Below are positions 1 to 41,052 of a stretch of 41,052 bases of DNA, piece by piece (the stretch's first letter is position 1; each line of letters starts with the position of its first letter). The notes under the pieces were generated by a model that saw only the letters and a list, made by a program, of their open reading frames with translations, did not search any database and was not told the DNA's origin. The position numbers and the translations under genes were made by a program. The stretch is from a virus (taxonomy: Duplodnaviria; Caudoviricetes): the IMG/VR virus record IMGVR_UViG_3300012002_000306, positions 1 through 41,052 of that record; one strand, 5' to 3'.

Positions 1-3
1 AAC

Positions 4-237
4 ATGAACTATAAAGAATTACATATTTTACAACATTCTCTTGGATTGAGACCCGGACAAAATGGGCATCGAAATTATTTTGTTACCGGCGAAGGATCAG
101 AGGATTACCCTGTCTGTGAAACCTTGGTACACAAGGGATACATGACCAAAGCTATCGATCCACTTAATGAGATGGAAAAAGAATATGTTTACAGAGTCAC
201 TGAAAGTGGTAAAAAGGCAGCGGAAGGAGAGGAGTAG
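4..237 (+). CDS. Small phage hypothetical protein, possibly winged-helix-like
   Basis: 77 aa ORF; a diverged second copy at 40412-40645 keeps the frame and most residues, which supports coding. Confidence 0.75.
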   Translation: MNYKELHILQHSLGLRPGQNGHRNYFVTGEGSEDYPVCETLVHKGYMTKAIDPLNEMEKEYVYRVTESGKKAAEGEE

Positions 238-238
238 C

Positions 239-514
239 ATGGACGCAGGATATCCAACAAGCGAGGAATTACAAACACTTACTCTATGGCCAGCCTGTGA
301 TTTTTTAGGGCCATTAGAGTATATGCGCGACCGCTGGCGGTGGAAAGACTATATATCAAATACTGATGATACTTGTCATGTCCATACCGGCGGGTGGTCG
401 GGACACAAGGAAATGCTTGATGCGTTAGAAAAGAACTTTGGGTGGTGGAAAAAATATTGGTACTCGACCACACGAGGCGGGCGTTATGTGTTTAAAAAGC
501 AGGCTAATTTTTAG
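239..514 (+). CDS. Hypothetical protein (Trp-rich, HTGGWSG motif)
   Basis: ATG at 239 after GGAGAGGAG, inside track ORF 167..514. Confidence 0.65.
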   Translation: MDAGYPTSEELQTLTLWPACDFLGPLEYMRDRWRWKDYISNTDDTCHVHTGGWSGHKEMLDALEKNFGWWKKYWYSTTRGGRYVFKKQANF

Positions 515-515
515 G

Positions 516-704
516 ATGAATAACATGAAAAAATACAAAATAACCTTTAACGCTGGATGGTATAAGGACAACCCGCTGAATATCTTAAAGGTTTCATTCG
601 GTGAGGTAATCCCCGATCATCCTGTCACCGAATGGATTACTATTGTGTTGATCCAGATAGTGATCGGGAAGTTTGAAGTAGCGTTGTGTGTTGATAAAAA
701 CTGA
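516..704 (+). CDS. Hypothetical protein
   Basis: Fills the gap between neighbours; start chosen at the first ATG after the upstream stop. Confidence 0.5.
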   Translation: MNNMKKYKITFNAGWYKDNPLNILKVSFGEVIPDHPVTEWITIVLIQIVIGKFEVALCVDKN

Positions 705-713
705 GGAGGAATC

Positions 714-1388
714 ATGCCCTTAAGAAAATCGAAAGGCAACATGTACGGATTCGTCACTCACACATGGAACACGGTCAAGGGCAGGTGTCCGCACGATTGC
801 GAATACTGTTATATGAAGCGGTTTCCGCAGAAAGATATCCGCTTTGATGAAAGCGAATTAAAGACCGACCTTGGAAGCGGGAACACTATTTTTGTCGGCA
901 GCAGTTGTGATATGTGGGCGAAGGAGATAAATCCGTTTTGGCAAAGCGAAACACTAGATCACTGCATACAATATTTAGGGAACACTTATCTTTTCCAAAC
1001 AAAAAACCCGAAACAATTTAGGGGATATTATTTTCTGATGAACACAATCCTTGGAACCACCATCGAAACAAACCGGGAGTACCGGCAGATGAAAACGCTG
1101 CCTGACGGAAGAGTACCCTCTCCGCATGATCGAGCTTTTCAGCTTTCATATATACCGGATTCAGTCGGTAAAAAAATGGTGACGATCGAACCGGTCATGA
1201 ATTTTGACACCATCGAACTTGTTTATCTCATTAAAATAATCAAACCGGAATGGGTAAACATCGGTGCCGACAGCGGCGGAAATAATTTACCGGAACCGGG
1301 CAAAAAGAAAATAAAAAGACTTATCGAAGAGCTTAGGACATTCACCACGGTAAATAAAAAACCAAATCTTAAAAGACTAACGGAATAA
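714..1388 (+). CDS. Radical-SAM-like protein (phage Gp37/Gp68, DUF5131-like)
   Basis: TWNTVKGRCPHDCEYCY (CxxxCxxC), IFVGSSCDMW, FQTKNP, TIEP, WVNIGADSG; GAGGAGG RBS. Confidence 0.85.
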   Translation: MPLRKSKGNMYGFVTHTWNTVKGRCPHDCEYCYMKRFPQKDIRFDESELKTDLGSGNTIFVGSSCDMWAKEINPFWQSETLDHCIQYLGNTYLFQTKNPKQFRGYYFLMNTILGTTIETNREYRQMKTLPDGRVPSPHDRAFQLSYIPDSVGKKMVTIEPVMNFDTIELVYLIKIIKPEWVNIGADSGGNNLPEPGKKKIKRLIEELRTFTTVNKKPNLKRLTE

Positions 1389-1400
1389 AGGAGCAACAAC

Positions 1401-1622
1401 ATGAACAGGAAATGGATAATAGTAAACGGCGTGTTTATCATCATGCTTATCATAATGGTTGTAATAGCAGCTCTTAACTACCCTCGACAACCGCAGATAA
1501 CCGTGCAGCAGGCCGAGCCGGACCGTGAGTACATACGTAAGTACCCGGTAGCGGGCGGCGGGTATGAGTATATCTTAGTGCGCGAATTTCGCTTAAATGT
1601 GGAATTTGAGGAAGAACAATGA
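1401..1622 (+). CDS. Small membrane-anchored protein
   Basis: AAGGAG RBS; N-terminal hydrophobic helix. Confidence 0.65.
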   Translation: MNRKWIIVNGVFIIMLIIMVVIAALNYPRQPQITVQQAEPDREYIRKYPVAGGGYEYILVREFRLNVEFEEEQ

Positions 1623-1792
1623 ATAGATATGACTTCCTGGTGAGACACATTGCCCGAACGTGTCCCTTTTGTCACCGCGTGGAAGGTGCAGAATGCATCC
1701 TTGACCACTACATAGACATCGGCAGTGATACTGTACCTATTTGCCGGGAGTGCTATGCGGAGGCCGTAAAAGATGCGGTGGAGAAGCAATGA
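1619..1792 (+). CDS. Small zinc-finger-like protein (57 aa, not in ORF track)
   Basis: Manual translation MNRYDFLVRHIARTCPFCHRV...ICRECYAEAVKDAVEKQ; two CxxC motifs; ATGA overlap with the upstream gene. Confidence 0.6.
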   Translation: MNRYDFLVRHIARTCPFCHRVEGAECILDHYIDIGSDTVPICRECYAEAVKDAVEKQ

Positions 1793-1838
1793 CGTGTCCT
1801 CACTGCGGCGGTAAAGCAACACTACATTTGGTGGTTAT

Positions 1839-2045
1839 ATGAGACAGTCAGACAGAGAGCGGTTAAAGCAAGGACTAAAGCGGCGGGCAAAAAAACATTC
1901 GCAGGAAGAGGCGAAAGAGTACTACGTCGGGGCGTGCAAATGGCTGAAAGCCGAGGGGCGCATGATGGCGGATGAGTACGCCGAATGGCTGCGCGTTATC
2001 GGGAAAAGAGCACAGCGGACCGAGCAGCTGGAGCTCTTCGTATAG
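1839..2045 (+). CDS. Hypothetical protein
   Basis: 68 aa ORF with GGTGG RBS, in the operon direction. Confidence 0.55.
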   Translation: MRQSDRERLKQGLKRRAKKHSQEEAKEYYVGACKWLKAEGRMMADEYAEWLRVIGKRAQRTEQLELFV

Positions 2046-2070
2046 AACAAAAAAGAAACTGGGAGGAACG

Positions 2071-3252
2071 ATGGCAGATGACGGGACAAAACAACGATAT
2101 ATAAGCACATCAATATGGGATGATGACTGGTTTTATTCACTAGATGACGCTGGGCAGAAACTATATTTCTATCTTCTTACAAACAGAGAAACGAACGTCG
2201 CCGGTGTATATCAGATTACGAAAAGCCGCATGCAGAGAGATTTGAAATGGGACAAGGAAAAGTTGGAATCTGCATTATTAACATTTGAGGAAGAAAAAAA
2301 AGCTTATTACAGATGTGGGTATATAATGCTTCCCAATGCTCCAAAGCATCAAAAATGGTGGAAAAGGGGAACGATAAAAGCAGCTATAATGTCCATATTA
2401 AAATCTTTATCTGATGAAGTTTTTGAAATATTGCTTTCAGAAGAAGTGAAATACCAGTTTGATTTGAGCATCATCAAGAGAGATAAAAGAAAAAAAAGAC
2501 AGATTATTAGCGATAACTTAAAGGAAAAAATACATAAAAAATATCAAAATAAATGCGCTGAATGCGATTCTGGTGAAGGATTGGTAATCGATCATATAAT
2601 ACCCGTTTCAGAGGGGGGAGATAATACAGAAGATAATTTACAGCTATTATGCAGAAAATGCCATGGTAAAAAGCATGCTGAGAGAAGATGGGAGGCAGAG
2701 TATATAGAAACTGGAGGAGAATGGGGTACGCCCGATGGGGTGCTATGGGGTGCAGATGGGGTGCATGAAAAAGACGTCGAACGCGTGACACCCATAGCAC
2801 CCTATAACCCCAATAGCCTCCCTAGCGATCATGACTTTGATTCTGATTCTGATTCTGAAGATATATCTTTATCTAGCACGGTCAGTGAGCGGTTTGAAAA
2901 GGCCCGGAAAGCATGGAACGGCGCTAACCTGCCGAAATATCCATATTCAGCTCTCAACACACCTCCGGACGACATGCGGCTGTGTATACCGACGTTCGAC
3001 GCACACACTGACGTAGACATCGTTAAGGCTATCAGTAACTACCAGAAGATACGTGACGGCACAGGGTTCCACCTGGATCCGGTATATCAGAGTTTTATCG
3101 GTTTCATGAAGGCAGGGAAGGGCGTTGATAAGTATGCGGATGACGCAGAACCGTTCATTCGCTGCAAGTTAAACGGGACGAAACCCGCGAGGAAGGACCA
3201 GACCATGGAAGCGGCAAGGGAAGTATATGATATTTTGAGGAGGAACGCATGA
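2071..3252 (+). CDS. Phage replication initiator-like protein with an internal HNH endonuclease domain
   Basis: N-terminus QRYISTSIWDDDWF...LYFYLLTN...AGVYQI is typical of phage replication proteins; CAEC...DHIIPVSEGGDNTEDNLQLLCRKCH is an HNH motif; GGAGG RBS before ATG 2071. Confidence 0.78.
   Translation: MADDGTKQRYISTSIWDDDWFYSLDDAGQKLYFYLLTNRETNVAGVYQITKSRMQRDLKWDKEKLESALLTFEEEKKAYYRCGYIMLPNAPKHQKWWKRGTIKAAIMSILKSLSDEVFEILLSEEVKYQFDLSIIKRDKRKKRQIISDNLKEKIHKKYQNKCAECDSGEGLVIDHIIPVSEGGDNTEDNLQLLCRKCHGKKHAERRWEAEYIETGGEWGTPDGVLWGADGVHEKDVERVTPIAPYNPNSLPSDHDFDSDSDSEDISLSSTVSERFEKARKAWNGANLPKYPYSALNTPPDDMRLCIPTFDAHTDVDIVKAISNYQKIRDGTGFHLDPVYQSFIGFMKAGKGVDKYADDAEPFIRCKLNGTKPARKDQTMEAAREVYDILRRNA
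2721..2858. repeat. Candidate replication origin iterons inside the initiator gene
   Basis: ATGGGGTRC at 2721, 2735, 2745 and 2756; perfect 12-bp inverted repeat GGGTGCTATGGG (2738-2749)/CCCATAGCACCC (2791-2802); (GATTCT)3 from 2839. Confidence 0.55.
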
Positions 3253-3599
3253 CCGTACAAGAATTCGCGCAGGCTATACGGTACAGTTACGACTATTCGA
3301 AGAAGCCAGGGCAGCTTTCGCTTATAGCAGACTGGGCGCAGACGATACCAGAGGACCGTCTCAAGGAAATATGGAACCGTCTAACCGGAGAGTTTAGTAC
3401 GGAATACAACCAGGTGCCCGACTTAGCACGGCTTAAAGCAATGTATAAGCGTATGCGTGAGGAGTTCGTTTTCCGGAAAAGTGCTGACCCGAACGCGAGA
3501 CGGATAGAATACAACAAGCGGGCGCACAGGGAAGACGTGGTTGACTGTTTTGCAAAGCTGCGTGAAGAACTCAACATGCCCGCGTACAGGGAGAAGTAA
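3249..3599 (+). CDS. Hypothetical protein in the replication module
   Basis: ATGA-coupled to the initiator; GAGGAGG RBS. Confidence 0.65.
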   Translation: MTVQEFAQAIRYSYDYSKKPGQLSLIADWAQTIPEDRLKEIWNRLTGEFSTEYNQVPDLARLKAMYKRMREEFVFRKSADPNARRIEYNKRAHREDVVDCFAKLREELNMPAYREK

Positions 3600-4085
3600 A
3601 TGAGAAAGTGCACGATATGTGAGCATCCAAAGGTCAGTGAAATAAACCGTCACTTGATCGAACATATCGTTACTTATCGTCATATCGCCGATAAGTATAA
3701 CGTTTCGTATGCGGCCTTGCGACGGCATCGGGACCAGCACTTGACCGAGAAGGCTGTTGCCGCACGGGAGAAGAATGACAACGAACGGGACGTTGCACAG
3801 GGGGACACGGTCCTCGAGTCTCTGCTGATGCTGAAAGAGAAGGCCCTCGGGATCCTGAAGCGGGCTGAAGAGGATGAGAAGCCGGGGATCCAGCTGTCGA
3901 GCATTCGAGAGGCCAGGGCGTGTATCCAGGTGTTCGGGGATATGACGTTGAAGCTCAAAGAGATCGAGCAACACGACGTCACGAAGAACCCTGAGTTTAT
4001 ACGGTTCACCAGGGCCCTGGCGGTTGTCTGGAAGAAATATCCGGAAGCAGAGAAGCACTTTAAGGAAATATTGCGTGAAAGCTGA
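3600..4085 (+). CDS. Probable terminase small subunit (Zn/HTH N-terminus)
   Basis: CTICEHP...YRHIADKYNVSYAALRRH HTH-like segment directly upstream of the terminase ATPase. Confidence 0.65.
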   Translation: MRKCTICEHPKVSEINRHLIEHIVTYRHIADKYNVSYAALRRHRDQHLTEKAVAAREKNDNERDVAQGDTVLESLLMLKEKALGILKRAEEDEKPGIQLSSIREARACIQVFGDMTLKLKEIEQHDVTKNPEFIRFTRALAVVWKKYPEAEKHFKEILRES

Positions 4086-4089
4086 GCAA

Positions 4090-4866
4090 ATGGCGGACTA
4101 TGTGACAAAGCTCTCACGACCGACTGAGCTGTCGAAGTCTTTAAACATACATCCGGACCCCTGGCAGGCTGAGTTTATGGACACTGACAACGAGCGTATT
4201 ATCCTCTGCTGCGGGCGGCAGGTCGGAAAAAGCACGGCGGTTGCCATGCGAGTCCTTCACCGCATGTTTACGCCGGGAAGTCTGGTACTGATCGTTTCAC
4301 CGACAGAGCGGCAGTCGAAGCTTCTTTTTGCAACGGTAAAGCACTTTGCGAGCCAGATCGAGGGAATGCCAGGATCGACCGAGGACACAAAGCTGTCCCT
4401 CATGCTCGACAACGGGTCGAATGTGGTCGCACTGCCGGGCACCGAGAAGAATATCCGTGGTTTCGCGGCACTGGACACGCTGGTGGTCGATGAGGCGGCA
4501 CGAGTAGAGGATGCACTGTACATGGCTGCAGAGCCGATGGTGGCAATCTCCCGGGGGACGGTTATCCTGCTCTCGACACCGTTTGGTAAGCGTGGTTTTT
4601 TCTGGGAGGTCTGGGACAAAGGCACGTCCTGGAGCAAGCATCACATAACGGCGTATGACTGCCCACGGTACGATCGGAAATATCTTGACGGCAAAAAAGA
4701 GATGATGCCGGACCTGTGGTTCAGACAGGAATATATGGCCGAATTCGTAGACGCGGAGAATCAGCTGTTTTCACTTGATGACATACAGGCTGCGTTCCGT
4801 CGGACGGTTAAGCCGTTGGACTTCGGGGACGTCAAGACCAGCGGCGTAAAGCCTTTGGAGGTATAA
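4090..4866 (+). CDS. terL: Terminase large subunit, ATPase half
   Basis: PDPWQ, Walker A CGRQVGKST, Walker B LVVDEAA, coupling motif LLSTP, FRQEYMAEF. Start position is uncertain. Confidence 0.9.
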   Translation: MADYVTKLSRPTELSKSLNIHPDPWQAEFMDTDNERIILCCGRQVGKSTAVAMRVLHRMFTPGSLVLIVSPTERQSKLLFATVKHFASQIEGMPGSTEDTKLSLMLDNGSNVVALPGTEKNIRGFAALDTLVVDEAARVEDALYMAAEPMVAISRGTVILLSTPFGKRGFFWEVWDKGTSWSKHHITAYDCPRYDRKYLDGKKEMMPDLWFRQEYMAEFVDAENQLFSLDDIQAAFRRTVKPLDFGDVKTSGVKPLEV

Positions 4867-5546
4867 TGTATCTGATAGGAATAGATTTAGGGCAGGCGCA
4901 GGACTACACGGCCATCACGATCACGGAGAAGACGTTGATCGAAAAAGAGATATCGGCGTTACCCGGGCAGGACGCGGAGCGGGTGTATGATACAAGGTAC
5001 TTCCTGCGGTTTATCGAGAGGCCGGGCCTCGGGACCTCGTACCCGGATATCGTGAGCAGGGTCCGCGGCATATGCGAGCATCCGGACATCCGGCGGGACT
5101 TCCGGCTCATTGTGGACTCAACGGGTGTCGGGAAGCCGGTCGTCGACATGTTGCGACGGGAAGGCCTTTTGCCGATACCGATACTCATCACCGGCGGTAC
5201 GCAAGTGGTCGAGGACCCGCTCGGAGGCTATCACGTACCGAAGAGAGACCTGGCCTATGCGCTGCAGGTTGTCTTCCAGTCACGGCGCATACAGATAGCC
5301 GACGGTCTACGGGATGCCGATACGTTCTCTCTCGAGCTGCAGAACTTCCGGGTGAAGATGGATAAGCGGACAGCGCACGACAGTTATGAGGCGTGGCGCG
5401 AGGGAGAGCACGACGACATCGTCCTGTCGGTGGCCATGTCGGTGTGGTACGGCGAGAAGGACCACGGGAGCTATTTCTCTGTCGTGGACAGGGTCGGAGA
5501 GCCTGCGGACGACTACGATCCGCTTACCTGGGGGTTGAAGAGATGA
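4866..5546 (+). CDS. Terminase large subunit, RNase H-like nuclease half
   Basis: IGIDLGQAQDYTA, VDSTGVGKPVVD, HDDIVLSVA; has its own GGAGG RBS and TAATG overlap. Confidence 0.85.
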   Translation: MYLIGIDLGQAQDYTAITITEKTLIEKEISALPGQDAERVYDTRYFLRFIERPGLGTSYPDIVSRVRGICEHPDIRRDFRLIVDSTGVGKPVVDMLRREGLLPIPILITGGTQVVEDPLGGYHVPKRDLAYALQVVFQSRRIQIADGLRDADTFSLELQNFRVKMDKRTAHDSYEAWREGEHDDIVLSVAMSVWYGEKDHGSYFSVVDRVGEPADDYDPLTWGLKR

Positions 5547-6226
5547 TACTCATCCTTGGATGCGGAAGAAGCGGCACTCACCTGTTGGCAGATGTGATGG
5601 ATGGACCGGACACGATTGTCGCAAAAGAAGACCCGCGGTGGTTCGAGCTGGCCCTGGCCATGGTGCGGAACAAGGCGGTTGTGCCGAAATATTACCCTCG
5701 GTTTGCAGAGATGCTCTGCAGGGAGCACGAGGCTGCACGGGCGGACGGGAAGGTGTTTGTCGACAAAACACACGTTGCCGCGTGGCTGTTTGAGTGGCTG
5801 GCAAAGGACCTGCCGCTCTACACTATTTGGATAGAGCGTGATCCACTGCCGACGATAGCAAGCATGATGTGTCATGCTGGCATGAGAAACGATCTTCGGT
5901 ATGCTCGGTGCTTTTCGGTTCCGAATCGATACATGGGCATTGAAGATGAGCGGTGGTTTGACATGCCGATGGTGCTCTGTTTTGCACACAAGTGGAAATC
6001 GTACCATCGTAGACTGATCGAGCTGTACGGCCGGATAGACCATTTTGTGAGATACGAGGAGCTTCTGCAGCATCCGGAGCGGGAGATAACGGTGATAGAA
6101 GAGAAGTTCGGCATACGCTGTTCCAGGCCGGAGATGCGGTTGGAAAGCCTGTCGAAGTGGCAGCAGATACTCACCCAGGGAGCGGTGAGCGAAATAAACG
6201 AAGTATTGGAGGAGAATATTGAGTAA
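5543..6226 (+). CDS. Sulfotransferase-family protein
   Basis: ILILGCGRSGTH PAPS-binding loop, FVDKT, IERDP...S, VRYEELLQHP, SLSKWQ. Confidence 0.85.
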   Translation: MILILGCGRSGTHLLADVMDGPDTIVAKEDPRWFELALAMVRNKAVVPKYYPRFAEMLCREHEAARADGKVFVDKTHVAAWLFEWLAKDLPLYTIWIERDPLPTIASMMCHAGMRNDLRYARCFSVPNRYMGIEDERWFDMPMVLCFAHKWKSYHRRLIELYGRIDHFVRYEELLQHPEREITVIEEKFGIRCSRPEMRLESLSKWQQILTQGAVSEINEVLEENIE

Positions 6227-6824
6227 CATAAACACAAAAGAGCATTGGGATCATGCGTATCTGGCGGAGGGGGCGAATACCTGGCGACGGTATCAGGGTT
6301 GTTTTTCTCGCATCGTCAACCGCGTTGGTCCTGGGCAACAGGTTCTCGACGTAGGTGGTGGTGTCGGCGTGCTGTCACACTACCTAAAACAGGCAGGGAG
6401 CTTTCCGTTCATCGTTGACATTTCACCGGTTGCTATACAGATAGCACAGACGGTATACGACATTCCGGGCAGGGCGCAGAAGGTCCCGCCGATGAAGAAT
6501 ATCATTGCATACGACTGGCTGGTGGCGACCGAGTTCTTAGAGCACTTAACGAATCCGGGCGGTTTTCTCTTTGAGGCAAAGACAAAGGCGCCGAGAGCTA
6601 TTTACAGCGTGCCGAATAACGTACTCGGGCCGGACGAGGAGCCGGAGCACCTGCGGAAATTCACGGAGAAGAAGTTTCGGGCTCTGCTGCAAGGGTACTA
6701 CACGAAGGTGGAGATCGAGAGCTTCCGTGACCGGTTCTATACCGGGCGGGTGACGATGAGAGACAAGGAAGTTGTGCCGAGTGCTATCGACTTACCGACG
6801 CTCATTGCGTATTGCGAGGTGTAA
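6219..6824 (+). CDS. Class I SAM-dependent methyltransferase
   Basis: VLDVGGGVG motif I, VDISP, ATEFLEHL, YSVPN; TTG start with GGAGG RBS. Confidence 0.88.
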   Translation: MSNINTKEHWDHAYLAEGANTWRRYQGCFSRIVNRVGPGQQVLDVGGGVGVLSHYLKQAGSFPFIVDISPVAIQIAQTVYDIPGRAQKVPPMKNIIAYDWLVATEFLEHLTNPGGFLFEAKTKAPRAIYSVPNNVLGPDEEPEHLRKFTEKKFRALLQGYYTKVEIESFRDRFYTGRVTMRDKEVVPSAIDLPTLIAYCEV

Positions 6825-6988
6825 TGAAACTACCTGAAGCAGTAATAGACCATCTACGGTCGATAGACATTCCGTATGGATACATCGTTATTCACATTCG
6901 AGACGACAGTTGCAGGTATGTCGACGTAAAAGTCGAAGAAACAAAAAGACTGTACTTCGGAGAAACGCTTGAAAACACCAGCGAATAG
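6824..6988 (+). CDS. Small protein resembling YezD/DUF2292 (54 aa, not in ORF track)
   Basis: Manual translation MKLPEAVIDHLRSIDIPYGYIVIHIRDDSCRYVDVKVEETKRLYFGETLENTSE; GAGGTG RBS and TAATG overlap. Family resemblance is by eye only. Confidence 0.55.
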   Translation: MKLPEAVIDHLRSIDIPYGYIVIHIRDDSCRYVDVKVEETKRLYFGETLENTSE

Positions 6989-6992
6989 GGGT

Positions 6993-7481
6993 ATGTTTAA
7001 AGGAGTGAAGAAGCACGTTATCGTCATATCAATATTTCTCTTCATCTTCGGTATTATATGGTTTCCCGTTGTACGGCAAAGCTGGTTGCACGAGCTCGGG
7101 CATGTACTCGCGGCGTTTGTCACAGGCGGCTACGGCTGGATCGAAAGCCCGACAATGGCCCGGGCGGACAGCTTCTTCCCGGTATTTATCAGCATGGGCG
7201 GGGCGCTGTTTTGCTTCGTGTTCGGCGCGGGCTTAATGCTCTTCACGCTTCACAAGGGCGTTCCCTGGCTCGGGGCGTTTTGGTGGGGCAAGGCGCACTT
7301 TGAGATATTCTTCTTCATAGGGTCGCGGGACCAGGCTCAGGGCGGAGTACCTACTGGTGTATGGCTTTTACTGGTGTTGCCGTTGTTATTCTTGACCTGG
7401 GGCTTTTTACTAGTCCTCGCGGATAGATATAGACAAAACAGTAATAAACGTGTTAAAATAGTGAATAGAAATGTAGTATAG
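6993..7481 (+). CDS. Membrane protein with HExxH motif (M50-like metallopeptidase)
   Basis: WLHELGHVLAA within a multi-TM protein, plus ISMGG. Confidence 0.7.
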   Translation: MFKGVKKHVIVISIFLFIFGIIWFPVVRQSWLHELGHVLAAFVTGGYGWIESPTMARADSFFPVFISMGGALFCFVFGAGLMLFTLHKGVPWLGAFWWGKAHFEIFFFIGSRDQAQGGVPTGVWLLLVLPLLFLTWGFLLVLADRYRQNSNKRVKIVNRNVV

Positions 7482-7510
7482 TACGGTCAGGTAAGCTGAC
7501 GGAAGAACCG

Positions 7511-7574
7511 AGGCGAACTGGTCGGACTCTTTTCCCAAAAACGGGGAAGGTGTCTGATTGGTTCGCCTTTTTTT
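7511..7574 (+). terminator. Long-stem intrinsic terminator ahead of the structural operon
   Basis: AGGCGAACTGGTCGGAC (7511-7527) pairs with GTCTGATTGGTTCGCCT (7552-7568) with 4 G-U pairs; inner stem; T7 tract at 7568-7574. Confidence 0.8.
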
Positions 7575-7597
7575 ATTGTCCGAAAAGGGAGGGACAC

Positions 7598-8218
7598 ATG
7601 CCTAATCCAGAAGAATATTTTGGAAAACCTTGGATAGACGAGTTTACAGAAGCTTTCTCGCCACACACAAAACCAAAGAAAAAGAAACCCCCACTATTTG
7701 AGATCGGGGGCTCGGATGACTCAAAAGACGGTTGGAAGACAACGCTCATAAAGCCGCGCGAGGATGTCATCGGGGTAAGAGCGGTGGAGAAACGGGAAGG
7801 CTCAGATATCTTATACAAACCGACATATGACTCCTGGCTGGTCGAGGAGACCGGAGAGGACTACGACTTCATGACGGAGGGGGAACTGAAAGGCCTTGCC
7901 GCAAAGGCGTGGGAAGGGAGCTCCTACCAGGAACGTGACCGCAGAGAGTGGGAAAAAGAAAACCCCAGCATTCCATACGAGGAGCACGTCACCGCCCTAA
8001 TTAAAAGTGATGGAGCGCGGGATAGGCCGCAGGAAGAAGAAGAGGAAGAGTCTATCCTGCCGGAGCACAAGAAGACGGGGTATGCGGTTTATAACTACAC
8101 CCTGGAAGAGCTTATTGAGCTCGCGGACGGAGACAGGGAGGTCATCCGGGCCCTAAAAGCCACGGACGACCCGCAACGCACCGCTATGGACATAGGGCTG
8201 CTAAATTGGAACAAGTAG
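7598..8218 (+). CDS. Acidic hypothetical protein
   Basis: GGGAGG RBS before ATG 7598; no recognisable motif. Confidence 0.7.
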   Translation: MPNPEEYFGKPWIDEFTEAFSPHTKPKKKKPPLFEIGGSDDSKDGWKTTLIKPREDVIGVRAVEKREGSDILYKPTYDSWLVEETGEDYDFMTEGELKGLAAKAWEGSSYQERDRREWEKENPSIPYEEHVTALIKSDGARDRPQEEEEEESILPEHKKTGYAVYNYTLEELIELADGDREVIRALKATDDPQRTAMDIGLLNWNK

Positions 8219-8234
8219 GGAGATACCTGGCAGG

Positions 8235-8990
8235 ATGAAAGAAGGACGAAAAGTACATTTCTGTTTCCCCGGGAAAAGCTTCACCGATGAGTTTTTAGAG
8301 AGCATAATATATATGCTCACGCAGCCACCGCCGCACGGTTTACGGGGAGCTGGACTCGTCATTTCTTACCATATCGAATATTCAAGCGATATCTATTCAT
8401 GCCGCAACAACCTGGTACGGACTCATCCGCACACGCTTGTGCAGAGCCGGAGCAAGGTCCTCGACGGGTTCGACTACGACTACATGTTTTGGATAGACTC
8501 AGACCAGAAATGGTTCGGCGAGGATGTGTTGCGCCTGCTCGACCATGATGTAGAGGTGGCTTCCGGCCTGGTGCCGATTGGTATAAACCAAAAGACCTGC
8601 GTCGGACGATACCGCCTCGATGACGGGAAGCCGTATATTTCCTACTTCTCAATACCGGGGCTGCTCAAAGAAGAGCGTGACGAAAAGGGTCTGGTCGAAG
8701 TGGACTTCACCGGGTTCGGGTTTGTCTGTGTTAAACGCGGCGTTTTCGAGAAGCTCGGGTATCCCTGGTTCAAGACTGTTATTCACGACTGGGACGCATA
8801 CGAGTTTATGCTTGATGCTAAACTGACGGACCGCCGATCCTCGCTGCGGATAGCGACGAGCGAAGATATCGGCTGGTGTTCTCGGGCGAAGAAGGAAGCC
8901 GGTGCAAAGATATACGTGGATCCGGACGTACGGATCGGGCACAAAAAAGAAATGCTGTTAAGGGCAGAAGGATATGAAAGCGCGAACTGA
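8235..8990 (+). CDS. Glycosyltransferase, GT-A fold (GT2-like)
   Basis: YMFWIDSD (DxD), EVDFTGFGFVCVKRGVFEKL, SEDIGWC, IYVDPDVRIGH. Confidence 0.82.
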   Translation: MKEGRKVHFCFPGKSFTDEFLESIIYMLTQPPPHGLRGAGLVISYHIEYSSDIYSCRNNLVRTHPHTLVQSRSKVLDGFDYDYMFWIDSDQKWFGEDVLRLLDHDVEVASGLVPIGINQKTCVGRYRLDDGKPYISYFSIPGLLKEERDEKGLVEVDFTGFGFVCVKRGVFEKLGYPWFKTVIHDWDAYEFMLDAKLTDRRSSLRIATSEDIGWCSRAKKEAGAKIYVDPDVRIGHKKEMLLRAEGYESAN

Positions 8991-10644
8991 AGCAGAGCGG
9001 GTAAAACACGACAGGGCCCTCCTCCAGCAGCTTGTCGATGAACGTGTCGAGAAGGTGGAAGACCGCTGGGACTTCGCCATCAAATACGTGGTGCCGTTCT
9101 TAAACGAGTGGGGCGACGAGACTTGGGACGATAGCAGGTACGATACCACCGCGACAGAGAGCTCCGGCATGCTCGCTGACGGGCAGTTTGGCAACACGAT
9201 GTCACCGAACAGCAACTGGATGAAATACACGACCGGTGACGATGAGATAGACAGTGACGAAGAGTTTGCCGACTATCTCAAAAGGCGTACCGACGCGATG
9301 TATGCCGAGCTTCGGAGGAGTAACTTCTACGACCTCATGCCTGAATGCTTGCAGGTAGGAAACTCGATAGAGACCGCAAACGTCTACATCGAAGAGGAAG
9401 AGGGGGAAGGCAGGGTCTCTCTCTCCGCGCGGCATCCATGGGAAATATACGTGACCCAGGATAAGTACGGAAAAATAAACCGCGTTATCCGGAAGTTCCA
9501 GCTGACGGCGGAGCAGGCGGAAGATAAGTTCGAGCTAGAGAACATGAGCCAGGCGCTTAAAGACGCCATCGAGGATCGTGACGGCGATGCCTCACAGGAT
9601 AAGTACTGGTTCGTGCACATTATCGAGCAGCGGAAAGACGCCAACCCGGACAAGCCCGGGGCAAAGAATATGCCGATCGCATCGCGTTACTTCGAGTATG
9701 ACGGCGAAGAAAAGTATCTGCATGAGGGAGGCTATAGGACATGGCCGATGCCTATATGGAGATGGAAGAGCCGATCCAGCTCAGCGTATGGCTACGGTCC
9801 CACCAGCGAAGTGCGACCGAAGATAGAGGTTGCAAACCAGATACAGAAAGACCTGCTTCGGGCAAACCACAAAGCTATCGATCCGCCGTTCCAGACACAC
9901 CGGTCTATGCGGGGGAAGGTAAGACTGGGCCCGGGTGAGGGGAACTACCTCGAGGATGTAAACCGGGATCGGGTGCAGGAGCTGCCTTCAATGGCGGGCC
10001 TTGCGGCAGGCTACGGGGAGCTTGAAAGTACTCAAGAGCAGATAAAGAAGAGCTACAAAGTCGACCACTTCCTGATGCTCATGAATGACGAAGACACGCA
10101 AAAGACGGCAAGAGAGATATATGAGCGGAAAGCGGAGAAGACAACTGTGGTGGGTAGCACCGTTGGAAAGTTTATAAGCGAGTTTTTGGTGCCGTGCTTA
10201 GAGCGGATAGATCAGCTTGCCTATGACAACGGGCGCATGCCGGAAGTACCGGAAAAGTTTATCGAGAAGTACGGAGGTACTGAGATAAAGTTCGAGTTCT
10301 TGGGACCACTGGCGCAGGCGCAGAAGCAGCTGGTTGAGACCCAGGGGATTGTCCAGGCCCTCGAAGTAGGGGCAATGGTTGTGCAAATGGCCCCGAGCAG
10401 TATCGACAACTTAGATGCTGACGAGACCTATCGCGGGCTGATAACTTCCTACGGTGCAGCTGAGCGACTGCGATCAGAGGAAATGGTTGAAGAGATACGG
10501 CAACAGCGGGCTGCCGCGAAGCAACAGCAGATACAGTTCGCACAGAAGATGGAGATGATAAAGAACATGCCGGCACTGGCAAAGGGTGCGGAACAGAATA
10601 GCCCGATGCAGAAGATGGCGCAGGAGAGTCAGGGTGCAGGATGA
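8974..10644 (+). CDS. Portal protein (podoviral head-tail connector, Bbp21/T7 gp8-like)
   Basis: 556 aa; LRRSNFY, RW...YGYGP, TAREIYER..EK, FEFLGPLAQAQK. Confidence 0.88.
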   Translation: MKARTEAERVKHDRALLQQLVDERVEKVEDRWDFAIKYVVPFLNEWGDETWDDSRYDTTATESSGMLADGQFGNTMSPNSNWMKYTTGDDEIDSDEEFADYLKRRTDAMYAELRRSNFYDLMPECLQVGNSIETANVYIEEEEGEGRVSLSARHPWEIYVTQDKYGKINRVIRKFQLTAEQAEDKFELENMSQALKDAIEDRDGDASQDKYWFVHIIEQRKDANPDKPGAKNMPIASRYFEYDGEEKYLHEGGYRTWPMPIWRWKSRSSSAYGYGPTSEVRPKIEVANQIQKDLLRANHKAIDPPFQTHRSMRGKVRLGPGEGNYLEDVNRDRVQELPSMAGLAAGYGELESTQEQIKKSYKVDHFLMLMNDEDTQKTAREIYERKAEKTTVVGSTVGKFISEFLVPCLERIDQLAYDNGRMPEVPEKFIEKYGGTEIKFEFLGPLAQAQKQLVETQGIVQALEVGAMVVQMAPSSIDNLDADETYRGLITSYGAAERLRSEEMVEEIRQQRAAAKQQQIQFAQKMEMIKNMPALAKGAEQNSPMQKMAQESQGAG

Positions 10645-10966
10645 ACCATTAGGGAAAAAAGCAGAGGAAGTACACGGGGGAGGCGAGCAGGAACTGCAAC
10701 AGGACCGGAGTAACAAATACCGGTTGACCTTTTCCGGGCCGGAAGACTTCCGGGTCGAGACCTTGGCAGAAATGCTTCTCGATATGAGCTTTTTCGACTA
10801 CGCGCTGAACCCGTCCGATGTCGCGATGAGGAACTACGCGACGCAGATATGGCAGGAAATGGGGGTCTTCCCAGACCCGCGTTTTGACAATAGAGAAGAA
10901 CAGGTAACGCTGGCGAAGAAGGTAATACGCGCCTTGCTTACCGTAAGGAGAGAATACCATGATTAG
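10634..10966 (+). CDS. Small post-portal protein (Bbp19-like)
   Basis: GTG at 10634 after AGGAG; YRLTFSGP...LAEML pattern; synteny. Confidence 0.55.
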   Translation: MQDEPLGKKAEEVHGGGEQELQQDRSNKYRLTFSGPEDFRVETLAEMLLDMSFFDYALNPSDVAMRNYATQIWQEMGVFPDPRFDNREEQVTLAKKVIRALLTVRREYHD

Positions 10967-11702
10967 ATTTCTGTATGACACGGAGGGGGCGCCTTCCGGC
11001 GGAGACAGCGGGCCTGCAGGAAGTGAAGCTGCAGACAGTGCGACAGTCAATGCTGGTGGGGAGCCTTCCGGGAACGAAGCCGGGGGAGAAACCGGGGGGA
11101 ACGCAGAACCGAGGACTCAAATCTACAAGGAGCAGCTTAGAAAAGAGTTGCGTGACCATGAGGCTTTGAGTGACGTGCAGGACTTCAATGACTTAACTGA
11201 GCGGTATATCAACCTCTCAGAGCAGTCGAGTGTACAACTCCCGCAGTCCTCAGATGACTATGACTTTGGAGAGCCCGCCGAGGGAGTTGAGCGAGACGCG
11301 GATTTCGAGAAGTCATTTAGGGACCTGTCGTACAACAACAAGCTGAGCAACGACCAGGCAGTGGGCGTGATTTCAGGGCTTGCCGAGATCCTGCAAAAGC
11401 GACAAGAGGAGCGGCAGGAGCAGGCTAAAGAGCTCGGTGAGAAGGTGAAGAACGAGATCGGGAAAGAGGGGAGTTTCCGTGCGGAGAAGTTCTTGAAGCA
11501 GTACGGCGGAGAAGAGTTTGCTTCTACTGTTCTCGAGAACCCGGGGGAGCATGAAAAGCTGGTCCGGATAGCGGCAGAAGCTGGAAAACTCATCAGTGAA
11601 GACACGATACCGGAAGACAGCGGCGGCGGCGAAAGCAGCAACGAGCTTTCACTTGCAGAGCGATTCCCTGATATGCCCGAGTATTTTCAGAAGAAAAGAT
11701 AG
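10959..11702 (+). CDS. Capsid assembly/scaffold protein
   Basis: Acidic low-complexity N-terminus, LPQSSDDYD, LSNDQA, GKLISED; lies between portal and capsid. Confidence 0.72.
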   Translation: MIRFLYDTEGAPSGGDSGPAGSEAADSATVNAGGEPSGNEAGGETGGNAEPRTQIYKEQLRKELRDHEALSDVQDFNDLTERYINLSEQSSVQLPQSSDDYDFGEPAEGVERDADFEKSFRDLSYNNKLSNDQAVGVISGLAEILQKRQEERQEQAKELGEKVKNEIGKEGSFRAEKFLKQYGGEEFASTVLENPGEHEKLVRIAAEAGKLISEDTIPEDSGGGESSNELSLAERFPDMPEYFQKKR

Positions 11703-11711
11703 GAGTAAGTT

Positions 11712-12137
11712 ATGGCGAATTTAGCGACAACTGATGCTGTTTTGACCGCGTTCTTTGCGGGGAGCGGCGTTTGTGACCTGATAGAAGCTGCAAGTCATGT
11801 CGGGAAGACTCACAAGGCGCATATGACCAGTCTTCAGGTAAAGCACGGTGCAGGAACCGACTTCAGTGAAAGTGACTGCGCGAAGGTGGTCGAGGCGGTT
11901 CGGGCCTATTTCGAGCCGAAGTGGGCGAACGTCGCGATATCGGACGGCGTCATCACTAAGTGGATGGCGGCGAACAATATCAACGACAAGATCGAGCTGG
12001 CAAAAAACATTGACTATCAGCATATCCGTGAGCTGGCCGCACTTCAAACGAAATTCGCGGCGAACACGGACTTTACCAGGGAGGACCGCAACAAAATGGT
12101 CCGGGCCCTGGAAGCATATTTGAATGCAGCTATTTAG
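11712..12137 (+). CDS. Hypothetical head-module protein made of two ~65-aa repeats
   Basis: AGGAG RBS; halves align (SLQVKHGAGTDFSESDCAKVVEAVRAYF vs ALQTKFAANTDFTREDRNKMVRALEAYL). Confidence 0.7.
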   Translation: MANLATTDAVLTAFFAGSGVCDLIEAASHVGKTHKAHMTSLQVKHGAGTDFSESDCAKVVEAVRAYFEPKWANVAISDGVITKWMAANNINDKIELAKNIDYQHIRELAALQTKFAANTDFTREDRNKMVRALEAYLNAAI

Positions 12138-12315
12138 AGACAGCACGTTGTGCTGATTAAATAGACCGAAGCCTTTGAAAGGTTTCGACCAGCCTTTAGG
12201 CCGGAAAAAGACCAAAGCCGTCATGTACGGGGAGTAGTCAGACGGTTCTAAGGGGTAATCGGGATCACTTCTTCGAGGGGAGAGGGAACAACGATTATCT
12301 CAAGGAGCTAATATT

Positions 12316-13284
12316 ATGGCTACTGAAATAGCATCCTACATGACGCTCATTGAATACGGTAACCGTCACAAAGCAAAGGAGCTTTTAGAGATCGCCCACA
12401 CGATGAAGGCGAACCCTCTCATCTCCGATGCTCTCTGGCGCGAAGCGAACGACAACACGTCGCACACCTTCGACAAAGCGGTATCGTATCCGAGCCTCTC
12501 TGTACGAAAACTCAACAGCGGAGTTGTTCCCGGAAATGCTCAGACACAGCCGGAGACCGTTCCGGTATGTGCTTTCGAGGGACACATGAACCTCGACGTG
12601 AAATACGAAGAGCTTGAGGGAAGCAAGTTTCCGCAATTTAGGGCCGATGAAGAAAAACTTCATTGGGAAGGCGCGAGCAGGACCTTCATGGAACAGTTCA
12701 TTTATGGGACTGGCATCGAAGGGAATGTTGAAGGACTTTTTACTCGGTACAATGACCCGTCGGACGACAACGTCTACGACGAAGGGTCGACGACTGACAG
12801 TGTTTGTTCTTCGGCGCTCATGGTGAAGTGGGGACCGGACGGAATGTTCCTGGTCTATCCCAAAGGTTCAAAGAAACACGGCATCGTCCGTGATCCGATG
12901 GGAAAGCAGCTCATTACTGTAAACACCACGACCGGTGAACAGCAGTGGGTATGGAATACCGTCTTCGGCATCACTTTCGGCCTTTGTGTAGTAAAAGACG
13001 TTGCAGTCCAGCGACTCGGGTCCATCGACAGTACTGACACTGTTGACCCGGACAACCTGACGGCAATGGCGGTAAACATCTATGAGGAATACGGGTCTTA
13101 CGACAACGTGGTCCTCTATGTGAACGCCACTGTGTTCGGGCAGCTTTGGGCCGCAAATAACGCGAAACCCGGAATTCTTTCTCAGTCCTCAAAGAAGGAC
13201 CCGTGGGGGAACCCGGTCTGGGCGTTCAACGGCATACCTCTCAAACTGATGGGTGGGCTCAAGAACACCGAGAACGACATTTAA
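12316..13284 (+). CDS. Major capsid protein (BPP-1 Bbp17-like)
   Basis: 322 aa; NPLISDALWREAN, RKLNSGV, FIYG...EGLFTRY, VKWGPD...LVYPKG, FNGIP; AAGGAG RBS. Confidence 0.85.
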   Translation: MATEIASYMTLIEYGNRHKAKELLEIAHTMKANPLISDALWREANDNTSHTFDKAVSYPSLSVRKLNSGVVPGNAQTQPETVPVCAFEGHMNLDVKYEELEGSKFPQFRADEEKLHWEGASRTFMEQFIYGTGIEGNVEGLFTRYNDPSDDNVYDEGSTTDSVCSSALMVKWGPDGMFLVYPKGSKKHGIVRDPMGKQLITVNTTTGEQQWVWNTVFGITFGLCVVKDVAVQRLGSIDSTDTVDPDNLTAMAVNIYEEYGSYDNVVLYVNATVFGQLWAANNAKPGILSQSSKKDPWGNPVWAFNGIPLKLMGGLKNTENDI

Positions 13285-13295
13285 GGGGGCCTGAA

Positions 13296-13697
13296 ATGTT
13301 AGACGATAAACTTTCTTTGTTTGCCGGCCAGGCGATAACCGCCGGAGACAATCTCTCGACGATCATAGACCTCGGGAGCATTGAAGACCCCGGTGAAGGG
13401 ACGCCTAAGTATGTAAATATCGAGGTAGACACCGCGTTTACCGAGGATTCTTCCGGAGAATATCTGCGTATCGACCTTGTGGCGAGCAATGGGGCTGACC
13501 CCCTGACCTCGGACAAGGTGTACGAGCTGCTACCAAGCACGAATGTGAGTGACAGCTTTCTCATCACGCAGGGCGAAACCCGGAGGCTTCCGATTCCGCC
13601 TGATGTTACGGAGGGCAAGGACCATATCGGCATAGCCGTTATCGTTACTTCTGTTCTCGCAGCGGGCAAGCTTAACGCGGACATCCGCCTGGAGTAA
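13296..13697 (+). CDS. Capsid cement/decoration protein (Bbp16-like)
   Basis: MLDDKLSLFAGQAITA...STIIDLG...GEGTP; beta-rich; follows the capsid gene. Confidence 0.72.
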   Translation: MLDDKLSLFAGQAITAGDNLSTIIDLGSIEDPGEGTPKYVNIEVDTAFTEDSSGEYLRIDLVASNGADPLTSDKVYELLPSTNVSDSFLITQGETRRLPIPPDVTEGKDHIGIAVIVTSVLAAGKLNADIRLE

Positions 13698-13706
13698 CCA
13701 ACAACC

Positions 13707-13732
13707 GCCCCGCCTTCGGGCGGGGCCTCTTT
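13707..13732 (+). terminator. Hairpin/weak terminator after the head genes
   Basis: GCCCCGCC-TTCG-GGCGGGGC (cUUCGg tetraloop) followed by CTCTTT. Confidence 0.7.
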
Positions 13733-13742
13733 AGGGGAAACG

Positions 13743-14333
13743 ATGGTTAATTCCAAAGTAGACATTTGTAACCTGGCACTTAACTCATTAGGAGAAAGCC
13801 AGATATCGTCCCTGGATGACCTGGATGACGTGTCAGTCCTCTGCAACTTGCACTACAACCCGCTTTTAGATGAGGCGTTACGGCGGCACAACTGGGCGTT
13901 CGCGACTATGCGGCAGACGCTGGCAGACTCGGCGGACACGAACAATACAGTCTATGAGTGGAACTACACGCTGCCGGAGGACCCGTATTGCCTGAGAGTT
14001 TTGACGCTGATCGACGAGAACAACGTAGAGCTTGACCGGGAAGATTATCCGTACATCATCGAGGGCCGGACCTTGTACACCGATCTCGATAGCGCAAAGG
14101 TAAAGTATATTGGACGGGTCGCGGACGTCACAGACTACGATGCCGGGTTTGTCTTTTTCTTTGCCGAGTACATGGCTTGGAAGCTTGCCTTCCGGATTAC
14201 CGGCGATATGCAAAAAGAAGCGATGGCGGAAGTACGGCAGGCACGGGCCTTCGACGAGGCCAGGGCGCACGACTTAGAAGAGGCGGTTGCGGAGGAAACA
14301 ACCACCTCCTGGCTTGCTCCGTGGGGTGACTAA
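13743..14333 (+). CDS. Tail tubular protein A / adaptor
   Basis: SKVDICNLALNSLGE, HNWAFA, YTLP..CLRV, IEGRTLYTD. Confidence 0.82.
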   Translation: MVNSKVDICNLALNSLGESQISSLDDLDDVSVLCNLHYNPLLDEALRRHNWAFATMRQTLADSADTNNTVYEWNYTLPEDPYCLRVLTLIDENNVELDREDYPYIIEGRTLYTDLDSAKVKYIGRVADVTDYDAGFVFFFAEYMAWKLAFRITGDMQKEAMAEVRQARAFDEARAHDLEEAVAEETTTSWLAPWGD

Positions 14334-16489
14334 TGCCTAAGAAGAGTGTGAACATTACCGATTTCACCGCTGGAGAAATAAGCCGGAAGTTTGACGGACG
14401 GGTAGACTTGTCTATCTATCGGAAGGGCTGCGCGGAGCTTGAAAACTTTCTGGTCATCCACCAAGGCGGTGCTATGTTCAGGCCGGGGACGTATTACATC
14501 GGGGAAGTAAAAGACAGCTCCGTTGCCGCTCGACTTATCCCGTTTGTCCGGTCAGCAGAAGAGACGTATCTACTGGTGTTCAACAACGAAAAGTTCTGGG
14601 TGTACGACGAGCAGCACGCCCGTGTGGGGGCTGTCGAGCAGACGATACCCTACGGGGACGATGAGCTGTTCGAGGTAAAATATCTTCAGCTGGGGGATGA
14701 CCTCTGGCTGGTGCACCCGGACTATCGACCGTATAAGATAACATATACCAGCAGGACATCCTGGTCAAATGCAACGGCGATAGAGTTTACTGACAACCAG
14801 TTCGAGGCTTCCGACTTCCCGCAGGCAATAACCTTCTGGCAGGACCGGGTCTGGTTTGCTTCCGGATCGACGATCTACGCTTCGAAAGAAGATGACTATG
14901 ACGACTTCACCGTCTCGGACCCTGTTGTGGAAGCAGATGGGATCGAGTTCGACATCATTGCTTCAAAAATCCGGACGGTGATGTGGATGGAGGCGGTGTC
15001 CGGCGGTATCGCGGTCGGGACGCTCTTAGGTGAAGGGCTGATAATGCCGGACGAGTCGGGAGCAATAAAGGGGACTTCAACACCAAACTTCACATGGCGG
15101 TCGACCTTTGGTTCTGAGGACATACAGGGAAGGTTGGTAGGTTCTGACGTGCTTTTCGTCCAGCAGGGCGGCAGACAGGTCCGAAACTACTACTACCAGT
15201 CGAAAGACGCCTCTGAGCAGTCGCCGGACTTAACGGCGCGGGCAGACCACATTCTTGAGGATGGCGTGGTAGAGTTCGCCTTTACGCAGGCGCCCTATCC
15301 GGCTGTACTATTTATTCGAAATGACGGGGAGGTTGCTGTCTTAGCGTATGACCGGGCCTTGAGTGTTTTTGCCTGGTCGAGGTTTGTGACAAACGGTTCT
15401 TTTAAGTCTGTAGCCGTGGTCCCGAACGGCGACTATGACGAGGTATGGGCGATTGTTGAGCGAGAGATAGACGGCAGCACGGTGCAGTATGTTGAGTACT
15501 TCGACGCTTTCGAACACACGGACCAGGAGGACGCGCACCACGTAGATGCTGGGACATATGTAGACTACGGATCGGAGACTGTCACCGGGATAACCGCGAA
15601 GACCGTACAGGACATAGAGGGGATAACACAGGCAGACCCTGGGGTGGTGACCATTTCCGGACATGGATATTCGAACGGCGACACGGTTCGGCTCGATGAG
15701 ATAGAAGGGATGGAGGAGCTTAACGGTAGAGAGTTTACCGTCGCGGGGGCTACAGCCAACACCTTCGAGCTGTCCGGGGAGGACACGTCCGGCTATACGG
15801 CATATTCAGACGGCGGGAAATGTGTAGAAACACCTAACCTCACGGTGACCTGCTCAGCGGCGCACGGGTGGAGTAACGAGGACTATGTTTACTTCAAAGA
15901 CATTGCCGGGATGACAGAGCTCAACGGCCACGCATACGAGATAGAAGACGTCTCCGGCGCGGACTTTAGCATAGACACGCTGGACACGGACGACTATACC
16001 GCATATGACTCGGGGGGCACCGTGTACAGGGTTGTGACGGAGCTGACCGGGCTAACCGAACTCGAGGGTGAGACCATCGCCTTGATGGTAGACGGCGGCA
16101 CGCACGCGGACAAAACCGTGTCCAGCGGAGAGGTAACGCTGGACGGATACTTTAACAGGATACATTACGGCCTTGGGTACGAGGGGACGTTAAAGACCAT
16201 GAGGATAGAAGCCGGGCAGATGCTCAAGAAGAAACGAATATGCAAGGTGCGCTCCCGCTTTTATAAGACCCTCGGTATTTCTATCGGTCCGGACGAGGAC
16301 AATACGGAAGAGGTCGTTTTCCGGAGTGGAGAAGATGAGACCGGCGAAGCGCCGCCTCTGTATAATGGGGATAAAGAGATGCATTTCCCGGGCGCATGGA
16401 GCACGGAAAACTATATTGTCATGTTGCACACAGACCCGACCCCGGCGACGATACTCGCCCTCGGGGCAGACATGGTGATGGGAGGATAA
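14333..16489 (+). CDS. Tail tubular protein B / nozzle, with two inserted beta-domain repeats
   Basis: FTAGEIS, ENFLVIHQGGAMFRPG, RLIPF, LFVQQGG, AWSR; duplicated HG.SN.D.V...I.GM.ELNG...YTAY..GG modules. Confidence 0.85.
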   Translation: MPKKSVNITDFTAGEISRKFDGRVDLSIYRKGCAELENFLVIHQGGAMFRPGTYYIGEVKDSSVAARLIPFVRSAEETYLLVFNNEKFWVYDEQHARVGAVEQTIPYGDDELFEVKYLQLGDDLWLVHPDYRPYKITYTSRTSWSNATAIEFTDNQFEASDFPQAITFWQDRVWFASGSTIYASKEDDYDDFTVSDPVVEADGIEFDIIASKIRTVMWMEAVSGGIAVGTLLGEGLIMPDESGAIKGTSTPNFTWRSTFGSEDIQGRLVGSDVLFVQQGGRQVRNYYYQSKDASEQSPDLTARADHILEDGVVEFAFTQAPYPAVLFIRNDGEVAVLAYDRALSVFAWSRFVTNGSFKSVAVVPNGDYDEVWAIVEREIDGSTVQYVEYFDAFEHTDQEDAHHVDAGTYVDYGSETVTGITAKTVQDIEGITQADPGVVTISGHGYSNGDTVRLDEIEGMEELNGREFTVAGATANTFELSGEDTSGYTAYSDGGKCVETPNLTVTCSAAHGWSNEDYVYFKDIAGMTELNGHAYEIEDVSGADFSIDTLDTDDYTAYDSGGTVYRVVTELTGLTELEGETIALMVDGGTHADKTVSSGEVTLDGYFNRIHYGLGYEGTLKTMRIEAGQMLKKKRICKVRSRFYKTLGISIGPDEDNTEEVVFRSGEDETGEAPPLYNGDKEMHFPGAWSTENYIVMLHTDPTPATILALGADMVMGG

Positions 16490-16490
16490 G

Positions 16491-17222
16491 ATGGCAGTAG
16501 GCTCAGTGATAGCGGCGATCGGGACTCTGTTTGGCATAGGAGCTTCCGCCACAAACCTAATAACAGGGTTTCTCAACAAAAAGGAACAGAAAGAAATAGC
16601 AGGTGAAGAGCTACAGGGGCAGATAGGGGAATACAAGAAGCAACAGGAAGCCTTCGAGATAGCAGGTGGCACCGGGGAGTACGACAAGTCACTGTCTGGT
16701 TTCGAGGAATATCTGAAAAGTGCCGGAGAAGATGACCTTGGAACGTATGAGGTCCAGGCAAAGGACTATCTTGACGCCATAACCTTCCTGGAAGAGACGA
16801 AGGGACCTCAGCAGAAAAGGCTCATCCAGGAACAGCTTGCGCAGGTGCAGGGTGCGGCGATTGCATCTAGTGGTTTCAAACGGTCTTCCAAAACGGTTCA
16901 GACACTACATGAGCAGTCAGCCGAGAACGCGGCGCTCGATATCGATGAGCTGCAGGCCAAGATAGAGCGGAATATCGGCGAGTACGAAACACAGGCGACT
17001 GTTGCCATAGACAACGCAGCTGTAGCCAAGGGCAAGGCAGAGGTTGCCGGTGGCTGGGCGGATATCTATCAGGGCATATACGATAAGTTTTATAAAGAGG
17101 AAGAGCCGACGGACTCTGGAGACAGCGGCCCGCCGGAAGGTTTTACTCCCCCGGAGAAACCGGACACGGACACGGACACGGACGCTGGTGACCCATGGAC
17201 CGGGCCATATGATATGGAATAA
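16491..17222 (+). CDS. Internal virion/ejection protein
   Basis: Hydrophobic Gly/Ala N-terminus, helical body, synteny; (GACACG)n repeat near 17163 encodes DTDTDTD. Confidence 0.6.
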   Translation: MAVGSVIAAIGTLFGIGASATNLITGFLNKKEQKEIAGEELQGQIGEYKKQQEAFEIAGGTGEYDKSLSGFEEYLKSAGEDDLGTYEVQAKDYLDAITFLEETKGPQQKRLIQEQLAQVQGAAIASSGFKRSSKTVQTLHEQSAENAALDIDELQAKIERNIGEYETQATVAIDNAAVAKGKAEVAGGWADIYQGIYDKFYKEEEPTDSGDSGPPEGFTPPEKPDTDTDTDAGDPWTGPYDME

Positions 17223-17233
17223 CAGGAGTTAGG

Positions 17234-19492
17234 ATGCCACGCATACCAACATACAAACGCCAAGTGTACGCTGACAGGACCCCGCAGACCGCGTATAAGC
17301 CGATACCAGAGGGTCTTCTCCCGAAGTTCGACCCGAAAAAAGGCGAGGTCATGCTCAAGAAGTTTGAGCTCGAGCGACGGAAGTCTAACCAGCAGATGGC
17401 AAGCAACATCATGCAGTTCGGGCAGCAACTATTCAGCGTATTGGGTCAGCTGCAGCAGGCACATATTGCGACGAAAATCCGGGAAGCGGAGACCCAGGCA
17501 AAAAACACGTTCGACCAGCTCTACCAGCAGTTTGAATATGATCCTAACTATGAACAGTTTGAGGAGCGGTTCGAAAAAGCACAGGAGAAGCTGTATGAGG
17601 ACCAGACGGCAGACATGGGCCCTGCCGTGGCGAAAGCATACGAATCGAAGTTTGCAGGCTTAAAGGGGCAGTACGAGACGCAGGTACAGCGACTCGTCTT
17701 GGAAAAAGACCATGCGCACGGTCAGGCCTCTATGAAATACCAGATGAAGAACGCCATAGAGAAGGGTGACGAAGACATGCTGAAACGGGTCCTTTTCGGT
17801 GAGGACATTGTCGATCGCCCTAAACAACCGGCAGAAAGTGGTGCGCCGATGTCCGTCAGTGAGTGGCAGAACACGCCAGATGGCAGAAAGTCTAAGAATT
17901 ATGGCGGAACTCCGGAAGAAATAGAAGCGTATATCGAAGACCCGGACGCTGCGGTAGAGAAGTACTACACACCTACCCGAGTCATACGTAATCGGGAAAA
18001 AGAGATGTCGAAAGAGGCCTTTCGGCGCTATCTTGACGCACACGCCAGATCATACCAGAAGGACGCGTACTTAGAGACTGGGGAGCCGAGGGAAAAAATA
18101 ACGACTATGCGCGTTCCAGGGGCTGTCGAAAACAAATACGTATCACGAGACGAGGCTCTCAGGCTTTACGACGAAGGGCTGTATGAGATGATGAAGATAC
18201 AGGTTTTCAAGGGCCTCGCTGCAGCCGACCCGGAGAAGGCGATGCAGAAGCTCATGGAAAGAGATGAGAGCGGAGACCATGTTCTCGCGCCGGAGCTGCG
18301 CCAGGAAGACCGGAATAACATGTATAAGAAGCTGGAAGATATCCACCGCCGCGAGCAGGACCGACTACAAAAAATAGATGATGAGATGTGGGAGAAGGGG
18401 CTGGATGCCTTCCGCCACCACGAGTTGTCCTATGATGGAATAAACACTCTGAGGTCCAACGGCTTAGGTGCAGAGCGTGCGTTAAGACTGGACAACATGC
18501 TCAACGCTCGGATAGAACAGGCAGAGAAAGAGCGCACGATGAGGGGACAGGGGATGGATATAGACGCATCTCCATTCATAACGGAGATAAGAAAAGATAT
18601 CCGCGAGGGCGTGCATCCGGACATTGTGGAGCAGAAAATAAACAAATACAACTCTCGAGGTCTGCTCGGGCAAGGAAGTGGAAACAAGGCGGACAGGTTG
18701 TATGACGAGAACCTGAACCGAGATGAAGACCCGGTCATGAAAGATATCCACAAACGGTTTGACACAGTAGCGAGAAAGAACCCGGAAGCCAGCGTGGCCC
18801 GCGAACAGTTCGATACTCTGGTTGAGGGGATGGTCTACGACGACAAGGGGGTCCGGAAAACTGACATTGCTACGTACAAGAACGTACAGGAGCTTGCGGA
18901 CAGCTTTCTGATACCTTTTGAGCGTGACAACATTATCGAGACCATGGCGGGGGAGGATGCAAAAGACATCATAGACGACCCCCGGGAATACGCGGCGCAG
19001 TATCATACGATGAACGAGCTCAACGACGTTATATCAAACGGTTATTATGTGCTGTGGGATGAAGCCCTACGGTCAAGATACGAGCCAATAAAAGAGATCT
19101 ACACTGACTATTTAGTAGAGTTGTACAACCAGGATCGGCGGGACTATGACCGCCAGCGACTGGACAGGAGAAGCCCGGTCGCTTACCACGATGGGATACG
19201 ACCTGTCCTGAGAGACCGTGACGGCAACCGGTGGGTGGCCGAGACGTTTCGGGACCAGACGAAATTCGTGCCGTATTCCGTAGAACGAATGGACCAGACC
19301 GGGAGGGTATACAACGATCCGGAGCTGGGGGCTATCTACTATGTTGACGGTGACTGGTACAAGGAAGAGGACCTTGCCGCAGAAGGGCGCCTCGGCAAGA
19401 AGAAACATTCCACAGTCGTCGGCGGGGAAGTATTCACGAGCAGTGACCTAATGATTAAAGATGAAAAAGGCGAATGGTGGGTGGTCTACTGA
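17234..19492 (+). CDS. Internal virion/ejection protein
   Basis: 752 aa helical protein beginning MPRIPTY; AGGAG RBS; synteny. Confidence 0.65.
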   Translation: MPRIPTYKRQVYADRTPQTAYKPIPEGLLPKFDPKKGEVMLKKFELERRKSNQQMASNIMQFGQQLFSVLGQLQQAHIATKIREAETQAKNTFDQLYQQFEYDPNYEQFEERFEKAQEKLYEDQTADMGPAVAKAYESKFAGLKGQYETQVQRLVLEKDHAHGQASMKYQMKNAIEKGDEDMLKRVLFGEDIVDRPKQPAESGAPMSVSEWQNTPDGRKSKNYGGTPEEIEAYIEDPDAAVEKYYTPTRVIRNREKEMSKEAFRRYLDAHARSYQKDAYLETGEPREKITTMRVPGAVENKYVSRDEALRLYDEGLYEMMKIQVFKGLAAADPEKAMQKLMERDESGDHVLAPELRQEDRNNMYKKLEDIHRREQDRLQKIDDEMWEKGLDAFRHHELSYDGINTLRSNGLGAERALRLDNMLNARIEQAEKERTMRGQGMDIDASPFITEIRKDIREGVHPDIVEQKINKYNSRGLLGQGSGNKADRLYDENLNRDEDPVMKDIHKRFDTVARKNPEASVAREQFDTLVEGMVYDDKGVRKTDIATYKNVQELADSFLIPFERDNIIETMAGEDAKDIIDDPREYAAQYHTMNELNDVISNGYYVLWDEALRSRYEPIKEIYTDYLVELYNQDRRDYDRQRLDRRSPVAYHDGIRPVLRDRDGNRWVAETFRDQTKFVPYSVERMDQTGRVYNDPELGAIYYVDGDWYKEEDLAAEGRLGKKKHSTVVGGEVFTSSDLMIKDEKGEWWVVY

Positions 19493-22400
19493 TGTCTGAT
19501 ATTCAACTGTTTACCAGAGAGGAAGCGCTTGAAGGGACGATATCACAGTTCCGCCCGACAGAGAACGAATATCCTCAAAAGAAGAAGTTTCGTCTCATGC
19601 CCGAGATTAAACCTTTTGTATTCAACAACGTGCCGGAGCCAGGGACCAAGGAAGCCGACCTATGGCGGCAGACCGAGTCCATGCCGAACCCGGAGGAAGA
19701 ACGGGCACGCATAGACGTTGCCATGGCTTTTTCCAACGCTACGGACATCGAGTTCGAGACCGCGTATCAAAACGTGGACTCCTTAATAGAAGTCATGGCG
19801 AACGGCGGCAGAGGTGGTGGGAGGGAATACATGGAGATGAAGGCGACCGAGGCGAGAGAGTACCTAGGAAGCATGCACGAGATCGGGCAACTGATAACCA
19901 AGCGTGGAAGACTCGGGTTCGATATGCTGCAGAACGGTGTAGACGAAGAAAAACTCGAGTTAAGTCAGGAGCTGGATCAGGAAATGCAAAAGCTCTATGA
20001 GCAGGAAACAGAGAACCCGTTTCTCTGGGCAGTCGGGCAGGCGGCAAACATGTGGCCGATGATGTTTGAAGGCATGAAGAAAGGTGCACAGAGAGGTGCC
20101 GGGCTTGCGGCCTCTTTTGCCGGAGCCGCCGCAGCCGCAGGACAGGTGCCCCCCTTAACCGTTGTGCCGGAAGAAATCGCCACGGTCCCCGGGGCTGCGA
20201 TCGCAGGGTTCTCCGTCGGTATGGCCTGGGGGACAGCGGAGTCAACATTCCACGTTGAGGGGGGCAACTTCTTCATGGACATGGTGAATGAAGGAGTCGA
20301 TCCAGATATAGCGCAGTGGGCCGCCCTTGGCGGCGGGTTCCTCTCTGCACTCGTCGAGACGGTACAGGTAAACCAGATCCTCTCAAACCTTCCGGGGCTT
20401 GAGAATATCGTCCGCTCGAACATCGGAAAGGTAGTTAAGGAAGCTGCAGGGAAGGTAACAAAGTCTTCCGCCGGGAAACTTGCGCTTACCTACGGCATGA
20501 ACGTTGCCACAGAGACCGGAGAGGAGGTTATACAGGAAGTTATACAGATTGCCTCGGAAGACCTCGTAAAACGAGTGAACAACCAGGTCCACGGGACGGA
20601 GTACGAGGGCGCATGGCAGGACGCTATCCCGAGGATCATGGAAACGGCGAAGTCGTCTGCGGCGGGACTTTCTGTTATCGGCCTACCCGGTCTAGTCGGG
20701 AACGCGATGACCGTGAATGTACGGGAACTCAGAGATACCAAGCCGAGAGAGCAGGTGGAAAAACTCTATGACGAAGTGGCACAGGACCTGACGCCCGAGG
20801 ATAAAAAAGAAGTAAACGCACGGTTAGGGATGGACGTCTACGCAGAGATCCGCGTGCTCGAAGAAGAAAAGGCGAAGCTTGAGGAGAAGTACGCAGACCA
20901 GCCGACCGTATTGGCCGCAGAGCTTATCAAGAACCAGCGGGAGATTGATTTCCTGCGGGACCAGAAGTTTAAAGAAGAGGTAAAGAAAAACCCGAAGCCA
21001 TGGATGATGACCAGAACAGAATGGGAGTCGACGATTGACGAGCGGGTACAGCAGCGCGGAGAGCTTATCTTTTCCGATGAGTTCAAGCAGCGGATAGCGG
21101 ACAATATGCCGCAGCTTGCAGAGGAAGAAGTAGAAGGGGCCGCCATTCTCGTCCAACTCAGAGCTGAGGCACTAGGGATGACCCGCGACCAGTATCTCTC
21201 GACCACCTTCCAGCCGCAGATCTTTGCTGAACAGGACCGGACCCGGGGCGTTATGAAGCAGGAGAGTAGGGGCGCTATTGAGTTTACCGAAGACGCGAAG
21301 GCTCTGTTTCATGCGACTAAGGCGAGTGACTTCTCTACGTTTGCCCATGAGATGGCCCACGTATGGCGGAAGGAGCTCATGGGAGAAGACCTTCGAGCTG
21401 CCGAAGAATGGGCCGGTGTGAAGGAAGGGACCTGGACAAGGGAGGCAGAGGAGAAGTTTGCCAAACACTTTGAGAGATACCTGCAGGAAGGATACGCTCC
21501 GAGTGAGCAGCTTCGGAGTGTATTTCAGAAGTTTGCTGAGTGGATGCGGAAAGTGTTTGCCTATATCGGGGAACGGTGGGACCTGTCACCGGAGATACGG
21601 GGCGTGTACGATCGCCTGTTTGCCCCTGGCCAGAAAGCGCAGCAGTTGCAGGGCGAAGGAGTGCTTTATCAGGAAGTAAATAACACCTCGATAGACAGCT
21701 ACCAGTTGTCTGATAAATGGACATTCAAGAACGTTCACCGTGACTATCATCACGGACAAAATGATTATATCGCCGGTTTGCTGGACGATTCCGGAGAAGT
21801 TGTTTCTCAAGTAGCCTATTCGATATTTGATGAGGAGATACACGTAAACATGATAGAGACCTTTCCTGAATACCAACGGCAAGGTGCTGCTCGTGAGCTT
21901 TTAGTCCGTATCAGGAAAGAAAATGAAGGAATGCCGATTGAACCGGGTATGCAGACAGAAACGGGCGCAGCCCTTGTCCAGGACATGACCGAGAGAAACA
22001 TCCTTTTCCAGCCAGCTCCGCCGGTAGACAGTGAAGCTTTCAAAAAATGGTTCGGCGATAGCAAGGTCGTCGACGAGAATGGTGACCCTTTGGTGGTCTA
22101 TCATGGGACTGATAAGTTTTTTGACGAGTTTGACAACTGGCTCCCCAACTTTTTTACAGAAACAAAAGAATATACCAAAGGTTTCGGGGACAAGCAGATG
22201 GCGGCATACCTTAGCATACAAAGGCCCTTCGATCCGGAAAATGATAAAACAGCTAGGAAGATGTACAATGATGAATTTGTCCCCTGGGCGAAAGAAACAT
22301 ATCGGGACAACAAAAGATATACCTCTCTGACGAAGGACGAAAAGGTCCCTTTTACAACAGCCAATACTTTGTTTGTTTTTTTAAGGAGAAAGCAGAGAGA

Positions 22401-25400
22401 GGACCCTTCGTTCCGGTACGACGGGATCCTCATTGATGAGCATATCGGTGAGGTGACCGCATGGGTCCCCTTGCAGAACACCCAAATAAAGTCAGTCCAC
22501 AACAAAGGCACATGGGACCAGGACAATCCTAACATCCTCTTCCAGCCAGCTCCGCCGGTAGACAGTGAAGCTTTCAGAAAGTGGTTTGGTGACAGTAAGG
22601 TGGTTGACGAGAACGGGGACCCGCTGGTTGTTTATCATGGCGGGGCAACCGAGACATCTGCGTTCCGGTCGGAGTCAAGCAGAGGGAACATGGGGGCCGC
22701 CTATTTCACCGACGACCCTTTTGTTGCGTCAGCTTATGCCGTGCTGGGAGGTATTGATGACAGCTACACTGCAGACGAAGCATCATTGCAGTTGTTTGGC
22801 GAAGACCCGATGGAGGAGGGAAGATCGGGGAGAATAACTCCGGCCTTTTTATCGATCAGCAAACCTATAGATCCGGCATCAGCAACTCAAATCACAAGCG
22901 ATATGTTGCTGGAGTTCTACAAAAGCGAATTGTCCGGGTGGATCAAAGAGGAAGAGTTTCAGGGGACAAAGAAAGAATACGTTGAACAGCTTCTCGAGAA
23001 AGACCCGTTTCGGGGTATGATAGAGTATGACGGGATATCGTTAGGAGATGATGTCTCGGCTGCGTTTGCAACGCTATTATATAAAGAAGATCTGAAAAGT
23101 TTTATGGCCGAGTACGGTTATGACGGCGTTATCTACGAAGACTTGGAAGCCGGAGGCAAGACCTACATACCCTTGAACCCCGAACAGATAAAGTCAGTCT
23201 ATAACAAGGGCGTTTGGGACCCGGACAGTCCGAATATTCTCTACAAAGACTTCTCACACCGCGACTCCGTCCGTGAAGCAGTGGAGGCCGGATTGCCGGT
23301 CCCCGATAACGTCCTGCAGGAATACGCTGACGAAGACTGGGCACAGGAAGAATTCCGTACCAGGAGCGAATACGCGGCAGACGCTATCACTTTCGAAACG
23401 ATGGACCAGTATGTGTCCTTCGCTCAGTCGATGGATCCGCAGGGTCGACCAGCCTCGTACCATGAGTACATTTACAATCAGTCGAAGATGAAGGCGGACC
23501 CCAGCCGGGGTACAGACCAGTTAAGCCTTACCATCGGCAACCAAAAGTTCGTTGAATCTGTGACAAAACCTGTGTTGGTTGGTTACTTGCAAGAGGCCAT
23601 CAGGCGGGGCAGCATCCAGGGCCTACACGGTGTTATCCAGACGGCAGCGAAAGCCGCAGTCAAAAACAATGACATAACGGATGCACACTATAAGAAGGCC
23701 ATGGACCAGATCAAGGCCGACCCTGCTTATTACCGTGAAGATTTCGCTATATTGCTCGAAGACACTGAAGAGCTTGCACAAATGCAGAGGGAACGGGAAG
23801 CAGACCCGGCTGCAGCCGAGATCGAGGAACTACAGCGGAACCTCTCACAGACCAGGGCAGACCTGCGGAAGTCAAAGGAAAGACTTGGCAGTTATCAGGA
23901 CCGCATTTACAACCTGGACGCACGGGTTGATTATTGGACGAGGGAGCACGAGAAACGGAAACGGGAACTGAAAGAGTTTGCAGCTGAGATTGAAGAGGCA
24001 GAGAAAGACGCGACGAAGTCCGCACGGCAGGAAGCACGGCTGCAGAAGGAACAGGCAGTCAAAGAAGCGAAACAGCAAATGCGGGAAGCGCAGAAGGCGA
24101 AGAAGCAGGCAAAAGATGCCCGAGACTATTTTAAGAAGGTGGTGTCTCGTATCATGAAACCCCCTTCTGCAGCGATCGCCTGGGATAAGGCTCAGAGGAT
24201 CAAAGAAATACAGGGAGGACTCGCGGTCAAGGGCCCCCGCGCCCAGGAGTATATCGACCGGCAGCATCTAAAACGAGTGATAGACAAGAACCCGGACGCG
24301 GGATATCCGGCAGAAGTCTTAAAGGAAGCAAACCGGGTCAGCGTGCATGATCTCACGATAGACGACATAGAAAACATATACGACGAGGTCAAGTCACTGC
24401 GGAACATGGGGCGCCTCGAAAAAGACATCATGGACCTTGAAGAACGGATATGGATTGACCAGCACATCAACTCGATATTTAAGACGGTCACCGGCGGGTA
24501 CCCACCTACAGACAAAAATGTTGGAAGTGTAGAGGCAAAAGAGGCCCGGAGGACCCCGGCGGGGAAGAAGGCGAAGTATCTGTTTATGCGCCCGGACCGT
24601 GTCGTCGAAGTGTTAGGCGGCGGCCCTTTTAAGAAGCTGTTCAGAGACTACATAAACGACGCCCAGGACAGTGAACTGGTCGAACTCAATCGCAGATATG
24701 AGATTGCCCAGGACATGATGAAAAGTCTTGACATTGCTCCGGCAGAGTTGGGACGGCTTCTCCAGGCCGACGGGGCGGAATATACCGTCGATGACGTTAT
24801 CCATATGTGGATTGCGCTGCAGGACGAGGACTCGGAAGCGACCCTCTACAACGGAAACAATATCGACCCGGACACCGTGGACAGCCTGGTCTCCCAACTC
24901 GAGGAGAAACATATCAGGTGGGGACAGTTTATGATGGACGAGTTTTCCGAAGAAAACTTCGAGCGTATTAACCAGATACTCAGAGAGACGGAAAACCGAG
25001 AGATGGTCAAGGTAGAGAAGTACTTCCCGATACGGCGGGCAGGCCAGAATATAGACTCGTTTAAGGACGAACTTAAGAACGAAATACTCGATCGGTATGC
25101 TTTGAAACGGGCATATCCTGGGAAAAAGTTTACTATCGAACGAACCCACAACGAAGGCGCGGCCCAGATACCGATGAGGCTTGGGGCAACGAATCTCTTC
25201 TTTGACCAGTTGCAGAAGCAAGAAAGCTTTATCGCGAAGGCGCAGCTTGCGAAACGACTGCACAGGATATTCCGGAACGAAGATGTTTCCCGGGCGATCC
25301 GGCAGAAATTCGGTGACGAGATGAACAACTGGGTTGAGAAATATATCAACGACTGGGTAAACCCGAACATCTACAAGGTAAACGATACCCTGCATCATGT

Positions 25401-26376
25401 ATCCAGGGTCCTCCGGTCGCATGCAGCGTTGTCATATTTAGGTTTTAACCTCTTGACGCCGCTTAAGCAGCTGCCTTCCCTCGCGTTTTTCCTGGCAGAT
25501 GCAGGCCCGTTCCATATGCTCGGGGCGGCCACGGAAATGCTATTCGACCGAAAGGAGACAAGAAGACTTATTGACGAGAGCGATCCGCAGGTCAAATACC
25601 GGTCCTTCGACCGAATAACCGAAGAGCTGAAACTGCAAGGCCGGGGCGCGTATGATCGGTTTGTTCAGAAAGTGGGAAAGGCCGGCATGTCCATGATCCA
25701 GTTTATGGACCGACAGGCGATATTAACCGGCTGGAAGGCTGTGTACAACAAAGCCAAGGCCGACGGCCTGAGCCATGAGGATGCCGTCAGGAAAGCAAAG
25801 GACGTAACACTCAGGACCCAGCCGCAGGCATCGGCCAAGGACCTTCCCCAGGCATACCGTACAAACGAAATTCTTAACTGGTTTCTGATGTTCAGCAATC
25901 AGCTCAACCAGATTTGGAACATGATTACCCATGATATTCCGCAGGACCTGAAAAACCGCAAATGGGGCCATGCCATGGGTACGACTTCGGCGGTGGTCAT
26001 CTCTGGTCTTATGATCGGCATGTTGAGCCGAAGACGTGTGCCTGACGAACCGGAAGAACTGTACGAAGATGTCAGAGATCAGCTGTTATCCGCTATTCCG
26101 GTTGTCGGCGGGAATATTAAGGCCGGAATATCCGGATGGTGGGGGACCGGTGTTGATCCGGTCCCGGTAGCCTCAGAGATCGGTGCGCTGATAAGGGATA
26201 TTGAACAGATAGCCAAAGACGACGCGGACATGGAGCTGCGCACGATACTCAGGGTGATTGAAAGCGCAATGGTGACCGGAGGACTGCCGACCGTGCAGCC
26301 TCGACGGACCATCAAGTCGATTATAAACGAGGACCCGTGGGAACTCATCGGGGGAACCTGGGGCGAGGAGGAATAA
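19492..26376 (+). CDS. Large polyvalent ejection protein (HExxH metallopeptidase-like, GNAT and two ADP-ribosyltransferase-like modules)
   Basis: TGATG overlap; FAHEMAHVW...EEKFA; IETFPEYQRQGAA; two copies of F.KWFGDSKVVDENGDPLVVYHG...YDG.I...QIKSV.NKG.WD. Confidence 0.82.
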   Translation: MSDIQLFTREEALEGTISQFRPTENEYPQKKKFRLMPEIKPFVFNNVPEPGTKEADLWRQTESMPNPEEERARIDVAMAFSNATDIEFETAYQNVDSLIEVMANGGRGGGREYMEMKATEAREYLGSMHEIGQLITKRGRLGFDMLQNGVDEEKLELSQELDQEMQKLYEQETENPFLWAVGQAANMWPMMFEGMKKGAQRGAGLAASFAGAAAAAGQVPPLTVVPEEIATVPGAAIAGFSVGMAWGTAESTFHVEGGNFFMDMVNEGVDPDIAQWAALGGGFLSALVETVQVNQILSNLPGLENIVRSNIGKVVKEAAGKVTKSSAGKLALTYGMNVATETGEEVIQEVIQIASEDLVKRVNNQVHGTEYEGAWQDAIPRIMETAKSSAAGLSVIGLPGLVGNAMTVNVRELRDTKPREQVEKLYDEVAQDLTPEDKKEVNARLGMDVYAEIRVLEEEKAKLEEKYADQPTVLAAELIKNQREIDFLRDQKFKEEVKKNPKPWMMTRTEWESTIDERVQQRGELIFSDEFKQRIADNMPQLAEEEVEGAAILVQLRAEALGMTRDQYLSTTFQPQIFAEQDRTRGVMKQESRGAIEFTEDAKALFHATKASDFSTFAHEMAHVWRKELMGEDLRAAEEWAGVKEGTWTREAEEKFAKHFERYLQEGYAPSEQLRSVFQKFAEWMRKVFAYIGERWDLSPEIRGVYDRLFAPGQKAQQLQGEGVLYQEVNNTSIDSYQLSDKWTFKNVHRDYHHGQNDYIAGLLDDSGEVVSQVAYSIFDEEIHVNMIETFPEYQRQGAARELLVRIRKENEGMPIEPGMQTETGAALVQDMTERNILFQPAPPVDSEAFKKWFGDSKVVDENGDPLVVYHGTDKFFDEFDNWLPNFFTETKEYTKGFGDKQMAAYLSIQRPFDPENDKTARKMYNDEFVPWAKETYRDNKRYTSLTKDEKVPFTTANTLFVFLRRKQREDPSFRYDGILIDEHIGEVTAWVPLQNTQIKSVHNKGTWDQDNPNILFQPAPPVDSEAFRKWFGDSKVVDENGDPLVVYHGGATETSAFRSESSRGNMGAAYFTDDPFVASAYAVLGGIDDSYTADEASLQLFGEDPMEEGRSGRITPAFLSISKPIDPASATQITSDMLLEFYKSELSGWIKEEEFQGTKKEYVEQLLEKDPFRGMIEYDGISLGDDVSAAFATLLYKEDLKSFMAEYGYDGVIYEDLEAGGKTYIPLNPEQIKSVYNKGVWDPDSPNILYKDFSHRDSVREAVEAGLPVPDNVLQEYADEDWAQEEFRTRSEYAADAITFETMDQYVSFAQSMDPQGRPASYHEYIYNQSKMKADPSRGTDQLSLTIGNQKFVESVTKPVLVGYLQEAIRRGSIQGLHGVIQTAAKAAVKNNDITDAHYKKAMDQIKADPAYYREDFAILLEDTEELAQMQREREADPAAAEIEELQRNLSQTRADLRKSKERLGSYQDRIYNLDARVDYWTREHEKRKRELKEFAAEIEEAEKDATKSARQEARLQKEQAVKEAKQQMREAQKAKKQAKDARDYFKKVVSRIMKPPSAAIAWDKAQRIKEIQGGLAVKGPRAQEYIDRQHLKRVIDKNPDAGYPAEVLKEANRVSVHDLTIDDIENIYDEVKSLRNMGRLEKDIMDLEERIWIDQHINSIFKTVTGGYPPTDKNVGSVEAKEARRTPAGKKAKYLFMRPDRVVEVLGGGPFKKLFRDYINDAQDSELVELNRRYEIAQDMMKSLDIAPAELGRLLQADGAEYTVDDVIHMWIALQDEDSEATLYNGNNIDPDTVDSLVSQLEEKHIRWGQFMMDEFSEENFERINQILRETENREMVKVEKYFPIRRAGQNIDSFKDELKNEILDRYALKRAYPGKKFTIERTHNEGAAQIPMRLGATNLFFDQLQKQESFIAKAQLAKRLHRIFRNEDVSRAIRQKFGDEMNNWVEKYINDWVNPNIYKVNDTLHHVSRVLRSHAALSYLGFNLLTPLKQLPSLAFFLADAGPFHMLGAATEMLFDRKETRRLIDESDPQVKYRSFDRITEELKLQGRGAYDRFVQKVGKAGMSMIQFMDRQAILTGWKAVYNKAKADGLSHEDAVRKAKDVTLRTQPQASAKDLPQAYRTNEILNWFLMFSNQLNQIWNMITHDIPQDLKNRKWGHAMGTTSAVVISGLMIGMLSRRRVPDEPEELYEDVRDQLLSAIPVVGGNIKAGISGWWGTGVDPVPVASEIGALIRDIEQIAKDDADMELRTILRVIESAMVTGGLPTVQPRRTIKSIINEDPWELIGGTWGEEE
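21997..22640 (+). repeat. Direct repeat of a domain-boundary sequence, offset 534 nt
   Basis: Copies start at 21997 and 22531, share the exact 37-mer TTCCAGCCAGCTCCGCCGGTAGACAGTGAAGCTTTCA and encode NILFQPAPPVDSEAF.KWFGDSKVVDENGDPLVVYHG. Confidence 0.9.
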
Positions 26377-26377
26377 T

Positions 26378-27973
26378 ATGGTAGAAGGCACGACAGACAG
26401 AGTATCTTACACATGCACGGGCGGGAAGGGGCCGTACGCTATTCCCTCGGACATGACCGTATCGTTGACCGCGCGGGGGAACGCAACGAACCTGAAGGTT
26501 ATCCTGGTTGACCCGGACGACGTTGAGAATACGTTGACGTTCTCGACGGAGTACACGGTCACGGGAAGGAACGTATACACGGTCTCGAACTATAGCAGCT
26601 CGTATACGCTGATAATAGCCCGGTCCATGCCGTTTACGCAGGAGAGGGACTTGCGGAACCAGAGTACCTTGAATATGGAGCACCTGGAGACCGCCTATGA
26701 CGCCGCCTGCATGGAACGGCGCGAGCTGTTAGAGCAGATAGGCCGACAGCTGGTGTTCCCGATATCAGACCCGGACGGGCTTAACTACGAGCTTCCGGTT
26801 GTATCGAACAGAGCCTCAAGATACCTTGCCTGCGACGCATCGGGGAATATTATTGCATCATCCGGGACAATAGGCAGTGTGCCGGTATCAACGTTTATGG
26901 AAGACCTTCTTGATGACACCACTGGCGCCGCCGCATTGACGACCCTGGGCGTTACCGCAACGCCGGAAGAGATGAACCGGGTTGCCGACGGGGTCACGGC
27001 AACGGCAGCGGAGGTGAATGAGGCTGCTGACCGATCGGCGCGGACAAAGCTTCTCAGTGAAGAAAACTACACTATCTTAGACGATGACGGGTATGCGGTA
27101 TTTCTCGTCGTGACAGGGGCCGGGATCACCGGAACGGCGACGACTGACACGGAAAATAAACTGATAGACTCTACCGCGACCTTCGTTACCGACGGGGTGG
27201 TAGCAGGAGACTATATTCACAATACGACTGACGACACCTGGGGAGTAGTCGATTCCGTTGACTCGGAAACAGAGCTGACCTTAACGACCGACGCATTTCC
27301 CGACGGAGACGAGGACTGGACCTGGGCGCCGGTCACGGTTGTACTGCCGACCGCAGCGGACAACACGGGAAGGGAGATATTCGTTAAGAAACTCGACTCG
27401 GATGACGGGGTCGTGCACATAGCCTTCGAAGCCGGTGAGGACGAGGTAGACGTGGCAGAGCTCACGAGCCAGCAGGGGCGACTCAGGATGATATCTAACG
27501 GCACGAACTGGTATCTGGTTGACTACTGGGATAAAACAGACTTGACTCTAGGAACCGGCTCTGCCGATCGTAATATTCAATTTGCTACTGACGCTAATCT
27601 GCTTTGGGATGAGAGTAGAGATGAGTTTTCTTTTGATAAACCATTTAATTATCCTGCGGGGCCAGTGTACAACGGAGGATTCAACGATCCACAGGAAACT
27701 GATATTTATGAAGCTATAGACGAATTTTTCCCGGCAGTTGATTATGCGCGTCCTGTTTTCGGCGGGTGCATGGAAGGTGGGGTTACTGCATATATGGCGA
27801 TCCATTTTACGCACGCAGTTAGAACAGCTACCACCGAGATCACATTATACGGTTGGGGGACAAGCCGTCAAAGCGATGGACAAGGTGTTGGGGCTGACCT
27901 GGTACAGATCCCGTGTGTTTATGGAGACACTGGTGATACAGGGTATGAAAGAATGAGAATAGTTATTTGGTAA
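26378..27973 (+). CDS. Tail fibre protein 1
   Basis: T7-gp17-like adaptor N-terminus (EYTVTG...R..PFTQ.RDL.NQ..L..EHLE.AYD); VVLPTAADNTGREIFVKK fibre motif. Confidence 0.8.
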   Translation: MVEGTTDRVSYTCTGGKGPYAIPSDMTVSLTARGNATNLKVILVDPDDVENTLTFSTEYTVTGRNVYTVSNYSSSYTLIIARSMPFTQERDLRNQSTLNMEHLETAYDAACMERRELLEQIGRQLVFPISDPDGLNYELPVVSNRASRYLACDASGNIIASSGTIGSVPVSTFMEDLLDDTTGAAALTTLGVTATPEEMNRVADGVTATAAEVNEAADRSARTKLLSEENYTILDDDGYAVFLVVTGAGITGTATTDTENKLIDSTATFVTDGVVAGDYIHNTTDDTWGVVDSVDSETELTLTTDAFPDGDEDWTWAPVTVVLPTAADNTGREIFVKKLDSDDGVVHIAFEAGEDEVDVAELTSQQGRLRMISNGTNWYLVDYWDKTDLTLGTGSADRNIQFATDANLLWDESRDEFSFDKPFNYPAGPVYNGGFNDPQETDIYEAIDEFFPAVDYARPVFGGCMEGGVTAYMAIHFTHAVRTATTEITLYGWGTSRQSDGQGVGADLVQIPCVYGDTGDTGYERMRIVIW

Positions 27974-28001
27974 CAGATAAGTTGGCAATAAGGAGATGAA
28001 A

Positions 28002-28376
28002 ATGAAAAGAATATTGTTGATTTTGTGGCAGATACCACAGGCACTTCTCGGCGGACTGGTATTTTTGTTTGTAAGGAAAGAGAGAATCGATGTGCGGGAC
28101 GGCTACATCCTCGTGGACGTGGTCCCTCGGTGGGGACTCTCGCTTGCTCCCTTTGTGTTTGTGCCGTTTATGGGAGACGACAAGACACTTGCTCACGAAA
28201 TGGGTCATGCAAAACAGTCTCTCTACGCAGGACCGCTGTACCTGCCCATCATCGGGCTGCCGAGTATCATTCGGGCTGCGATATGGCGACTCGATAAGAG
28301 CCGGAAGAACGCTGACTATTACAAAGGATACCCTGAAAACTGGGCAGATAAACTCGGAGGGGTAGAAAGGAGCTGA
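28002..28376 (+). CDS. Small membrane protein with HExxH motif
   Basis: LWQIPQALLG, GLSL, LAHEMGHAKQS..GPLYL.IIGLPS, ENWAD; AGGAG RBS favours ATG 28002. Confidence 0.72.
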   Translation: MKRILLILWQIPQALLGGLVFLFVRKERIDVRDGYILVDVVPRWGLSLAPFVFVPFMGDDKTLAHEMGHAKQSLYAGPLYLPIIGLPSIIRAAIWRLDKSRKNADYYKGYPENWADKLGGVERS

Positions 28377-28377
28377 T

Positions 28378-29823
28378 ATGGTACCTGGAACAACGACAAA
28401 AGTAACGCTCACCGGAAACGGGGACGGGCCGTATCCGATCCCATCCGGCATGACCGTGAACCTGGACGTGGACGGAAACGCCACCGACCTCATCGTAACG
28501 CTGACCGACTCGGCGGGGGCTGAAACAACGCTGACGCTTACCACCGACTACACTGTGACCGGCAGAAACGTCTACACCGTGGAAGAATACGACAGCACCT
28601 ACACCATCACGATATCACGGGACTTAGACTACACGCAGGAACGGAACCTTCGTAACCAGAGCACGCTAAACATGGAACACCTTGAATCGGCGTTTGATGA
28701 AGCGTGCATGGAACGGCAGGACCTTCACGCGCAGCTGAACAGGCAGATAGCCGCGCCGATGTCGGACGACTCGCCGGACATGGAACTACCGCCTGCTGCT
28801 CTTCGCAAAAGTCAGTTTATGGCCTTCGACTCCGACGGCAACGTAACGGTATCCGAAGGCACCGGGACACCGGCTAGTGCTGCCTGGGCCGACGTGATAG
28901 AGGAGCTTACCATAGCCGCCGGGCTCGTGGACGCAGGCATAACGGCGAGCGTGGCAGAGCTGAATAATGTTTGTGACGGGGCGACCGTAAGCGCGGCCGA
29001 ACTGAACGCAATGTATATGCTCGGTGACATCAAGTACTCATTCAACCCGAACATCGGGGCGGCACACGGGTTCCTGCCATTTGGCTCCGATGCGGTAAGT
29101 CAGACCGGGGACTACGCTGACCTGTATGCCGTTGTCGGCGACATGTTCGAGGCGGCGTATACCGGCTTAGGCTATGCGGCGAGCGGTGCGGGAATGTTTT
29201 ACCCTGCTCCTCCTCCGCAGTTATTTCCCCGGGCGGCGATACCGAGAGTGGCGGTCGCTGCGGCTGACTTCGACAATGCAAACGATCGTATCGACGATGA
29301 CGACTCTTTAACGTCCGGCGTGGCTCCGTTTCATATTCATCGAGATGGTACGGCGGTTCGGTTTAGTGCGGGTGACGGCACACTCCCGGCGGGCATTACC
29401 GAGGGGACAGTTTACTATGCTCGGAAGGTGAACAGCGACCAGGCTATTGAGTTATGGACAACGGAAGCGGCGGCTGTCAGCGGAAGCGGAACGCAGGTAA
29501 CAGACTTTTCCGGTGCGTCCGGTACAGTGTATATGTACAATGCAGGGCTGTATGTCGCTGATGCGATGCAACGGATCACAGGTTCTTTTTCTACAGAAAC
29601 CTACAACGAAAATGCTTTGCGATCTTTTGATAGTGCTGATGGCGCTATGAGCACAAACGGTTCTGGAGGAGGGGCTCAAGGGCCTTCTTACGAAAGCGGC
29701 ACAGGTTATAGACAGCCTGAGATTGATTTCGATTCTGCTGACTCCCCCGATGCCCGAACAACCAACGAAAGCCGTGCTGAAAACATCCTGCTCTACGGTT
29801 ATATCAAAGCAAAGGCGGTGTGA
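28378..29823 (+). CDS. Tail fibre protein 2
   Basis: N-terminal ~150 aa are paralogous to fibre 1; collar-like LGDIKY...YADLYAVVG; DAMQRITG...ESRAENI C-terminus. Confidence 0.8.
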   Translation: MVPGTTTKVTLTGNGDGPYPIPSGMTVNLDVDGNATDLIVTLTDSAGAETTLTLTTDYTVTGRNVYTVEEYDSTYTITISRDLDYTQERNLRNQSTLNMEHLESAFDEACMERQDLHAQLNRQIAAPMSDDSPDMELPPAALRKSQFMAFDSDGNVTVSEGTGTPASAAWADVIEELTIAAGLVDAGITASVAELNNVCDGATVSAAELNAMYMLGDIKYSFNPNIGAAHGFLPFGSDAVSQTGDYADLYAVVGDMFEAAYTGLGYAASGAGMFYPAPPPQLFPRAAIPRVAVAAADFDNANDRIDDDDSLTSGVAPFHIHRDGTAVRFSAGDGTLPAGITEGTVYYARKVNSDQAIELWTTEAAAVSGSGTQVTDFSGASGTVYMYNAGLYVADAMQRITGSFSTETYNENALRSFDSADGAMSTNGSGGGAQGPSYESGTGYRQPEIDFDSADSPDARTTNESRAENILLYGYIKAKAV

Positions 29824-29900
29824 TGAAGGACCGGCAGACAAAAATATTAAGCGGCAGCCTGCACGGGATGATACCGGTGGGCGACTGTGAGGAGGCAACA

Positions 29901-30278
29901 ATGCTCGACGAAAAGACGGAAAAACGACTACAGACAGTGGAAAAAAGTATTGACCTGATGCTGCGCAATCAAGAGAGCTTCGAAAAAGTCACCAACGAGA
30001 AGATTATCTTCATAACCAAAATGCAAGAAAAGCACGAGAAAACGGTCGGGCGAGTAACAACCGTGCTGCAGAAAATCATGAACAAATTCAATAACGGTTG
30101 GGGCGAGACACTCGCGAGGCATGAAGAGGGGCTTAAAGAAAAAGTTGACTACCAGGACTTAAACGGGGCGATAAACTCGGTGCGGAACGAGGTACGGACA
30201 TTAAAGTGGATATTCGGGCTGTCTTTTCCAGCCGTATTAGGCGCGCTGGTAACGCTGGTCATTATGGGCATGGGGTGA
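29901..30278 (+). CDS. Coiled-coil protein with C-terminal TM helix (lysis module)
   Basis: GAGGAGG RBS before ATG 29901; WIFGLSFPAVLGALVTLVI. Confidence 0.65.
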   Translation: MLDEKTEKRLQTVEKSIDLMLRNQESFEKVTNEKIIFITKMQEKHEKTVGRVTTVLQKIMNKFNNGWGETLARHEEGLKEKVDYQDLNGAINSVRNEVRTLKWIFGLSFPAVLGALVTLVIMGMG

Positions 30279-30886
30279 TGGACATTAAGCAGGACTTTAT
30301 CCCTGTCAACAAATACTCACGACCCGGGATCGTGCGAAGCGAGACCCTCGGGGCGGTCGTGCACGGGACAGGGAAAGCTGGTCAACGTGCATGGGAAACG
30401 AGGAACTTTTTTGAAAGCCTGAAAGACGGTAAAACTAAGAATCTAAATAATAAATGGTACGCCTCAACACAATACATCATCGACATAGACGGGGGCGTGC
30501 TGCAGACGATGCCCGAGGACGAGGTTGCGTATCACTGCGGCGCGGAAGAGTACACCGACGAGGCAAAGGACGCATTCGGCTTTTATTGCGCGCTGCCGTT
30601 ATCCCCGAATCTGTGCACCGTCGGCGTTGAGCTGTGTCACCCGGACTGGACCGGCGAGCTTACCGACCGGACCCTTGTGTCTGCCGTAGAGCTCTTTGCC
30701 GACATCTGCTACCGGCACAACCTACCGACGTCTTATCTCATGCGGCATTACGATATTACCGAGAAACACTGTCCTGAATACTTCGCGGACCATCCGGGCG
30801 AGTTTTACGACTTCCGCATCGAGGTTGCGAAGAGCATCCGGTTTAAGTCCGCGTATTTCGAGAGATATAGGGGGTGGAGAATATGA
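30278..30886 (+). CDS. Endolysin, N-acetylmuramoyl-L-alanine amidase (Amidase_2)
   Basis: VVHGTG, ASTQYIID, EVAYHCG, N..TVGVELC, RHYDITEKHCP. Confidence 0.92.
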   Translation: MDIKQDFIPVNKYSRPGIVRSETLGAVVHGTGKAGQRAWETRNFFESLKDGKTKNLNNKWYASTQYIIDIDGGVLQTMPEDEVAYHCGAEEYTDEAKDAFGFYCALPLSPNLCTVGVELCHPDWTGELTDRTLVSAVELFADICYRHNLPTSYLMRHYDITEKHCPEYFADHPGEFYDFRIEVAKSIRFKSAYFERYRGWRI

Positions 30887-31107
30887 GGATGAGAGGGCGT
30901 AAAGCAACGGCGTTTGTTGTCGGTATCGTTGTGCTGCTGATCCTTTTCGGCGGGATCCTGTGGAAGCAGGCCGCGTCACTGTCCCCCGCGGTCGTTGTCT
31001 GTTTTGTCTCCGCGCTGATACTGATCTGCGCGATGTTCATCGGCGGCAATACGCTGGACAAGATCATACGTTTCAAGTTTCCAAATTACGACGAGGAGAA
31101 GAAATGA
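30883..31107 (+). CDS. Probable holin (2 TM)
   Basis: Two hydrophobic helices, charged C-terminus, FIGGN; follows the endolysin. Confidence 0.65.
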   Translation: MRMRGRKATAFVVGIVVLLILFGGILWKQAASLSPAVVVCFVSALILICAMFIGGNTLDKIIRFKFPNYDEEKK

Positions 31108-31535
31108 ATGTTAAGGTATGGCATGTTGCTGTTGCTATTGCTGTTGTGTTTGTCGGTGGTTTTTTCGCAAGAGGAATCTTTGTCAGTCAGCGACTTAGTG
31201 ACCAGGCTGAAAAGTATCAAGCTGCAGTTGATAGAGCTGAAGGAAGAATCGCAAGCCTTGAGGAAGAATCTGAGCGAGCAAAGCGGCTTAATACTGAACT
31301 TGCAGAACAGCTTGAACGAGACCGAGAAGTTACTGCTGGACTCAGAGAAGAAAATACGCAGCTTAGAGAAAGAAATCGAGAGCAGAGAGACCTCCTTGAC
31401 AGAATTGCGGACATCGGTGGAAGCCTCGGAGCAGCTGGTCAGACGATTGAAGCAGGACTTGACCGAGTTATCAGAGCGCTATCAAACATTATTGCGGTCC
31501 TCGAGGATTGGGAAGATAAAAGTGGGCCTGGGTAG
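31104..31535 (+). CDS. Inner-membrane spanin-like protein (N-terminal TM + coiled coil)
   Basis: GAGGAG RBS, ATGA overlap, VAVAIAVVFVGGFF followed by heptad repeats. Confidence 0.6.
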   Translation: MNVKVWHVAVAIAVVFVGGFFARGIFVSQRLSDQAEKYQAAVDRAEGRIASLEEESERAKRLNTELAEQLERDREVTAGLREENTQLRERNREQRDLLDRIADIGGSLGAAGQTIEAGLDRVIRALSNIIAVLEDWEDKSGPG

Positions 31536-31602
31536 CGGGGCTGCAGGGATCCTTCTCGGTGCTCTGGCTGGCGGCCTTGCGGTTTATTTCTTGTCACGAT
31601 GA
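31108..31602 (+). CDS. Overprinted signal-peptide/coiled-coil/C-terminal-TM protein (spanin partner candidate)
   Basis: +1 frame relative to 31104; MLRYGMLLLLLLLCLSVVFSQE, heptads, GAAGILLGALAGGLAVYFL. Confidence 0.6.
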   Translation: MLRYGMLLLLLLLCLSVVFSQEESLSVSDLVTRLKSIKLQLIELKEESQALRKNLSEQSGLILNLQNSLNETEKLLLDSEKKIRSLEKEIESRETSLTELRTSVEASEQLVRRLKQDLTELSERYQTLLRSSRIGKIKVGLGSGAAGILLGALAGGLAVYFLSR

Positions 31603-31766
31603 CTACTGCCTTCCTTCCCGTTTTCCCGGGATGTGACGGCTTCAGACCGTTCGCAAAAGTCGCACTCTCCCGATACCCATCCGTATATGGGTTCGGGTGC
31701 GTCAAACTCCCGTTCCCAGCAATCACCACATATACTTTGCCCATCACCTAATCTTTGTACCATCAT
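31584..31766 (-). CDS. Small Cys-rich protein
   Basis: CGDC and CDFC motifs; co-directional with the adjacent minus-strand genes. Confidence 0.4.
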   Translation of the reverse strand: MMVQRLGDGQSICGDCWEREFDAPEPIYGWVSGECDFCERSEAVTSRENGKEGSSHRDKK

Positions 31767-31793
31767 TTCTTCCGTCTCGCAAAATTTGCAGTG

Positions 31794-32201
31794 TTACTCA
31801 CCGTATCCAGCTATATATTTCCCGCTACGATCCCAAGCGATTATCGCTTCTTGAAAAGCTTCTCCTAAAGGCGGTTCATCGTAAAGGGTATAATATCCAT
31901 CAATATACTTGATGACGTACGTAAAAAAAGCATCTAACTTTTCTTCATCTTCTGAATTCGGTGTATATTGAGCGTATCTATCAAGAGCAAGTAGGCTTTC
32001 CGGGGTGTCTGGGAGCACTCTCGATAATCCAGAAGCGTTCATGATTCTGTAGCTAGAGACAAAACCCTGATGTAGAGCTATTGCCATTGAATACTTTCGG
32101 CCAAAGCTCCACTCCGTATCCCAAAATACCGCATCGCTGAAATCGCAATATGCAGTTGCGGTAATAGCCGTGAAGGCTATAACCAACAGGACTCTTTTCA
32201 T
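31794..32201 (-). CDS. Secreted/envelope protein (possible superinfection exclusion, by position only)
   Basis: Signal peptide MKRVLLVIAFTAITATAYC; GGAGG RBS; downstream of the repressor gene. Confidence 0.65.
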   Translation of the reverse strand: MKRVLLVIAFTAITATAYCDFSDAVFWDTEWSFGRKYSMAIALHQGFVSSYRIMNASGLSRVLPDTPESLLALDRYAQYTPNSEDEEKLDAFFTYVIKYIDGYYTLYDEPPLGEAFQEAIIAWDRSGKYIAGYGE

Positions 32202-32223
32202 TTTTCTTCCTCCCTGGGAGAGC

Positions 32224-32475
32224 TTATTTTATTCGCTGTTCCCATTCTTCCCGAAGTATGCGGCCTCTCTTTACGTCGGGTGTGTCTTCTTTGCGCGCAG
32301 AACGTTCAAGCTTCTGGTTCTGTTCATAATCGACCGGAACCTCAAGCCCATGTTGTGAGCACATCATGTAAAACATATACAACCCTTGTTCGTTTATCGA
32401 TCTGCATTCCAGTGCACAAACTTTCTTGATTGCTTCGTGCAAGGACTCCGGAACTCTGATACATACTTGTACCAT
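32224..32475 (-). CDS. Arc-like ribbon-helix-helix repressor
   Basis: VQVCIRVPESLHEAIKKVCALECRSINEQ fits the Arc pattern. Confidence 0.78.
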   Translation of the reverse strand: MVQVCIRVPESLHEAIKKVCALECRSINEQGLYMFYMMCSQHGLEVPVDYEQNQKLERSARKEDTPDVKRGRILREEWEQRIK

Positions 32476-32484
32476 AGGACACTT

Positions 32485-32496
32485 CCTTAATTAAGG
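32485..32496. promoter_or_regulatory. Perfect palindrome, candidate operator
   Basis: CCTTAATTAAGG, overlapping the RBS region of the leftward RHH gene. Confidence 0.4.
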
Positions 32497-32514
32497 TGCC
32501 CCCCCCCAATACTA

Positions 32515-32543
32515 AGTATATACCTCATATACAAAAAAAACAA
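32515..32543 (-). promoter_or_regulatory. Candidate leftward sigma70 promoter (proximal)
   Basis: Minus strand reads TTGTTT-N17-TATACT. Confidence 0.4.
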
Positions 32544-32559
32544 TAACTAAAAGTTTTTC

Positions 32560-32589
32560 TTGACAAAAGATACGAAATGCATGTATAAT
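32560..32589 (+). promoter_or_regulatory. Strong rightward sigma70 promoter (early operon)
   Basis: TTGACA-N18-TATAAT with an A/T-rich upstream tract. Confidence 0.8.
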
Positions 32590-32760
32590 GAATGTGTTCT
32601 GATGGTGTGTAGATATTAGAGAAGGGCAAAATAGTTCCGTAAATAGTTATTGGGCAGGTATTTATATTTGATGCTTCCGATAATAGATAACCTGTCTATT
32701 CACGCAATGCATGGGGCTGTTTTTAGTTGTTCTCGGTAATTTCGGCAGGAAAGTTAAGCA

Positions 32761-32789
32761 ATTCTACATAACACCATAAAATTTGTCAA
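32761..32789 (-). promoter_or_regulatory. Leftward sigma70 promoter facing the rightward one
   Basis: Minus strand reads TTGACA-N17-TAGAAT. Confidence 0.7.
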
Positions 32790-32799
32790 GGGAGGGCAC

Positions 32800-32964
32800 A
32801 TGGACAAAAGAAAAGTTCTATATGTTCCGGTAGATAAAGAAACCCATAAGCGCGTAACTCTCGCAACGATAGACCGCGAGATGTATCAAAAAGATTGGGT
32901 CCTTGAGGCGATAAAAGAGAAGCTGGAACGGGAAGTTGAAAAAGAAGCTGAAGTAGCGAGGTAG
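32800..32964 (+). CDS. Ribbon-helix-helix regulator in the Cro position (54 aa, not in ORF track)
   Basis: Manual translation MDKRKVLYVPVDKETHKRVTLATIDREMYQKDWVLEAIKEKLEREVEKEAEVAR; GGGAGG RBS. Confidence 0.78.
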   Translation: MDKRKVLYVPVDKETHKRVTLATIDREMYQKDWVLEAIKEKLEREVEKEAEVAR

Positions 32965-32968
32965 TGGC

Positions 32969-33376
32969 GTGAAGGAACTTACCGGTAGAGAAATCGTTAA
33001 CGCGCTTGAGAGCGCGAAGAGAACGAACGATGTTTTAACCGCGATTATCGAACAGCTTGAGCCAGATGCAGAATTTGGCCGACTTGCTAAGCAGGATGAA
33101 ACTACATTCAGCATGAAAGAGGCTGCCGATCTTCTCGAAAAGAAAACCGGGCTAGGAAGAAACAAATTGATGGAATGGCTTCGATATGAGGGCGTTCTGC
33201 TTTCTTCTGAGAATTACAAAAACCAACCGGCGCGGACATATATCGACAGCGGATATTTCTCGAAAGCGGAAAAAGAAACGCCTGTAGGGATGAAGATGGT
33301 TACCGTTGTCACAAACAAGGGCATCGATTTCATATTGAGACTTTGGGAAAAGCATAGAGCGGAGGTAGAGGGGTGA
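32969..33376 (+). CDS. Phage antirepressor, KilAC/ANT domain
   Basis: LEPDAEF, FSMKEAADLL, GLGRNKLMEWLR, NQP...YIDSGYF, TVVTNKGIDFI; GTG start. Confidence 0.88.
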   Translation: MKELTGREIVNALESAKRTNDVLTAIIEQLEPDAEFGRLAKQDETTFSMKEAADLLEKKTGLGRNKLMEWLRYEGVLLSSENYKNQPARTYIDSGYFSKAEKETPVGMKMVTVVTNKGIDFILRLWEKHRAEVEG

Positions 33377-34101
33377 TTGACACAGTAATGATTGATCGAT
33401 CAAAGAGAATCATCGAATGCCATAACGGAATACACAGCTCTATGAAACAGGCCCTTGATTATGCACTCGAAGCTGGGCGGCTATTAACAGAGGCAAAAGA
33501 AGAGTTGAACCACGGAGGGTTCCTCCCGTGGCTGAAAGAGAATATGCCGTTTTCTGAGGATACCGCAGAGCGGTATATGAAGCTTAACAAACATCTCGAC
33601 AAAATCCGCACAGTGCGGAATTTGCAGGAAGCTTACCACCAAATAGAAACCATCGAGGCGCAGGAAAAGAAACGGAGGGAACAAGAAAACCGGCAAAAGA
33701 TACAGCAGTTCGAAGAAACCGGAGACAAGCCGGAAACATGGGATCGGTCCACGGACTACCAGTACAAAAAAGACAAAGATGACCGGGAGTTTGAAGAACA
33801 GAAACAGACCGCCTTCCGCGAAAAAGAAGAGAAAGCGAAAAAGCATTATAGCAAAGAAGAAATCAGCGAAGCAATAAAAAACGCCGAGAGGGTGAGTGCC
33901 GAATTAGAAAAGCACGCACACCTAAACCTTTCATCTTATGCGGACACGGCCAGCCAAACTTCGATGTTCGCGGCTATCGAGTTTTATTTGAATTCCTTCG
34001 AAGGTGTGAGCTCCCAGCTGGAAGCGGCACACAACCTGATAAAGAAGCTAAAAATGATCGTTAATGAATTACAAGTCAAATCTGTGGAGATAGAGACGTG
34101 A
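33373..34101 (+). CDS. DUF3102-like domain protein with charged helical C-terminus
   Basis: ALEAGRLLTEAKEELNHGGFLPWLKENMPFSEDTAERYMKL; the stop codon abuts the repeat array. Confidence 0.8.
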   Translation: MIDTVMIDRSKRIIECHNGIHSSMKQALDYALEAGRLLTEAKEELNHGGFLPWLKENMPFSEDTAERYMKLNKHLDKIRTVRNLQEAYHQIETIEAQEKKRREQENRQKIQQFEETGDKPETWDRSTDYQYKKDKDDREFEEQKQTAFREKEEKAKKHYSKEEISEAIKNAERVSAELEKHAHLNLSSYADTASQTSMFAAIEFYLNSFEGVSSQLEAAHNLIKKLKMIVNELQVKSVEIET

Positions 34102-34441
34102 CCACGGAACGAGAGCGAGCCAGGGAACAAGAGAAAACCATGTCTGGTGAGCGAGCCAGGAAAGCGGAGAAAACCATTAGTGTAGAGCGGGCCAATATGC
34201 TGGAGAAGACCATGCAGACAGAGCGAGCCAACATTACTGAGAAAACCATGTTGTGAGAGCGAGTCAAGAAAAGTGAGGTAACCATGACGACGGAGCGGGC
34301 CAAGCGAAAAGAGGAAACCAGTCTTTGTGAGCGAGCCGACGGCATTGAGCAAACCATCTCCAAAGAGCGGGCCATCGAGCCAGAGAAAACCAAGTGGGCC
34401 GAGCGAGCCATTCATTTTGAGAAAACCAAAATGCTTGAGCG
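34101..34441 (+). repeat. TIGR-like dual-repeat/dual-spacer array: a half unit plus nine 36-nt units (putative guide RNA precursor)
   Basis: Unit consensus AGCCA-N9-AGAAAACCA-N9-AGCG at exact 36-nt spacing (34118, 34154, 34190, 34226, 34262, 34298, 34334, 34370, 34406); all spacers are different. Confidence 0.9.
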
Positions 34442-34449
34442 TAATTTCA

Positions 34450-34484
34450 GCCCGGCGGTTCTACCTCCGGCCGTCGGGCACTTT
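34450..34484 (+). terminator. GC-rich hairpin closing the array (terminator or processing signal)
   Basis: GCCCGGCGG (34450-34458) pairs with CCGTCGGGC (34471-34479); followed by ACTTT. Confidence 0.55.
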
Positions 34485-34508
34485 AAAACAGGAGGCATGG
34501 AGGAAGTG

Positions 34509-34604
34509 ATGATCGGACCGATACTACGAGCGGTAGCAATCGTATTTCTTATCTTCTTTGCCGTCGGCGGCATCATCGTCTACTGGGTGGAGAGCAGGAA
34601 GTGA
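34509..34604 (+). CDS. Small single-TM protein (31 aa)
   Basis: GGAGG RBS; MIGPILRAVAIVFLIFFAVGGIIVYWVESRK. Confidence 0.5.
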   Translation: MIGPILRAVAIVFLIFFAVGGIIVYWVESRK

Positions 34605-34627
34605 ATTGCTGCAAAGGGAGAGGGCAT

Positions 34628-34987
34628 ATGAAGCTATCAGAAGAGAGCCAGGCACGGCTGGAAGCGGAAATCCAGCGGGATATCGTCGCGTATCTGCAGC
34701 TGATGGACTGCATAGCCTACCGTAACAACAGCGGGGCGATAAAGGTAGGGAAACGGTTTATCCGCTTCGGGGACCCCGGCGCGCCGGACATTGTCGCCAT
34801 CGTGCCCCCGCAGGGCCGGTTTGTGGGTCTGGAAGTAAAGCGGGATAAAAAGAAGCTGACCACTGAGCAGAAATACTACCAGCAACGGGTCAGAGAACTG
34901 GGAGGCATCTACGAGCGGGTCACGTCCGTAGATGATGTCAAGAAGGTACTGGAGAACTCAGGAAGGAGGTCACATGGAAAACAGTGA
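34628..34987 (+). CDS. VRR-NUC domain nuclease (Holliday junction resolvase-like)
   Basis: EAEIQRDI, RNNSGA, GAPDI, GLEVK, EQK...GGIY..V.SVDD. Confidence 0.88.
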   Translation: MKLSEESQARLEAEIQRDIVAYLQLMDCIAYRNNSGAIKVGKRFIRFGDPGAPDIVAIVPPQGRFVGLEVKRDKKKLTTEQKYYQQRVRELGGIYERVTSVDDVKKVLENSGRRSHGKQ

Positions 34988-35156
34988 ACAAGTACGCAGG
35001 AACGAACGATATCTGCGACAGACGGAAGCCCGAGACTATGAAGAGTTTGCAGGGCTGTATGATGAAGAAGAGCCAGACTTCGAGTATCTGGCAGAAAAAG
35101 AAAGGCGGGCCTTTCGGCACCGCCCCAAACATTATGTAAGGAGCATATCATGTTAA
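34974..35156 (+). CDS. Hypothetical protein
   Basis: AAGGAGGT RBS before ATG 34974. Confidence 0.6.
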   Translation: MENSEQVRRNERYLRQTEARDYEEFAGLYDEEEPDFEYLAEKERRAFRHRPKHYVRSISC

Positions 35157-35344
35157 TGCAGAATATGCAACAGGAACGGACGTGGCAGACCGCGTCGGCA
35201 GAGATCATCACCCATATCATGAAGCTGCACAACGTTGATGTCAAAAAGGCCCGAAGACTTTACCGGGCTGCGCTAGACACGTTGGAGATCTGGACGGTCA
35301 TCATGGAAGAAGTAGCGTCCATGGTGGGAGGAGACGAGTCATGA
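35150..35344 (+). CDS. Hypothetical protein
   Basis: AAGGAG RBS; coupled to the ERF gene. Confidence 0.6.
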   Translation: MLMQNMQQERTWQTASAEIITHIMKLHNVDVKKARRLYRAALDTLEIWTVIMEEVASMVGGDES

Positions 35345-36189
35345 GTGATACAAAAGAACTGGCTCCGATAACCGTAAACGCCGAGGCGCTCATCTCTCAG
35401 GCGATCGAGAAAGAACTGCCGATCGACACGATGGAACGGCTGCTGGCCATGCGCCGGGAACTGAAAGTGGAGGCGGCGAGAGAGGAGTTCTTCTCTGCAC
35501 TATCCGTTTTTCAGTCAGCGTGTCCGGAAATACCGAAGACTAAGACCGTCATGAATAAGGACCGGAAAACGGTCCGGTACAAATACGCGCCGTTAGACAC
35601 GATCCTTGCAACGGCTAAAATGCCGCTGAAAGAAAACGGATTCAGCTACACGGTAAAGACCGAGCAAGACAGTGATAGCGTTACCGCTATCTGTCGGCTG
35701 CATCACATCGCCGGACACACCGAAGAGACGCAGCTGACCGTACCGATAGATAAGGACGCCTACATGAGCGCGCCGCAGCAGATAGCCGCGGCCCTCACGT
35801 ATGCAAAGCGGTATGCTTTCTGTGACGCTACCGGCATCATGACTGCGGACGAGGACAGCGATGCGGTCCCGGAAGAGAAGCCGCAGCAAAAACCCGACAA
35901 CCGTAAAAAGCTCATAGACGAGATAGCCGCCGAGACAAAGAAGCATAACTTTCCGGAAGCCGAACTGGCATACTACCGTGAAGAGATCAAGCACACAAAC
36001 ACGGCGGACCTGCCGCGGCTGCTTGATGAGATAAAAAAGGCGGGCGCATCTCTTACGGAGCTTGAAAAGAAAGGCGTCGGGGACGCATTCGACGGGAAAG
36101 TCGAAGACGCGGAGTTTGTGGAGCAGAAGGAAGAACTTCCGCTCGACAATGGTAAAACACAGGTAGGGATACCACAAGACATATTTTAA
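35341..36189 (+). CDS. ERF-family single-strand annealing protein
   Basis: YKYAPLDTI, HIAGH, QQIAAALTYAKRYA...GI.TADEDSD. Confidence 0.88.
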   Translation: MSDTKELAPITVNAEALISQAIEKELPIDTMERLLAMRRELKVEAAREEFFSALSVFQSACPEIPKTKTVMNKDRKTVRYKYAPLDTILATAKMPLKENGFSYTVKTEQDSDSVTAICRLHHIAGHTEETQLTVPIDKDAYMSAPQQIAAALTYAKRYAFCDATGIMTADEDSDAVPEEKPQQKPDNRKKLIDEIAAETKKHNFPEAELAYYREEIKHTNTADLPRLLDEIKKAGASLTELEKKGVGDAFDGKVEDAEFVEQKEELPLDNGKTQVGIPQDIF

Positions 36190-36199
36190 GGAGCAGATC

Positions 36200-36814
36200 A
36201 TGACAGACACACAAGAGATACAAAAAACAGTAGACGGGATAATCGGCGAAATGGCCACGATCAGGATAGAGGATGATAAGACTGCCGCGCAGGCGGGTGA
36301 ATTCTTAAGAAAAAACAAAGAGACCCAGAAGTTTGTAAAGGACTACTTCGAGGACGCCCGAGCCTCAACATACAAGGCGTACAAGGAAGTCACCGATCAG
36401 ATAAAGTTCTTCGTCAAGAAGCTGGAAAAGGCGGAGACAGCCGTGAAACGGAAAGTCTCCGACTATCAGATGGAGCAGGAGCGCATCCGCAGAGAAGAGG
36501 AGCGACGCCTCGCGGAAGAAGCCAGGAAGAAGGAAGAGGAGCAGCGGCTCTCCCAGGCCATAGAGACTGGAGACGAAGAGGCCCTGGACGCACCGATCGA
36601 GACCCCGACGATAAAAGTAGGGGCTCCCCAGAAAACGGAGGGCATCTCTTATGTCGACAAGTGGACATATGAGATACAGGACGTGTCACAGATACCTCGG
36701 GAATTCCTCATTCCGGACGAGCGCAAAATCCGGTCGTATGTTACCAACTTAAAGGACCGGGCGGAAATCCCTGGGGTCCGCATCTACAAAGACAAAACCG
36801 TGAGGGTATCATAA
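36200..36814 (+). CDS. Conserved phage coiled-coil protein of recombination modules
   Basis: W.YEI.D...IPREFL.PDE.KI...IPGVRIY C-terminus; AAGGAG RBS. Confidence 0.72.
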   Translation: MTDTQEIQKTVDGIIGEMATIRIEDDKTAAQAGEFLRKNKETQKFVKDYFEDARASTYKAYKEVTDQIKFFVKKLEKAETAVKRKVSDYQMEQERIRREEERRLAEEARKKEEEQRLSQAIETGDEEALDAPIETPTIKVGAPQKTEGISYVDKWTYEIQDVSQIPREFLIPDERKIRSYVTNLKDRAEIPGVRIYKDKTVRVS

Positions 36815-37473
36815 TGACAAAAGAAAAGTCTACGAAAAAAGTAAAGCAGCACACCGTCTATAAGACGGCAGATGGGAAGAGGGTTCCCGGAGTTACAACG
36901 TTTCTCGGGATACTTGATAAACCCGGGCTTAAGTCCTGGGCCAACCGGATCGGGCTTGAGGGAATAGAGATGCGAGCATACGTGGACGAGAAGGCAGACA
37001 TCGGGACCTGCGCGCACTACATGATCGAGTGTGAGATCAAGGGCGTGGAGCCAGACCTGTCTATCTACAGCCCGCACGTTGTTGCTGCTGCGGAGAACTC
37101 CTACTTCAAGTGGATGCAGTGGAAAGAGGGGAAGGACATACATTTCATCGCCTCCGAGCTCGTGCTCATCTCCGAGGTCCACCGATACGGCGGGACGGTA
37201 GATATCTACGCGGACATCAACGGAAAACGGACACTGCTCGATATTAAGACGTCCGGGTCCGGCGTTTATCCTGAGATGAAGCATCAAACTGCTGGGGGCT
37301 ATCGTCTCTTACTCGAAGAGAACGGCTACCGGGTTGATGATGTGAAGATACTGCGTATCGGTCGGGACGAGTCGGAAGGGTTTGAAGAGGCGACCGTCTA
37401 TAACTGGGACGCGCACACGAAGGTATTCCTTCTTTGCCGCGATCTCTACGAGGCATTGAAGGGCGCGAAATGA
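36814..37473 (+). CDS. PD-(D/E)XK exonuclease
   Basis: VPGVTTFLGILDKPGL..WA, GTCAH, SE, YGGTVD, LLDIKTS, Q...Y. Confidence 0.88.
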   Translation: MTKEKSTKKVKQHTVYKTADGKRVPGVTTFLGILDKPGLKSWANRIGLEGIEMRAYVDEKADIGTCAHYMIECEIKGVEPDLSIYSPHVVAAAENSYFKWMQWKEGKDIHFIASELVLISEVHRYGGTVDIYADINGKRTLLDIKTSGSGVYPEMKHQTAGGYRLLLEENGYRVDDVKILRIGRDESEGFEEATVYNWDAHTKVFLLCRDLYEALKGAK

Positions 37474-37943
37474 TAACAGTCAAGGCAGTATACGGGCAGC
37501 GGGGTGTGATAACCCCGCTTGAGCCCGGGAAGATAGAGCAGTACAAAAAGACGCTGACCGAGGGGCAGGAGCTTGAGCTGACATTTAAGAACTGGGAGGA
37601 GACCCGGGGCGGACGAGCTTTCAGGTTTTTCCACGTCATCGTCAAGCGGTACTCGGACGCTCTCGGCGTGTCTCAGGTGTGGGCGAAACATGAGCTGTGT
37701 ATCAACTTCGGCATAACCCTGGAATACAGCGAGGGGTTCCAGCCACCGGACTGGGCCGGGCACTTCGTCGACTATCACGGGACCATTTACTTCCGGAAGA
37801 GTACGAACGAGTACACGTCCGGGGAGATGGTGCAGCTCATTAAAGGCAGTATCCAGGCGCTACAGGACAACGGCATAGATACTGAGGACCTTATTATCGA
37901 ACATGGAGACTATTGGTATGACAAGAGAACGCAAGAAGTTTGA
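37470..37943 (+). CDS. NinB/DUF1367-like recombination accessory protein
   Basis: R...FRFFH, KHEL, KST.EY...EM.QLI pattern; ATGA overlap. Confidence 0.55.
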   Translation: MITVKAVYGQRGVITPLEPGKIEQYKKTLTEGQELELTFKNWEETRGGRAFRFFHVIVKRYSDALGVSQVWAKHELCINFGITLEYSEGFQPPDWAGHFVDYHGTIYFRKSTNEYTSGEMVQLIKGSIQALQDNGIDTEDLIIEHGDYWYDKRTQEV

Positions 37944-38214
37944 GATAGACGAGCACAAACGGGAGTTTTTAGCGCGGAACCAGGTGTGTGAGATATGCGG
38001 CAAACCGGCTACACAGCTGGCGCACAGGATCCCGCAGACAAAAATGATGATGCGGCTGTACGGACCGGGAGTGATACATCACGATCTTAACCTGGCGGCG
38101 GTATGTGGTCTTAAATGCAACGCTGCAGTGAACATCCAAAACGGGCCGGTCCGCATCGTCGCGCTGGTGCAGCAGATACAACGGGAGACAGCCCTCGTTG
38201 AGGGTTCTAAATAA
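37918..38214 (+). CDS. Small HNH-like Zn-binding protein
   Basis: CEICG, QLAHRIP, NLAAVCGLKCN. Confidence 0.65.
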   Translation: MTRERKKFEIDEHKREFLARNQVCEICGKPATQLAHRIPQTKMMMRLYGPGVIHHDLNLAAVCGLKCNAAVNIQNGPVRIVALVQQIQRETALVEGSK

Positions 38215-38257
38215 AAGCCCTGCCACGGGTGAGTAAAAAGGTGGTATCTATGTAGTC

Positions 38258-38320
38258 TAAAGGGGCGGGCGGAACCCGTGGGAAAAGAGGTTTTCCGCTC
38301 TCCGCTCGTCCCTGCTTTAA
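38258..38320 (+). ncRNA. Long intergenic stem-loop upstream of the tRNA-like element
   Basis: AGGGGCGGGCGGA (38261-38273) pairs with TCCGCTCGTCCCT (38301-38313); inner GGAAAA-GAGG-TTTTCC. Confidence 0.5.
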
Positions 38321-38340
38321 AGAAGGAATTTACCGCAGAC

Positions 38341-38445
38341 GGGCGGGTGGCGGAACTGGTTAGACGCACTGGGCTATGCGCACATAAAGCCAGGCTGAGG
38401 CAAGTACCCCAGTCAGCCGTGCAGGTTCGAGTCCTGCCCTGCCCC
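38341..38445 (+). tRNA. Atypical tRNA-like RNA (class II-like body, no assignable anticodon)
   Basis: Acceptor GGGCGGG/CCTGCCC, D arm TGGCGGAACTGGTTAGACGC, T arm GCAGG-TTCGAGT-CCTGC; the anticodon arm is 25 nt and the variable arm is oversized. Confidence 0.7.
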
Positions 38446-38474
38446 GATGCGGTTTTATTAAAGGAGGAAACAGA

Positions 38475-38666
38475 ATGAAGGACAGGGTTTACGACAGATA
38501 TATGTTTGATCCGGTTTTCCACACGGTTGTTGATGGCATGATAAAAATGTTAACTGATTATCAGCTAACTCCAAGTGAAATGCGCGAAGCAGCGATGTTA
38601 GCGTGCGTACAGTTTGAACAGAGCAGAACACGATCAACAATGCCTTCACAGGAGGAAACAGAATGA
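38475..38666 (+). CDS. Hypothetical protein
   Basis: AAGGAGG RBS; ATGA-coupled to the next gene. Confidence 0.7.
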   Translation: MKDRVYDRYMFDPVFHTVVDGMIKMLTDYQLTPSEMREAAMLACVQFEQSRTRSTMPSQEETE

Positions 38667-39097
38667 CCAAAGAAGAAAAGATAGAAAAAGTATGCAAAAC
38701 GATGAATAAAATTTATCCAAACATAGAAGTAATGGCAGAAAAGATAATAGATGTCCTCGAAGAACCGGAAGAGCGGTTTCTGGACTATGAGATTGTGGGA
38801 GTTTGGGGAGCCCGTTATTACGCAGAGTATCAAGATGTTGAAGGCCGCGAACCCACTGCCGACATACTAAAGCTGACGCCGGAAGTATTGGCCGCAACAG
38901 TCGGCGCACGAATACCAGGCGCAAAGTGGGCGGCGGTGGATAAGGATAGTACAATGTACTTTTATACAGATGAGCCCGTGAGGTCGTCAACATACAACTG
39001 TTGGTTCGGCCCGGAATGTAAAGATACCATCTCTAACCCGTACTGTATCCCCTGCCCCGTCGATGGTTGGGCAATAGCAAAGTGGAGACTGGAATGA
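38663..39097 (+). CDS. Hypothetical protein
   Basis: AGGAGG RBS; AKWAAVDKD..YFY..EP motif. Confidence 0.68.
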   Translation: MTKEEKIEKVCKTMNKIYPNIEVMAEKIIDVLEEPEERFLDYEIVGVWGARYYAEYQDVEGREPTADILKLTPEVLAATVGARIPGAKWAAVDKDSTMYFYTDEPVRSSTYNCWFGPECKDTISNPYCIPCPVDGWAIAKWRLE

Positions 39098-39639
39098 CTT
39101 TTAAAGAGTTTATGGACGATTATTTTGATAATGCATGGAACGACGAGAGAACTCCATACGGGGATTACAGAGATCAGCAAGCTCATGACATGCACCACGC
39201 ATACGAGGCAGGAGCTCATGATGAGGCGGGATTTTTGGAAGGCTGGTTATGCCCTATATGTCATGTCGCGTACCCACCGTGGGTGACCGAGTGTAAATGC
39301 TCAAAGGACATCGGCTACTACACAACAACACAAAATGTCCTTACCAGGTTTGCTAACAAGGGCCCCCTGCCGCCGCCAGTAGTCGACTTCTCGACTGACC
39401 AGTGTCCCGCATGTGGTGAAGTCTTAAACCAATGCACATGCCCGCAAGTCCTTCAGCGAGTCGACTTTAATGAAGAACTTGCGGCCGAGAACAAACGATT
39501 AAAAGAACTGCTCCGTGATGTAGCATTAAGCGGTGTGGAGTTTGATGATGAACGTATTGGCTACGTCACCGTTCAGATTGATCGGACAACATGGAATGAG
39601 TTGGTGGAAATGCGTGACAAAGGGGAGGAGCGGAAATAA
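39094..39639 (+). CDS. Hypothetical Cys-rich mosaic protein
   Basis: GWLCPICH..PWVTEC and CPACGE..CTC; ATGA overlap. Confidence 0.65.
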   Translation: MTFKEFMDDYFDNAWNDERTPYGDYRDQQAHDMHHAYEAGAHDEAGFLEGWLCPICHVAYPPWVTECKCSKDIGYYTTTQNVLTRFANKGPLPPPVVDFSTDQCPACGEVLNQCTCPQVLQRVDFNEELAAENKRLKELLRDVALSGVEFDDERIGYVTVQIDRTTWNELVEMRDKGEERK

Positions 39640-39959
39640 TGGACGATGGAACAATAAAAGATTACAAGGTGGCAATGAGGGATTACCTATTTGGTAAAAA
39701 GATGCCAAAAATCGATAGGAATATGCCAAAAGAAGAGAAATTGTTTTTGTTTTTTGAAAAGATGTGGAAGGTGGCCGAGGAAGAAAATGAACAGCTAAAA
39801 GCACAGCTTGAAAAGACGAAGTGTTGCGGGAGCTGTAAATGGTGGAGATGGTGGGATTGGTACGATCAGATGCAATGTTGTGACTGTAAAGACTCAGAGT
39901 GGTATCAAAAGTCTGTGTGTCCTGATAATAAATGCAAAAAATGGGAGGTACAGAAATGA
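39639..39959 (+). CDS. Hypothetical Cys-rich protein
   Basis: KCCGSCKW...CKKWE; GGAGG RBS; TAATG overlap. Confidence 0.65.
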   Translation: MDDGTIKDYKVAMRDYLFGKKMPKIDRNMPKEEKLFLFFEKMWKVAEEENEQLKAQLEKTKCCGSCKWWRWWDWYDQMQCCDCKDSEWYQKSVCPDNKCKKWEVQK

Positions 39960-40201
39960 CGCTTTTGAGAGACGGGAACGTTGTAGCTCGCAAGATGCAT
40001 AAATGCGACTGGTGCGGAGAATGGATAAAAACGGGAGAGGAATATCACTATTATGTCGGTGTACATGATGGATATTTCCAGGCCACACATATGCACAAGG
40101 ATTGTTATGACCGATGCCAAGACGAGGCTGAAGAGTATGGCTGTGATTATGAGTTTGAGCAATACGCACACGACAGGCCAACACAGGAGGTGCGGGAATG
40201 A
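39956..40201 (+). CDS. Small Zn-finger protein
   Basis: ARKMHKCDWCGEWIKTGEEY...HMHKDC; GGAGG RBS. Confidence 0.72.
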   Translation: MTLLRDGNVVARKMHKCDWCGEWIKTGEEYHYYVGVHDGYFQATHMHKDCYDRCQDEAEEYGCDYEFEQYAHDRPTQEVRE

Positions 40202-40410
40202 GCGTTGGTATTTTCAGAATAGACGAGCTTGTCGAAAAGAATAAACTAGACGAGCTTGTCGAAAAAGATAAACAGCTAGCAAGACGGCTCGTAGAAGAAA
40301 ATAGGCAGCTGAAAGAGTTCTTAAAACTCATTCATGAAAACAGATTTGAAATCGATAAACTGTATCTTTTCGCTGAAAGGGCAAAGGGGTACTTTGCTGA
40401 GGAGCAATAA
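40198..40410 (+). CDS. Hypothetical coiled-coil protein with a 27-nt tandem duplication
   Basis: AGGAGG RBS; 40220-40246 and 40247-40273 are near-identical (DELVEK twice). Confidence 0.62.
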   Translation: MSVGIFRIDELVEKNKLDELVEKDKQLARRLVEENRQLKEFLKLIHENRFEIDKLYLFAERAKGYFAEEQ

Positions 40411-40411
40411 C

Positions 40412-40645
40412 ATGAACTATAAAGAATTACATATTTTACAACATTCTCTTGGATTGAGACCCAGACAAAATGGAAATCGAAACTATTTTGTTACCGGCGA
40501 AGGAACAGAAGATTACCCCATATGTGAGGAGTTAGTATGTAAAGGATACATGACCAAAGCTATCGATCCATTGAATGAGATGGAAAGAGATTATGTTTAC
40601 AGAGTTACTGAAAAAGGTAAAGAAGTAGCCACTAAGGAGAAATAA
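40412..40645 (+). CDS. Diverged second copy of the gene at 4..237
   Basis: Same 77-aa frame; nucleotide-identical up to 40462, then many substitutions. Confidence 0.75.
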   Translation: MNYKELHILQHSLGLRPRQNGNRNYFVTGEGTEDYPICEELVCKGYMTKAIDPLNEMERDYVYRVTEKGKEVATKEK

Positions 40646-40647
40646 AA

Positions 40648-40881
40648 ATGGGATTCGGTAATGAAGAATATATTGGAAGGTTAGAACAAGAAAATAAAAT
40701 GTTAAAAGAAAAACTAAATAATCAAACATATAATCAATATATACAGAAATGCCCTGTTTGTAATGGAACTGGACTAGTATCAAGACCACCAGGAGTAGCA
40801 GGAGATGTAGAAACTTTCCCCACAACTTCTGCCGGTCCATGGCCTTGCAGAGCATGTAATGGAACCGGAATTATAGGATAA
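40648..40881 (+). CDS. DnaJ-type Zn-finger small protein
   Basis: CPVCNGTG and CRACNGTG; AAGGAG RBS. Confidence 0.7.
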   Translation: MGFGNEEYIGRLEQENKMLKEKLNNQTYNQYIQKCPVCNGTGLVSRPPGVAGDVETFPTTSAGPWPCRACNGTGIIG

Positions 40882-40902
40882 TTAATAAGAAGGAGGAGTT
40901 TA

Positions 40903-41052
40903 ATGAAAGAAATACATGTAGAAGGGATTAAATGTCCGAAGTGTAGTAACTCTAAGATAGATTTTAAATATGAATCTTACGGTAACATCAGATATTATGT
41001 TTGTAAAAGATGTGGGCATAAATGGAACGAGAAAAAAGAAAAAAGTGAATAA
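40903..41052 (+). CDS. Zn-ribbon small protein (49 aa, not in ORF track)
   Basis: AGGAGG RBS; CPKC...CKRCGHKW; the stop codon is at the last base of the window. Confidence 0.65.
   Translation: MKEIHVEGIKCPKCSNSKIDFKYESYGNIRYYVCKRCGHKWNEKKEKSE

Follow-up and report, generated by a model that had tools for sequence, protein, structure and literature searches.

A dual-repeat TIGR-type array in a closed phage genome with no detectable tas gene

What is a guide RNA array doing in a phage genome that carries no detectable gene for the protein expected to use it? The question is raised by a tract of short alternating repeats in the window, the term used here for the whole 41,052-nt stretch of IMG/VR record IMGVR_UViG_3300012002_000306 (Duplodnaviria; Caudoviricetes) that was analysed. 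The first-pass annotation had read the tract as a TIGR-like guide RNA array, and the strict 36-nt period, nine A/B spacer pairs and leading half unit that it described were all present in the sequence. The nine units occupy positions 34113–34441 of the plus strand, each consisting of an edge repeat (GAGCGRGCCA, 10 nt), spacer A (8 nt), a loop repeat (GAGAAAACCA, 10 nt) and spacer B (8 nt), and a 3′-truncated edge, GAGCG, forms the 3′ end of the array at 34441. Ahead of them lies the half unit (34095–34112, plus strand), comprising a degenerate loop-like repeat, which overlaps the stop codon of a DUF3102 gene and includes a box C CCA at 34102–34104, followed by a single 8-nt spacer, with the 5′ end of the array falling mid-unit. 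With the register set by the SpTasH and TaTasR guides and by a repeat-profile scan, nine 36-nt tigRNAs are predicted between 34118 and 34441 (plus strand), with starts at 34118, 34154, 34190, 34226, 34262, 34298, 34334, 34370 and 34406, their processing being likewise a prediction.

Lag-36 identity measured in 300-nt windows reached its maximum of 0.63 at the array, compared with a mean of 0.275 (sd 0.036) for the whole window, and identity there at lags 35 and 37 was only 0.25–0.26. A profile built on 421 edge and 500 loop repeats from other arrays scored the nine units at 22.7–37.8 bits, and since the best site elsewhere reached 6.5 bits, the window contains neither a second array nor a lone unit. 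The 18 spacers exhibited a mean pairwise identity of 0.26 (maximum 6/8) and there were no indels across the nine units, results which bear out the earlier statement that every spacer is unique and all lengths are invariant. The spacer length itself had to be revised: the last base of each supposed ~9-nt spacer proved to be an invariant G (18 of 18 cases) and hence belongs to the repeat, the repeats being 10 nt and the spacers 8 nt long. SpTasH is similarly reported to pair over 8 bp per spacer (bioRxiv 2026.08.11.744272), and by the SpTasH rule the 18-bp target sites envisaged earlier are reduced to 16 bp.

The repeats were not fully invariant, with nine substitutions over the 17 repeats scored, eight of them at non-pairing positions, and a further C-to-T substitution that retains a G-U pair. 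Box C (CCA) was present in 16 of the 18 edge and loop repeats of the nine units, and box D (AG) in all 18. Each of the nine edges carries the C4 and G7 that form an extra base pair, the loop interior being A-rich; among 421 edges of other arrays the corresponding pair was C-G in 413 and U-G in four. Among the features by which dual-repeat TIGR arrays are recognised, alternating repeats of 8–12 nt, variable spacers of 8–9 nt, between five and 15 units and a 36-nt unit were thus found. A CRISPR array, which the first-pass annotation had already set aside, was rejected on the grounds that a single 25–36-nt repeat with spacers of similar length is absent. An Rfam search returned no match at the array.

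The same periodicity could in principle encode a 12-aa repeat peptide of the form ERA-x3-EKT-x3, and detection of such a peptide had been named at the outset as an outcome that would count against an array. The relevant frame contains only one stop over the nine units, and the A/G variation of the edge is synonymous in it. That stop (34254–34256) is nevertheless in frame, no Pfam match was obtained, and over 36 loci stops made up 87 of 1548 free codons (5.6%, expected 5.7%), at least one being present in 27 of the 36, a frequency at expectation that renders a peptide exceedingly improbable.

Comparison with published TIGR sequences indicated that the unit layout matches that of the SpTasH guide (Table S3 of PMC12045711), which belongs to the SpTIGR array described from Salicola phage CGphi29 with TasH as its effector (Faure et al. 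2025, PMC12045711). The two arrays share a 36-nt unit, an AGCCA start, two 8-nt spacers, a 10-nt loop repeat and an AGCG end, together with box C CCA, box D AG and a tolerance of C-to-U in the edge. They differ in the first base of the repeat (A in SpTIGR, G in the phage array), in the loop interiors, and in that SpTIGR is accompanied by TasH whereas the present genome has neither TasH nor any other detectable tas gene. The array is also akin to dual-repeat TIGR-TasA loci with tasParB, represented by those described in PMC12045711 and by our loci L002, L005 and L016, which also have 10-nt repeats; in the latter three the consensus repeats are identical to those of the phage array and the placement in a phage early operon is the same, and L005 has a KilAC–DUF3102 module in common with the array phage. 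These TIGR-TasA loci carry both tasA and tasParB, however, and the genome of the array phage carries neither. Three 10-nt repeat motifs do not occur in the text supplements of PMC12045711, of which Figures S4, S8 and S14 and Table S1 may list the class.

A scan of IMG/VR for the repeat pattern yielded 42 loci on 35 contigs, in 26 of which a Tas-family gene, one of them a stub, was located within the fetched flank. These genes constitute a single protein family, and the match of the L002 member to the solved TasH (E 1e-13) identifies the family neighbouring the arrays as Tas proteins. Together with the SpTasH-like architecture, this recurrent association upholds the initial reading of the locus as a TIGR array. 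The commonest partner of repeats of this class was a nuclease-less TasA; a parB-like gene lay near the array in 10 of the 35 contigs, and a DUF3102 gene in one. Equivalent searches of GTDB located 19 array loci, 18 of which were parsed; 10 of these 18 had a flanking tas gene. The nine IMG/VR contigs with no flanking tas comprised one with a distant tas (G006), five fragments, and three near-complete records with no tas (G001, G005 and G007), the core boxes of which showed no deviation in 197 positions. The distant gene is a divergent tas (L034; G006, 23133–23927) lying some 60 kb from a cluster of 25 array units. At another locus (L028; G010, 26328–26420) tas has been reduced to a C-terminal stub adjoining a seven-unit array.

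With regard to the host, portal relatives (E about 1e-80) were present in three of 401 Spirochaetota genomes, and four of the 19 GTDB array loci were in Spirochaete MAGs, data which are suggestive of a host among the Spirochaetota and fall short of an assignment. No close relatives of the phage were found by single-protein scans with DUF3102 and ERF or by searches of GenBank phages, and the array pattern was absent from all 19 records and genomes related through DUF3102 or portal proteins, in a search run with no positive control.

The absence of tas was supported by several kinds of search. A Tas profile gave a best E value of 0.43 against the six frames of the genome, and nothing was found in frames read through stops; the profile was built from 23 Tas proteins of the very array-neighbour family that it then detects, and a very distant Nop could escape it. 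Positive controls gave E values of about 1e-104 for G011 and G012, both in the training set, and 3e-29 for the untrained G006. When the whole genome was searched with the Tas alignment and with the IS110 and Nop families (PF02371 and PF01798), there were likewise no matches, the family controls for these searches being positive in 12/14 and 5/14 genomes. The one tblastn match of note was between the HNH domain of a single TasH-like query and an unrelated HNH gene. The genome thus has no detectable tas gene, and the effector that a TIGR-Tas system requires was not found. Judged by its sequence, the locus qualifies as a dual-repeat TIGR array and falls short of a TIGR-Tas system. The first-pass annotation had described a phage-encoded guide repertoire: the TIGR array in that description is confirmed, but the repertoire is not self-contained, the lack of tas having gone unnoticed.

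A tas gene situated in DNA missing from the record might explain this result, and the record is indeed labelled a provirus of 69% completeness (CheckV), while a 44,595-bp contig encoding the same proteins has an extra 3.5 kb outside the reach of the tas search. Assembly data nonetheless make this highly improbable. Window positions 1–54 are identical to 40409–40462; a 22,277-bp contig (run X3) spans from 40167 across the join to 22035, with the offset that a circle of 40,408 bp requires; and the dominant contigs at 40433–40621 have the sequence of the window start, running on into window 214–243. Contigs of even depth cover 13000–40432, with no joints among those at the dominant depth, and extend over the circular join, and the final 590 window bases correspond to a contig about 10 times shallower. 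In these closing assemblies, which derive from three runs of one sample that is possibly the source of the record, the phage genome closes as a 40,408-bp circle, and both the provirus label and the completeness of 69% look like assembly artefacts. The terminal part of the window (40409–41052) includes about 590 bases from a minor related strain present at roughly one tenth of the depth.

Among the assembly contigs, no array variant was listed. Elsewhere, contig depth halves at 29313–29481, and at 29807 a further contig diverges; positions 29020–29807, inside the gene for a 481-aa putative tail fibre, are a variable region in the population. Other features of the genome include sulfotransferase and methyltransferase genes between those for terminase and portal (5393–6824), repeats of 110 and 73 nt inside the gene for a 2300-aa virion protein (21997–23242), and a protein of 426 aa (1972–3252) that has an HNH domain at its centre and whose N-terminal part shares 44% identity over 123 aa with a gene product near the tas-less array of L036.

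The array is part of a rightward early operon headed by a sigma-70-type promoter-like site (32560–32589, plus strand) in which TTGACA and TATAAT are separated by 18 nt, a match to consensus at 12 of 12 positions. Four promoter-like sites were counted in the region against a shuffle mean of 4.6, this one being the perfect match, and it probably drives transcription of the array. The promoter-like sites at 32761–32789 (minus strand; near-perfect) and 32560–32589 are opposed across the control region, which separates leftward regulators from the early operon. Downstream follow a KilAC antirepressor gene (PF03374; 32969–33376, plus strand) and, directly 5′ of the array, the DUF3102 gene (242 aa; 33373–34101, plus strand). 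Just 3′ of the array a GC-rich hairpin of 11 bp (34450–34479, plus strand) is followed by only three T; with a z score of −1.36, within the shuffle range, and no flag from the terminator caller, it would be at best a weak or leaky terminator, where dual-repeat TIGR arrays are described as having truncated terminal edge repeats and an intrinsic terminator downstream.

The position of DUF3102 invites the idea that it is a new, non-Nop effector for the array guides. The DUF3102 stop codon and the first bases of the array overlap, an arrangement common for tas genes, and at L005 homologues of KilAC and DUF3102, the latter 1 kb before the array, precede the order array–parB–tasA–array. The predicted model (pLDDT 84, pTM 0.53) has coiled coils beyond an N-terminal HTH-like fold, for which the best matches, all middling, were Spo0J (Z 7.7, rmsd 2.9, 83 aligned), KorB (Z 6.1) and ParB (Z 5.8), with no Nop or Tas chain in the top 50 fold matches; over residues 1–98, the only part in which the comparison is well tested, the N-terminus (window 33373–33670) is predicted to adopt a ParB/Spo0J/KorB-like helix-turn-helix, a DNA-binding fold. 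Against an effector role, however, alignment of the DUF3102 and Tas profiles (hhalign) gave a probability of 0.1% and an E value of 0.58, and no Tas occurred among the PDB sequence matches of the protein. Neither an array nor tas lay beside any of 11 DUF3102 loci (nine distinct, four on contigs below 3.2 kb), a set that excludes the surroundings of the closest relatives (59–83% identity); the companion gene is instead KilAC, which precedes it in five of the 11, and the single array-bearing contig with DUF3102 nearby has its own tasA. DUF3102 appears unrelated to Tas at any detectable level; in all likelihood it is an early regulator of the ordinary sort, a role as guide effector being very unlikely.

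If the gene is genuinely absent, a route by which it could have been lost is illustrated by two other records. In array-strand orientation, L016 has the order array–tasA–parB–array (3944–6356), and L006 a single four-unit array (3980–4174) with perfect repeats and no tas in the 89-kb record; the flanks of the two are 97% and 94% identical and no spacers are in common. This pair shows how arrays can lose tasA–parB, and the array phage has likely lost a tasA(–parB) cassette in the same manner, an argument made by analogy because a tas-bearing close relative of the phage was not found. Core box positions of the phage array deviated in 1 of 109 cases compared with 8 of 61 at other repeat positions (Fisher p 0.001). 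The corresponding figure for tas-linked arrays was 64/4565, in a comparison set for which the pattern search favoured perfect repeats, and the phage boxes are as intact as theirs. Intact boxes are compatible with continued use or with recent loss alike.

Possible targets were sought for each unit. In the canonical contiguous geometry (gap 0) no unit matched the phage genome with two or fewer mismatches, and when gaps of −1 to 2 were admitted the only near-match of any unit was that of unit 9 to 32575–32592 (minus strand), a match of 14/16 with a 2-bp gap lying over the −10 box of the operon promoter. Both mismatches fall at spacer position 7, which appears to be within the TasR seed and so counts against the match; TasR reportedly tolerates a gap of 1–2 bp, a 2-bp gap being non-canonical. 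Some such match occurred in 211 of 400 shuffled arrays, in only two of which it overlapped either strong promoter, and 8 of 6000 shuffles matched the 72-bp promoter region, a region picked post hoc once the unit 9 match was known. In IMG/VR, unit 9 had about 460 exact matches, and none of the 120 fetched shared a protein with the phage. Among distant relatives (41 loci, 252 kb) no unit matched with one mismatch or fewer.

Over 387 units from 36 loci, self-matches with two or fewer mismatches numbered 1–5 per geometry, and general self-targeting by such arrays was rejected, control geometries falling in the same range. Promoter-overlapping matches numbered eight against about six in shuffles, those with a 2-bp gap five against about two, and within 250 nt of the arrays no gap class stood out. 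At L006, spacer A of the last unit matches 8/8 in a promoter-like region ~27–37 nt upstream of the array and, with spacer B included, 13/16 with a 2-bp gap, a layout as for unit 9 that is within chance overall. No target of any unit is distinguishable from chance; the competing elements or host genes suggested in the first-pass annotation are at most candidate targets, and the unit 9 match to the −10 box is to be regarded as a lead, its status as a target not being established by the chance comparison.

Such results could be expected of an inert remnant, in which tas was recently lost and a functionless array has yet to decay. Cassettes do get lost, as both the L006/L016 pair and the L028 stub attest; dual-repeat guides are reported to require Tas for maturation (bioRxiv 10.64898/2026.09.09.750476); and no perfect target was found. 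This explanation is possible but somewhat doubtful, given that the nine units contain no indel and deviate in their core no more than tas-linked arrays, that the tas-less L006 array has perfect repeats while sharing no spacer with its tas-bearing relative, and that at least three further near-complete records likewise carry an array and no tas.

Alternatively, the transcript might act as a decoy that soaks up a competitor's Tas, as RNA anti-CRISPRs do with Cas, with the spacer sequences irrelevant. An early-operon position under a consensus promoter, intact boxes and the lack of targets would all suit that purpose, for which PMC10651486 provides a CRISPR precedent. More generally, the Cas-less viral CRISPR mini-arrays and RNA anti-CRISPRs described there and in bioRxiv 10.1101/2024.10.29.618823 are, as here, guide-like phage RNAs with no effector of their own; they are described as acting on or through the protein of another element, whereas for the phage array this is only proposed, and they differ from it in RNA architecture and effector family. 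A decoy is nonetheless unlikely: nine units with 18 different full-length spacers resemble a repertoire, and the CRISPR decoys have been described as solitary repeats.

The explanation favoured over a remnant, a decoy, a DUF3102 effector, missing DNA or a peptide is that an intact TIGR array, left behind by loss of tas, acts in trans with the Tas of a co-resident element, and we consider that it has about an even chance of being correct. Loss of the tasA(–parB) cassette would leave the array intact, and the early promoter would transcribe it; a compatible Tas from a hypothetical donor element in the same cell, no such donor having come to light in the host or the sample, would then process the transcript and load the guides, the Tas dimer cutting each edge repeat, according to the published mechanism, to release nine 36-nt guides. 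At a 16-bp site, spacer A of each guide would pair with one strand and spacer B with the other, and with a nuclease-less TasA as the partner, a protein reported to repress transcription, the outcome would be binding and transcriptional repression. A far more specific version, in which unit 9 directs a borrowed co-resident TasA either to the −10 box of the early promoter that the phage itself carries or to sister-phage promoters, is quite unlikely even when both forms are taken jointly, the sister-phage form supposing a matching promoter that differs from the phage's own at two positions.

Arrays of this kind are already known, and the array with no tas is what is new within the literature searched. 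TIGRFinder is described as confining its search to the surroundings of tas loci, so that tas-less arrays lie outside its design. A literature search, with subscription journals, bioRxiv supplements and the supplementary PDF of PMC12045711 outside its scope, found no description of tas-less TIGR arrays, and the word 'orphan' does not occur in the accessible text of the two main TIGR papers. The array-less compact TasR branch (Xu et al. 2026, bioRxiv 10.64898/2026.09.09.750476), reported as a protein with no array, is the mirror image of the array-only phage.

Catalogues of TIGR arrays have to date drawn on the neighbourhoods of tas genes alone, and the literature available describes the natural targets and roles of these arrays as undecided. 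As a mere remnant, the present array would be nothing more unusual than what cassette loss ordinarily leaves behind. Should the specific, improbable reading of unit 9 prove true, the array would constitute an RNA sensor that alters early transcription when a Tas-bearing competitor is co-resident, and unit 9 would be directed at one of the first natural TIGR targets. With a closed tas-less genome, three similar records and the L006/L016 pair now available, the sharing or hijacking of guides between mobile elements becomes a testable proposition.
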